Assembly: GCA_963768655.1 (NCBI GenBank)
Contig: CAVYIM010000007.1
Span: 192,001-256,000 of the forward strand
Reading direction: 5' to 3'
DNA: 64,000 bases
DNA from: an uncultured Chloroflexia bacterium
GTDB taxonomy: Bacteria; Chloroflexota; Limnocylindria; Limnocylindrales; CSP1-4
Position numbers and translations under genes: made by a program. Shown here one piece after another: positions 1 to 64,000 of the stretch; position 1 is the first letter of the stretch; each line of letters opens with the position of its first letter. Under the pieces are notes generated by a model. It saw only the letters and a list, made by a program, of their open reading frames with translations. It was not told where the DNA came from and did no database searches.

Positions 1-268
1 ATGCGACAGCAGGCCGCGCCACCACCACTACCGGCGATCGATCGGGCAGGATTGGCACGAGCGCGACGAGCGAATCCGAGACGAACGCGGCGTCGGGGAG
101 GTCCGGCTCCTCAGGAAGGCGCAGCAGCGGCAGGCCGGCGTCCTCGAGCGCCGCGCAGAACGCGGCGTGCTGCGCTCGCGCCCGTGAAACGTCGATCGAG
201 TGATGGGCCGGGTGCGTCGAGAGCGCGTCGCGGAAGGCGGCATCTGGGGGCCGAACGATGACAAGCAT
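1..268 (-). CDS. Dimethylarginine dimethylaminohydrolase/amidinotransferase family protein, N-terminal part (runs off window)
   Basis: Not in ORF track. Manual translation from ATG 268: MLVIVRPPDAAFRDALSTHPAHHSIDVSRARAQHAAFCAALEDAGLPLLRLPEEPDLPDAAFVSD...VVARP, matching the DDAH pattern (A.xQH..., PD..FVxD, RP). Confidence 0.75.
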   Translation of the reverse strand, partial: MLVIVRPPDAAFRDALSTHPAHHSIDVSRARAQHAAFCAALEDAGLPLLRLPEEPDLPDAAFVSDSLVALVPILPDRSPVVVVARPAVA

Positions 269-418
269 CTGCGAAGGGTAGCGGGTTGCGGGCCTGGAGG
301 ACGAACAGAAGCGGCGCCGCTCCGGTCGGCCTGGAGGCGCTCGACCGGCCCGACAATGGCCGCTAGAGCTAGCCGGGGCCCCTTGCCTGCCACAGCCAAC
401 AGGGGTAGGCCTGCAAAG

Positions 419-515
419 GTGCATCGCCTCTGATTCCTCCGACAGATCGCACGTGCGGCTGCCGAGAGGGGAGTCGAGTGGGAGTTGGTTCGGTGAAGGT
501 TGGTGACGGCAATGA
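419..515 (+). pseudogene. Collapsed hicA-like toxin remnant
   Basis: Fragments read LRQIARAAAERGVEWELVR fused to GEGW*RQ*. The final TGA overlaps the hicB ATG (ATGA). The central GxH region is absent. Confidence 0.55.
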
Positions 516-1035
516 AGACCCAATATCACGTGACGGCGACAAGGGTCGGTCGATGGTGGGCGATCGAGGTTCCCGAGCTGCCTGGCGTGCATTCGCAGTC
601 GCGCCGACTGGACCAGGTCGAGTCGATAGCCAGGGAGGCGATTGCTTTGTTCCTTGCAGTGGGGGAGGACGCCTTCGACGTCACGGTCGAACCCGACCTG
701 GAGTCGCTCGGCCCGCTGAAGGACTCGATAGAGGAGGCGCTTGCAGCCCGAGATGCGGCCGAAGTGCTCAGTCGAAGGCTTCCGCCGCCATCCGACATGC
801 CGTGCGAGAGATCCGGGACTCCGGCTATACGTCACGCGACACGGGGATGCTTCTAGGCATGAGCAACCAGCGCGTGAGCCAACTCGAGAGCGCCGCTGAG
901 CGCACCATCGACGCCGACACCCGCGACGTCATCGAAAAGTCCGACTTCGACGATTGGGGTGGCGGTCAACAACCTGCCGCCGTAGGCGTCCGAAAGGCCA
1001 CTGGCGCCGGGACCTCACGGAGCGTAGGTTCCTGA
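512..1035 (+). pseudogene. HicB-like antitoxin with C-terminal HTH, frameshifted near 765
   Basis: MKTQYHVTATRVGRWWAIEVPELPGVHSQSRRLDQVE... continues in another frame as AQSKASAAIRHAVREIRDSGYTSRDTGMLLGMSNQRVSQL (HTH). Confidence 0.75.
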
Positions 1036-1255
1036 ACGCTGGCCACCTTCCTTCACCACGCTGACCAGTTGGTCCAGGTATGTATGCGTACAATCGAGGC
1101 TGGCGTGCCATGAGCCGAAGAGTGGACTGTAGGAGCCAGGCAACGGTCATAGCCCAGCGGGGCTGGGTGCAGCACAAGCTGCTCCGGGTCCTGGCGGCTG
1201 GGGTCGGCTGTGACGGTTGGCGGTGACCATCGTGGCCGCCCACAGGGAGTCGTCG

Positions 1256-1618
1256 ATGCAACTGAACCACCTGTACCTGCTGGTTCGAGACCTCGAACGT
1301 TCGCGCGCCTTCTACGAACGCTACTTCGGCTTCGACGGGCCGTCCGAATGGCAGGCTGAAACCTTCGTCGTGCGCAACGCCGAAGGCTTCGCGCTGGCGC
1401 TCACCCCCGACCCCAACCCGCCCGAATGGCCGTCGAGCCTGCACTTCGGCTTCCTGCTCAACGACGTCGAATTCGTGCGCGCTCTCCAGGCCCGAATGGA
1501 GGCCGATGGCGTCCCGCTAGTCGAATCCATCTCGGAACCCGGCTTCGCAGTCTTCAAGTGCCTGGACCCGGACGGCTATGTCATCGAGCTCGAAGCGGGC
1601 CACCCGGGCGGCGCCTAA
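1256..1618 (+). CDS. VOC/glyoxalase family protein
   Basis: LNHLYLLVRDLERSRAFYERYFGF...LHFGF...DPDGYVIEL motifs; GGGAG RBS. Confidence 0.9.
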   Translation: MQLNHLYLLVRDLERSRAFYERYFGFDGPSEWQAETFVVRNAEGFALALTPDPNPPEWPSSLHFGFLLNDVEFVRALQARMEADGVPLVESISEPGFAVFKCLDPDGYVIELEAGHPGGA

Positions 1619-1853
1619 CGACCCCCGGTTAGTCGCCGATACGCGCACAACGGTTGCCCAGTCGCCGGACCTGCCGCTCTCCCACAAGACGCTGTGGTCC
1701 CTTCCTTTCTGCGCAACGGGCCGAACTCCTCACGGCCGTGTCACCCTCTGCCTGAACGACCAGCGGCGTGATCGAGCAGCAACCTGACCCACGTCCGGTC
1801 GCTGGTGCGGACGAGGAAGGTTAGGTGGGGTTAGGTAACCGTCCGCGCGAGGC

Positions 1854-2597
1854 CTAACTCTGGCGCGTGTAGTAGTCCGCGACCGCCCAGAACGACGCCT
1901 TCGGCTCCCAAGGCACGTCCGGATATGTCGTCCCGTGCCTGCCTCTGCCCAAGGTCTTGACCAGGGTTGAGGCGGCCATGTCGAGATCGTATCGAGGGTC
2001 CTCGTCGTAGGGGTGGATCGCGGACAAGAATGTGCTGACGAAGGCGCCGTCGACCCCGGCCGCATCCAGGATCGCGAGGGTCTCGGCAAGTTCCCGGGCT
2101 TGGAGTTCCTCATCGCGCACGTAGACGCCGTTGAGTCGCGGTCGCACCAGCCGTCCGACGAGCGGTAGGGAGTGAAGGCCCAGCGTGAAGTCGACCATGG
2201 TGCCGAGGTTCCGCATCCGGGCGACGAGGCTCTTGCCAGGCACGATGCCCTGCATGAAGAGCGTCAGTTCCGAGCCGACGACGAACACCAGCCGATCCGG
2301 CCGGCGGAGGCGCAGCTTCTCGGCCGCCTCCGCCGCCGCGACGATGTAGGCGAAAGTCTGGCCGGGGCTCTTGTCCCAGAGCACGGGGGAGAACCAGACT
2401 TCGAGGCCCTGGGCCAGGGCGTCCTCGGACGCCCGGACCACACGCTTCAGATCGCGCCCACCGATCCGCACGGCGTTGCAGTGGAGATCGCCGTGGATGA
2501 TCTCCAGCTCGCGGTGGACCACCGCCATGTCGAAGACCGGGCGCCAGTTGATGCCCATGACATGGCCGACGTCGTAACAGACGCCTCTTCGGTTCAT
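1854..2597 (-). CDS. TIM-barrel/glycoside-hydrolase-like hypothetical (family often labelled 'abortive infection protein'), probably internally deleted
   Basis: RGVCYDVG...ELEIIHGDLHCNAVRI...GLEVWFSP...GSELTLF...RDEELQA...WEPKASFWAVADYY; appears shorter than the family as recalled. Confidence 0.55.
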   Translation of the reverse strand: MNRRGVCYDVGHVMGINWRPVFDMAVVHRELEIIHGDLHCNAVRIGGRDLKRVVRASEDALAQGLEVWFSPVLWDKSPGQTFAYIVAAAEAAEKLRLRRPDRLVFVVGSELTLFMQGIVPGKSLVARMRNLGTMVDFTLGLHSLPLVGRLVRPRLNGVYVRDEELQARELAETLAILDAAGVDGAFVSTFLSAIHPYDEDPRYDLDMAASTLVKTLGRGRHGTTYPDVPWEPKASFWAVADYYTRQS

Positions 2598-2677
2598 GGC
2601 GCTCGGCAACCTAGTTGACGTTGACTGCCGCCATCTTGGACTGACCGGCGATGGCAAATCAACCGCTTGAAGGACCT

Positions 2678-3394
2678 CTACCAGTCCATCGTTGATGGCG
2701 TCGTCATTGCGCGCGCGGTTGCGCGCCGCAGATATCCCCTTACACCCGGCCCTCGCCGTTGATCTCGCCGGAGCCCGCTCGGGTAGTTGCGGCGCGCAGG
2801 TCGACCGTTCGACGCCGGCGCGCCAGCGCCGAAGCTACCCGGCACGTAGCCGAGATACATGGCGCCCGACGCGAACTGCCGCGTCTCGGTGAGCCGGAGG
2901 CCGACCGGTGTCTCGAGCCCGGGAAAGAACGGCCGGCCCGCCCCGAGGATGACCGGGTGGACGACGACGCGGTATTCGTCGATCAGGCCGCGCCGGACGA
3001 ACTGGGCGGCCAGCGTCGGCCCGCCGACGCTCAACTCGCCGGGAAATTCGGCCCGCAGCCGGGCCAGCACGTCGCCCACGTCGCCGCTTACGAGCCGGCT
3101 GTTCCCCTCGACGCCGGCGAGGCTTGTCGAGAAGACGATCTTCGGCGTCGCGTTCCAGACCCGGGCGAAGTCCAGCATGTAGTCGGTCGCAGACGGGTCG
3201 GACTCCGCGGTCGGCCAGTATGCGTTCATGACCTCATACAGTCGCCGCCCGTAAAGGAACGCATCCGTCTCGCGGGATCGATCGGTGAACCAGCGGTGGG
3301 TCTCTTCGTCGACGATCGTCCAGTCGAGGGAGTGGTCGGGAGTCTCGACATAGCCGTCGAGCGAGACGTTCATCAAGTAGACCAGCTTGCCCAT
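2678..3394 (-). CDS. Dihydrofolate reductase family (RibD C-terminal domain) protein
   Basis: MGKLVYLMNVSLDGYVE...GRRLYE...GGPTLA...GLIDEYRVVVHPVILGAGRPFF; the low-complexity tail may be read-through of a lost stop. Confidence 0.88.
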   Translation of the reverse strand: MGKLVYLMNVSLDGYVETPDHSLDWTIVDEETHRWFTDRSRETDAFLYGRRLYEVMNAYWPTAESDPSATDYMLDFARVWNATPKIVFSTSLAGVEGNSRLVSGDVGDVLARLRAEFPGELSVGGPTLAAQFVRRGLIDEYRVVVHPVILGAGRPFFPGLETPVGLRLTETRQFASGAMYLGYVPGSFGAGAPASNGRPARRNYPSGLRRDQRRGPGVRGYLRRATARAMTTPSTMDW

Positions 3395-3552
3395 CGTCGC
3401 CTCCGATGCAGTGCGTGCCGTTCCCCTTATCTTGACGAACCCGGGCGGACGGCTCATCGCTCCGTGGCCGGCGTTGCGGGTGACGCGAGACGTGCCCGGA
3501 CGAGTCGCCGGAGCCGCGCCGACACCACCGACCCCGCGCGCATAAGCGACCG

Positions 3553-3822
3553 ATGCGCGCGTCGTTTCGGCAGCGAAGCATGGGATCGGCGATGAACGAG
3601 CCCGCTACGTGGTGGAGCGGTGCGCATGCCCGTTCTATCCGACAGATGCCGGAGAAGGGGAGCGGGACCTCGTGATCGTTCCTCGGCCCCGATCAACGCG
3701 GAGTGCCACTCGAGGTTGTCGCCGTCGAGACCGAGGGCGGCGATCTGCTGGTCACCCACGCGATGCGATTGAGGGCCAGCTATGGAGAGACGTGCGTGTG
3801 GGTGATGAGATGCCGAGAGTGA
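3553..3822 (+). pseudogene. Frameshifted type II toxin-like gene
   Basis: Joined frames give ...SAAKHGIGDERARYVVERCACPFYP...DLVI/FLGPDQRGVPLEVVAVETEGGDLLVTHAMRLR, the SAxKHGI...LEV...VxHAM pattern of small BrnT-like toxins; two frame changes are needed. Confidence 0.55.
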
Positions 3823-4034
3823 AGTCCACGGGCACTTTTCCCAGGAGTGGCCGCCGGCTGTCTGGGGACGATCTCGACCCTTCCTTGAGCGCTGAGCCGG
3901 GTGCGCATTCCCCTCGCATCGAAGCCCGGGTCCCCGAAGCGCTTCATCGCCGCGTCTCGGCGCGCGCCGCCAGCGAAGCCAAAGGCGTGAGCGCCGCATT
4001 GCGGCAGTTGCTCGAGGAGTGCGCGGAGGGCTGA
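3810..4034 (+). CDS. Ribbon-helix-helix (CopG-like) antitoxin, probably internally deleted
   Basis: PSLSAEPGAHSPRIEARVPEALHRRVSARAASEAKGVSAALRQLLEE; overlaps the stop of the toxin remnant. Confidence 0.55.
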   Translation: MPRVKSTGTFPRSGRRLSGDDLDPSLSAEPGAHSPRIEARVPEALHRRVSARAASEAKGVSAALRQLLEECAEG

Positions 4035-4343
4035 CAGGGACCCAACCGTTGGCGGAGTGGTCGCTGACCTGTCGAGCGGTCGTCTGACGACCATTTCGTG
4101 ACTGGCCATGAATCTTGGTCATCGGTGACCATCTCGTGACCAGCCTCTTGGTGGCCGCGCGGTACATCACCGTGGCGTGAGTAGTTCACACCGAACCTGA
4201 ATCGACGGGACTGATCGGGAAGTAGCCCGGTATCATCCTGACATGGACAGAGGGCGAGTAATGGGGGGACGGGGGCGGTCGAAGGCGGCCAAGGACGCTA
4301 AGTCGCTTGTGCCGGCCAAGCTTCTTGGGCATAAGGTCGGGAA

Positions 4344-5096
4344 ATGATCCGCAAGATCCACGGTTTCGTCGTGGCCGCCATCGCCGTTGCTGCGATCGCG
4401 AGCTTCTTGACCGTCTGGGTGCTTGCTTGGACTTACGGCGGGGACGCAACCGGTGGCTTTGAGCGCGCAGGCCACTTCTACATCTGGAATCGCCCCCACA
4501 CCGGCTACCAGGAGGTTTCGGAGACTATCTGGCAGCTGAGCTTGCTCGCGAACCGCACTTTGCCGATCCTGTGGCCTCTGATGCTCCTTGCCGGTGGCTC
4601 TTGGATCGTGGCGACCGAGAACAGGGTCCTCAATGGGACTGCCGCCCGAGAAATCGATAGTCGAGTCAGGTTCGTTAGGCGTTCGGGGCCATTGCTCTGT
4701 TCGCGGCGCCTCTCGGGCTCAAGCGGCCGAGTCTCAGTGTGGGGTCCGCTGTTCCTCGTCGAGGTCTATCCCGCCGGCGTGTTGGTCAAGCCCTGGTTGG
4801 TTCGGCGACACGCAGTTCTTGCGTCGGAGATCCAAGACGTGGTGGTCGGCAAGGAGCGAGGTCATGAATACCTCGACATCCACCACTCCGGTGCGGGCAT
4901 GCCCTCGCCAGTCAGGCTGTGGGAATCGCCTGGCGCTCCCCTAAGCGCGGCGATACGCACGATCGCCCAGGGACCGGCGGCTATGCAGCATCCAATACTG
5001 CCCACGCAGCAGCCCGCCTCCTGGCGACGACTTAGCTTCGCGATCAGGATCAGCCAAGAAGACGATCCGGCTTCTGCCAATCGAGACAAGCCGTAG
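4344..5096 (+). CDS. Hypothetical membrane protein
   Basis: 250-aa ORF with two hydrophobic segments; -10-like TAAGGT 6 nt before ATG. Confidence 0.65.
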   Translation: MIRKIHGFVVAAIAVAAIASFLTVWVLAWTYGGDATGGFERAGHFYIWNRPHTGYQEVSETIWQLSLLANRTLPILWPLMLLAGGSWIVATENRVLNGTAAREIDSRVRFVRRSGPLLCSRRLSGSSGRVSVWGPLFLVEVYPAGVLVKPWLVRRHAVLASEIQDVVVGKERGHEYLDIHHSGAGMPSPVRLWESPGAPLSAAIRTIAQGPAAMQHPILPTQQPASWRRLSFAIRISQEDDPASANRDKP

Positions 5097-5165
5097 GCCA
5101 TTCTTCCGCAACGGTTGATGCGCTAGTGACCCACCGATGGCGGCTCGACAGACCAGGTTCGCCCG

Positions 5166-5193
5166 AACGGACATAACCTCTCTTATCGGAAGT
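5166..5193 (-). other. dif-like XerC/XerD recombination site (degenerate)
   Basis: Minus strand reads ACTTCCGATAA-GAGAGG-TTATGTCCGTT: 11-6-11 layout with ATAA/TTATGT inner motifs. Confidence 0.65.
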
Positions 5194-5434
5194 GCCGAGG
5201 CTAGGCGACGCTCGGGAATTGGCCCATCGACGCGCAGTCGAACCAGAGATCGCCCGGGCACACACCGGCGGCAATGGCAGGTCGCCATCGGCGAAGGAAT
5301 GCGTCAGCGGGCTTGCGCGTGGCGGCCTTCATAGCTGACTGACTTGGAAACGGCTGGCCCGGGGAATCCAGGCGGCCCGCCGGCAAAGGGCGCTCGGCGG
5401 GCCGCGAGTGGCGGAGTTGTGGCAGATATGGAAC

Positions 5435-5516
5435 GCCCGGAGGAACCGCGACCCCGCATCGTTCGGCCGATCCGAGAATCGGTCGAGTCGTTCGGTATTT
5501 CGTGGCCCCTCCGGGC
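5435..5516 (-). ncRNA. Putative novel ncRNA, short copy (82-nt rod hairpin)
   Basis: GCCCGGAGGGGCC...GGTTCCTCCGGGC closing stem with G-U pairs; preceded by -35 TTGGCA, 17 bp, -10 TACAGT; homologous to 6614-6887. Confidence 0.6.
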
Positions 5517-5523
5517 AGGATTG

Positions 5524-5669
5524 ACTGTAGTCGTTGGGCCGCGGCGTGCCAACCGGCTTGTCCACTTTTCCCTGAAGATCGCCGAGGGATGCGGAGTACT
5601 GTCCACGGGCCGTGCACACCGACCGGCGCGACCGACCTGCGTGTCGAAGGCGAACAGAACACCCGTTCT
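5524..5669 (-). promoter_or_regulatory. Promoter module 1: -10 (5524-5529), DnaA-box-like motifs (5558, 5599), LexA box AGAACACCCGTTCT (5656-5669)
   Basis: Motifs read directly; spacing identical to module 2. Confidence 0.65.
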
Positions 5670-5677
5670 GGTGGCCG

Positions 5678-6463
5678 TCAGGACGGAAGGACGCGTCGCC
5701 GGCGGTGCAGCGTCTTGATGCGAAGCGTCAGCACCAGGCGGAAGGCTTCGAGGAAGATGGCCATGCTCATCTTGGACTGGCCGGCACGACGCTCTTCGAA
5801 CGTGATCGGCACCTCCAAGACGCGCGCGCCCGCGAGGCGAGCCTGGAAGGTTGTCTCGATCTCGAAGGCGTATCCGCCGGCGTGGAGCCGGTCGAGGTCG
5901 ATGGCGCGGAGCACGGAGGCGCGAAAGGCCTTGAAGCCGCCCGTGAGGTCGCGATATGGCATCAGGAGCACGACTGCGGCGAACACGCTGCCACCGAGGC
6001 TGATCAGGCGGCGAAAGATGTTCCAGCGAGGGATCTGCCCGCCCCGGACGTAACGCGACCCAAGGACCAGATCGGCGCGATCCGCCGCCAGCGGCTCTAG
6101 AAGCGCCGGCAGGAACCTGACCGGGTGGCTGAAGTCGGCGTCCATCTGCACGACCACGTCCGCGCCCCGGGCGAGCACGTCGCGGAAGGCGGCCACGTAG
6201 GCCCGTCCCAGCCCCTGCTTGGCCTGGCGGTGCAACACCGCGATCTGTGGGCATTTGCGAGACAGCTCGTCGGCGAGCTCGCCGGTGCCGTCCGGGGAGC
6301 CGTCGTCGACGATGAGCACGTTCGCCTGGGGCACCGTCGCGAGAATGGCATCGGCGATCGGCCCGACGTTCTCGCGTTCGTTGAACGTTGGAACGACAAC
6401 CCAGATGCGGGACGGCGCGGCGGAGATCTGGCTCGGAGTCGCGGACGGGGCGGTGGGCGGCAT
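5678..6463 (-). CDS. Polyprenol monophosphomannose synthase (GT2, Ppm1/Dpm1-like)
   Basis: VVVPTFNEREN, IVDDGSPDGTG, GLGRAY, QMDADFSH, GSRYVRGG, DLTGGFK. Confidence 0.92.
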   Translation of the reverse strand: MPPTAPSATPSQISAAPSRIWVVVPTFNERENVGPIADAILATVPQANVLIVDDGSPDGTGELADELSRKCPQIAVLHRQAKQGLGRAYVAAFRDVLARGADVVVQMDADFSHPVRFLPALLEPLAADRADLVLGSRYVRGGQIPRWNIFRRLISLGGSVFAAVVLLMPYRDLTGGFKAFRASVLRAIDLDRLHAGGYAFEIETTFQARLAGARVLEVPITFEERRAGQSKMSMAIFLEAFRLVLTLRIKTLHRRRRVLPS

Positions 6464-6613
6464 CGGCTTCCTGGCTGCGAAAAGGGGTCGCGGCCGAGGA
6501 TACCCTCTGTCTCCCCTACCCTGCTGGCCGCAGCGCGCCGTGCCGGGCCGGACTCGGGTCTCAACGTGGGCCCGCGGGCCGGTTGGGCTTGCTGCCGTCG
6601 GATACAAAGAAAC

Positions 6614-6887
6614 GCCCGAAGGAACCACTTCGATCGGACTGCGGTTTCGCGCGTACCGGCCGCTTTGACCACCGCAAGCAAGAGGTCCGAGGACTCCTCG
6701 CTCGAACGGCGACCTGCGCTCCGGCCACTGCCGGAACTGCCACCAACCCCTCTACATTCCACCTTCCGCGGCTACGATCTGCGATCCGGGCCGAGAACCG
6801 TTGCGGGCTCCTGGTCTTTCACGTAGATCGGTCACCGTTTCCGTTGAAACCGCTGAGTCGGTGTCGATCTCGCTGGCCCCTTCGGGC
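6614..6887 (-). ncRNA. Putative novel ncRNA, long copy (274 nt, rod with branched apex)
   Basis: Nested pairings GCCCGAAGGGGCC/GGTTCCTTCGGGC, GATCG/CGATC, GACT/AGTC, GCGGTTTC/GAAACCGC; -10 TATTGT 7 nt upstream; U-rich tail GTTTCTTT. Confidence 0.65.
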
Positions 6888-6894
6888 AAGACAG

Positions 6895-7040
6895 ACAATA
6901 GGTCCGGGCCCCCGCTGGGAGAAGTGGCTTATCCACCACTTTCGGTGCCTGGGAAGACAGTTTTGGCAGTTGTCCACTTCCTGCCAACAAGGGTAGGTCG
7001 GCGCGAACCCCTAGTGCGGACGAGTGAGAACGGTTGTTCT
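6895..7040 (-). promoter_or_regulatory. Promoter module 2: -10 (6895-6900), DnaA-box-like motifs (6929, 6970), LexA box AGAACGGTTGTTCT (7027-7040)
   Basis: Motifs read directly; all offset by exactly 1371 bp from module 1. Confidence 0.65.
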
Positions 7041-7100
7041 AGTACTCCCCCGCCCTGCCGGGTCCGTCCGCGGGCCTTTGACGCGCTTCCCAGTGGACCA

Positions 7101-8441
7101 TCAGGCGTCCTCGGACGCGGCGCCGGCGGGGGTTCCGTTGTCGGCTCGGAGCAATTCGCGGTAGCGCGCGGCGACTGCCTTCAGCTCGCCCGCCAGCGGC
7201 GGGCTGACACGTCCCCGGACGCGCACGTCGAAGGACCGATAGTCGAGATCCACGGTGCCACGCTCGCGGATGCGGGCGATCAGCTCCCCGGCGCGGTATG
7301 GGATCGCCACGTCCACGTCCACCCAGAGCGACGCCAGCAGGGCGGACAGCTCGGCCCTCAGCGTCTCGAGGCCGTATCCGGTCACGGCCGAGATGAGGAC
7401 CGTGCCCGCGATCGCCGGCGCAGGCGTGTCGCCGTCGCGAGCCGCCGCCTCGATCAGGTCGGCCTTGTTGAACGCCACGAGGCGCGGCTTGTCGCCAGCA
7501 CCGAGCTCCTCGAGCACGGTCTGGACGGTCGCGCGATGCTCGGCGAAGTGGCGGTCCGAGGCGTCGACGATCTCGAGCAGGACGTCGGCGCGTGTGACCT
7601 CCTCGAGCGTCGCCCGGAATGCGTCGACGAGCTGATGGGGCAGCTTGTGGATGAAGCCCACGGTGTCAGTGACGATCGCGGTCTGGCCTTCGCCCAGCTT
7701 GACCTGGCGGGACGTCGGATCGACGGTCGCGAACAGCCGGTCCTCGGCCTTGACGACCTCCTGGCCGACGAGCGCGTTCAGCAGCGTTGACTTGCCGGCG
7801 TTGGTGTAGCCGACGATGGCGACCGTCGGGATGAGCCTCCGGTCGCGCGCGCGGGTCGCCGTGCGGCGCTGCTCGGCCACCTGGTCGACGCGCTCCTTGA
7901 GCTTCTTGATCCGTTCACGCACCAGGCGCCGGTCGGTTTCGAGCTGCGATTCGCCGGGGCCCCTCGTGCCGATGCCGCCGCCGGTGCGCGAGAGGTGCGT
8001 CCACATCCGAGTCAGGCGCGGCAGCTGGTATTCGAGCTGCGCCAGCTCCACCTGGAGGCGGCCTTCGTGCGTCTGGGCGTGCAGGGCGAAGATGTCCAGG
8101 ATCAGCCGCGATCGGTCGATCACCTTGGTCCTGACGGCTTCCTCGAGGGCGCGCTGCTGGGCGGGTGACAGCTCGTCGTCGGTGATCAGGAGCGTGTAGC
8201 CGGTCTCTGATCGGGCGGCCACCAGCTCGTCGACCTTGCCCTTGCCGACGTAGAAGTTGGGGTCGACATGGCGGCGGTTCTGCCACTCGGCGCCGACAAC
8301 CTCGGCGCCGGCGGTGTCGGACAGGCTGGCCAGCTCCGCGATCGACTCCTCCGCCGTCCAGCCGGGATCGTCGCCGGTGTCGACCGCGACGAGAAAGGCG
8401 CGCTCCACCGGCGCGGTCAGATCGATCATGTTCCTGGTCAT
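7101..8441 (-). CDS. hflX: GTPase HflX
   Basis: [44 protein letters not shown]. Confidence 0.97.
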
Positions 8442-8631
8442 CACGGGCAGGATAGCCGAACGGCCGGCTGGCACGGTGCGGCTGAACGGCGGCCGGCCGA
8501 TGGCGACCGGCCCCGACGGCGGCGACCGGTGCGCCCGCCCGGCGCGAGCCTATACTCCGTCAGCTGGCTGCGTCCCCAGCACCGAGGTCCGTCACACCCC
8601 TCGGCGATCGGCACAAGGAGGAGAACAGCAG

Positions 8632-8994
8632 ATGGCGGCCCGGACCGTGCGCGACTTCCAGGTTGGATTCGACATCGCGCCACTTGTGGATGCGTGGGCG
8701 CATGCGAATCACTATGGCTTCCGTGGCGTCTCGCCCGACGGGACCCGCACCTACCAACGCGGCAACGGATTCCTTACGGGCGCCATGCCCATGACGGTCC
8801 GTCAGGCCGGCCCGGCCGTTCACCTGGAAGCCTGGATCCACGCCACGCTGCTTGCGCGCATCTGCGCCGTCTTCCTCATCCCGAGCGACATGGGCATCGA
8901 GTCGGGCGGTGTGAGGGGCGTCCTGCCGCGGTCGATGGCGCGCGGATCGGTCAACAACCTGCTCGCGCAGCTCGGCCAGCCGCCGATCGCATAG
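8632..8994 (+). CDS. Hypothetical protein (120 aa)
   Basis: AAGGAGGAG RBS, TATACT -10 at 8551-8556, globular-looking sequence MAARTVRDFQVGFD... Confidence 0.75.
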   Translation: MAARTVRDFQVGFDIAPLVDAWAHANHYGFRGVSPDGTRTYQRGNGFLTGAMPMTVRQAGPAVHLEAWIHATLLARICAVFLIPSDMGIESGGVRGVLPRSMARGSVNNLLAQLGQPPIA

Positions 8995-9063
8995 TCGCGG
9001 GCCGCCGGCGGGCGACGGGCCTTGAGCGGCGAGGTCGGCGACCACACCCGGGTCGGGCGTGCG

Positions 9064-10005
9064 TCAAACGGCGAGGTATTCCCGCGTCGCGGATAGCGCT
9101 TCTGCCAGCGGTAACTCGTGCGTGGCGTCGAGCCAGCGGATGTCGGCCTCGCGCCGGAACCACGTGGCCTGGTGGCGGGCGAAGACGATGTTGCGGCGGG
9201 CGTCCTGCGCGATTGCTTCTTCCAGCGGCAGGCGGCGCTCGATGACAGCCAGCGCCTCCGCGTAGCCGATCCCCGAGAAGCTCGGCAGCGTCGGTGAGAA
9301 GCGGGCGACGAGGGCGCGCGTCTCATCGACCAGGCCGGCGTCGAACTGGGCCCGCGCTCGGGCGTGGACGCGCTCGCGCAGGACCGGCGGCTCGACGTTC
9401 ATACCGAGCCACAGCACCGGTCGGCCGTAGCCGCGGGGTTGGGGAAGTGGTGCGTCACCCCGCAGGCGGGCGATCTCGACGGCCCGGACCACGCGGCGTG
9501 GGTTGCGGAGATCCACGGCTGCGGCTCGCGCCGGAGCGCGCTCGCGCAGCTCGCCGACGAGCGCGGGTAATCCATCCGTTGCCAGCCGCGCCTCCACGGA
9601 TGCGCGCACGTCGGCGTCCCAGGGCAGCTCGTCGACCGCGAGGCCACGGGCCACGGAACGGATGTAGAAGCCCGTGCCGCCGACCAGCAGCGCCACGGCT
9701 CCACGCTCGGCGATGCCTGCGAGCGCCTCGCCGGCACAGCCCGAGTAGTCGGCGACGCTGAAGGCCCGGTCCGGATCCACGAGGTCGAGGCAGTGGTGCG
9801 GCACCCGGGCGCGCTCGGCGGCCGTGACCTTGGCGGTGCCGATGTCCATGCCGCGGTATACCTGGCGCGAATCGGCGGAGACGATTTCGGCCGCCACTCC
9901 CCACGTGCGCAGCTCCTCGGCCAGGGCGAGCGACAGGGCCGTTTTGCCGCTGGCGGTGGTACCGGCAAGGACGACCAGGGGCGGGAGGCCGGCGGGCGCG
10001 GCCAC
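9064..10005 (-). CDS. miaA: tRNA dimethylallyltransferase
   Basis: GTTASGKT, SADSRQVYRGMDIGTAK, VGGTGFY, NPRRVVRAVE. Confidence 0.97.
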   Translation of the reverse strand: MAAPAGLPPLVVLAGTTASGKTALSLALAEELRTWGVAAEIVSADSRQVYRGMDIGTAKVTAAERARVPHHCLDLVDPDRAFSVADYSGCAGEALAGIAERGAVALLVGGTGFYIRSVARGLAVDELPWDADVRASVEARLATDGLPALVGELRERAPARAAAVDLRNPRRVVRAVEIARLRGDAPLPQPRGYGRPVLWLGMNVEPPVLRERVHARARAQFDAGLVDETRALVARFSPTLPSFSGIGYAEALAVIERRLPLEEAIAQDARRNIVFARHQATWFRREADIRWLDATHELPLAEALSATREYLAV

Positions 10006-10017
10006 TTACGCGGCCAC

Positions 10018-11709
10018 CTACGAAGTCGGGGCGACGGCGCGCCCCGGGACGATCCGCCCGCGCAGCGCGAACGGGCCCGCGAACTCGACGCGGACGGTCA
10101 CGGTGCGGCCGACGAGCTCGGGGTCGCCGGACAGGTGGACGAGCTTGTTGTGGCGAGTCCGACCCGCGAGGGCGACGCTGCCGGCCCCGGCGGCGCCATA
10201 GAGACTCGGTACTCGGAGCGAAGCGTCAGCCGGGGGCGGGTCCTCTTCCGCGGCTGAGGCGGAGCGCTTGAGCGGCGTGATCAGCTCCACGAGCACCTCG
10301 ACGTCGCGTCCGAGCCATGCCCTGTTGCACTCCAGGCCGATCGACTCCTGGCAGGCCAGCAGGGCGTTCAGGCGGCGCCGCTTGACCGCCGCGGGCACGT
10401 CGTCGGCCATGCGCAACGCCGGAGTTCCAGGCCGTGGCGAGTAGGCCGCGGCGAAGACCGTATCGAACCGGATCTCCTCCATTACGCGCAGCGTGGCCTC
10501 GAACTGCGCCTCCGTCTCGCCGCAGAACCCGACGATGACATCCGTCGAGACCGCGATCCCCGGCACCGCTTCGCGTATCCCGGCGAGCCGCTCGCGATAG
10601 TGGTCGACCGTGTATTGGCGCCCCATCCGCTGCAGCATGGCGTCGTCGCCCGACTGGATCGGCAGATGCAGGTGCTCGCAGACGCTCGGGCATTCGGCCA
10701 TGGCGTCGATCAATCGGTCCGAGAGATCCCACGGATGGGACGTTATGAAGCGCAGGCGCGGAATGGCCGGGCCGCCCTGAGGGCCTTCGATCGAGTCGAT
10801 CGCGCGCAGCAATTCGGCCAGATCGGGGCGGCCGCGCAGGTCGAGCCTGTGCCCGCTCGATCTTTCCGTCGAGATGTGGCCGAACCGTTCTTCCGCCGGC
10901 AGATCGTGGCCGTAGCTGTTCACGTTCTGGCCGAGCAGGGTCAGCTCCGCGAACCCGGCCGCGGCGATGCTTTCCGCCTCGGCGACGATGTCATCGAATG
11001 GCCGGCTGCGCTCGGGTCCGCGCGAGAACGGGACGATGCAGTAAGTGCAGGTCTTGTCGCAGCCGTAGACGATCGGCAGCCAGGCAGAGCTGGCCGAAGA
11101 GCGGGCGACGCGGCCCTCGGCCAGGGCCGTTGCCCGGCTGGGCGGCAGATTGTCGGCGGCGCTGACCGGCCTGCCGGAGACGACTGTCGTGGCCGCCGTC
11201 GCCGCCGCCCGGAGGCCGACGGGAGCCTGCGCGGAGACCAGGCCCAGCCGCAGCGCCAGCTCGGGTTCCTCGTCGGGCCGCAGGAACATGTCGACCGCCG
11301 GGAAGCGTCGAGCCAGGCCGGCGCGTTCGGACTCGCGGACGCCGCAGCCGGTCAGCACGACCCGCAAACCGGGTTTGGCCCGCTTCAGTTCGGCGAGCTG
11401 GCCCTGGCGGCCGATGACTTTCGCCTCGGCGTGCTCGCGGACGGCGCAGGTGTTGATGACGATCAGGTCGGCCAGCTCCATCGAGGGCGCCCGCTCGCAG
11501 CCGACGGCCAGCAGCTGGCCGGCCATCTCTTCGGAGTCGCTCTGGTTCATCTGGCAGCCGAGGGTCCAGAGAAAGAAGCCGGGCATCTCGTGCAGGCCGG
11601 GCCGGAACTCGGCGACGGCCGGATCCACAGCCGGCGGGACGGCGCGGGGCGCCAGCTCGACCCGTGGGACAGCTGGCGGCGCGAGAGCGCCCTCCGGCCG
11701 CACCGTCAT
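10018..11709 (-). CDS. miaB: tRNA methylthiotransferase MiaB
   Basis: GCQMN, NTCAVRE, CDKTCTYC radical-SAM motif, TRAM domain. Confidence 0.95.
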   Translation of the reverse strand: MTVRPEGALAPPAVPRVELAPRAVPPAVDPAVAEFRPGLHEMPGFFLWTLGCQMNQSDSEEMAGQLLAVGCERAPSMELADLIVINTCAVREHAEAKVIGRQGQLAELKRAKPGLRVVLTGCGVRESERAGLARRFPAVDMFLRPDEEPELALRLGLVSAQAPVGLRAAATAATTVVSGRPVSAADNLPPSRATALAEGRVARSSASSAWLPIVYGCDKTCTYCIVPFSRGPERSRPFDDIVAEAESIAAAGFAELTLLGQNVNSYGHDLPAEERFGHISTERSSGHRLDLRGRPDLAELLRAIDSIEGPQGGPAIPRLRFITSHPWDLSDRLIDAMAECPSVCEHLHLPIQSGDDAMLQRMGRQYTVDHYRERLAGIREAVPGIAVSTDVIVGFCGETEAQFEATLRVMEEIRFDTVFAAAYSPRPGTPALRMADDVPAAVKRRRLNALLACQESIGLECNRAWLGRDVEVLVELITPLKRSASAAEEDPPPADASLRVPSLYGAAGAGSVALAGRTRHNKLVHLSGDPELVGRTVTVRVEFAGPFALRGRIVPGRAVAPTS

Positions 11710-12803
11710 GAAGGCGAGGCCTCGGTGCGGATCGTCAAACGGCGGCGGCCGAGCAGCGCGTACAGGTTCGTGGCGTCCTCGTCGGGTACGTAGAGAGCGG
11801 CGTGCGCCTCAGCATACGTCTCCCCGTCGCCGTGATAGTCGCTCCCGCCCGTGGGAACCAGGCGCAGCTCACCCGCGACGTCGGCCAGCTCGGCGATGGT
11901 GTCGGAATCGAAGTGGCGGTAGTGGACCTCTAGCCCGCCCAGCCCGACCTTTTTCAGGTCCTCGACCAGTTCGCGGCGCTCGTAGGCATCGGCGAAATGG
12001 GCCAGTGCTGGCAGTCCGCCGGCGGCCCTGATGGCGGAGATGGCCTCGTTCGGACCCAGGCCCTCTCGGGGCACGTATGCCGGCTTGCCGCGGCCCAGGA
12101 GACGCTGCATCGCGTCGTCCACGCTCGAGGCGTACCGCGCGGTCACGAGGCAGCGGGCGATCTGTGGCCTGCCGAGCGCGGCGCCGGACGCGGCCGGCTG
12201 TCCGGCCAGCAGCTCGTGGACCTGATCGTCGACCGAGTAGCCGAGCTGTGCCAGCCGGTCGACGATCCGACTGAACCGGGTCAGGCGAAAGCAGCGCTGG
12301 CGTTCGAGCGTCGCTTCGAAGAAGTCGTCGTTGACGTCTACGCCCAGGCCGAGGATGTGCAGCTCGCCTTCCCACAGCTGGGGGATGCCCATGGCGACGC
12401 TGTTGATCTCGACCGCCGGCAGCAGCTCGAGCGATAGGGGCGGCTGGCCGGGCGCGAGCAGCTCCCTGACGCCTGCCAGCGTGTCGTGGTCGGAGAGCGC
12501 CAGGACCTGCACGCCGGACGTCGCGGCCGCGCCGACCAGCTCGCGCGGCTCGAGAACGCCATCGGAGCGGCAGCTATGCGTGTGCAGGTCCACCCGTGAC
12601 GGATGCGGGGGTACGACCCGATCGCCCTGAGTGGCCCGGTAGGCGGTGCTGCGGTACCGGTAGGAGCCGGTGTCGCCCTTCAGCGGATCGGCCGGTTTGG
12701 GGGCGCGTGCGCGATCGTTCTGCGCGGAGCCCGTCGGGGCCTTCTCGCTCGCGCGGGCTGCCCGCCGGAGAAGCTCGTCTCGGCGCCGCTGGTCGTCGGT
12801 CAC
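11706..12803 (-). CDS. PHP domain phosphoesterase (TrpH/YciV-like)
   Basis: DLHTHSCRSDG, SDHDT, HILG, LAH, GGSDYHG; GTG start at 12803 chosen. Confidence 0.9.
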   Translation of the reverse strand: MTDDQRRRDELLRRAARASEKAPTGSAQNDRARAPKPADPLKGDTGSYRYRSTAYRATQGDRVVPPHPSRVDLHTHSCRSDGVLEPRELVGAAATSGVQVLALSDHDTLAGVRELLAPGQPPLSLELLPAVEINSVAMGIPQLWEGELHILGLGVDVNDDFFEATLERQRCFRLTRFSRIVDRLAQLGYSVDDQVHELLAGQPAASGAALGRPQIARCLVTARYASSVDDAMQRLLGRGKPAYVPREGLGPNEAISAIRAAGGLPALAHFADAYERRELVEDLKKVGLGGLEVHYRHFDSDTIAELADVAGELRLVPTGGSDYHGDGETYAEAHAALYVPDEDATNLYALLGRRRLTIRTEASPS

Positions 12804-12804
12804 G

Positions 12805-13644
12805 CTAGACCTCGACGACGCGCGCGACCCGCTCGATCGCCAGCGCCCGACCCGTGTCGGGATCGACGTCGATCTGGCAGGCATTGAAGACCACCGGACC
12901 GGTCCCCACTTCGAAGCGCGTCGGCAGGCCGTTCAGAAAGCGAGGGATCACCGTGGCCGGATCGAAGCCGATGACGCTGTGAACAGGCCCGCACATGCCG
13001 AGATCCGACTGGTAGGCCGTGCCCTTTGGCATGATCCGCTCGTCGGCGGTGGCAACGTGGGTGTGCGTCCCTACGACCGCGCTAGCTCGACCGTCGAGGT
13101 AGATGCCAAAGGCGTTCTTCTCGCTGGTCAGCTCGCAGTGGAAGTCCACGACGCGGACCGGCGGCAAGGGCTCGGAGGCCTCGTCGATCAGGCGGTCGAA
13201 GTCGGTGAAGGGATTCTCGATCGGGGTCATGTACGTGCGGCCCTGGAAGTTGAGCACGGCCACGTCCGTGCCGTCGGCGGCGCGGAAGATGCCCCAGCCG
13301 CGTCCCGGGACCCCGTCCGTGCCGTAGTTGTGCGGGCGAAGGATCCGCTCGTCGTGTTCGAGTTCCTGGTACATCTCGCGCTTGTCCCAGATGTGGTTGC
13401 CCGAGGTGATGACGTCTATCCCGGACTTGAACATGCCCTCGGCGGTGGAAGCGGTCAGGCCCATTCCGCCGGCAACGTTCTCGCCGTTGGCGGTGACCAG
13501 GGCGATGTCGCGCTCGTGCCGAAGGCCGGGGAGAAGCGCCTCGACGGCCAGCCTGCCGGGCCGCCCGATCAGGTCGCCGATCATGAGGATGCGGCAGGCA
13601 CGCCGGCCTGCCGGGGTAAGGGGCGGGCCGGCGGGGACGGACAC
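12805..13644 (-). CDS. ymdB: YmdB-like metallophosphoesterase
   Basis: GDLIG, NGENVAGG, TSGNHIWD, DFHCELTSEK, GTHTHV; directly downstream of rny. Confidence 0.93.
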   Translation of the reverse strand: MSVPAGPPLTPAGRRACRILMIGDLIGRPGRLAVEALLPGLRHERDIALVTANGENVAGGMGLTASTAEGMFKSGIDVITSGNHIWDKREMYQELEHDERILRPHNYGTDGVPGRGWGIFRAADGTDVAVLNFQGRTYMTPIENPFTDFDRLIDEASEPLPPVRVVDFHCELTSEKNAFGIYLDGRASAVVGTHTHVATADERIMPKGTAYQSDLGMCGPVHSVIGFDPATVIPRFLNGLPTRFEVGTGPVVFNACQIDVDPDTGRALAIERVARVVEV

Positions 13645-13650
13645 GGGCGG

Positions 13651-15186
13651 CTACTTGGCGTATTCGACGGCCCGCGTCTCGCGGATGACCGTCACCTTGA
13701 TCTGGCCCGGGTAGGTGAGGCTGGCCTCGATCTTCTTGACCACGTCGCGGGCCAGGCGGGTGGCGGTGACGTCGTCGATCTGTTCCGGCCTCACGAGGAT
13801 GCGAACCTCGCGACCGGCCTGGACCGCGAAGCTCTTCTCCACTCCCTCGAAGCTCTCCGCGATCGCCTGCAGGTCCTCCAGACGCCGGACGTACGTTTCC
13901 ATCGACTCGCCGCGGGCGCCTGGCCGCGAGGCGCTGATCGCGTCCGCGACCTGGACGATGGGAGCCTCCATGGACGCGTACTCGACTTCCTGGTGGTGGG
14001 CCGCGATGGCGTTCACGACCTTCGGCGAGAGGTTGTGACGCTGCGCGATCTGGGCTCCGATCTGGGCGTGCGGTCCTTCGACTTCGTGGTCGACTGCCTT
14101 GCCCATGTCGTGGAGCAGGCCGCCGACCTTGGCCGCCTGCACGTCCAGGCCCAGCTCCGAGGCGATCATTGCCGCAAGTCGGCTGGTCTCGACGGAGTGG
14201 ACGAGCACGTTCTGGCCGTAGCTGGTCCGATACTTGAGGCGGCCCAGTAACTTCACTATCTCCGAGGGAAGGGCCGGGATCCCGGCGTCGTATATGGCCT
14301 GCTCGCCGGCCTGGCGCATGACCAGGTCAACCTCCGCGCGCGCCTTGGCGACGACCTCCTCGATGCGTCCGGGGTGGATGCGGCCGTCGGCCATGAGCTT
14401 GGTCAGGGCCAGGCGGGCGACCTCTCGGCGGACCGGATCGAAGGCGCTGATGACGACCGTCTCGGGGGTGTCGTCGATGATCAGGTCGACGCCGGTGGCC
14501 TGCTCCAGGGCCCGTATGTTGCGACCCTCGCGACCGATGATGCGGCCCTTCATCTCGTCGTTCGGCAGATGGACGGCGCTGACCGTGTGCTCGGCCGTGT
14601 GGTCCGCCGCGATGCGCTGCATCGTGGTGATGACGATCTCACGGGCGCGATCCTCGGCCTCGTCGCGGGCGGCCCGCTCGATCGCCTTGGCGATGCGGAC
14701 GGCATCGTGCTCGGCTTCGTCACGAACCGCGTCGAGGAGCTGAGCCTTGGCCTCGGCCGCGGTCATTCCGCTCACGCGCTCTAGCGCAGCAACGTGCTCC
14801 TGCTGGGCCGTGGCGAGCTGTTGACGGCTGTTCTCGAGCTCGCGTTCGCGCTCCAGGAGCTTGCGATCGCGCTGCTCGAGCATGTCGGACCGGAGATCGA
14901 GTTGTTCGTCGCGGGCGAGGAGACGGCTCTCCAGGCCGGAGAGCTCCGCTCGTTTGGCACGGGCCTCGTCTTCGGCCTCACGCGCCAGCCTTAGCTTCTC
15001 GTCCTTGGCTTCGAGGATCAGTTCCTTCTGCTGGGCGCGGGCCTCGGCGACGATGCGACCGGCTTTGTCCTGGGCGCTCTTCACCGCCTGATTGGCCAGC
15101 TGCCCGCGAGCCAGGAACCCGACGACCACGCCCACGGCAAGGGCAACCACAGCGGCTGTGGCCACAAGGGCTAGTTCCATATTCAT
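13651..15186 (-). CDS. rny: Ribonuclease Y
   Basis: N-terminal TM, coiled coil, KH ([13 protein letters not shown]), HD (LLHDMGK). Confidence 0.97.
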
Positions 15187-15460
15187 TTGCCTCCCGTCCG
15201 GCCGATGACGCGGCCGGAGGTACGTCGAAACTGGCTGGGGCGGCCGTGTCCGGTCTGGGCCCGCTCCCGGGGCGCCATTGGACCAAGCCGCGTTGTAGAT
15301 GATTTCGAGCTGGCGTCGCGGCCAGGGCGTGGCTGGCGACGCATTGTTCGTCTCGCGCGTAGTCTACGGCGGACGGGCCAATCCGGTCACGCGCGCGCGA
15401 AACGGGGAGTTCTCGTTCCGGTTGGCGTGCCGGTGCCGCGCGCCAACCGGCCGCCCGTCG

Positions 15461-16093
15461 TCAGTCTTCCCAGGCCGAGGGATCGTCCCCCGCTTCCGGG
15501 GCGGCCGCGAAGAACCGGCGAGTCGCCTCCCGGCACACGTCGGGGTCGAAGCCGTTGCGGGCTAGCAGTGCGTACGCCCGCTGGCGGCGGGCTCGTGAGT
15601 CGGCGATGCGCGCCAGGACGCGGCCCCGTCGGGCAAGAAGACGCTCGGCTGCGGCCATGTCCGGCCCCTCCCGTGCCTCGCCGACATCGCTGCCACCACC
15701 TTCGTCGGCAGTGCCGGGGCCGAGGTGGCCGGTCCGCCTCTCGCCGAGGACCTCGGCCGCCAGATCTCTGTCGATGCCCTTGAGCGCCAGCTCGCGGCGC
15801 AGGGCAGCCTCGCTGCGTGGCCTGGCTCGGTCGCGCAATTCCACCCACGTGCGGGCGAAAGTGGCGTCGTCGAGCATTCTGAGCTCCGTCAGTCGGACGA
15901 TTGCCGCCTCGACCAGGTCGGCTCGATACCCGGCCCCGGTGAGGTGGCGCCGCAGTTCATCTACGGAGCGGGATCGAGCCTCGAGGAACCGCGCCGCGGC
16001 GTTCAGGACGATGGCGGGGTCGTCTATGAGAGCGCGGCGCTCGCGGCGCTCACGGAGCAATTCCCTGTGGTCCTGCGCGTACGTGCGAGGCAT
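15461..16093 (-). CDS. recX: Regulatory protein RecX
   Basis: RSRSVDELRRHL, LDDATFA, LARNGF; downstream of recA. Confidence 0.9.
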   Translation of the reverse strand: MPRTYAQDHRELLRERRERRALIDDPAIVLNAAARFLEARSRSVDELRRHLTGAGYRADLVEAAIVRLTELRMLDDATFARTWVELRDRARPRSEAALRRELALKGIDRDLAAEVLGERRTGHLGPGTADEGGGSDVGEAREGPDMAAAERLLARRGRVLARIADSRARRQRAYALLARNGFDPDVCREATRRFFAAAPEAGDDPSAWED

Positions 16094-16100
16094 GAGCCCG

Positions 16101-17183
16101 CTACTCGGCCTCCTCGATGCCCTCCACCGGCAGCGAGACTTCGGACATCTTGGCCCGGATCTGCTTCTCGACCTCGGCCGCGATGTCTGGATTGGCCTTC
16201 AGGAACTCCTTGGCGGCCTCCCGACCCTGGCCCAGCCGGGTTTCGCCGAAGGTGAACCAGGCCCCGGTCTTCGCGACCAGGCTCATGGCCGTCCCGACGT
16301 CAAGAAGGCCGCCTTCCTTGGAGATGCCCTGGCCGAACATGATGTCGAACTCGGCGGCCTTGAAAGGTGGCGCGACCTTGTTCTTGACGACCTTGACCTT
16401 GACGCGGTTGCCGACAGAGTCCGTGCCCGACTTGATCGTCTCGATGCGCCGGATGTCCAGGCGCACGCTGGCGTAGAACTTCAGGGCCCGGCCGCCCGGC
16501 GTGACCTCGGGATTCCCGAACATGACCCCGATCTTCTCGCGCAGCTGATTGGTGAAGATGAGGCTGGTGTTCGATCGACTGACGACGCCGGCGAGCTTGC
16601 GAAGGGCCTGGCTCATCAGCCGGGCCTGGATGCCCACGAACGAGTCGCCCATCTCGCCTTCGATCTCGGCCTTGGGCACGAGGGCGGCAACGGAGTCCAC
16701 CACGACGGCGTCCACACCGTTGGAGCGAATCAGCGTCTCGGTGATCTGCAGCGCGTCCTCGCCGGTGTCGGGCTGGCTGACGAGCAGTTCGTCCACGTTG
16801 ACGCCGCAGGCGCGCGCGTAGCCCGGATCGAGGGCATGCTCGACGTCGATGAAGGCGACTACGCCGCCCTTGCGCTGAGCTTCCGCCAGGATGTGCTGAC
16901 ACAGCGTGGTCTTGCCCGACGATTCGGGCCCGAAAATCTCGGTGATGCGACCGCGCGGGATTCCACCCACGCCCAGGGCGAGGTCCAGCGCTATCGAGCC
17001 AGTTGGTATGACGTCAACCTGGGCTCGTTCCGACGAGCCGAGACGCATGATCGAGCCTCGCCCGAATTGCTTCTCGATGGCCAGAATCGCCGCGTCGACG
17101 GCCTTGGTGCGTTCATTCGGGCGCTCGGTAGAGCGCTCCGCGCCTGTTGCCCGGGCCTCGGTCCCTCGCTCGATCATCGCCAC
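16101..17183 (-). CDS. recA: Recombinase RecA
   Basis: [46 protein letters not shown]. Confidence 0.99.
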
Positions 17184-17264
17184 CTAGCTCCTCGCTCCTG
17201 TCCTCGATCGTTGCCACGACTTGGGATTAGCGGAACGGGTCGCCGGACGGCGTCCGCCCGCCTA

Positions 17265-17420
17265 TTAGCTCTCGGTCTCGTCGGTCCGCGGCTTCCGCTT
17301 CGGCTTCCACACCTCGACGTTGGTGGGGGGCTCCAGCATGGGCTGGATCTGGGGGGTCTTCTTCCCAGCGTCCTTGGGCTTCTTCTTTTCTTCACGGTGC
17401 GGGCGGTCTCGGCTCGCCAT
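17265..17420 (-). CDS. Small basic hypothetical protein (51 aa)
   Basis: GGAGG RBS; MASRDRPHREEKKKPKDAGKK...KPKRKPRTDETES; tandem stops. Confidence 0.65.
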   Translation of the reverse strand: MASRDRPHREEKKKPKDAGKKTPQIQPMLEPPTNVEVWKPKRKPRTDETES

Positions 17421-17460
17421 CGGGTGCGCCTCCGCGTTCCACAGGCTACTGGTGGGCTCT

Positions 17461-18666
17461 TCACTCCGGCTGCACTGGCAATGCACGCGCTCCTGACGGA
17501 GGGGTCCGCGCCCGGAGTCCGGGCAGCCGATCGGAGAACGTGCCTGAGCGCAGCGCGTCGCGGATTTCGGCCATGAAGTCTAGGGTGAAGGTCATGTTGT
17601 GACAAGTTGCCAGGCGGTAGGCGAGAAGCTCCTCGGCACGGAACAGGTGAGCCAGATAAGCGCGCGAGAAGTTGCGACACAGCAGACAGCGGCAGCCCTC
17701 CTGGACCGGCCGGCGGTCCTCCACGAACTGGGCGTTGCGCATGTTCAGGCGGCCGCCGGGGACCCACAGCTGACCGTTGCGGGCGACTCGTGCCGGCAGC
17801 ACGGAGTCGAACAGATCGACGCCGCGATGCACCGCCTCGAGCAGGTCCGCCGGCGAGCCGAGGCCCATCAGGTAGCGCGGCCGCGGATCGTCGGCAAGCA
17901 GGCCGATGGCAACGGCGAGAGCTGCCTCACGCTGGGCGGGTGTCTCATCGCCGGCCAGGCCGCCGATGCAGATGCCGTCGAACGGCTGGCCCGCCATGAA
18001 ACTCGTCGACTCGGCTCGAAGCCGCGGATCGAGGCCGCCCTGGACGACGCCGAAAAGGGCTTGATCGGGTCGCGTGTGCGCGGCGAGCGAGCGCTCGGCC
18101 CAGCGATGAGTGCGAGCCATGGCTTCCGCGACGGCCTGCGGGGTCGACGAGGCGGGCGGCACCGGCTGATCGAAAGCGACGGCGATGTCTGCGCCGAGCG
18201 CCTCCTGCACGGCGATCGAGTGCTCGGGCGTGAAGCGATGGTAGGAGCCGTCGAGATGGCTCTGGAAGGTGACGCCCTCGTCGTCGATCTTGCGCAACTC
18301 GCCCATCGAGGCAACCTGGAACCCGCCTGAGTCGGTGAGGAGCGGCCGGTCCCAGGCCATGAAGCTGTGCAGGCCGCCGAGCCGCGCAATTCGCTCGTGT
18401 CCGGGGCGAAGGTAGAGGTGATACGTGTTGGCCAGGATGATCGTGGCGCCGGCCTCGCGAAGGTCGTCGGGAGCGAGCGCCTTCACCGTCGCGTTGGTGC
18501 CGACCGGCATGAACTGGGGCGTCTCAACGACCCCGTGGGGCAGCGTCAGCCGCCCGACCCGACCTTGAGTGGACCCATCGCCGGGCGGCGCGACCTCGAC
18601 TTCGTAGCGGACCGGAGATGTCTTGGGGATGCGATGGGCGGGCGGGCGATCCGGTGCGTCTGCCAT
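17461..18666 (-). CDS. tgt: tRNA-guanine transglycosylase
   Basis: TPQFMPVGT, ANTYHL, DSGGFQ, RYLMGLG, CRCLLC zinc site. Confidence 0.96.
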   Translation of the reverse strand: MADAPDRPPAHRIPKTSPVRYEVEVAPPGDGSTQGRVGRLTLPHGVVETPQFMPVGTNATVKALAPDDLREAGATIILANTYHLYLRPGHERIARLGGLHSFMAWDRPLLTDSGGFQVASMGELRKIDDEGVTFQSHLDGSYHRFTPEHSIAVQEALGADIAVAFDQPVPPASSTPQAVAEAMARTHRWAERSLAAHTRPDQALFGVVQGGLDPRLRAESTSFMAGQPFDGICIGGLAGDETPAQREAALAVAIGLLADDPRPRYLMGLGSPADLLEAVHRGVDLFDSVLPARVARNGQLWVPGGRLNMRNAQFVEDRRPVQEGCRCLLCRNFSRAYLAHLFRAEELLAYRLATCHNMTFTLDFMAEIRDALRSGTFSDRLPGLRARTPPSGARALPVQPE

Positions 18667-19751
18667 CAGCGAGCGGATGCGTCGGGGTCGGTCGTGCCGT
18701 CCCAGAGCGCCGGCTGGTCGGCATCGCTGCGCCGCGGCGGCGGTACTTCGTAACCGAGGCGCGCCAGGTGCTGGCGAGCGCCGTCCGTGGCGATACGACC
18801 CTGTGGGGTCCGGTCGAGGAACCCCAGCCGCAGAAGGAAGGGCTCGTAGACGTCCTCGACCGTTTCCGGCTCCTCTGCCAGAACCGCGGCCAAGGCTTGC
18901 ACTCCCACCGGCCCGCCGCCGAACTTCTGGACGATGGCGGCGAGCAGCTTGCGGTCCGTCCCGTCCAGGCCGGCGTCGTCGATCTCGAGAGCGGCCAGTG
19001 CCTGATCGGCGGTGGCGGCGTCGACCCTGCCATCGCCGTGGATCTGGGCGTAGTCGCGCACGCGACGCAGCAGGCGGTTCACGACGCGTGGAGTGCCGCG
19101 ACCGCGGCGGGCGATCGCGGCGGCCCCGTCCGAGCTGAGCTCCACGCCCAGCAGCCGAGCGGACCGCTCGACGATCGCCGTCAGGTCCGCAAGATCGTAG
19201 AAGTCAAGCCGGTAGGTGGCGCCGAAACGGTCGCGCAGCGGGCTGGATATTCGACCCGCCCGCGTGGTCGCTCCGACGATCGTGAACGGCTTCAGGCTGA
19301 GGCGCAGGCTGCGGGCCGACGGCCCCTTGCCGATCATGACGTCGAGGGCGTAGTCCTCCATCGCCGGGTAGAGGATCTCCTCGACAGCGCGATTGAGGCG
19401 GTGGATCTCATCGATGAAGAGGACGTCGCGCTCGTCCAGCGACGTCAGAATGGCGGCGAGGTCCCCTGCCCGCTCGATCGCGGGGCCGCTGGCATACCGA
19501 ATGTTCGCGCCGAGCTCGCGGGCCACGATCGTGGCCAGCGTGGTCTTGCCCAGGCCGGGCGGGCCGTGGAGCAGGATGTGGTCCGCCGCGTCCCCTCTCT
19601 GGCGGGCGGCTCCGAGCAGGACCGAGAGATTGGCCTTCAGCTCGCGCTGGCCGATGTACTCACCGAGAGTCTTGGGCCGCAGCGTCCGGTCGACGACGAC
19701 GTCGGCGTCTTCCTGGATGTCCGGGGCCAGGATGCGCGAGAAGTCAGTCAC
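18666..19751 (-). CDS. ruvB: Holliday junction helicase RuvB
   Basis: [34 protein letters not shown]. Confidence 0.98.
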
Positions 19752-19774
19752 CGGCGCGCTCGCTCATGCCGCGG

Positions 19775-19800
19775 ATCATACCAGACCGAACGGGTGTTCT
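19775..19800 (-). promoter_or_regulatory. Extended -10 (TGGTATGAT) with adjacent LexA box upstream of ruvB
   Basis: CGAACGGGTGTTCT at 19787-19800 (GAAC-N4-GTTC). Confidence 0.75.
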
Positions 19801-19844
19801 ACCTTCGGAATCGCTCCAGGTTCGAGCCATCCGGAGCGAAGATT

Positions 19845-20048
19845 TCAGTTGGCCGCGTAATCGAATGCCGGGTCCTCTCTCTCGGCCGCCACGATCCGCT
19901 CGAGCACGCTCATGCGGCTCCACGCTTCGGGTCGTGTGAGCGCCACTCTGCGCTCACGAAGTGGCGCTGCGACGGCTGCGGTCTCATCAGTAAGCGCGAC
20001 CAACGCCGTCAGCGAGATCCGGTCCTTTCCTCTGCCGTGTGATCTCAT
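19845..20048 (-). CDS. Small hypothetical protein (67 aa) between ruvA and ruvB
   Basis: ORF MRSHGRGKDRISLTALV...ERIVAAEREDPAFDYAAN fills the gap; no recognisable motif. Confidence 0.35.
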   Translation of the reverse strand: MRSHGRGKDRISLTALVALTDETAAVAAPLRERRVALTRPEAWSRMSVLERIVAAEREDPAFDYAAN

Positions 20049-20155
20049 TCTCCAAGCCCCCGGTCTCGGCAAGCCGCGTCCATTTCCCTACTGACGCCTT
20101 GCCTGCCCATGAGACGGCGGCCCCACAGCAGCTGTGATCCGGCTTTCCGTTCGGC

Positions 20156-20747
20156 CTACCCCTTGAGCAGGGTGCGCAACGCGGCCTTGACGCGATCCTC
20201 CAGGCCGGGCCCGACGGAGGTATCGGAGAGCGCGTCACGGGACGCCTGGCGGGCCTCGCCGGCGGAGTAGCCCAGGGCCAGTAGCGCGGCCACCACCTCC
20301 GGCTCGCCGGCTGGAGAACCTGCGGTGGCGCCCGCGGCAACGCCCGCGGCCGCGACCTTCTCCCTGAGCTCCAGCACGAATTCGAGCCGCCAGCTTCTTG
20401 CCGACTCCGGAGACTGCCGTCAGCAGTGCCAGATCCTCCGAGAGAATCGCCAGCTGTAGATCGCCAACGGCACGCGTCCCGACGATCGCGAGAGCGACCT
20501 TCGGGCCGACACCCGTAACGGTCTGGAGGAGTCCGAAGAAGCCGAGTTCCTCGGGCGTACGGAAGCCGTACAGCGCCTGGGCATCCTCACGCACCAGGTG
20601 GTGGGTGAACAGCTTGGTCCGCTCCCCTACTCTCACCGCGGCCAGCACGGCGGGCGCGCAGTACACGCGATAGCCGATCCCCCCCACCTCGACGATCATG
20701 GAATCTGCGAAGACGGCGCCGACCATGCCGTCCAGCGAGGCGATCAC
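20156..20747 (-). CDS. ruvA: Holliday junction protein RuvA (+1 frameshift at about 20380)
   Basis: MIASLDG...VGGIGY...VREDA...GVGPKVAL...GVGKKLAARI then VLELREK...ALLALGY in another frame; an extra T in CGAATTCGTG. Confidence 0.92.
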
Positions 20748-20766
20748 GGAGGCTCTGCTTCCGAGC

Positions 20767-21405
20767 CTAGACGGCGGTCTTGGGCTCGGGCACGCGCGAA
20801 GAGCGCCCGTCTGGATCGAGGCCCAGCCGTTCGCGGCGGAGGGCTTCACGGACCGCTTTCTCGTACGGTGTGACGCCGCTCGGCGCGGGGTTCAGGGCGG
20901 AACGATCCAGCGCCCCGGTCGGGATGCGACTGACGGAGCGCTCGCGGTTGGCGACGCAGATCGCGATCGCAAGGGCGTCTGCGGCGTCGTCCGGGGCCGG
21001 CATCTCGGCCAGGCCGAGGATGGCCTGGACCATCCGCCCGACCTGCTCCTTGGCGGCGCCGCCGTGGCCGGCCGTGGCCACCTTGACCTCGTTGGGCGTG
21101 GCCTCTCGCACTTCCAGATCGTGCTGAGCGGCCGCGAGCAGCGCGACCCCTCGAGCCTGCCCGACGGCGAAGGCCGTCTGGACGTTCTTGGTGAAGAAGA
21201 ACCGCTCCACGCCGACCATGGATGGCGCATGCAACTCGATCAGGTCGGTCAGGGCGAGGTAGATCGACTCGAGGCGCTCGGGCAGGGTGAGGGTCGACGG
21301 AGTCGAGATGACGCCGAAGTCGATGGCCCGGAGCCGGGGCCCGGTTCTCTCGATGACCCCGTATCCGAGCATCGCCGTCCCGGGATCGATGCCGAGGATG
21401 ATCAC
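20767..21405 (-). CDS. ruvC: Holliday junction resolvase RuvC
   Basis: ILGIDPG, VGQARGV, DDAADALAIA. Confidence 0.97.
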   Translation of the reverse strand: MIILGIDPGTAMLGYGVIERTGPRLRAIDFGVISTPSTLTLPERLESIYLALTDLIELHAPSMVGVERFFFTKNVQTAFAVGQARGVALLAAAQHDLEVREATPNEVKVATAGHGGAAKEQVGRMVQAILGLAEMPAPDDAADALAIAICVANRERSVSRIPTGALDRSALNPAPSGVTPYEKAVREALRRERLGLDPDGRSSRVPEPKTAV

Positions 21406-22148
21406 CCGCCGACCTCGGCCAGTAGCGCCTCCGGAATCTCGAAGTTGGCGGTCACGCGCTGGACGTCGTCGTGATCCTCGAGCAGCTCGACCAGCCGGAG
21501 TGACTGGCGCGCTCTCGCCTCGTCGAGTTCGACCGTGTTCTTGGGCGTCATCGATAGCTCGGCCGACTCGATCTTGACGCCGGCAGCCTCGAGCTCTCGG
21601 CGGACCGCCTCGAGCTCATGAGGCCTGGTGTAGACCTCGACCTGCTCGCCCGAAGAGTCGACGTCGTCCGCACCGGCATCGATGGCCAGGAGTTCCAGCT
21701 CCTCTGCGTTGCCGCCCGCGGCCAGCGTGATGACGCCGCGCTGCTCGAATTGCCAGGCGACGCTGCCCGGCGCGGCCAGCTGGCCTCCGGCTTTGGTCAG
21801 GATCGATCGGACTTCGGCCGCGGTTCGATTGCGATTGTCGGTGGCCGTCTCGACAAGGATCGCCACGCCGCCCGGGCCGTAGCCCTCATACGTGATCTCT
21901 TCGAACTGCTCGCCTTCGCCACCGCCGGTCGCCTTCTCGATGGCGCGCTTGATGGTGTCGAGCGGCATGTTGAGCGCCCGCGCGCGCTCGACGGCCAGGC
22001 GGAGGCGGAAGTTGCCGTCCGGGTCACCCCCGCCGGCTCGCGCGGCGACGCTGATCTCGCGGCCCATCTTCGTGAAGACGGCGCCGCGCTTGACGTCGTT
22101 CGCGCCCTTCTGGCGCTTGATCTGCGACCACTTGGAGTGTCCTGACAT
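21402..22148 (-). CDS. yebC: YebC/PmpR family protein
   Basis: MSGHSKWSQIKRQKG, YEGYGPGGVA, TDNRNRT, LEDHDDVQ. Confidence 0.96.
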   Translation of the reverse strand: MSGHSKWSQIKRQKGANDVKRGAVFTKMGREISVAARAGGGDPDGNFRLRLAVERARALNMPLDTIKRAIEKATGGGEGEQFEEITYEGYGPGGVAILVETATDNRNRTAAEVRSILTKAGGQLAAPGSVAWQFEQRGVITLAAGGNAEELELLAIDAGADDVDSSGEQVEVYTRPHELEAVRRELEAAGVKIESAELSMTPKNTVELDEARARQSLRLVELLEDHDDVQRVTANFEIPEALLAEVGG

Positions 22149-22343
22149 CGGGCGGAGTATAGCGCCCGGCCGGGCCTCCCAGCCGCTCAGGCTGAAGAAA
22201 CCGCCGGCGTCTCGGGCTCCCAAGGCATCACGCCCTCCTCGTCCGGGAACACGCGCCGGGCTATCATGGCCTGACCGCGGCCGGCCCTTCGTCGAGCCGC
22301 TCGTTTGATGCGATCTGAAGCCACCAGAGGATCGATTGAGCAG

Positions 22344-24431
22344 ATGACAACCAAGAGTGTCGACCTCCCCCACCTCCGCAGCGTCGTCATTGCGGCCCAT
22401 GCCGGGGCCGGCAAGACGACGCTAGCCGAGCGCCTCCTTTTCGACGCGACCGCAATCACGCGACTCGGCCGCGTCGACGACGGCACTGCCAGCCTGGATT
22501 ACGAGCCCGAGGAGCAGAAGCGCAAGCAGTCGCTGACTCTCGCGGTCGCCAGCCTGGAGCACGAGGGAACGAGGGTTCAGCTCGTCGACACTCCCGGTTA
22601 CGCCGACTTTGCGGCCGAGGTCGTCGAGGGCTTCGCTGCCACGGACGCGGCCGTCCTGCTGATGGATGCGTCGGGGCATGTGGAAGCCGGTCTCGAGTCG
22701 GCGGTGGCGCTGGCTCGCGCGAACGGCCGGCCGGCGCTCTTCTTCATCAACAAGTGCGACCGCGAGAACGCCAACCCGGGCAGCGCGCTGGACGGGCTCA
22801 GGACCGCGTTTGGTCAGAAGATCGCGCCGCTGCACGTCGCCATCGGCACGGCGGAGTCGTTCAGCGGCTACGTGGACCTGGTCCATCGCAAGGCCTACCA
22901 GGAAGCCGGCGGGAAGGAAACCGAGGTCGCCGTCCCGGCCAGCCTCGCCGCCGAAGTCGCTTCCCGCCGCGATCAGCTGATCGAAGCCGCGTCCGAGGCG
23001 GACGACGACGTCATGACCAAGTACCTCGAGGGCGAGGAGATCACCGACGCGGAGCTGGAGAGCTGCCTCAAGAAGGCCGTCCGGTCCGGCATGGTGGCGC
23101 CGGTCCTGGTCGGCAGCGCGAGCAAGGACGTCGGCGTGCGGGCCCTGCTCGAGGCCATCGTCCACTATCTCCCCTCCCCCGCCGACCTTGGCGAGATCGT
23201 CGCCACGGACGCGAAGGGCAAAGAGGTCAAGATCGTTCCGGACGTGACCGGCCCGCTCGTGGCTCGCGTGTTCAAGACGACAGCCGATCCGTTCGTCGGG
23301 CGGCTGACTTACCTGCGCGTGCTTTCCGGGACGCTGCACGGCCAGGGCCAGTCATGGAACTCCACCCGGAGCGAGCCCGAGCGAATCGGTCAACTGTTGC
23401 TTCTTCACGGCAAGGACCAGGAAACGGTAGGCCAGCTCCAGGCCGGTGAGGTTGGCGCGGTGGCGAAGCTCACGGTGACCGCGACGGGCGACACCTTGTG
23501 CGCAACGCGCGAAGGGGCCGTCACGCTCCCGCCTCTCTCGTTCCCGGTGCCGACCCTCCAGGTCGCCATCGAGCCGCAGACCAAGGCGGACCTGGACAAG
23601 ATGGGCTCGGCCCTGCAGCGCATGCTCGAAGAGGAGCCCTCCGCGCGCGTCGAGCGCTCCGACACCGGCGAGCAGATCCTGCTGACCATGGGGGACGCCC
23701 ACGTCGCCGTGCTCGGCGAGCGCCTCAAGCGCAAGTTCGGCGCCGCGATCGTGACCAAGACCCCCAGAGTGGCCTACAGGGAAACGATCCGAGGCAAGAC
23801 GCAGAGCCACGGGCGCTACAAGAAGCAGACCGGCGGCCACGGCATGTTCGGCGACGTCTGGATCGAGATCGAGCCGAACCCGGGCGGCGGCGTCGAGTTC
23901 GCCGAGAAGGTCGTCGGCGGCACCGTGCCCAAGAACTTCTTCCCCGGCGTCGAGAAGGGCGTCCGCGAGACGGCGGCCGAAGGTGTGCTGGCCGGCTACC
24001 CGCTCAGCGACTTCAAGGCGACCCTGTACGACGGCTCCTTCCATGCGGTCGACTCGAACGAGCTGTCCTTCAAGATCGCGGCCTCGATGGCTCTCAAGTC
24101 GGGCGTGCTCGAGTGCAAGCCGGCGCTGATGGAGCCCATAATGACGGTCGAGATCCGGATCCCGGAGGCCTTCATGGGCGACGTGAACCGCGATCTCAAC
24201 GGCCGCCGCGGCCGGGTTCTCGGTATGGACACCAAGGACGGTCAGCAGGTCATCACCGCCACCGTGCCCCAGGCCGAGCTCTTCACCTATGCCACCGAGC
24301 TGCGCTCTCTCACGGGCGGCCGGGGCACCTTCAAGGCCACGCTGGACCGCTACGAGGACGTGCCCGCCCACATCGCTGAGAAGGTCATCGAGGCTCATCG
24401 CAAGGAAGTGGAGGCCGCGCACAAGGAGTAG
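22344..24431 (+). CDS. fusA2: Elongation factor G-like protein (EF-G2)
   Basis: AHAGAGKTT, DTPGY, NKCD, KKQTGGHG, FHAVDS; switch-I RKQSL instead of RGITI. Confidence 0.9.
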   Translation: MTTKSVDLPHLRSVVIAAHAGAGKTTLAERLLFDATAITRLGRVDDGTASLDYEPEEQKRKQSLTLAVASLEHEGTRVQLVDTPGYADFAAEVVEGFAATDAAVLLMDASGHVEAGLESAVALARANGRPALFFINKCDRENANPGSALDGLRTAFGQKIAPLHVAIGTAESFSGYVDLVHRKAYQEAGGKETEVAVPASLAAEVASRRDQLIEAASEADDDVMTKYLEGEEITDAELESCLKKAVRSGMVAPVLVGSASKDVGVRALLEAIVHYLPSPADLGEIVATDAKGKEVKIVPDVTGPLVARVFKTTADPFVGRLTYLRVLSGTLHGQGQSWNSTRSEPERIGQLLLLHGKDQETVGQLQAGEVGAVAKLTVTATGDTLCATREGAVTLPPLSFPVPTLQVAIEPQTKADLDKMGSALQRMLEEEPSARVERSDTGEQILLTMGDAHVAVLGERLKRKFGAAIVTKTPRVAYRETIRGKTQSHGRYKKQTGGHGMFGDVWIEIEPNPGGGVEFAEKVVGGTVPKNFFPGVEKGVRETAAEGVLAGYPLSDFKATLYDGSFHAVDSNELSFKIAASMALKSGVLECKPALMEPIMTVEIRIPEAFMGDVNRDLNGRRGRVLGMDTKDGQQVITATVPQAELFTYATELRSLTGGRGTFKATLDRYEDVPAHIAEKVIEAHRKEVEAAHKE

Positions 24432-24571
24432 CGGCGCCGGAAGGGCGGCGGCGTCGGGTCAGGGCCTCTGCGACCCGAAACGCGCAAGCGCGTCCGTCGC
24501 GAGCGGCTGGGCCGGCGGTCAGCGCCTCGGCGGCGACGGGTGGCTGTCTTGCCCGGGCGGAGACACGAATA

Positions 24572-24603
24572 GCGGGCCCCGTACCGGCCGGCAAGGGGCC
24601 CGC
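24572..24603. terminator. GC-rich hairpin between convergent fusA2 and hisA
   Basis: GCGGGCCCC...GGGGCCCGC; followed by TATTCGTGT on minus strand. Confidence 0.55.
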
Positions 24604-24787
24604 GTGCCTGTCTGTGGTTGTGCGGACCGGCACACGGCCGTTCCTCGCGCCGGGTCCGCAGAGAACCGCAGGGTGACGTCCCAAGATGCCGGGGCCGAAG
24701 CCCGTGAAGACCGACCCCAGAGCCGACGCCTCCAGCTCAGTCGTCGGCGAGCCCGACCTACGGCTTGAGCCTATCGTTGCCTGCGCG

Positions 24788-25561
24788 CTACGCCGTCAGT
24801 CGGATCGCCTCGGCCAGGTCGAGGCGGTCCGAGTAGATCGCTCGGCCGACGATCGCACCAACGCAGCCGAGGGCGCGGACGGCCGCAATGTCGGCCAGCG
24901 ACGAAACCCCGGCCGAGGCGACAATTCCGCCCCGGCCAGGCTCGACCATGCGGCGCAGGAGATCGAAGTCCGGGCCCATCAGCAGGCCGTCGCGCTCGAT
25001 CGCGGTGACGATGAAGGTTCGCGCGCCGCGATCCGCCAGCGACGCCAGCGCCTCCTCGGCCGGCATGCCCGAGGCGCCCGGGACCCAGCCCTGGCCCACG
25101 GCCATGCCGTCGCGGACGTCGAGAGCGATCGCGATGCGCTCGACACCGAAACGGGCGACGAGCCGACCGGCGAACGCGGCATCCCGCAACGCCGCGGTGC
25201 CGACAACGACCCGCGCCGCCCCCGCGTCAAGAGCAGCCGCCACCGCTTCCTCGTCTCGCAGCCCGCCGGCCACCTCGCAGGCCGCGCGTCCCCCCACAGC
25301 ACCGACTATGCGGCCGACCAGCTCAGTCTGGCGCCCCGCACCGTCCCGGGCGCCGTCGAGGTCGACGATGTGGATCCACCGCGCCCCGGCGGCCACGAAG
25401 CCACAGGCGACCTCGACGGGCTCTGCAGCGAAGCGAGTCTCCCGAGCGAAGTCGCCTTCCGCCAGCCGGACCACCTGGCCGCCCCGGAGGTCGATGGCAG
25501 GCATGACCTCGAACTTTCGGGGTCTCCTGGACGCCTCCTCGGCTTGCGTCTCTTCTAGCAT
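24788..25561 (-). CDS. hisA: HisA isomerase
   Basis: PAIDLRGGQVVRL, HIVDLDGA, GGLRD, TAIERDG, IVGRAIY. Confidence 0.93.
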   Translation of the reverse strand: MLEETQAEEASRRPRKFEVMPAIDLRGGQVVRLAEGDFARETRFAAEPVEVACGFVAAGARWIHIVDLDGARDGAGRQTELVGRIVGAVGGRAACEVAGGLRDEEAVAAALDAGAARVVVGTAALRDAAFAGRLVARFGVERIAIALDVRDGMAVGQGWVPGASGMPAEEALASLADRGARTFIVTAIERDGLLMGPDFDLLRRMVEPGRGGIVASAGVSSLADIAAVRALGCVGAIVGRAIYSDRLDLAEAIRLTA

Positions 25562-25580
25562 GCTACTATGCTACTACACG
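25556..25580. promoter_or_regulatory. Putative TrpR-family (HisR) operator
   Basis: TAGCATGCTA palindrome overlapping 8-bp tandem ATGCTACT-ATGCTACT between hisA and the regulator gene. Confidence 0.5.
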
Positions 25581-25620
25581 ACAACGGGCCGTGAGAGGCC
25601 GTCAAGAAGGGGAACCGATC

Positions 25621-25950
25621 ATGAGCTCGATGGAAGGCTGGCGCGACGAGGCCACGGGCGAACTGTTCGAAGCCGTGCTGCGTCTCGCCACGGTGGACGA
25701 AGCCTCGGCGTTCTTCCGCGACCTGTGCACTCTCGGCGAGCTGCACGACATGGCGCAGCGCTGGGCGGTCGTTCGGCTCCTCGACCAGGGCATGCACTAC
25801 GCCGAGATCTCGCACCGGACCGGTGCGAGCACGGCCACCGTCACCCGCATCGCCCAGTGGCTTCACCACGGCGAGGGTGGCTACCTGCGCGCCCTGGAGC
25901 GCCTCCGCGAAGGCGGCGCGCCAGCCAATCCGGGAGAGAAGACACGATGA
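25621..25950 (+). CDS. YerC/YecD TrpR-like regulator (probable HisR)
   Basis: FFRDLCTLGELHDMAQRW...TGASTATVTRI...GEGGY; first gene of his operon. Confidence 0.9.
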   Translation: MSSMEGWRDEATGELFEAVLRLATVDEASAFFRDLCTLGELHDMAQRWAVVRLLDQGMHYAEISHRTGASTATVTRIAQWLHHGEGGYLRALERLREGGAPANPGEKTR

Positions 25951-26807
25951 CGCGCCGGCTGCGCCTGGCAATCCCGAACAAGGGCCGGCTGGTCGAGCCG
26001 ACCGTCCGCCTGCTGCGCGATGCCGGGCTCGTCTTCGAGGCCGGCGAGCGAGCGCTCGTGGCGCGCGTCCAGAACTTCGATCTCGACATCCTCTTCGTGC
26101 GGACCAACGACGTCGTCGAATTCGTGAGCGACGGCGTCGCCGAGCTGGGCGTGACCGGGCTCGACCTGCTGGCGGAGGCGGGCTCGGATGCTCCGCAGCT
26201 GCGCAGCCTCGGGTTCGGGAAGTGCCGCCTCACCATCGCCGTCCCGAACGACTCGCCGTACCGCGTGCCGGAGGATCTGGCGGGCCTCCGCGTCGCCACG
26301 TCGCACATGAACCTCACGAAGGGCTTCTTCTCGGGTCGTTCCATTCCCGTCGACGTCATTCCAGTTTCGGGCGCGGCTGAAGTCGCGCCGCGGCTTGGCC
26401 TCGCGGAGGCGATCGTCGATCTGGTGTCGACCGGCTCGACCATGGTTGTGAACGGCCTGCGGCCGATCGAGGAGGTCTTCGCCTCGGAGGCGGTGCTGGT
26501 GGCCAACCCGACGGCGCTGCGCGACCGCTTCGACGCCCTCGACACGATCCAGACGATGCTCAGCGCCACGCTGGCCGCGCGCGATCGCAAGTACCTGATG
26601 ATGAACGCCCCCGAAACCAGGTTGATCGAGCTGGAGGATCTCCTGCCCGGATTGGAGTCGCCGTCCATCATCCCGCTGGCACACAAGGGCATGGTCGCCA
26701 TTCACTCGGTCGTCGAGGCCGACGCCGTCTGGTCGCTGTTGCCCCGCCTCAAGGCCGCCGGCGCGTCCGGCATCCTGATCCTGCCCATCGAGAAGCTCGT
26801 CCAATGA
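25947..26807 (+). CDS. hisG: ATP phosphoribosyltransferase, long form
   Basis: LAIPNKGRL, GAAEVAPRLGLAEAIVDLVSTGST, C-terminal regulatory domain. Confidence 0.96.
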   Translation: MTRRLRLAIPNKGRLVEPTVRLLRDAGLVFEAGERALVARVQNFDLDILFVRTNDVVEFVSDGVAELGVTGLDLLAEAGSDAPQLRSLGFGKCRLTIAVPNDSPYRVPEDLAGLRVATSHMNLTKGFFSGRSIPVDVIPVSGAAEVAPRLGLAEAIVDLVSTGSTMVVNGLRPIEEVFASEAVLVANPTALRDRFDALDTIQTMLSATLAARDRKYLMMNAPETRLIELEDLLPGLESPSIIPLAHKGMVAIHSVVEADAVWSLLPRLKAAGASGILILPIEKLVQ

Positions 26808-28138
26808 GCGCAACGTCCGTAGCTATTCGCCGCCTCGATCTGGCCGCCGCCGACACGGATCCGACCGTGGCCGCCGAGATCCAGGCGCTGCTGCGCCGCG
26901 GCGCCGTACCGGATCAGCAGGTTCGTGAGGGCGCAAGGGCGATCCTCGCCTCGGTGAAGGCCGGCGGCGACGCCGCGGTGCGCGAGGCCAACGCCCGCTT
27001 CGGCGGCGGCCGCGCCGACGGCTCGCTGCTCGTCAGCCGGGCGGAGATGGAGGCCGCGCGCGATACCCTTCCGCCGCGCATCCGGGCCGGACTCGAGCAG
27101 ATGATCGAGAACATTCGCCGCTTCGCGGAGACTCAGCGACCCCAGACTCGTGTCACGACGATCGTCCCCGGTGTTGAGATCGAACGGCGTTGGGCGCCGC
27201 TGGCTCGTGTCGGTGTATATGCCCCGGGCGGTTCCGCGGCCTATCCGAGTTCCCTGTTGATGGGCGTGGTGCCGGCACGGGTCGCCGGCGTCGGCACCGT
27301 CGTGGTGGCCTCGCCCGCGGACGCAGAGGGCGGGCTCAACCGGACGCTCCTCGGCGCTGCCGCGCTTGTCGGAGTGGACGTCTTCATCGTCGCGGGCGGC
27401 GCTCAGGCCGTCGGCGCGATGGCGTACGGGCTGTCGGAACTTGGTGTGTCGCCGGTGGACCGCATCGTGGGGCCGGGCAACTCCTGGGTGACGGCCGCCA
27501 AGCTGGAAGTCTTCGGTGAGTGCGGGATCGACCTGCCGGCCGGTCCGTCCGAGGTCATGGTCGTCGCCGACGGCACCGCCGACCCGGTTGACGTCGCTGC
27601 GGACCTGCTCTCCCAGGCCGAGCACGGGCCGGACTCCCCTGCCCTGCTTGTCACCTGGGACGCAGTCTTCGCGAGCGCGGTCGAGGCGGAGCTGGGGCGC
27701 CAGCTCGAGACCGCTGCCCGGCGCCCGATCCTGGAGCGCTCGCTCGCGATGGGTGCGCTCGCCGTCCTGGCGCCGGACCGCGACGCTGCCCTCCGGTTCG
27801 TGAACGACTACGCGCCGGAGCATCTGTCCGTTGTCGTAGATGATGTGGAGGAGGCGGTCGTGCGCCTCCGAAACGCGGGCTCGCTGTTCGTCGGTCCCTA
27901 TGCGCCCGAGTCGGCCGGCGACTATGCCTCCGGAGCCAACCACGTCCTGCCTACCGGCGGGCTGGCGCGCTCGTGCGGCGCCCTCTCCACCGAGGACTAC
28001 GGCAAGTTCGTGCAGGTCCAGAGGATCAGCCGAGAGGGTCTGGCGGCAATCCGTGACTCGGTCGAATCGATCGCCGAGGCCGAGGGTCTGATCGCCCACA
28101 AGCGCGCGGTCGAAGTCAGATTCGAGGCCCGGCCATGA
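26804..28138 (+). CDS. hisD: Histidinol dehydrogenase
   Basis: YAPGG, GGAQA, GPGN, AGPSE, SQAEHG, APEHL, GANHVLPT. Confidence 0.97.
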   Translation: MSATSVAIRRLDLAAADTDPTVAAEIQALLRRGAVPDQQVREGARAILASVKAGGDAAVREANARFGGGRADGSLLVSRAEMEAARDTLPPRIRAGLEQMIENIRRFAETQRPQTRVTTIVPGVEIERRWAPLARVGVYAPGGSAAYPSSLLMGVVPARVAGVGTVVVASPADAEGGLNRTLLGAAALVGVDVFIVAGGAQAVGAMAYGLSELGVSPVDRIVGPGNSWVTAAKLEVFGECGIDLPAGPSEVMVVADGTADPVDVAADLLSQAEHGPDSPALLVTWDAVFASAVEAELGRQLETAARRPILERSLAMGALAVLAPDRDAALRFVNDYAPEHLSVVVDDVEEAVVRLRNAGSLFVGPYAPESAGDYASGANHVLPTGGLARSCGALSTEDYGKFVQVQRISREGLAAIRDSVESIAEAEGLIAHKRAVEVRFEARP

Positions 28139-29286
28139 GCGCGTCGACCGAACGGCCGGCCGAACAGGCAGCCAGCCAGCCGCTCCCAACCTACGTCTGG
28201 GAGCCCACGACGGACTTCCTCGCGGCCAAGTACGGGCTGCCGCGCGAGTCGATCGTGCAATTCGACGTGAATACCTCGCCGGTTCCGCCCGACCTTCGCG
28301 ATGTCCTGGCCGGCCCATTCGACCCGCCGCTGTCGGAGTACCCGCCGAGTGACTATGCCGGACTCGTGGCCGCAGCCGCCGAGTCCTACGGCGTCGCTCC
28401 GGACGAGATCCTGCCCACGGCCGGCGCCGACGAGGCCCTGGACCTCACGGCTCGGGCGTTTCTGCGCGAGGGCTCGGTCGCGGTAGGCGCGGTGCCCACG
28501 TATGCGATGTACCAGATCGTGACCGAGCAACGCGGCGCGCGGTTCCGATCCGTCTCGCGGCTGCCCGCGGATGCCGGGTTCGAGCTGGACATGCCGGCGC
28601 TCGCCGAGGCAGCACGCGGCGCGGACCTGGTATGGCTGTGCGAGCCCAACAACCCCACCGGCACAGCGGAGCCGCCGGAGCGTATTGCCGAACTGCTCGA
28701 CCTGCTGGCGACGGACGCGACCCGAGAAGGACGGCCCGCCCCGGCGGTGGCCGTAGACGAGGCCTACGCCGAGTTCGTCGGCCGCTCGGTGCTGCCGCTC
28801 CGGGCCCGGTATCAAGGTCTGGTCGTCGTCCGGACGCTGAGCAAGGCGCACGCTCTGGCCGGGGCCCGCGTGGGCTTCGCTGTGGCGCGGCCCGAAACAC
28901 TGGCACCGATCCTGTCGTATCGCGCTCCGGCCTCGGTCGCGACGGTTTCGGCGGCCCTCGCGACTGCCGCCCTGCGCCGCCCCGACCTGGCCGTGGCGAA
29001 CGTCGCCCGGATCGCGGGGCAGCGTGCCCGCCTCATCGGGGAGCTGACCCGCCTCGGCTGGCGTCCGTATCCCTCGCAGGCCAGCTTCATCCTGGTCCGC
29101 TTCGGCTCTGTGGAGATCGCGGCGCAAGCCGCCGAGTCGCTGCTGCGCCGGGGCCTCGTCCCGCGGACCTTCGGCCCCGATCATCCGCTGGCCGACTGTC
29201 TCCGCCTGACCGTTCGGTCGGTCCAGGAGAACGACCGTCTGATCCGCGCCGCGAAGGAGATATCACCGAGGGAGATACCGGCATGA
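28135..29286 (+). CDS. hisC: Histidinol-phosphate aminotransferase
   Basis: PNNPTG, VDEAYAEF, RTLSKAHALAGARVG. Confidence 0.94.
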   Translation: MSASTERPAEQAASQPLPTYVWEPTTDFLAAKYGLPRESIVQFDVNTSPVPPDLRDVLAGPFDPPLSEYPPSDYAGLVAAAAESYGVAPDEILPTAGADEALDLTARAFLREGSVAVGAVPTYAMYQIVTEQRGARFRSVSRLPADAGFELDMPALAEAARGADLVWLCEPNNPTGTAEPPERIAELLDLLATDATREGRPAPAVAVDEAYAEFVGRSVLPLRARYQGLVVVRTLSKAHALAGARVGFAVARPETLAPILSYRAPASVATVSAALATAALRRPDLAVANVARIAGQRARLIGELTRLGWRPYPSQASFILVRFGSVEIAAQAAESLLRRGLVPRTFGPDHPLADCLRLTVRSVQENDRLIRAAKEISPREIPA

Positions 29287-29903
29287 GCAACCAGATCGGC
29301 ACCGTGGTCGAATCGGGCGATCGGTGGGCCACGGTGGCCCGCGCCACGCGCGAGACTCAGATCACCGTCACCCTGCGACTCGACGGAACCGGCGAGAGCA
29401 AGATCTCGACCGGCGTCGGTTTCTACGACCATCTGCTGCACTCGCTCGCCCACCATGCGCTCTTCGACCTCGACGTCGACGCCACCGGCGATCTGGCGAT
29501 AGACGAGCACCACACGGTCGAGGACGTGGCGCTGGTCCTGGGCGCCGCGCTCGCGCAAGCCCTGGGCGACCGCTCCGGCATCGTCCGCTTCGGCGATGCG
29601 GCCGTGCCCATGGACGAGGCGGTGGCCACGGCCGTGGTCGACGTCGGCGGACGCCCCTACGCCGTCGTCGACCTGCCGTTCAGGGGCAAGCGTGTCGGCA
29701 AGCTGCCGCTGCAGCTGATCGAGCACGTCCTTGCGTCGTTCGCCCGCGCGGGTGGGGTCACGCTCCACGTTACGGGCAGAGGTCGCAACGATCATCACCT
29801 GGCAGAGGCGGCGTTCAAGGCGCTGGGCCGATCGCTGCGCGCCGCGTGCGCCGTCGATCCACGCCGCGCCGGCGTCGCCTCAACGAAGGGGTCTCTGGGC
29901 TGA
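29283..29903 (+). CDS. hisB: Imidazoleglycerol-phosphate dehydratase
   Basis: RATRET, DEHHTVED, PMDEA, NDHHLAEAAFKA. Confidence 0.96.
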   Translation: MSNQIGTVVESGDRWATVARATRETQITVTLRLDGTGESKISTGVGFYDHLLHSLAHHALFDLDVDATGDLAIDEHHTVEDVALVLGAALAQALGDRSGIVRFGDAAVPMDEAVATAVVDVGGRPYAVVDLPFRGKRVGKLPLQLIEHVLASFARAGGVTLHVTGRGRNDHHLAEAAFKALGRSLRAACAVDPRRAGVASTKGSLG

Positions 29904-30598
29904 TGGCCACCGGCCAACCGACCGTGGCGGTCCTCGACTACGGTGCCGCGAACATGGTCAGCATCGGCCAGGCGCTCGTGACTGCGGGCGCTCGGGTGGT
30001 CGTGGCCGTCGACGCGGCCGGGCTTGACGGAGTCGACGCGATCGTTGTCCCGGGCGTTGGAGCGGCCGCCCCGGCCATGGCTCATCTGCGCGAGGCGGGG
30101 CTGCTGGAGCCGTTGCGCGATTGGGTTCGGGCGGGCCGTCCGTGCCTGGGTATCTGCCTGGGCTATCAGCTCTTCTTCGAGCGAAGTTCCGAAGGCGGCG
30201 CCGAGACGCTGGGTCTTCTGGCCGGACGGACGATTGGCCTCGAAGGTGCGCCAACGTTGCCCCATATCGGCTGGAACACCGTCGACCTGACCCGGCAGCA
30301 CCCTCTCTTCGACGGCATCGCGGATGGGTCGCACTTCTATTTCGTGCATTCGTTCGCGCCGGTGCCGGAGGACGAGAGCGTCGTCGTCGCCCGCACGACG
30401 CACGGTGGCACCTTCGTGAGCGCTGTCGCAGCAGGCTCGCTGTACGGGCTTCAGTTCCATCCTGAGAAGTCCGCCGAGACCGGCCAGCGGCTGCTCGCCA
30501 ACTTCCTGCGGCTGGTCTCCACGAGCGATGGCGAGGCGGGCGCGGGTCGCGCCACGACCGCGGCTTCCGCCGGCTCGGCCGCGTCGGGAGTGGCGTGA
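29903..30598 (+). CDS. hisH: IGP synthase glutaminase subunit
   Basis: LDYGAAN, PGVG, GICLGYQ, PHIGWN, QFHPEKS. Confidence 0.96.
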
Positions 30599-31401
30599 TG
30601 CTTGCCCGCCGAGTCATCCCCTGCCTTGACGTGGCCAACGGCCGCGTTGTGAAGGGCACCAGGTTCGTGGATCTCACCGACGAGGGCGACCCGGCCGAGC
30701 TGGCGGAGCGCTACGCCCGGGAAGGTGCGGACGAGATCGTCTTCCTCGACATCGCCGCCGCTCCTGAGGGCCGTGGCACCATGCTGGAGGTCGTTCGGCG
30801 AACGGCCAGCCGGGCATTCGTGCCAGTCACGGTAGGCGGCGGTGTCCGCAGCGTGGGCGAGATGCGCGACGTACTACGCGCCGGCGCGGACAAGGTTTCG
30901 TTCAACACGGCTGCGGTGGCCCAGCCGGATCTGCTCACGGCCTGTGCGCGGCGCTTTGGCAGCCAGGCGGTGGTCTGCGCGATCGACGCCCGGCGCCTGC
31001 CGGAATCCTCGGGAGCGCGGCTCGAGACGGCGGTTGGCTGGGAGGTCGTCACGCACGGAGGTCGAACGCCTGCCGGCCTGGATGCCGTCGAGTGGGCACG
31101 GCGGGCGGTCGAGCTTGGCGCCGGCGAACTGCTCGTCACCTCGATGGACCGCGACGGCACGCGGAGCGGCTTCGACACGGAACTGTTGAGGGCCATCTCT
31201 TCTCGAGTGCGCGTGCCGGTGATCGCATCAGGTGGCGCATCCGGCCCGGAGGATTTCGTGGCCGCCGTCCGGGACGGGGGCGCCGACGCCGTGCTCGCGG
31301 CCTCGGTCTTTCACAGACGGATCTACTCGATCGACTCGGTCAAGAAGGCCATGGCCGCGGCCGGGTTGCCGGTCCGGCCCGTTCGGGAGGCCGCCGCATG
31401 A
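30598..31401 (+). CDS. hisF: IGP synthase cyclase subunit
   Basis: [35 protein letters not shown]. Confidence 0.97.
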
Positions 31402-32087
31402 CAGCCAGACGGGCGCTCGAAGAACTGATTTCGTGGGGGCCGAGCGGCCTCGTGCCGGCGGTGGTTCAGGACGTCGCCGACGGCCGCGTCCTGATGGTCG
31501 CCTATATGGACGCCGAAGCGCTCGCCGCGACGATGACCAGCGACGAGGTGCACTTCCACTCGCGCTCCCGCGACCGCCTCTGGCGCAAGGGCGAAACCAG
31601 CGGCAACGTGCTGCGCCTGGTCGACGTCGACCTCGATTGCGACGGCGACGCGCTGCTGATCCAGGTGCAGCCCGTCGGGCCGACCTGCCACCGCGGCACG
31701 CGTAGCTGCTTCGACCCGGCCGACGGCGAGGCCGGCAGGCGTCCTCTCGGCCCCAACGCGCCCGGCATCCAGGGCTTCGCCTGGCTCGAAACGCTCTGGT
31801 CCACGATCGACGCCCGCGCCGCCGCCGACCCGGCCGCGTCCTATACGGCCCGCCTGCTGGCCGCTGGCGTCGACGGTCCGGCGCGCAAGATCGCCGAAGA
31901 GGCCACCGAAGTGCTGATGGCGGCCAAGGACGACGCCTCGGCCCCTGCCGACCGCCGGGACGCGACGCGTGCGGCGCTTGCCGGCGAGGTGGCGGATCTC
32001 CTCTATCACACCCTGGTGCTGCTGAGAGAACGAGGGCTGGAGCCGGCGGCGGTCGTCGGCCGCCTCCGTGAACGCCACAAGCCGTAG
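31398..32087 (+). CDS. hisIE: Bifunctional HisIE
   Basis: [39 protein letters not shown]. Confidence 0.95.
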
Positions 32088-32109
32088 GCGCGCCGTCCAC
32101 GACCGATCT

Positions 32110-33432
32110 TCAGCTCTTCAGTCGGCCGATCCGAAGGGCCTTCTTGCCCATCCGCACCACGAGGTAGCGGCCATCGATCGGTGAGGGCACGGCGTCCTCC
32201 GGCGCGCCGACGCGCTGGTCGTTGATCGACAGCCCGCCCTGCGAGATCGCCCGGCGAGCCTCCCCGTTGGAGGTGAACAGACCGCTCACGACCGCCAGCG
32301 CCAACGCCCCGCCGGCGAGGTCCCCGGGGGTGTACTCAAAGTGGTCGATGGCCTCGAACAGGCCGGCCAGCAGCTCCGGGTCGCGGATCGGCTCCTTCGA
32401 GAAGGCGGCTTCGCTGATGCGGACCGCCTTCCTGGCGTCCTCGTCGCCGTGGACGCGCGCCGTCAGGTCGTAGCCCATCGCCTTCTGGGCTACGCGCGTC
32501 TCGGGGTGCGCGGCTTGCTGGGCCTCGAGATCCTCGACCTTGGCCCGATCGAAGAGGGTGAACCAGCGCAGGTACAGGCCGATGTCCCGGTCGTCCGCAT
32601 CGAGCCAGTACTGGTAGAACTGGTAGGGGCTGGTCTTGCCGGGATCGAGCCAGACGCTCGTCCCTGCGGCGGTCTTGCCGAACTTGGCGCCGCTCTCGTT
32701 GGTCAGAAGCGGGTACGAGAGCCCGTACGCCAGGTCCTGCGCCTCCCCGGTGCCGAACTCCTTGCGGATCAGCTCCAGGCCCGCGGTGATGTTGCCCCAC
32801 TGGTCGGCGCCGCCCATCTGCATCTCCACGCCGCCGGTGCGGTAGAGGTGCAGGAAGTCTGCCGCCTGGAGGAGCATGTAGCTGAACTCCGTGAAGCTCA
32901 GGCCCTGGTCGAGGCGGATCTGGACGGAATCCTTGGCCAGCATGTAGGGCACGGTCAGCTGCTTGCCGATGTCCCGCAGAAACCGCAGCAGCGAGTACGA
33001 GCTCAGCCATTCGTAGTTATCGACCAGCTCGGCGCCGTTGGGACCGTCGAAGTCAAGGAGCCGGGAGAGCTGGCCCTGGATCCCGACGATGTTCTCTTCG
33101 ACCGTCGCCCGACTCAACAACAGCCGCTCGGACGATCTCCCCGACGGATCGCCGATCATCGCCGTCCCGCCGCCCACGACGATCACAGGCGTGCCGCCGG
33201 CGCGCTGCAGGTGGAGCATCCCGAAGATCGGCACCAGGCTGCCGATGTGGAGCGAAGTCCCGGTGGGATCGAAGCCGTTGTAGCCCTTGATGGGAACGCC
33301 GGTCGCGAGCCGTTCGGCCAGGCCGCTGCTGTGCTGGTGCAGCATTCCCCGCCAGCGCAGCTCGTCGAGCAGACCGGCCAGGCCGGTAGCGCTCCCAGAC
33401 CCTCGTCCGCCACTCCTGTCAGCTGCCGTCAT
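32110..33432 (-). CDS. tyrS: Tyrosine-tRNA ligase
   Basis: GFDPT..SLHIGS, GDPSGR, GGADQWGNI, KFGKT, S4 domain. Confidence 0.97.
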   Translation of the reverse strand: MTAADRSGGRGSGSATGLAGLLDELRWRGMLHQHSSGLAERLATGVPIKGYNGFDPTGTSLHIGSLVPIFGMLHLQRAGGTPVIVVGGGTAMIGDPSGRSSERLLLSRATVEENIVGIQGQLSRLLDFDGPNGAELVDNYEWLSSYSLLRFLRDIGKQLTVPYMLAKDSVQIRLDQGLSFTEFSYMLLQAADFLHLYRTGGVEMQMGGADQWGNITAGLELIRKEFGTGEAQDLAYGLSYPLLTNESGAKFGKTAAGTSVWLDPGKTSPYQFYQYWLDADDRDIGLYLRWFTLFDRAKVEDLEAQQAAHPETRVAQKAMGYDLTARVHGDEDARKAVRISEAAFSKEPIRDPELLAGLFEAIDHFEYTPGDLAGGALALAVVSGLFTSNGEARRAISQGGLSINDQRVGAPEDAVPSPIDGRYLVVRMGKKALRIGRLKS

Positions 33433-33544
33433 CGCCAGACCCGCTCCTAACTTGCGTCACAGGCTTCGCCGTCGGCCCGTCCGAAGGCCCGGCGGTCGGG
33501 GGTGCGATGACCGCCTTCGCACGTATGCTATCTTGCGAGCCGCC

Positions 33545-36505
33545 ATGCAGACCAGCCTCGCCCGACGCCAACGCCGTCGCCGCAACGGCCGGGGAGCTTC
33601 CCGCGGGGGGGCCGTCAGCCGTTTCGCCCTGATTCTCCCGATGATCCTTCTCGGGGTCATGGTCTTGATCGGGGCGGTCGGCTTCGTCGGGGCAGTGGAT
33701 ATCTATGCCACCTACAGCCGCGATCTGCAGGATCCCAGGCAGCTCCTGCAAAGCATCAACTTCAGCCAGCCGACGGTCCTCTACGACAAGACGGGACAGT
33801 ATTCACTCGCCTCGTACGGGACCGAGAATCGCCGCGTCCTCACGTTCGACGAGATTCCAGACGTCGTTCTCGACGCGACCACCAGCGCCGAAGACAAGAC
33901 CTTCTGGACGAACGAAGGCTTCGACCCGGCCGCCGTCCTGTCGGCATTCCGCGACGCCCTCTCTGGTGCCCCCAGAGGAGCCTCGACGATCACCCAGCAA
34001 CTCGTCAGAGCGGAACTCCTCCCGCCGACCACGAGCCTCGTGGACCGCAAGATCAAGGAGATCATCCAGTCGGTGAAGCTCACCCAGGAATTCCCGGGCG
34101 TGCAGGGCAAGGAAACGATCATCACCGACTATCTCAACCTGAACTTCTACGGAAATGAAAGTTACGGCATCGCCGCGGCCGCCGAGGGGTATTTCGGCAT
34201 CACCGATCTCAGCCAGCTGACGATCGCCCAGAGCGTGATCCTCGCCGCCTTGCTACAAGCCCCGACCGCCTACGACCTGATTCAGAACGCGGTGCAGCAG
34301 CCGGACGGCACCTGGGTTGTCCCGGCGGATTCCGAGATCGTCCAGCGCCGCAACCTGATCCTCGAGGACATGCGCCAGAACCAGCTGGATGGCCTGTTGC
34401 GCGGGACCTACAAGGACGCGGATATTCTCGCGGCCGAGTCTGAGCCGGTGGTCGTTCATCCTCAGCCGCAGAGCCGGTTGATAGCCCCGCAATTCGACGA
34501 GCAGGTTCGCGAACAGCTCGCGGCCCTGCTATGCGGCCCCGGAGTCGACCCGTCTGACTGCGAGAAGGTGGACACCGGCGGTTACAAAGTGGTTACGACG
34601 CTCGACACAACGATGCAGGATTCGGCCGAGAAGTGGCTCGAGGCCTACATCCTGGCCCCGAATCAGGGCTCCAAGCAGGCCGCGATAACCTACCTCGCGG
34701 GGATTGGTATCACGGCCCAGTCTGACCCGTACGACTACTACCGAATAGTCGGGCCGCAGCCGTCGACCGGCCTGGCCACCGGTTTGCTCAATGCCAACAT
34801 GCACAACGGGGCGCTGATGGCGGTCGACTACCGGACCGGCGAGGTGCTCGCCTACGCGGGCAGCGCCGGGTTTTATGAGACGCCGGTGCCGGACCCGACC
34901 AAGCCGGGGCAGAACCTGTTCGATCCGCAGTTCGACGTCCTGAGCAATGGCTACCGCCAGCCGGGCTCCTCGTTCAAGCCCATCAACTACATCGTCGGTC
35001 TTCAGGACAAGACAATGACGGCGGCGTCGCTGTTCATGGACGTAGCCACCAACTTCGGCGGCGGCTATACGCCCCATGACGCCGACAACTATGAGCGCGG
35101 TCCGGTCCGCATGCGCGAGGCCCTCCAATACTCGCTCAACATCCCGGCGGTCAAGGCCGCCTCGATCAACGGGGTGGACCACTTGATGCAGCGCGCCGAG
35201 GACTTCGGGCTGTCCTTCCCCGCGAACTCGAACCCAGGCGTGTCGATCGGCATTGGCACGCTCGAGGTACGGCCGGCCGACCTGGTGTCCGCGTACGGCG
35301 CCATCGCCGACGCAGGAACCCTGGTGCAGCGCTCGATGATCCTGTCTGTCACGGATTCGCAGGGCAACGTCATCTGGTCACTGAAGAACGACCCGCCGCC
35401 CACTACGCATCCGACGACGCCGCAGGCCGCCTACATCATGACCGACATGCTGAAGGGCAACACCGATCCAAGCCAGAACAACTGGTGGAGCCAGTACAAG
35501 CTGTACGACAACGGCCGGCGCGTCGCCGCCCTCAAGACCGGAACCTCCGACCAGACCCAGGATCTGTTCGCGGTCGGCTACGTGGCGCCGCCCACCGATC
35601 CGAACGCACCGGCAATTGTCGCGGGGGTGTGGGCGGGGAACAGCGACGATGCGCCCGGCAGGAGCGTGATGTCCCTGGAGCTGGCTGCGCCGATCTGGCA
35701 TGGGTTCATGCAGGACGTCACCACGGGTACACCCAAGACGGACTTCCAGCAGCCCGGAGGCCTGACCTGGGCCAACGTCGACGCGTACAGCGGAATGCTG
35801 CCGGGCCCCTACTCCGCCAAGACCGTGCGAGAGGTCTTCATCAACGGCACGGTGCCGACCCAGGTCGACGACACCAAGGTCCCGATGGACATCGACACGG
35901 TCACGAACACGCTGTGGACGTACGACTGCCCGGGTGTCGAGGACACGAGGGGGTTCCTGAACTTGAGCCAGGTCGACGCCGGCAACGCCAACTTCCAGTA
36001 CTACGACCAGATCTGGATACAGCGAGCCATGACCGGCGTCGGTAAGAGGGGCGGCCCCAACAACGGCGAGACCATGTACTTCTACCAGACCGGCTTCTGG
36101 ACCCCGTATGGGAACACATGGGGCGCGCCGTTCCCGCCCACGACGTACTGCACCTCCAACACCGGGACACCGCCGCCGACGCCGAGCTTCAGTCCAACGA
36201 CGCCGCCCACGCCGACCGCGCCGCCGACACCCACGCCGACGCCCGCGCCGACCATGGGGCCTACGCCTACGCCGCCGCCTACACCGACACCGGCGCCGAC
36301 CGCGGCTCCAACTCCCACGCCGACGCCCACTGGGACTCCGACGCCGGCACCCGCGCCGCCATCGCCGGCCACGTCCGCCCTGATGTTCCCGTGGTTCGCG
36401 CTCGTTTCGCTCTTCGGCCGAAAGGGTCGGACGCTCCGGGGCCGCCTCTCACGAGCGTCGAAGCAGAGTCCTCGCGAGATCGGTCGCGATCGCCAGCTCA
36501 GGTAG
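33545..36505 (+). CDS. Class A penicillin-binding protein (GT51 + transpeptidase)
   Basis: AEDKTF, GASTITQQLV, RKIKE, QPGSSFKP (SxxK), SLN, KTGT. Confidence 0.93.
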   Translation: MQTSLARRQRRRRNGRGASRGGAVSRFALILPMILLGVMVLIGAVGFVGAVDIYATYSRDLQDPRQLLQSINFSQPTVLYDKTGQYSLASYGTENRRVLTFDEIPDVVLDATTSAEDKTFWTNEGFDPAAVLSAFRDALSGAPRGASTITQQLVRAELLPPTTSLVDRKIKEIIQSVKLTQEFPGVQGKETIITDYLNLNFYGNESYGIAAAAEGYFGITDLSQLTIAQSVILAALLQAPTAYDLIQNAVQQPDGTWVVPADSEIVQRRNLILEDMRQNQLDGLLRGTYKDADILAAESEPVVVHPQPQSRLIAPQFDEQVREQLAALLCGPGVDPSDCEKVDTGGYKVVTTLDTTMQDSAEKWLEAYILAPNQGSKQAAITYLAGIGITAQSDPYDYYRIVGPQPSTGLATGLLNANMHNGALMAVDYRTGEVLAYAGSAGFYETPVPDPTKPGQNLFDPQFDVLSNGYRQPGSSFKPINYIVGLQDKTMTAASLFMDVATNFGGGYTPHDADNYERGPVRMREALQYSLNIPAVKAASINGVDHLMQRAEDFGLSFPANSNPGVSIGIGTLEVRPADLVSAYGAIADAGTLVQRSMILSVTDSQGNVIWSLKNDPPPTTHPTTPQAAYIMTDMLKGNTDPSQNNWWSQYKLYDNGRRVAALKTGTSDQTQDLFAVGYVAPPTDPNAPAIVAGVWAGNSDDAPGRSVMSLELAAPIWHGFMQDVTTGTPKTDFQQPGGLTWANVDAYSGMLPGPYSAKTVREVFINGTVPTQVDDTKVPMDIDTVTNTLWTYDCPGVEDTRGFLNLSQVDAGNANFQYYDQIWIQRAMTGVGKRGGPNNGETMYFYQTGFWTPYGNTWGAPFPPTTYCTSNTGTPPPTPSFSPTTPPTPTAPPTPTPTPAPTMGPTPTPPPTPTPAPTAAPTPTPTPTGTPTPAPAPPSPATSALMFPWFALVSLFGRKGRTLRGRLSRASKQSPREIGRDRQLR
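36165..36370 (+). repeat. Pro/Thr-rich low-complexity linker in PBP
   Basis: Repeated ACGCCG/ACACCG units encoding PTPTP. Confidence 0.8.
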
Positions 36506-38083
36506 ACGCAGGATGCGGCTCCAAACGAGGTAGACTCCCGCGCCGGCGAGGCAGGCCGCCCCAAGCTCGAGGACGAGGGCCGGGAACCACGTCGAGCCGT
36601 GGGTCAGGCTGCTGACAAACCGGTCCGTCGCGAGTGCCCCTGCGGCCGTGAGCGACGCTCCCGGAATGGCGAAGGCCACAGTCAGACCGAGCGGTCGAAG
36701 ATCGAAGCCCGGGCGGCGCCGCATGAAGTAGAACAGCATCGAGACTTCTGCCCACGCCCCGATGCCGATGGCCAGCGCCAGGCCTCCGAGCCCGAAATAC
36801 GGGAAGAGCACTGCCGCTGCAACGACATCGATCGCGACGGCCAGCAGCGCCGCCGTTACCGGAGTGCGTGTGTCCTTGCCCGCGTAGAAGATCGGGGCGA
36901 GGAGCGAGATGAGCACGTGGGCGACCAGCCCGAGCAGGAAGACGACGAAGACCGGCACCGCTATCGACGTCTCCTCCGGCGTGAAGATGCCGTGCTGGAA
37001 CAAGAGGGTCAGTGTCGGCGTCGCGAGCACGATCATCAGCCCGGTGAGCGGAACGACCACGTACAGCGTCAGTCGCAGAGCCTGATCCACCAGCCGGCCG
37101 AAGCGCTCCCTGTCGCCCTTCGCAATAGCCTGAGACAGTGGAGGCAGCAGCACGATCCCAAGCGGCACACCTATCAGGCCGACGGGGATCTGAAGGGCCG
37201 TGAAGGCATATGTGTAGATGTCGATGCCGTTGATCTGCTGGCCCCCGAGGTTGGTGAGCTGGAACGCGAAGAAGGTGTTCACCAGGAAGACGATCTGTGT
37301 CACGCCGAGCCCGAGCGCCCGCGGCGCCATGAGTTTGAGCGTCTCTTTGACCGCGGGATCGTGCACATCCAGCACGAGGCCGTACAGGCCCTGCTTGCGA
37401 ACGGCGTAGGTCTGGATTCCCATGTGCCCGGCTGCCCCCAGCACCACGCCCGCCGCAAGTCCCTGGATGCCCATGAAGGGCGTCAACGCGACCGTGGCCC
37501 CGATGATCACGAGGTTGTATACGTTGGGCGCCAGTGCTGGGGCACCGAAGATGCCGGACGCGTTGAGGCCGGCGGTGAAGGCCGCCGCCAGCGCAAGGAA
37601 GATCGGCGAGATCAGCATCCAGCGCGTCAGGTCGATCTCGAGGGCGATTTCCGCCGGGTCGTTGCTGGGACCGATGATCGGCACGATCAGCGGCGCTGCC
37701 AGCCACACCAGCACCGCCAGCGGCACCAGGGCCATGACCATCAGATTGGCGATCGTGGCCACCAGACGGCGAGCGCGGCGATCCTCGCCATTGGCCAGGA
37801 GTGCGGAGGCTACGGGTACCAGCGCGGAGCCGACTGCGCCGGCGGCGACGAGCTGGAACAGGGTATCTGGGATGCGGAAAGCCACGTAGAACGCCGCGAT
37901 CTGCGGTCCGGCGCCGTACTGGGCGGCGAACACGGCAACCCTGACCCAGCCCAGCAGACGAGAGACGAAGACCCCGGCCACGACGACCATTCCGGCCAAA
38001 GCGATGGCGCGACCGCCGAGCCGGGCAGCGGACGCTTCGGAAAGGCCGGGAGTGGCCGGATTCGTCGGGTCGCCGGCGAGCAC
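36449..38083 (-). CDS. murJ: Lipid II flippase MurJ
   Basis: SRLLGWVR, AFRIPD, FYAGKDTRTP, many TM helices; start approximate. Confidence 0.92.
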   Translation of the reverse strand: MLAGDPTNPATPGLSEASAARLGGRAIALAGMVVVAGVFVSRLLGWVRVAVFAAQYGAGPQIAAFYVAFRIPDTLFQLVAAGAVGSALVPVASALLANGEDRRARRLVATIANLMVMALVPLAVLVWLAAPLIVPIIGPSNDPAEIALEIDLTRWMLISPIFLALAAAFTAGLNASGIFGAPALAPNVYNLVIIGATVALTPFMGIQGLAAGVVLGAAGHMGIQTYAVRKQGLYGLVLDVHDPAVKETLKLMAPRALGLGVTQIVFLVNTFFAFQLTNLGGQQINGIDIYTYAFTALQIPVGLIGVPLGIVLLPPLSQAIAKGDRERFGRLVDQALRLTLYVVVPLTGLMIVLATPTLTLLFQHGIFTPEETSIAVPVFVVFLLGLVAHVLISLLAPIFYAGKDTRTPVTAALLAVAIDVVAAAVLFPYFGLGGLALAIGIGAWAEVSMLFYFMRRRPGFDLRPLGLTVAFAIPGASLTAAGALATDRFVSSLTHGSTWFPALVLELGAACLAGAGVYLVWSRILRLPELAIATDLARTLLRRS

Positions 38084-38205
38084 GGCGTCACCCGCGGCGA
38101 CCTCGCGGGCGGGCTGAAGCGCTCGGCGCGGCTGCCATTCGTCGTGGCGTGGCGAGCTCAGTCGCTGGCTACCCGGAACGTGGCGGGAGGGCCGGCGATG
38201 GCCGC

Positions 38206-39279
38206 TCACCGGAAACGCCCGGCGAGCCGCCAGAACACGCCCGAGAGCGCGCCTGGGGCGTACTCGTGGGCCCGAATGCGGACCTCGCCGACCGCGCCGA
38301 GGCGGCGCTTGAACTCGTACAGGTTCCAGAGCGGATGCGAGCTGTCCGCAGGCAGGCCGGGGAACTCGTGCGTGTCCACGCCGCCGAGATCGTAGCCTTC
38401 GAACCCGGCCGTGACGGCCCATCGCATGATCGACCAGTGCAGCAGGTGGTTGGCCCGGTTCTTTCGGAGATCGGCGTCGTCGTGAGATCCTGCCGCGAAC
38501 AGGACCACGTATCGGCCACTGTGGAGGAGCAGAAGGCCGCTTCGCCGGCGGCCCTCGGCGCTGGCGAACCACAAGCTCGCCAGGCCCATCTGGCCGAGAC
38601 TCCGCCACTGGTTCAGCTCGTACTCTCGGTCGCGCACAACGAAGCCTTCGCGCCGGCCGGTGGCGGCGTGCATCTCGAAGAACTCGGCCAGTGCCGCCTC
38701 GCGGACCGCCGGCGACGTCAGGTCGATCCGTTCAGTTGTCACGCCCGCGCGCCGGGCCTTGTTGATGTTGGTGGCCGTCGAGTCGTCCAGGAGCGCGTGC
38801 TGCTCCTCCTCGTCGGCGCGCAGCGGAACCACCATCGCCGTGCGCGACACCTGGACTTCCCGGGCCGCCGGCCGAAACCCCGACCCGGGCAGCGTCGCCG
38901 CGAAATCGCTGTCCTCGCGCCAGGTGGGGTCGATCGTGAGCGTCAGGCTGTGATGCGCCCGGGCAATGCCCCTCAGGGCCGCCAGAGCCGCCGTGGCGGC
39001 CTCGGGCGTCGCTTCCAGTAGGATTGGGCCTCGTGGGGCGTAGTGGATGTGCGGGCGCACCGGCCCCGGCGCGCGGCGCAGCAGAGGCCGCTCCTGGATG
39101 AAGACGGCGGCGACGCGCCGGCCGTCCAGCTCGACGGCGTAGCGGAGCGGCGTCCAGCCCAGGCCGCGCTTGATCTCGCCCCATTCGTACGACTGGAACG
39201 CGTCGCCGAGCGGACTGCGGGCCGCCAGTGCGTCCCAATCCGCCGCCGCCCAGCCACTCGCGTCGATGACGCGGGGCAT
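38206..39279 (-). CDS. FemAB/FemX family peptidoglycan bridge aminoacyltransferase
   Basis: FQSYEWGEIK, YAPRGP, NINKARRAGV, NHLLHW, YDLGG, LYEFKRRLG. Confidence 0.88.
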   Translation of the reverse strand: MPRVIDASGWAAADWDALAARSPLGDAFQSYEWGEIKRGLGWTPLRYAVELDGRRVAAVFIQERPLLRRAPGPVRPHIHYAPRGPILLEATPEAATAALAALRGIARAHHSLTLTIDPTWREDSDFAATLPGSGFRPAAREVQVSRTAMVVPLRADEEEQHALLDDSTATNINKARRAGVTTERIDLTSPAVREAALAEFFEMHAATGRREGFVVRDREYELNQWRSLGQMGLASLWFASAEGRRRSGLLLLHSGRYVVLFAAGSHDDADLRKNRANHLLHWSIMRWAVTAGFEGYDLGGVDTHEFPGLPADSSHPLWNLYEFKRRLGAVGEVRIRAHEYAPGALSGVFWRLAGRFR

Positions 39280-39441
39280 GGCGGAAACGGCCGCTTGCCT
39301 TGTCTGCACCAACTCCTCCACAGGGCCGCGACGCGTGACGGTCCGGGCCGCAGGTGACCAATTCTCGCATCCTGCGGCACAGAGCGCGGGCTGAGTCTGG
39401 ATAACGGGTGAGCCCCGCGTGCCGGCCAGTCCGATCGGAGC

Positions 39442-41917
39442 TCAGAAGGCGACCACCGTAGCGCCGTCGCCGCCCTCCCCTCGCCCGCCGGGACGCCACG
39501 ATTTCACCAGCGGATGGCCCGACGCGAACTCGCGGACCGCGTCGCGGAGCGCACCCGTGCCCAGGCCGTGGATGATCGTGGCCTGCTCCAGGCCGGCCAG
39601 CGAGACGTCGTCGAGGTACCGGTCCAGGACCTCCAGCGCCTCACCGACCTTCGCCCCGCGAAGATCCAGTGAGGACGCGACGGTTCGCGCCCGTTCCAGC
39701 TGCAGCCGCGAGGCGGTCGTCCCGGCCTCCCCATCGCCCGTCGCTGCCAGTCGGCGGCCGCCCGGCCTCGAATCGATGGCCGCTCCCTCCCCTTCTCCGC
39801 CGACCGCCGGCTCCAGGTCCTCCAGCGGGACCGTCACGCGTATGCCTCCGGCCTCGAGAGTGGCGCGCCGGCCGCCCTTCTCCAGCGCGGCGATGCGGCC
39901 CTCCCACCCGCCGCTGATGCTGCGGGCGCGCATTCCGGTGTGCCAGGCCACCGCGCCCGGGCGTACCGTTCGAATCGGTTCGGGATCTGCCGGAGGGAGG
40001 CGCTCGAGCTGCGTCCTGGCCCGCTCGAGCCCTTCGTCGAGACTGCGTTGCGTCACCGTCTCGCGCTCGAGCTGGCGGCGGATCGTCCGAACTTCGGCCC
40101 TGACGTCGTCGACGAGCCGCTCGGCCTCGTCCCGGGCTGCCTTGACCGATTCGTCTCGCTCGCGCCGAGCGCGGCGTCGTTCGTCCTCCGCCGACGCGAG
40201 CGCAGCCCTGGCCCGGTCCTCGGCCGTGCGTGCTCGGGCGAGCGCTTCGGTCGTCTCGAGCTGAGTGGCCTTGATCGACGCCAGCGTCTCCTCGAAGGCC
40301 TGCTGCTCGTCCGTGAGCCTCGATCGAGCCTCCGCCACTATCGCCGGCGGCAGGCCCAACCGTTCGGCTATGGCGAAGGCCTGGCTCTGGCCCGGCAGGC
40401 CGATCGACAGCTTGTAGGTCGGGCGGAGCGTCTCCACGTCGAACTCGACGGAGGCGTTTCGAGCCTGCGGCGTGGTGTGGGCGTACAGCTTCAGCTCGGC
40501 GTAGTGGGTCGTGGCGGCGACCAGGGCGCCGGCCCTGATGAAGTGATCGAGCAGGGCCTGTGCCAGCGCGGAATCCTTCGGTCGGATCGGTCCCGGCGCC
40601 GAGCTCGTCCAGGAGAACAAGGTGATTCGGTCCCGCGGCCTCGACGATTCGAACGATCGAGCGCAGGTGTCCGCTGAAGGTGGAGAGAGACTGCGCGACC
40701 GACTGTTCGTCCCCGATGTCGGCGTAGACGTCGAAGAGGATCGGCAGGCTGGTGCCCGCCTCGGCGGGCACGTGCAGACCGGCCTGGTGCATCAGGCTGA
40801 GCAGACCCAGCGTTCGCAGCGCGACCGTCTTTCCGCCCGTGTTCGGGCCAGTGATCAGCAACGCGGTGTAGCCGTCTCCGAGGCGGATGTCGATCGGCAC
40901 CACCCGGCCAGGTAGGCCCGGATGACGCGCGCCGAGCATCACGATCTCGGGTCGAGTCGCGATCTCGGCGGCGATGGCGTCCATATCCTCGGCCAGGCGC
41001 GCCTTGGCGGCCCAGAAGTCGAATCTGGCCAGCGCATCGAGCGTTTCGCGGAGCTGGGGCGCCTGGCCGGCCACGAGAGTGGACAGCTCGTCGAGGATGC
41101 GCTCGACCTCCGTCTGTTCGGCGACCTGCGCCTCGCGCCACGCGTTGCCGAGCTCGACGGCCACGAGCGGCTCCACGAACAGCGTCTGGCCGCTGCCGGA
41201 GGCGTCATGGACGATGCCCTTCACCCGGCTGCGCGCGTCGGCCCGGACCGGGATGACGTACCTGCCGCCGCGCAGCGTCACCAGCGGCTCCTGAAGGGCG
41301 CTTGCAATGTCGCCGGAGTGGACCAGTTGATCCAGGCGGGTGCGTAGCCGGTCGTAGGCGACGCGCACGGCGCGGCGGAGTCCACCGAGGCGCGGTGACG
41401 CCGTATCGAGCAGCTCACCGGTTGGGTCGAAGCTGCGGCCGAGCACGCTGCGCAGGGCCGGCAGCGGGTGGATCTCGCGGCCGAGATCATGCAGGATCGG
41501 GCGCCGATCGCCGGACAGCGCCTCGGCCAGACGGGAGGCGGCCTCGAGCGTGGCGGCGATGTCAAGGAACTGGCCCGGATCCAGGCGACCGCGGCGGGCA
41601 GCGCGCTCCAGCGCCGGTCCGATGTCCTTGCTGCCGCCGATGCCGGCGCCCGGGTGGGCGGCCACGAAAGCGCGCGTCTGAGTCGTCTCCTCGAGCCCGT
41701 GGGCCACGATCACACGATCGGTCGACGGCTCGAGAGCCTCCGCGAGGCGGCGCCCCGGTGGGAACCCGGTCGCGGCGGCAAGCCGCGCGCGGACCAGCGG
41801 GAATTCCAACAGCGCCATGGAGCGCCGATCCATGTGCGCGCCCGGGCCGGGGCCGGCAATTGCAGGCTTAGCGGCCGCGTGGCCGGCCGCAACGTTGTCG
41901 AGGCCGGACGCGCTCAT
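39442..41917 (-). CDS. mutS2: Endonuclease MutS2 (+1 frameshift at about 40573)
   Basis: ITGPNTGGKT, DIGDEQS, STFSGH, DELGAGTDPTEG then SALA...TTHY...Smr IIHGLGTG in another frame. Confidence 0.92.
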
Positions 41918-42651
41918 CGAGTCGCCCTCGAGCCCGACACGGCCGGATTGCCCGCCGCCCAGACCCGCCACGGTTTGCTGAGCCAGGGTTCCGGCGTGGC
42001 GCCGAGGCCGACGCGCGGACCGAACGTCGGCTCCAGCGCCGGGTCGTCCGGGCGGGCCGGCTCCAGGCGGAGCGAGGCAGCCGGATCGCACAGATCCGCG
42101 CCGTCCTCGTCGCGTCCGATCGAGAAAGCGGCGCAGACCAGGCCCGGTCCGGAGGCGAGCCGCTCGATGGGCAGCGCGGCCACTCTCTGGCGGGCGGCGG
42201 CGGCCCGCGCGGCTCCCGCGAGGCCGTCATCATGCCGAGCGGCTCGGGCCACGATCCACTCCTGCCGGGCGCGGCGCATCAGGTCCGCTCCGTCTACCGG
42301 ATCGACGGAGCGCACGAGCAGGGCCGCGGGAAAGCCGCGCGGCTGGGTCACGACGTTCAAGCAGTGGTACATCCCATAGACAAGGTACACGTAGGCGTGG
42401 CCCGGCGGGCCGAACATGACGCCGTTGCGCTTCGTCGGTCCGAAGCGCGCGTGAGACGCCCTATCGTCGATCCCGATGTAGGCCTCGATCTCGACGATCC
42501 TGCCTACCCTTACGCCGGAAGCGTCGCTTCGGACCAGTCGTGCGCCCAGCAACTCGCGCGCCGCGGCGAGACTGTCCTCCTCGAGCAGGCCGCGCGGGTA
42601 CGCGCCGGTCGAGGAAGTGAGGCAGGATTCGATCGTGTCAGGCTCGCTCAG
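41914..42651 (-). CDS. mpg: DNA-3-methyladenine glycosylase
   Basis: GRIVEIEAY, MFGPPGHAYVYLVYGMYHCLNVV, GPGLVC, PRVG; start approximate. Confidence 0.92.
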   Translation of the reverse strand: MSEPDTIESCLTSSTGAYPRGLLEEDSLAAARELLGARLVRSDASGVRVGRIVEIEAYIGIDDRASHARFGPTKRNGVMFGPPGHAYVYLVYGMYHCLNVVTQPRGFPAALLVRSVDPVDGADLMRRARQEWIVARAARHDDGLAGAARAAAARQRVAALPIERLASGPGLVCAAFSIGRDEDGADLCDPAASLRLEPARPDDPALEPTFGPRVGLGATPEPWLSKPWRVWAAGNPAVSGSRATR

Positions 42652-43214
42652 GGGAAGAGCGAGACCAGGTCGCCGGGGAGCAGAACCGCCAATACGTGAA
42701 CGATCGGCGGCGCCACGTTGGCCTGTATCGCGCTGGCGATCTGGGACTGATCCATGACCTGGTAGAGGCTCCGAAGCTGGTCGATCTCTCCCGGGAAAGG
42801 ATCCGGCAGTGTGTAGGAGCCAAGAATGATGACCACGATCGTCAGCACGATGAACGCTTCCAGAAGTCCAAGAAGGCCACCGACGACGTCGTCGATGACC
42901 GGGTGGGCCGCCGAGAGTTCGGTGCGCTTGTAGAAGCCCTGGATGAGCACTGAGAAACCGATGGTGAGGGCGCAGAACAAGATGCCGAAGGCCAGCAGGT
43001 GATCGTAGCCGGCGGGGTATTGCTGCCATTGCGCGGCCAGGTAGCCGCCGACGGGATCGCGCAGGTTTGCCGAGACGAGGAAGGCGAATACGATCGAGAT
43101 GATCCCCAGAATCCGCCGGATGGCTCCCTGCATCGCCCCGACGACGAATGCACCGAACAGGACGATCACGATCGCCAGATCGACCAGCGAACCGGACTGG
43201 ATCTCTCCGATCAT
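42648..43214 (-). CDS. cvpA: CvpA (colicin V production) family membrane protein
   Basis: DLAIVIVL..GAMQG, DDVVGGLLG; four TMs; usual pheT-cvpA-mutS2 context. Confidence 0.82.
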   Translation of the reverse strand: MIGEIQSGSLVDLAIVIVLFGAFVVGAMQGAIRRILGIISIVFAFLVSANLRDPVGGYLAAQWQQYPAGYDHLLAFGILFCALTIGFSVLIQGFYKRTELSAAHPVIDDVVGGLLGLLEAFIVLTIVVIILGSYTLPDPFPGEIDQLRSLYQVMDQSQIASAIQANVAPPIVHVLAVLLPGDLVSLFP

Positions 43215-43405
43215 TGGTCTCCCTCGCATCCTCGAAACGGAGAAGAGGCTGGTTGACGCGAACGCGGCTAGGTTAGCAGCGCGCGCGCCACCGCGCCGCA
43301 CCTTACCAGTGCCCCGGCTCGCGCTTCAACTGGCAAAGCGTACGGGCGGGCACGTGACTTCAAGTGCGCCCGGCCGGCTATCACTGCCATATCGGCAACG
43401 AGAAC

Positions 43406-45907
43406 TCACATCCGGAGGTGGGCTCCGAGGTCGGTCTCGAGTCCTTTTCGAACCGCCCCTACGGCGGCGTCGACTTCCGCCTCCGTTAGAGTCCGGTCCT
43501 TCGCCCCCAGCACCAGCCGATAGGCCAGGCTCTTCTCATCGGCCGCCAGAGGCGTACCCCGGTACAGGTCGAAGAGGCGGACGCGGCGCAGGAGCGCGCC
43601 TCCGTGCTTTTGAATCGTGGCCTGAACCTCGGCGGCGGTGCGGGACTCGGCGACGATCACGGCCAGATCCCGTTCGACTTCCGGAAAGCGCGGAAGCGGC
43701 TCGACGTGTACGCGCAACGGAGCGGCGACGTCCAGCCCCGCGACGGCCACCTCGGCGACGATCACCCGCTGAGCGCGCAGGTCCCACGCCGCCGCCGCGT
43801 CCGGGTGCAGCTCCGCGACGCGGGCTGCGATCGCCTCGCCGCCGGACTCCTGCCGGGCCAGGAGCGCACGCCCGGGATGGAATGGGAAACCACGCGTGTC
43901 GGGCACGTACGAAGGCTCTGCGAGGCCCAGGCGACGGCACAGCAGCTCCAGGAGGCCCTTGGCGTCGTCGAGGTCGTACGGTCGAGCAGCGCGATTCCAG
44001 GCGGCAGGCTCCGCGGCGCCCGTCAGGAGGATCCCGAGACGAGTCCACTCACCCGGCCGCCCATCGACGCGCGCATAGCGCTTGCCGATCTCGAAGATGG
44101 CTACCTCCGAACGGCCCTGACGCTCATTCAGCGACAGCACGTCCAGCAGGCTGCCGGCCAGATGCCGGCGCAGGACGGAATGCTGGGCCGCAAGTGGGTT
44201 TGTAACGACGATTTCGTCCCCGGACTGGGCCGCCAGACCGGTGGGCAGAGCCGGTTCGCTGGCGTCATCGGGCCAGCGAAGTCGGGCTTCGTCCAGGGGC
44301 GAAACGAGGGCGTGCGTGACGACCTCGCTCACTCCGGCGCCGGCCAGAGTCTCGCGCACCAGCTCGCGCACCCGCAGGGGCGATGGCCGGTAGGCCGGCG
44401 TCAGCGTGTCCGGGAGATGGGCCGGCGTCGTCTCATACCCGCGCACGCGGGCAACCTCCTCGGCCAGGTCCATCTCGATGGCGAGGTCGCGGCGCCACGT
44501 CGGTACGATTGCGACCAGCGTCGGCTCTGAGCCCGGCTTGATGAGGAGCGGCTTCGGAGCCTCGGACACCAGGATGTGTGTGCCGGCCGGGGCCGGTTCC
44601 GTCTCGACGCCGACCCGGCGCAACAGATTGCGCTGTTCGGCGACGGAGATCTCGGTACCGAGCATCCTGCTGACGCGGGCCGGCCGGAAAGCGACCCGAA
44701 CAGCCGCCGGCTCCGTGGCCGCCGTGTCTACGCGACCCTTCGAGAGCGCCCCGCCTGCCCACGCAAGCGTCAGCTGTGCGACCCGATCCGCGCCGATTCG
44801 TGCGAGGCGGAACTCCTGGCCCTTCTCGAAGCGAAGGCTTGCCTCGGACCGGAGAGCGTACCGATGCCCCGTGCGACGAATGCTGACGGGGTCGAAGACG
44901 GCCGACTCGATCGCGATCTCAGTGGTCGCGTCCGTGATCTCACTGTCGAAGCCGCCCATGATCCCCGCGATCCCGATCGGACCGCTCGAGTCGGCGATGA
45001 TCAGCGTCTCCGGCGTCAGGACACGCTCGACATGGTCGAGGGTCTCCAGTCGCTCGCCTACGACCGCGCGTCGAACGATGATGGTGCCGTCCCTCACCGC
45101 AGCGCCGTTGAACGTGTGCGTCGGCTTGCCGAGTTCGAGCATGACGTAGTTCGATGCGTCGACGACGTTGCTGACCGGGCGCATGCCGGCGGCCTGGAGG
45201 CGCATCTGGGCCCAGTCCGGCGAGGGCCCGATCTTCGCCCCGCTCACCCATCGCCCGACGAAACGCGTGCACAACTCGGGCTCTCGGACCTCGACCCTCA
45301 GATGGTCCGAAACGGGACCGTCCGTCTCCTCGACGACGATCTCGGGCCAGCGGAGGCCGGCACCCGTCGCCGCCGATACCTCGCGCGCCAGGCCGATCAG
45401 GCATAGCGCGTCGCCGCGATTGGGTTTCACGTCCACGTCCAGAACCTCGTCGCCGTACAGCTCGCTCAGGTCACGGCCGAGTGGCGTCGCCGGTGGGAGG
45501 ATGAGGATTCCCTCCGCGTCACTGGTGATGTGGAGCTCGTCGCCGGAGCAGAGCATTCCCTCCGAGGCGATGCCCATCTTCTCGGTCCGCTCGATGCGGC
45601 GATCTCCCGGCAGGACGGCGCCGGGCAAGGCAACCGGCACACGCTGGCCGGGGGCGATGTTGTGTGCGCCACAGACGATGTGGAGCGGCTCGCCCGAGCC
45701 GATGGTGACCGTCGTGAGATGGAGGCGGTCGGCGAACGGGTGCTTCTCGACGGTCAACAGCTCGCCGACGACGACGGAGCGCCAGTCGGCGCCCCAGCGT
45801 TCGACGCCCTTGACCTCCATGCCGAGGAGAGTCAGGCGCTCGGCCAGCTGTTCGGGCGAGAGCTGGATGTCGACGTATTCGCGCAGCCAGCCAAGCGGGA
45901 CTCTCAT
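43406..45907 (-). CDS. pheT: Phenylalanine-tRNA ligase beta subunit
   Basis: MRVPLGWLREYV, VCGAHN, SEGMLCS, PNRGD, RFEKG, ERDLA. Confidence 0.97.
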   Translation of the reverse strand: MRVPLGWLREYVDIQLSPEQLAERLTLLGMEVKGVERWGADWRSVVVGELLTVEKHPFADRLHLTTVTIGSGEPLHIVCGAHNIAPGQRVPVALPGAVLPGDRRIERTEKMGIASEGMLCSGDELHITSDAEGILILPPATPLGRDLSELYGDEVLDVDVKPNRGDALCLIGLAREVSAATGAGLRWPEIVVEETDGPVSDHLRVEVREPELCTRFVGRWVSGAKIGPSPDWAQMRLQAAGMRPVSNVVDASNYVMLELGKPTHTFNGAAVRDGTIIVRRAVVGERLETLDHVERVLTPETLIIADSSGPIGIAGIMGGFDSEITDATTEIAIESAVFDPVSIRRTGHRYALRSEASLRFEKGQEFRLARIGADRVAQLTLAWAGGALSKGRVDTAATEPAAVRVAFRPARVSRMLGTEISVAEQRNLLRRVGVETEPAPAGTHILVSEAPKPLLIKPGSEPTLVAIVPTWRRDLAIEMDLAEEVARVRGYETTPAHLPDTLTPAYRPSPLRVRELVRETLAGAGVSEVVTHALVSPLDEARLRWPDDASEPALPTGLAAQSGDEIVVTNPLAAQHSVLRRHLAGSLLDVLSLNERQGRSEVAIFEIGKRYARVDGRPGEWTRLGILLTGAAEPAAWNRAARPYDLDDAKGLLELLCRRLGLAEPSYVPDTRGFPFHPGRALLARQESGGEAIAARVAELHPDAAAAWDLRAQRVIVAEVAVAGLDVAAPLRVHVEPLPRFPEVERDLAVIVAESRTAAEVQATIQKHGGALLRRVRLFDLYRGTPLAADEKSLAYRLVLGAKDRTLTEAEVDAAVGAVRKGLETDLGAHLRM

Positions 45908-46941
45908 CGGAACTGCTCCAGGAAGCGCAGATCGTTCTCGAGGTAGTAGCGCAGGTCGGGCACGGCATGGCGCAGGTTGGCGATGCGCTCCACGCCCATG
46001 CCGAAGGCGAAGCCCTGGTATCGCTCGGGGTCGATACCGCCGTACTGGAGAACCACCGGGTGGACCATGCCGGCGCCCAGGATCGTCATCCAGCCCGTCC
46101 TCGAACAGGCCGGACAGCCGGCGCCGCCGCAGACGACGCACTCGACGTCGAACGCCGCCGACGGCTCCGTGAACGGGTAATATCCGGGCCGGAAGCGTGT
46201 CTTGCGCGGCCCGAAGAGAGCGTGGGCGAACTCGTCGAGCAGGCCCTTCAGGTCGGCCATCGAGGTGCCCTCGTCGACCATCAGCCCCTCGACCTGGAAG
46301 AACTCGAAGCCGTGGCTGGCGTCGACGGCCTCGTAACGGAAGCAGCGACCCGGCAGCAGCGCCCGAATTGGCGGTCGGGTCGACTGCATCACTCGGATCT
46401 GGCCCGGGCTGGTGTGGGTTCGCAACAGGTGCCCGGGGATGTCCACGTAGAGAGTGTCCCACAGGTCCCGAGCGGGATGGTCCGGCGCGATGTTGAGCAT
46501 CTGGAAGTTCGTCAGGTCGTCCTCGACCTCGGGGCCCTCATAGACGACGAACCCGAACTGCCCGAAAACCTCCGCGATGGCCGCGACCGTTTCGGGAATG
46601 GGATGGAGCGTGCCTCGCGGAACGGTCCGGCCCGGCAGCGTCACGTCCGCCTTCTCCGCCACGAGCCGTTGCGCCTGAACGCCGGCCCTCAGCTCGGCGC
46701 TGCGTTCGGCCAGGGCCGTCTTGACAGCCTCTCCGATCTCGTTGGCCACGGCGCCGACACGCGGCCGGTCTTCCGGCAGCAGCGCTCCGATGCCGCGCAG
46801 GACGGCCGTGAGCTCCCCCTTCTTGCCCAGGTACTGTATCTGCAGCTGTTCGAGCGCTGCGGGATCGGCCGCTTTCGCGATCTCAGCCAGGGCGCGATCC
46901 ATGAGGCGACGCAGGTCACCGCTCAGGCTGTCGAAGTCCAC
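45904..46941 (-). CDS. pheS: Phenylalanine-tRNA ligase alpha subunit
   Basis: HPARD, LLRTHTSPGQ, YPFTEPS, GFAFGMGVER. Confidence 0.97.
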   Translation of the reverse strand: MDFDSLSGDLRRLMDRALAEIAKAADPAALEQLQIQYLGKKGELTAVLRGIGALLPEDRPRVGAVANEIGEAVKTALAERSAELRAGVQAQRLVAEKADVTLPGRTVPRGTLHPIPETVAAIAEVFGQFGFVVYEGPEVEDDLTNFQMLNIAPDHPARDLWDTLYVDIPGHLLRTHTSPGQIRVMQSTRPPIRALLPGRCFRYEAVDASHGFEFFQVEGLMVDEGTSMADLKGLLDEFAHALFGPRKTRFRPGYYPFTEPSAAFDVECVVCGGAGCPACSRTGWMTILGAGMVHPVVLQYGGIDPERYQGFAFGMGVERIANLRHAVPDLRYYLENDLRFLEQFR

Positions 46942-47004
46942 GCCACGTTTCCTCGCTCTATCGCCGGGCCGGGTGGCTCGGCGTCGACATCGGTCGCTCC
47001 AGGA

Positions 47005-47280
47005 ATCCAGAACCCTCGACTGTCCGCATCCGTTCGAACACGGGGACGAGTCGAGGGCTCGCGGTACCACCCCGCTTCCCCGGTGGCCGGTGTGCCGCCA
47101 GGGCGCTTGTGGGCCCGATATCGGGGGACCGACCGGTCCGCCTACTCACTCGGACGCCTGTGCGTCGGAGCTTCAACGGACGGCTCTGGAGCGAACCGGC
47201 GAGATCGATCGCGGACGGGCTTCCAGTCGCCGACCCGTCCTCCCTGGGGGATCTGTCCTCGCCTCTTCTCCGTCCTCGCC
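47005..47280 (-). promoter_or_regulatory. T-box riboswitch (Phe) upstream of pheST
   Basis: GGTGGTACCGCG T-box (about 47060-47071), AG bulge CAGGGAG, TTC specifier at 47193-47195, hairpin GAGCCCTCGACT/AGTCGAGGGTTC. Confidence 0.88.
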
Positions 47281-47319
47281 TCTACTTCCTGTCAGCCGGC
47301 CGTCTCCGGCCGGCCCGGC

Positions 47320-47676
47320 TCAAGCCGGCGCCTTGCCGGCGGCAGCCACTACCTGTGCGAATGCCGAGGCGTCGCGAATGGCCAGATCGGCCAGGACCTT
47401 GCGGTCGAGGTCGATGTTCGCGGCCTTGAGACCGGCGATCAACTTGCCGTAGGTCGTGCCGTTCTGGCGAGCGGCCGCGTTGATGCGGATGATCCAGAGC
47501 TCGCGCATCTGGCGCTTGCGCTGCTTGCGGTCGCGGGTCGCGTACGCCAGCGCGTGCAGCATCGACTCATGGGCTCGCTTGACGAGCTTCGAGTTGGTGC
47601 CGGACCGGCCCTCGGCGTCGTTGAGAAGCCGCTTATGGCGGCGATGGGCGGTTACGCCTCGCTTGACGCGTGCCAT
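47320..47676 (-). CDS. rplT: 50S ribosomal protein L20
   Basis: [39 protein letters not shown]. Confidence 0.98.
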
Positions 47677-47682
47677 CGAAGA

Positions 47683-47886
47683 TCAGACTCCCAGGTACGG
47701 CAGCAGCCGGCGGATCTGGTCGAGAGACTCGCCGCTGACGAGCTCCTTGCCCTCATAGCGGCGCGTGCGCCGCGAGGACTTCAGTTCGAGGTGGTGTCCG
47801 CGCCACGACTTGACCCGGACCGCCTTGCCACTGCCGGTGACCCCAATCCGTTTCTGGGCCCCCTTGTGGCTCTTCATCTTGGGCAC
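47683..47886 (-). CDS. rpmI: 50S ribosomal protein L35
   Basis: MPKMKSHKGAQKR...LLPY. Confidence 0.96.
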   Translation of the reverse strand: MPKMKSHKGAQKRIGVTGSGKAVRVKSWRGHHLELKSSRRTRRYEGKELVSGESLDQIRRLLPYLGV

Positions 47887-47887
47887 G

Positions 47888-48565
47888 TCAGTTCACCTTC
47901 CCGTTTGACGCCGCGCCGTCCTCCGGCTCGGGTCCGGGAGCCGCCGGTCTGTCCGGGGTCTCCACGCTAGATGTATCTTCGGCGTCCAGAGAGGACGCCC
48001 CGTCACCTGCGCCGGCGTGGCCTTTCGCCGCCGCTGTCGGCTCATGCGGCTTTGGCTTGTGGACCGAGGCCACGCTTATGTGCATCGATTTGCCTTCGAG
48101 CAGCGGAGGCCGCTCGACAACGCCGTGTTCCTTGATCTGCTCCGCGAACTTGTCCAGCAGATCGCGCCCGATCTGCGGGTGAGTCAGCTCGCGGCCGCGG
48201 AACTGGACCGCAACCTTGACCCTGTCGCCTTCTTCCAGAAACTCGATCGCGCGTCTGACCTTCGTATCGAAGTCGCCGGTGCCGATCTTCGGCTTCAGGC
48301 GGACTTCCTTGAACGTAACAGACCGCTGCCGCCGCTTGGCCTCCTTCTCACGCTTGGTCAGCTCGTACTTGTACTGACCGAAATCGAGGAGTCGCGCCAC
48401 GGGAGGACTGGCCAGTGGTGCGACCTCCACCAGGTCGAGCCCCCGCTCCTGCGCAAGCCTCAAGGCGTCGGCTGTTCGCATCACGCCAAGCTGGCTACCG
48501 TCTTCGTCGACAACCCGTACGTCGAACACACGGATCATCTGATTGATGCGCAGGTCTCGGCTGAT
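47888..48565 (-). CDS. infC: Translation initiation factor IF-3 (probable ATC start)
   Basis: RINQMIR, LDLVEVAP, PPVARLLDFGQYKY, FRGRE; AGAAGGGG RBS before ATC at 48565. Confidence 0.95.
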   Translation of the reverse strand: MSRDLRINQMIRVFDVRVVDEDGSQLGVMRTADALRLAQERGLDLVEVAPLASPPVARLLDFGQYKYELTKREKEAKRRQRSVTFKEVRLKPKIGTGDFDTKVRRAIEFLEEGDRVKVAVQFRGRELTHPQIGRDLLDKFAEQIKEHGVVERPPLLEGKSMHISVASVHKPKPHEPTAAAKGHAGAGDGASSLDAEDTSSVETPDRPAAPGPEPEDGAASNGKVN

Positions 48566-48802
48566 GGCGAACCCCTTCTGTACGTGTTCCGGTTGCCGGC
48601 GACCGGGCCACTCTGCCCGGAGACAGGCGGACGCACAAACCCGGGGCACGGCTGCGCCGGGCTGTCGCCCGCGGGACTATAGCACACGGATTCCGGCACC
48701 GGCAAACGCGCGACCGACACGTTTCGCGCCGTTTCGCCGTCGTTTTCCGCGCGGTGTGTGATGATGCCCGCGTCACTCGCAAAGTGGATCTGAGGAGTGC
48801 TG

Positions 48803-49405
48803 ATGGGGCGGTCGATTCTGGCGTCTGCGCTGGCTCTGTTTCTGGTCGTGGCGACAATCGCCGGGTGCGGGACCACGACACCCACACCCACGCCATCCCC
48901 GAGCCCGAGCCCCAGTCCCACGCCCACTGCATCTGCGACGGCCACTCCGTCTCCGATCCTCTCCCCTACTCCGACCCCGTCGCCGACGCCCACCGTCAAC
49001 CCGAATGCCTCTCCGACTCCTCTGCCGACCGGTGGCCCGGGAGCGTACTACGCGGTCAACAACTACGAGCAGGACCTGCTTGCCGGAAACTACGCGAAGG
49101 CTTGGGCGCTCCTCAGCAAGAGCAGCCAGAGCATGGCCAAATGGGGCACGCTCGCCGGCTTCACGAAAGAGCGGGCTGCCTTCCTGGCCACTGCCGGCAC
49201 GGACTTCCAGGAAGAGTTGAGCCCTACCAACACGCTGACTCTGCGCCAGTGGATCGAGGGAGCCAACTGGATGTCGCAGATCGACCAGGCTCACGCCTAC
49301 CTGGTCAGCGTCAAGTGGACCTCAATCACAACGGCCTACGCGGGTTGGGAGATCTGGGTGGTCAATCCCACCAAGACCGGCTGGCTCCTGTACGAGGCTC
49401 ACTAG
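48803..49405 (+). CDS. Lipoprotein with Pro/Ser/Thr linker
   Basis: Lipobox IAGC, PT/PS repeats, compact C-terminal domain; GAGGAG RBS. Confidence 0.8.
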
Positions 49406-49424
49406 CCAACCCTTCGGTCGTGAG

Positions 49425-59067: not shown

Positions 59068-60432
59068 TCAAGGCGCCCCTCGCGACGAACGTCGGTGCGA
59101 AACGGCGACTGCTACCAGGATCAGGCCCACGAGAACGACCGCTGCGGCCGCAATCGCGTAGGCGGCGGCCGGGATGCCATGTTGCGAACCGGCGCCCGCG
59201 GCACCGGGGCTCGCGGGGGCGCCGGGCACCGACAGCGGCGTTCGAGCTGAAGTGAATCCGGCTGCCCCGGTCGTGGTCCAGTCGGACGGGACCGGGCCGG
59301 TTGGCTCCGGCTGCGGGCCGAATGAACTGACAGGTGTGGCGCCGTTGTCCTTCTGCCAGGCCTGGTCGAACGCCTCGGTGTCGATGCCGATGGCCGTCTT
59401 GAACGCGTCATCGTCCGACACGCCCGTGCCGTAGGTCTTGACGAGCCTGTCCAGGTCGGCCTGGCCGTAAGTCCGCATGAAGTAGTCCACTGCCGACACC
59501 AATTCGGCATAGGCCAGGTAGAACCCCTGCTGGCTCGTCGGGAACTCGCCCCGGAGGGCCGCGAGCGGCATCAGGCTGCCGTCGGAAGCAGCCTGGGCGA
59601 CCAGTTGCTTGTCCGAGCTGTCGTATCCCTGCGAAACGTATACGGCGATGCCCTCGTTGAGCCAGCGCGGAGGGTCGTGATAGGGGTTTCCGGTGATATC
59701 CGCGAACACCACGTGCGTCAGCTCGTGGGGCACAACCGTCGAGGCGTACGAGAGATCGCCGGGCGCGATCAGGGCGAAGAGCGTCCTCGTGTCCGGATTG
59801 GCCTCGCCACCCACGTTGTCCCGCGTGGCCGGACCCAGAGCGTCGTAGAAGGGCGTCTGGTCGGCGTAGACGTAGAAGTCGATGGGGGCGGTTTCGTCGT
59901 AGCCCAGGAAAGCGGACGCTTTGGCTATCCCGTCCTCGCCCATCTGCAATGCCTGCTGGGCGAACGTGTCGTCGCCTTCGTACCAATGAAGCCGGACGAT
60001 CGTCCCGACCTTGGTCTGCCAGTCGAACCTGTCGTCCTGGTAGTTGACTTGAACGTCGGGTCCGGTTTCGACCGTGCCGTCCGCCAGGACCACCTGGAAA
60101 TGGGCGGCTAGCTGCGTGTTCGGTTGCATCTCCCCGGACGAAGTGTCGAGTTCGTAGTCGAAGCTGCCCGTCCCCGGGCTCTCGAGCTTGATCACGGAAG
60201 GCCCGTAGTCGCCCGGATAGGTGATGACGATGTCGACCTCGCTGAAGGTTCCGCCGCCGGTATAGGGCTGAGTGAAGTCGATCCCCTTACCGAAAGTGGA
60301 CGTGGCAGTCGGCGTTCCGAACGTGATCGAAGCGCCGAGAACCGACGCCGCGCTGGCGCCGACCGCCGCCGGGGCAAGCACGGCCGCCATGAACGCGACG
60401 CGGACGAGCCTGTAGCGCAGTGACAGCTTCAT
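59068..60432 (-). CDS. Peptidase MA family membrane-anchored metallopeptidase
   Basis: HELTH, PRWLNEGIAVY, signal peptide, C-terminal TM. Confidence 0.85.
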   Translation of the reverse strand: MKLSLRYRLVRVAFMAAVLAPAAVGASAASVLGASITFGTPTATSTFGKGIDFTQPYTGGGTFSEVDIVITYPGDYGPSVIKLESPGTGSFDYELDTSSGEMQPNTQLAAHFQVVLADGTVETGPDVQVNYQDDRFDWQTKVGTIVRLHWYEGDDTFAQQALQMGEDGIAKASAFLGYDETAPIDFYVYADQTPFYDALGPATRDNVGGEANPDTRTLFALIAPGDLSYASTVVPHELTHVVFADITGNPYHDPPRWLNEGIAVYVSQGYDSSDKQLVAQAASDGSLMPLAALRGEFPTSQQGFYLAYAELVSAVDYFMRTYGQADLDRLVKTYGTGVSDDDAFKTAIGIDTEAFDQAWQKDNGATPVSSFGPQPEPTGPVPSDWTTTGAAGFTSARTPLSVPGAPASPGAAGAGSQHGIPAAAYAIAAAAVVLVGLILVAVAVSHRRSSRGAP

Positions 60433-62114
60433 GAGCCGCTCGCCCAGGCCAGGCTGGCGTAGCGCATCAGGCCCTGGCCGTTCGTGACGGCCCCCAGAAG
60501 ACCCGCTTTCGCCAGCGAATAGCCCCCGTCGTAGTCGACCGGAATCACGGGCGCCTGGTCGAGCACGACCGCCTGTGCCCGATCCAGCGCTTGCTGCATC
60601 GATGCCTGATCGCCGGCGGCCAGCGCCTGGCTGATGGCGGTGTCGAAGTCGGTCGAGCTCCACCTCCCGTAGTTGTTCGGCTGCCCGGTCCCGAGGAGAA
60701 GTCCGAGGAAATCGTCGGCTCCGGGATAGTCCGCCTCCCAGTCCATCTCCCAGAAGGCCGGCGGGTCGTTCACGAGCTGCGCGTAGTAGGACTGGAAGTC
60801 GCGGGTTTCATAACCGATATCGATCCCCAAGTTGTCATGGAGCTGGCGCACGATGGCTTCGTCCAGCGGGGCGCCGGCGGTGACCAGCGTTATCTTCGGA
60901 AAGCCCACTCCGTTCGGGTACCCCGCCGTGGCGAGCTCGGCCTTCGCCTGATCGAGATTGAAGACCGGCCCAAAATCGGTGGCGCTATGCCCGGGAACGT
61001 CGGGCGGGACCATCCCCGTCGCCGGCTCCATCAGCGGGTCGGCTTGCAGGCCGACGATGCCTCGCCAGTCGATCCCCATCTGGAATGCTAGCCGGACATG
61101 GACATCCGAGAATGGCGGCCGCGACGTGTCGAAGCCGTAGAACTCGACGGAAGGCGACGGATCGACGTGCAGCAACGGCCCGAGCGTCTGGTCGTACGCG
61201 ATCCACGACGCGTCGTCATAGGTGATCGGCGTGTAATCGAGCTTGCCGCTCTCGAAATCGGAGACCGGGCTGTCGCCGCCTATGGAGATCAGCTGGTGGA
61301 CGGTTTCGATGGGAGGCGGACCGGCCCAGTAATGGCTGTTGGCGGTCAACGTTACCTCTGTGTCGGTCAGGCCGGAGAGGACGTATGCACCGCTGCCCAC
61401 GAAGCCGTCAGGCGTCAGCGCGTCCGGGTTGGAATCGATCGACGGCGGGACGACCGCCAGCGTCGGGCTGGCCGCTATCGCGGGGAATTCCGGCGAGGGG
61501 TTCGTGAAGTCGACCTCGACCTGGTCGTCGCCGATCGCAGACAGACCTACCGCCGACTTTGCCCCGCTGCCTTCACGGTACGCACAGGCCCCGACGACAT
61601 CATCGAGGAGCGAGGCGAGCTGGCTCGGCTGAGCAGGATCGAGGACCCGCATCCAGCTCGAGATCACGTTGGCCGCGACGAGGGGCGAGCCGTCCGAGAA
61701 CACCAACCCTGGTCGGAGGTCGAAGACGAGTTTCTTGCCGGCATTCGAGGTCTGCCAGCTGTCGGCAAGGGCAGGCTGGACGTGTCCGGCCGTATCGATC
61801 GCAGTCAGTGACTCGAAGAGTTGGGCCACGACCTGGGCGCTGCCCATGTCGGACTGAACCGCCGGGTCGAGCGAGGCAGGCTCGCTCCCGAAGATGGTGA
61901 CCGAGCCGGTCGAGGATCCAGAGGGCCCCAGACTGACCCCAGGGCTGACGCCTCGGCTGGCGCCGGGGCCGGGCCGGCCGGACCCCGTCAGGTAGGTCCC
62001 GCCGGCTATGGCCAGAACGAGCGCGAGCGCGACGCCGATCGCGACCAAGGCGGGGCGGCGCTGGCCGGAACGCGGGGGCGGGGCGGGCCAGGCATACATC
62101 AGCGAACGAGCCAC
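60429..62114 (-). CDS. ABC peptide transporter substrate-binding protein (OppA-like)
   Basis: PASLDPA, LFESL, FSDGSPL, GSGAY, PPFSDVHVRLAF, WEADYP. Confidence 0.9.
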   Translation of the reverse strand: MARSLMYAWPAPPPRSGQRRPALVAIGVALALVLAIAGGTYLTGSGRPGPGASRGVSPGVSLGPSGSSTGSVTIFGSEPASLDPAVQSDMGSAQVVAQLFESLTAIDTAGHVQPALADSWQTSNAGKKLVFDLRPGLVFSDGSPLVAANVISSWMRVLDPAQPSQLASLLDDVVGACAYREGSGAKSAVGLSAIGDDQVEVDFTNPSPEFPAIAASPTLAVVPPSIDSNPDALTPDGFVGSGAYVLSGLTDTEVTLTANSHYWAGPPPIETVHQLISIGGDSPVSDFESGKLDYTPITYDDASWIAYDQTLGPLLHVDPSPSVEFYGFDTSRPPFSDVHVRLAFQMGIDWRGIVGLQADPLMEPATGMVPPDVPGHSATDFGPVFNLDQAKAELATAGYPNGVGFPKITLVTAGAPLDEAIVRQLHDNLGIDIGYETRDFQSYYAQLVNDPPAFWEMDWEADYPGADDFLGLLLGTGQPNNYGRWSSTDFDTAISQALAAGDQASMQQALDRAQAVVLDQAPVIPVDYDGGYSLAKAGLLGAVTNGQGLMRYASLAWASGS

Positions 62115-62400
62115 CAGGCGAGGAAAGTGCCGTCACGGCCATCCACCTGGAGCGGCCTCTCGATGGGTACCGGCCGAGGGGGCGGGACCACGCGCCAGAC
62201 GTATCCCTGCCCGCAGAACCGGCCGATCAGGGCTGCGATACAAAGAAAGCGGCGCATCCCGGGAGTATATGCGGACACGCCTTTGTTGCCCTGCTGCTCC
62301 AGGCTTCCCGCGGCCGGCGTCTGGGAATGCGCGGGCGTCAGCTTCTACGCTGCCTTTGCTCGCCAATTCGAGCCGTCACGGCACCGCGGCGTTTCCTTCC

Positions 62401-64000
62401 CTAACGTCCGTCCCGCAGCGCGGGAGCGAGGCGCTGGATTGCGGCTCCGGCCAGCGCAGCCAGGTGGTCCAGCATCCGGAGTCTCTCGGGCGAAACCACC
62501 GCCGCGGCTGGGAGAGCCACCACGATGAGCCCGCAGACCTGGCCGTCGACCGGAATTGGGAGGCTCAGCAGCACGCCGTTCCCGTTGTCGTCCTCAGTCA
62601 GGACGCTGGAGTTGGACCACAGCCGGCCCCAGAAACCCTCGCCGCGATGGATCGACCGCCCGGTCTCCTCGAACCTGCCGAGGCCCGCCAGCTGGCGCAT
62701 GACCTCCGGTTCTACGACAGACGACAAACCCCGCGCGGCGTCTCCGAGGGCCACCAGCCCGTCGCGCGAACCGACGATGGCGGCTGCATGCCGCAGGGTC
62801 ACCAGCGCGACCTCTTCCGCGCCGCCGGCCGTCAGGAGGTCCCTGGCCGCGTCGAGAATCGCCCCCGGGACGGCCTCGGGCGGGCTCTCGGGCACACGTC
62901 CGGCGCCGGCTGCTCGACGTCGCTTCGCTTCGTACAGGGCCGCATCCGCGGCGCTCACCAGCTCGGCCTTGGCGGGTCCGTCCGCAGGCCAGTAGGCGAC
63001 CCCGACAGACGCTCCGAAAGGCAAGTCGGCCCCTCCGATGGGCGAGACTCGGACGGCCTCTCTCACGGCTACGCGAACGCGGCCCGCCACCTCTTCGGCC
63101 TTGGCGCGGCTGGCGCCGACCAGGAGCAGGGCGAACTCGTCGCCGCCGTATCGATACGCCCGGTCGTTCTGTCGCGTGGCCCCTACGATCGCCCTGGCTA
63201 CCGTCTGGAGGAGCGCGTCGCCGGCCGGGTGGCCGTAGGTGTCGTTGAATGCCTTGAACGAGTCCAGGTCCATCATCAGTAGCGAGAACGGCTTGCCGGC
63301 GTCGACGAGCCCATCCAGGTCGCGCTGGAATGTGCCGTGATTGCGAAGTCCGGTCAGGGCGTCGAGGTCCGCGCGTGTCGACACGGTCACGTGGGTCTCG
63401 GCGTTCTGAAGAGCGATCGAGGCCTGACCGGCGAACAGCTTGCTCAATTCGAACTCCGGCTCGCTGAAATGGGCCTCCGCGCCCCCCACGCGGGCCAGGT
63501 TCAGGCTCCCGACGACATCGCCGTGAACACGCAGCGGGACCACGATGACGTTCTGCGAGACGCGGTCGCCCGCCTGCCCGGCCGTCGCTGCCTCCCGGTC
63601 GCGCCGGCTCCCATCCGTGGCCGCACTCGTCGATCGAGTCGCGTCGCTCTGCAGAGTGCCCTGGAGCGCTCCCGCCAGAACGCCCTCGGCTATGTCGTTG
63701 GCGCAGACGGCGTCACCCCGACCGATGACCCAGCTCGTGAGACCCTCGTCCAGGGCGTGGCGAGATTGGCCGGCGACTGCTTCCGCCCCCGAGTCGCCGC
63801 GCGTCAGGACCACCTCGATGCCACCGGATTCGCGGTCGTGCCTGTAGATCGTCAGGCGATCGTAGTGGACGACGCTGCCGATGGTGTCCGCTATCTGTTC
63901 GAGCACCTGGCGCGGCTCCAGGGTCGACACCAACTGCTCGCTTACATCCAGCAGCCTGCGCTCCCCGGCGAGCTGGCGTTCCAGAGCTGTCTGCTGGTGT
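62401..64000 (-). CDS. GAF-GGDEF-GAF diguanylate cyclase (5' end outside window)
   Basis: DALTGLRN, DLDSFKAFNDTYGHPAGD, I-site RQND, GGDEF; frame is open to the window edge. Confidence 0.9.
   Translation of the reverse strand, partial: HQQTALERQLAGERRLLDVSEQLVSTLEPRQVLEQIADTIGSVVHYDRLTIYRHDRESGGIEVVLTRGDSGAEAVAGQSRHALDEGLTSWVIGRGDAVCANDIAEGVLAGALQGTLQSDATRSTSAATDGSRRDREAATAGQAGDRVSQNVIVVPLRVHGDVVGSLNLARVGGAEAHFSEPEFELSKLFAGQASIALQNAETHVTVSTRADLDALTGLRNHGTFQRDLDGLVDAGKPFSLLMMDLDSFKAFNDTYGHPAGDALLQTVARAIVGATRQNDRAYRYGGDEFALLLVGASRAKAEEVAGRVRVAVREAVRVSPIGGADLPFGASVGVAYWPADGPAKAELVSAADAALYEAKRRRAAGAGRVPESPPEAVPGAILDAARDLLTAGGAEEVALVTLRHAAAIVGSRDGLVALGDAARGLSSVVEPEVMRQLAGLGRFEETGRSIHRGEGFWGRLWSNSSVLTEDDNGNGVLLSLPIPVDGQVCGLIVVALPAAAVVSPERLRMLDHLAALAGAAIQRLAPALRDGR

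Follow-up and report, generated by a model that had tools for sequence, protein, structure and literature searches.

The described systems that come closest to the RNAs reported here are 6S RNA and Ms1, the Rsm/Csr-type RNAs and the Y RNAs and, with regard to their promoters, genes controlled by DnaA and the LexA operators of the SOS response. Like 6S RNA and Ms1, our RNA A and RNA B have stand-alone genes with their own promoters, paired ends and paralogues, and RNA B is also very highly represented in RNA libraries; they differ in the lack of an Rfam match, in the branched junction of RNA B, in the family's size range of 73-277 nt and in synteny. The Rsm/Csr-type RNAs (RsmX/Y/Z and CsrB/C), as they are generally known, also have paralogues, a variable number of hairpins, a shared upstream activating sequence and a terminator end. 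However, no GGA-loop motif is evident in the RNA A/B family, its promoters carry a DnaA-box-like motif and not a GacA/UvrY site, and its constant part is a helix formed by both RNA ends. The Y RNAs of the Ro/Rsr system resemble it in having paralogues of unequal size with a conserved 5′/3′ terminal stem and variable interiors; no PF05731 (TROVE) match was found in the genome (88.6% complete), and neither RNA A nor RNA B was matched by the Y RNA or YrlA families of Rfam. As in DnaA-controlled promoters, the motifs upstream of RNA A and RNA B match a cluster upstream of dnaN in the same genome. Their LexA-type boxes match those in the lexA, recA-operon and imuA-like promoters of this organism, but lie about 150 bp before the start and not inside the core promoter. 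In the literature we found nothing on this family, no paper on noncoding RNAs of Limnocylindria and no whole small-RNA family with DnaA-type boxes at fixed promoter positions.

The two RNA genes lie in the window, the whole stretch of 64,000 nucleotides that was analysed, in the following arrangement.

5435..5516, minus strand: RNA A, an 82-nt rod-like small RNA whose 5′ GCCCGGAGGGGCC pairs with its 3′ GGUUCCUCCGGGC
5524..5552, minus strand: core promoter of RNA A, with -35 TTGGCA (5552..5547), a 17-nt spacer and -10 TACAGT (5529..5524)
5555..5565, minus strand: proximal DnaA-box-like motif of RNA A, GTGGACAAGCC, adjoining the -35, about -50..-40
5599..5606, minus strand: distal DnaA-box-like motif of RNA A, GTGGACAG, about -90
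5656..5669, no strand: LexA-type palindrome of RNA A, AGAACACCCGTTCT, about -152, 9 bp beyond the GT2 stop codon
5678..6463, minus strand: family 2 glycosyltransferase (GT2) gene between RNA A and RNA B (Pfam PF00535, 2.6e-27)
6614..6887, minus strand: RNA B, a 274-nt branched RNA with a closing helix as in RNA A
6895..6923, minus strand: core promoter of RNA B, with a weak -35 TTCTCC (6923..6918), a 17-nt spacer and -10 TATTGT (6900..6895); inferred start 6887
6926..6936, minus strand: proximal DnaA-box-like motif of RNA B, GTGGATAAGCC, adjoining the -35
6970..6989, minus strand: distal DnaA-box-like motif of RNA B, GTGGACAA (6977..6970), with a conserved TGTTGGC (6989..6983) about 11 bp upstream
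7027..7040, no strand: LexA-type palindrome of RNA B, AGAACGGTTGTTCT, about -152, 60 bp beyond the hflX stop codon
7101..8474, minus strand: hflX GTPase gene upstream of RNA B (Pfam GTP-bdg_N, GTP-bdg_M, MMR_HSR1 and HflX_C)

The first-pass annotation had read this arrangement as two homologous RNA units whose elements recur at an exact offset of 1371 bp. A direct check of the sequence found all five elements in both units at that offset: the LexA-type boxes, a motif 57 bp to their left (CTGTCCAC at 5599 and TTGTCCAC at 6970), the next motif leftward (TTGTCCAC at 5558 and TTATCCAC at 6929), the minus-strand -10 hexamers, and the predicted RNA 5′ ends at 5516, 7 nt past the -10, and 6887. RNA A runs from GCCCGGAGGGGCC to GGTTCCTCCGGGC and RNA B from GCCCGAAGGGGCC to GGTTCCTTCGGGC, and both contain an internal CGACTC. 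Their common closing helix comprises 13 bp, including two G-U pairs that form on one strand only and become A.C mismatches on the opposite strand. The lengths and folds noted earlier, a rod of 82 nt and a branched RNA of 274 nt, were borne out, as was the homology of the two as minus-strand RNA genes with a promoter each. For RNA A the folding energy is -46.9 kcal/mol (z -4.8) and for RNA B -130.7 kcal/mol (z -3.5), and in both cases 0/200 shuffles were as good. In RNA B the closing helix is followed by a short second helix and then by a central junction with four arms.

The locus with both RNAs is present and syntenic in 24/24 genus relatives, and in the alignments both RNAs and all boxes are retained although the spacers diverge. 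In the genus alignment of RNA B, 96.2% of the cells of its 80 pairs are paired; both partners have changed in 15 pairs, compared to 8.1 +/- 1.8 in shuffles (0/500 reach 15) and 3-8 in slid controls. The 28 pairs of RNA A are near-invariant over 17 genus sequences, with compensatory changes in 2 pairs. A local six-pair terminator hairpin inside RNA B (6633..6616) was rejected, as inspection of the alignment showed it to be lost in relatives. By BLAST, RNA B was found in 4/4 other genomes of the genus and in 0/116 genomes of the family's other genera, a search method that is weak for RNA. Despite this silence outside the genus, further long RNAs that share the closing helix do occur.

No known family could be assigned to RNA A or RNA B, in agreement with the first reading of the locus. 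At the gathering threshold, Rfam 15 reported solely a tRNA (51623-51696) in the full 64-kb window; in the interval 5000-7400, with E up to 10, there were three chance-level matches of 16-17 bits, and five loci with other family members gave 0 matches with E up to 0.01. The two RNAs had also been said not to be tmRNA, RNase P or SRP, and each of these is encoded at a separate genomic site: SRP RNA at C5:470542-470805, RNase P RNA at C6:26231-26599 and tmRNA at C3:122850-123221. A tRNA origin of the closing helix was likewise rejected, since 0/51 tRNAs begin with GCCCGGA or GCCCGAA.

Sequences of RNA B are very plentiful in RNA libraries. In three peat metatranscriptomes from three studies, all chosen through this very sequence, contigs cover only bins 6598-6887 with a summed depth of 0.06-2.0 million, evidence that is silent on strand, exact ends and expression level. 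On either side, across 6888-7100 and 6424-6597, the depth fell to 0, and it was no more than 0-18 over the GT2 gene; among the pieces listed (8 per run) the lowest coordinate reached was 6615. The habitat is named only from the labels of the runs, because the run shares were small (0.05-0.18). In 13 contigs the sequence passes into Illumina adapter right after 6877-6880, so that the true 5′ end of RNA B could lie 7-10 nt inside the predicted start. For RNA A, the depth in the RNA runs was 0, 0 and 8.2, and 80.8 in a DNA run; either RNA A is weakly expressed or an RNA of 82 nt is lost in library preparation, and we do not take its scarcity as a sign that the gene is silent.

The earlier description of the two units as orphans was refuted. 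A third copy (RNA C, 74 nt) lies in the same genome at C9:209918-209991, which brings the host to three copies; a loose two-arm search of the genome yielded 130 pairs, mostly spurious, and no additional member. A covariance model of RNA A (CM R1) matched in 38/151 genomes of the order, with 37/108 in the host's family (f1) and 0/42 in a second family (f2). A pattern for the exact helix located at least 120 additional loci, whose records are, with few exceptions, titled Limnocylindria or Chloroflexota (MAGs); some of them lie in tandem. In a phylum sample it occurred in 19/23 f1 genomes, and in 0/4 f2 genomes, 0/18 genomes of the rest of the class and 0/355 other genomes. The pattern-matched stretches yield 126 RNAs of 73-88 nt, among which the invariance of the helix is partly imposed by the search pattern itself; longer members of 145-146, 179-180 and 273-277 nt have the same closing helix and different interiors. 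The G-C/A-U swap that had been noted between RNA A and RNA B proved to be true covariation, as position 6 of the helix varies across the family (A-U 49, G-C 27, G-U 38 and A.C 2 among 116 distinct RNAs). RNA A and RNA B are thus confirmed as real genes, and the family of small structured RNAs to which they belong is undescribed and occurs in one soil/peat family of Chloroflexota. The RNA family is modular: the promoter and the terminal 13 nt at each end are constant, and the interior consists of one to four arms.

After the closing helix comes GUUUCUUUGU in RNA B, GUUCCAUAUC in RNA A and GUUUUCUCUU in RNA C; this tail is U-rich in most members of 82-88 nt and weak in many of 73 nt. With 50-250 nt between its strands the helix would be an unusual intrinsic terminator; the contigs of the RNA runs end at the helix. 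These ends bear on a second reading, in which the units act in cis on downstream mRNAs, that of GT2 in the case of RNA B, as 5′ leaders or stabilisers, and a terminated leader accumulates. RNA B and GT2 indeed share a strand, with 150 nt between the RNA and the downstream gene, and in other genera 73-nt members, often without a U-tail, precede a conserved membrane-protein ORF by about 20 nt in 13/16 loci. Many 73-nt members have no U-tail and a conserved ORF follows, therefore the same chassis can head an mRNA. The remaining neighbours of the 73-nt members (tRNA_edit, HAD, TPK and MerR-GAF genes and a Pfam-less membrane protein) gave no functional lead. As a reading of RNA A and RNA B, however, we regard the leader as unlikely. 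The RNA-run contigs stop at the 3′ end of RNA B, with a depth of 0 over the 150-nt gap to GT2 and only 0-18 over that gene, and no riboswitch family was matched. Past RNA A no minus-strand gene was made out and the small ORFs there have no Pfam match; the nearest gene-like ORF (4344-5096, no Pfam match), judged from its translation to be a membrane protein, is on the plus strand and convergent. Moreover, another genus has the order hflX-RNA-RNA without a GT2 gene. The GT2 gene, which had been singled out as flanked by the units, does sit between the RNAs here but is incidental, because that genus lacks it.

The promoters of both RNAs are conserved as well. TTGGCA-17-TACAGT of RNA A has 9/12 consensus matches (shuffles had a mean of 0.1 in the promoter scan), and gTTGgC and TA.A.T are conserved in 17 relatives. 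For RNA B, CTtcc and TA...T are conserved in 20 relatives, and TGGTGGATAAGCC of its proximal motif is kept in 20/20; the TGTTGGC beside its distal motif is TGTGGGAA in other genera. In the family as a whole, 117/124 genes have GTGGAYA (GTGGAYAA-type) within 180 nt upstream, at about -50 and -83/-92 and in the same orientation, against a chance expectation of 0.008 per 140 nt, and most of the 124 promoters have TAnnnT at -13/-14. Among other stable-RNA genes, 0/51 tRNA genes have GTGGAYA upstream, and those for SRP RNA, RNase P RNA and tmRNA lack it too, which rules out a general element of stable-RNA promoters. The hallmark of the family is the pair of same-orientation DnaA-box-like motifs, and not the LexA box.

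These motifs are candidate DnaA boxes. They are conserved throughout the family, and the same type, (C/G)GTGGATAA, is clustered upstream of dnaN and also beside a parS-like site; the genome has 69 TT[AG]TCCAC sites, an 8-mer that is present in the RNA promoters. The distal box is a perfect TTGTCCACA in many other genera. The proximal 9-mer is mostly imperfect, however: at the position that would complete it, where T is expected, 70 of 97 boxes have C and 20 have G, so another factor of similar specificity could recognise it. Given the match to the box cluster upstream of dnaN, a coupling of these genes to replication status is a reasonable proposal.

The promoter module also bears on the possibility that the units are MITEs or other mobile repeats. 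They have 13-nt terminal inverted repeats, variable interiors and several copies per genome, sometimes in tandem. Yet this genome has just three copies, synteny holds across the genus, the two G-U pairs exist on only one of the strands, the promoter module is in register in 117/124 genes and RNA libraries are rich in RNA B. A mobile repeat is thus very improbable, and we continue to treat the units as RNA genes.

Control by LexA had been proposed from the palindromes upstream of both RNAs. The genome (3.37 Mb) has only 7 AGAAC-N4-GTTCT sites and 51 GAAC-N4-GTTC sites, so that the repeated arrangement exceeds what chance would give. The palindromes match the organism's own lexA and recA operators (CGAACGGGCGTTCT in the lexA promoter and AGAACACCCGTTCG in that of the recA operon; the imuA-like gene has AGAACACATGTTCT), and that of RNA A is near-identical to the recA-operon box. 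By sequence they are thus credible LexA sites, and they are kept in the genus: hand counts on the alignments gave an exact GAAC-N4-GTTC in 19/20 relatives for RNA B, with GAAC-N4-GTGC in the remaining one, and in 10/17 for RNA A. About half of the relatives have a -10-like hexamer (TACAAT, TATAAT or TGCAAT) just past the RNA B box, 2-3 nt downstream, and this could be a second, LexA-gated promoter. Nevertheless, joint control by LexA and DnaA that makes the RNAs SOS-inducible seems unlikely to us. The boxes of the lexA, recA-operon and imuA-like promoters lie on or between -35 and -10, whereas those of RNA A and RNA B are at about -152, outside the core promoter and, in this genome, with no -10 hexamer within 6 nt. 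A LexA-type box is found in just 4/124 family promoters and is specific to the genus, and the depth in the RNA runs is 0 from the box to the start of RNA B. Since the box is rare in the family, remote and without an adjoining -10, any coupling of the RNAs to DNA damage is conjectural and would not extend beyond the genus.

RNA B, perhaps with other longer members, might instead take the place of 6S RNA or Ms1 in this lineage, as an abundant partner of RNA polymerase. It is very heavily represented in RNA libraries, its ends are paired and paralogues exist, as they do for 6S RNA in some bacteria. Furthermore, SRP, RNase P and tmRNA were found in this genome, whereas no 6S RNA was found in it or in 151 genomes of the class; a comparison of the distribution of the family with that of 6S RNA was uninformative, because the Rfam 6S model is silent in all 151. 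Against it, neither 6S nor another Rfam family matched at E up to 10, but the 6S model detected only 4-5/14 control genomes, so that its silence says little either way. The four-arm junction with its covariation support does not resemble the rod with a central bubble of 6S RNA (about 150-200 nt), and paralogues of 73-88 nt (RNA A 82, RNA C 74) are too short. The synteny of Ms1 in Actinobacteria, with a HAD hydrolase (PMC9130861), is inapplicable to RNA A and RNA B. Overall, we hold a 6S or Ms1 identity to be improbable and return to the RNAs as a family of their own.

The observations above establish the genes, structure, conservation and promoter motifs of the family, as well as the heavy presence of RNA B in RNA libraries. 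On this basis we think it rather likely that its members are stand-alone, self-terminating RNAs that are driven by DnaA and have in common a handle that binds a protein or stabilises them. RNA A and RNA B would be two of three paralogous stand-alone genes of a lineage-specific modular family in the class Limnocylindria. Each gene would have a sigma-70-type promoter with the -10 at -13 and, upstream, two or three DnaA-box-like motifs in the same orientation, one adjoining the -35 and one or two about four helical turns further. The predicted transcription start is the initial G of GCCCG. From there, the opening 13 nt would pair with the last 13 nt, and this closing helix with the U-rich tail would terminate the transcript and bury both of its ends, which would explain why the RNA accumulates. 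DnaA may bind the boxes and gate transcription; activation is favoured, because the -35 of RNA B is weak. In this genus LexA may provide a second input through the box at -152. The invariant helix would be a common handle for a protein or for stability and the interior arms, one to four and differing by subfamily, would hold the specific function. The RNAs would act via protein binding and not as leaders.

In a bolder form, which we put forward only as a speculation with low odds of being right, the family is a new RNP-forming class of RNA. A single dedicated protein would then recognise the invariant 13-bp terminal helix with its tandem G-U step as a handle, and the genes would be a DnaA-driven regulon. 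In the boldest version the RNAs would exert feedback on the initiation of replication, for instance through titration of DnaA or a DnaA partner. If true, this would be a counterpart of 6S RNA that acts on the replication initiator.

Limnocylindria abound in soil, peat and freshwater, and to our knowledge the class has no cultured member. The family has three unusual traits: a constant chassis with an interior that is rebuilt from one to four arms, a promoter signature that resembles the site of the replication initiator and is absent from other stable-RNA genes, and a 274-nt member that was the only part covered by contigs in three peat metatranscriptomes, at very high summed depth. If DnaA drives the genes, the output of a small-RNA family would be tied to replication status, of which we found no described case in the literature. 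For the lineage, the family also provides a concrete and highly expressed RNA marker in environmental RNA data.

The two minus-strand units of the window, RNA A and RNA B, and their relatives are small RNAs of an undescribed modular family restricted to one lineage. The finding holds, and its extent exceeds what was first noted. Literature searches found nothing on this RNA family. As read from the sequences, its hallmark is a chassis of constant predicted promoter, with DnaA-box-like elements, and closing helix. The first-pass annotation had reported five elements recurring at a fixed offset, and sequence alignment placed all of them, at an offset of exactly 1371 bp. The window is G000:C7:192001-256000 of its genome, G000 (3.37 Mb, 68-69% G+C, 9 contigs).

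Layout of the two units (upstream elements in minus-strand reading) and neighbouring genes
Palindrome AGAAC-N4-GTTCT, outermost upstream element of each unit
GTGGACA(G/A), after a spacer of ~48 nt
GTGGA(C/T)AAGCC, after a further spacer of ~33 nt
-35 hexamer TTGGCA (RNA A) or TTCTCC (RNA B), 2 nt on
-10 hexamer TACAGT or TATTGT, 17 nt after the -35 hexamer
RNA start GCCCG(G/A)AGGGGCC, 7 nt after the -10 hexamer
5516..5435, minus strand, RNA A, 82 nt
6887..6614, minus strand, RNA B, 274 nt
Minus-strand order: miaB, miaA, hflX (8474..7101), RNA B, family 2 glycosyltransferase (6463..5678), RNA A
4344-5096, plus strand, nearest gene-like ORF past RNA A, converging on it
16101..17183, recA, ~10 kb from the RNA locus

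In both RNAs the 3′ end, GGTTCCT(C/T)CGGGC, pairs with the first 13 nt in a closing helix with two G-U pairs, formable on the minus strand only, and on folding each RNA beat 200/200 shuffles. The proposed homology of the units held; the closing helix is common to both and the promoter modules are in register. The RNA A promoter was picked out by a consensus promoter scan. A Pfam search of the converging ORF gave no match; its product is judged from sequence to be a membrane protein. In genus relatives (loci L003, L004, L006, L014, L019 and others) a direct repeat, CCGTCAC-N4-CCGTCAC, lies 10-25 nt downstream of RNA A and may be a response regulator binding site; it is degenerate in the window itself (CTGCCACAACTCCGCCAC).

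When the 1.7-kb region was used as BLAST query, the locus was present in 24/24 other genus genomes searched, and the sister family gave chance-level fragments only, in 4/16 genomes. From 20 loci, 17 RNA A and 20 RNA B orthologues were taken. RNA A is nearly invariant: its 28 predicted pairs hold, with compensatory changes in two. For RNA B, 80 pairs in 12 helices are predicted and 96.2% of cells are paired. Double-sided changes were observed in 15 of these pairs, compared to 8.1 ± 1.8 in 500 column shuffles (0/500 reached 15) and 3-8 when partners were slid by 1-3 columns. The predicted fold leads from the closing helix through a short second helix to four arms at a junction, and is not a rod. 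Both closing-helix G-U pairs were found in 37/37 genus sequences, whose alignments came from BLAST with the entire region. Upstream of both RNAs, the genus alignment has conserved boxes and hexamers and diverged spacers, a pattern that would be expected of protein-binding sites.

The units had been described as two orphans, which they are not: they belong to a large modular family with a third copy in the same genome. This copy, RNA C (74 nt, C9:209918-209991), shares the closing helix, is preceded by GTGGATAAG and has a U-rich tail. At ~1.1 kb from it lies a TPP riboswitch (72 bits; L174:4670-4780, equal to G000:C9:~208670-208780, minus strand). On the same contig, a 188-nt interval (C9:21414-21601) has partly similar paired ends (GGCTGAAGGGGC ... 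GGCTCCTTCGGGA) after an A+T-richer stretch and may be another structured RNA; Rfam gave no match in the interval, the sole match at that locus being a nearby tRNA.

A covariance model of RNA A found relatives in 38/151 genomes of the order, 37/108 in the window's own family and 0/42 in the small-genome sister family. In other genera the interior differs, and the closing helix, tail and upstream boxes are the same. An exact-pattern scan for two helix arms 45-75 nt apart matched at least 120 stretches; among the matches listed, nearly all were titled Candidatus Limnocylindrales, Limnocylindria, Chloroflexota or Chloroflexia MAG. From the matches listed came at least 126 RNAs of 73-88 nt, with 116 distinct sequences, which fall into several subfamilies; the commonest lengths were 73 nt (45), 82 nt (20), 86 nt (14) and 83 nt (12), and as many as three copies lie within 8 kb. 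Longer members of 145-146 nt (7), 179-180 nt (2) and 273-277 nt (10) occur at the same listed loci, where every 5′ arm has a matching 3′ arm. Predicted folds have a single arm, two arms or more within this common closing helix. Tandem or near-tandem copies at L106, L121, L129, L165, L154 and L156 (two identical 145-146-nt copies 600-1200 bp apart; up to three copies of 86-88 nt in 8 kb) suggest recent local duplication. In a phylum sample of 401 genomes, the exact pattern was found in 19/23 genomes of the window's family and in 0/4 of the sister family, 0/18 of the rest of the class and 0/355 others; the reversed-pattern control gave 0.

The G-C/A-U swap noticed in the closing helix was borne out by position 6, which co-varies among the 116 distinct RNAs of the matches listed (A-U 49, G-C 27, G-U 38, A.C 2). 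Positions 4 and 5 were Watson-Crick or G-U in every case among these matches; the other helix positions are fixed by the search pattern, which makes their constancy among these matches uninformative.

The suspicion of an undescribed family agrees with Rfam, where no member tested had a match. At gathering threshold, the window gave a single Rfam match, a tRNA gene (51623-51696, minus strand, 73.7 bits). A known housekeeping RNA was excluded, as SRP RNA, RNase P RNA and tmRNA are all located elsewhere in the genome, and no Ro protein gene was found in it. Synteny, low copy number, strand-specific pairing and the promoters ruled out a mobile element. The Rfam 6S model was silent in this genome and in 151 genomes of the class; this silence is no ground for excluding a 6S-like role, but the branched fold speaks against one, as do the numerous short paralogues. 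In favour of a leader role, many 73-nt members elsewhere have no U-tail and are followed ~20 nt on by a conserved ORF for a membrane protein; evidently the chassis can head an mRNA as well. However, a pure leader role does not suit RNA A, nor the loci of another genus, in which hflX is followed by two family RNAs and no glycosyltransferase gene. The conserved ORF after the 73-nt RNAs (L068:4502-5578, plus strand; equivalents in 13/16 loci) gave no Pfam match, and its product looks like a membrane protein, with hydrophobic stretches at both ends of the translation. A MerR/HTH-GAF regulator gene comes next.

GTGGAYA was found on the RNA strand within 180 nt upstream of 117/124 family genes from the matches listed, concentrated at -48..-54 and -81..-94, and most of these genes have TAnnnT at -13/-14. 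The box consensus is a.TCGTGGATAAGcc (proximal) and GTGGACAAC (distal), with a third element, TGTGGGAA, ~11 bp further upstream in many genera. In 140 nt of upstream sequence (chance expectation 0.008), GTGGAYA was found at 0/51 tRNA genes and at no SRP, RNase P or tmRNA gene, which excludes a general stable-RNA promoter element. On the other strand the motif reads TT(A/G)TCCAC (69 sites in the genome), eight of the nine bases of the DnaA box. Further sites form a cluster in front of dnaN (GTGGATAAGG, GTGGATAACC and some weaker ones), ~4 kb from dnaA, and the motif also adjoins a parS-like palindrome and precedes a parA-like gene. The dnaN-upstream cluster and the match to the DnaA box suggest that DnaA is the most likely binding protein. 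This cluster (G000:C3:~106300-106400) is probably oriC; the parS-like palindrome (TGTTTCACGTGAAACG, C3:~145160, adjoining a GTGGACAAG box) lies ~39 kb from it. Since the box at RNA B abuts a weak -35, activation would fit better than occlusion.

The outermost palindrome is rare, with 7 sites for AGAAC-N4-GTTCT and 51 for GAAC-N4-GTTC genome-wide, and the SOS promoters of this genome have it within the core promoter.

LexA-type boxes at SOS genes
lexA promoter, TTGACA-ATCGAACGGGCGTTCTG-TACCCT
G000:C3:604054, promoter of an imuA-like RecA paralogue (ORF C3:604265-604891), TTGACT-ATTAGAACACATGTTC-TAGTAT
Window 19788-19801, minus strand, recA-ending operon (ORF run 16101-19751), AGAACACCCGTTCG, then TATGAT 6 nt on

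The ORF run ending in recA is probably an SOS-controlled operon. Together with a further box of this type (ACGAACACATGTTCTAT, C3:608858), the imuA-like ORF looks like part of an SOS mutagenesis cassette. Because the same palindrome occurs in these promoters and a single base separates the RNA A box from that of the recA operon, the palindromes of RNA A and RNA B are credible LexA sites. Exact GAAC-N4-GTTC was found in genus relatives at 19/20 RNA B and 10/17 RNA A loci, the remainder being one or two bases off. A simple operator role is disfavoured, since both boxes are at -152, neither has an adjoining -10 hexamer in this genome and only 4/124 family promoters among the matches listed have such a box. 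In roughly half of the relatives, the RNA B box is followed after 2-3 nt by a -10-like hexamer, which could conceivably form a second promoter gated by LexA; the RNA runs had depth 0 between this box and the RNA start. Of the LexA/DnaA architecture first proposed, the DnaA-box-like part stood as family hallmark, and the LexA link is secondary and putative.

A run search returned small shares only, and its six RNA runs were all labelled peat metatranscriptomes. Contigs of three RNA runs from three studies (3865, 299 and 1206 placed) and of one DNA run were placed on 5380-7100 at 85% likeness. The RNA-run contigs reached appreciable depth only in the five bins 6598-6887, which correspond to RNA B, with summed word depths of 0.52-1.99, 0.06-0.43 and 0.19-1.34 million. 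On either side, at 6888-7100 and 6424-6597, depth was 0 in all three, and the glycosyltransferase gene had 0-18. In the DNA run, by contrast, RNA A had depth 80.8 and RNA B 3-73, continuing into the flanks. Among the pieces listed, the lowest coordinate reached was 6615, and the loose sequence before 6629 was the 3′ end of the RNA as it reads in a relative, with GGGC as its last bases. In 13 contigs of two runs, Illumina adapter directly followed 6877-6880. This junction is a fragment end 7-10 nt inside the predicted RNA B start; reverse transcriptase dropping off in the GC-rich helix could be its cause, or the 5′ end may differ slightly. Since strand and true expression level cannot be read from contigs, and since the runs were picked by means of this sequence itself, our claim is restricted to amount and borders: the peat RNA libraries of all three studies contain RNA B orthologues in very large amounts, with coverage ending at the predicted borders. 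RNA A was nearly absent from the RNA runs, which may reflect its size of 82 nt. Taken together, we regard the family, with moderate confidence, as DnaA-gated, self-terminating, protein-binding RNAs.
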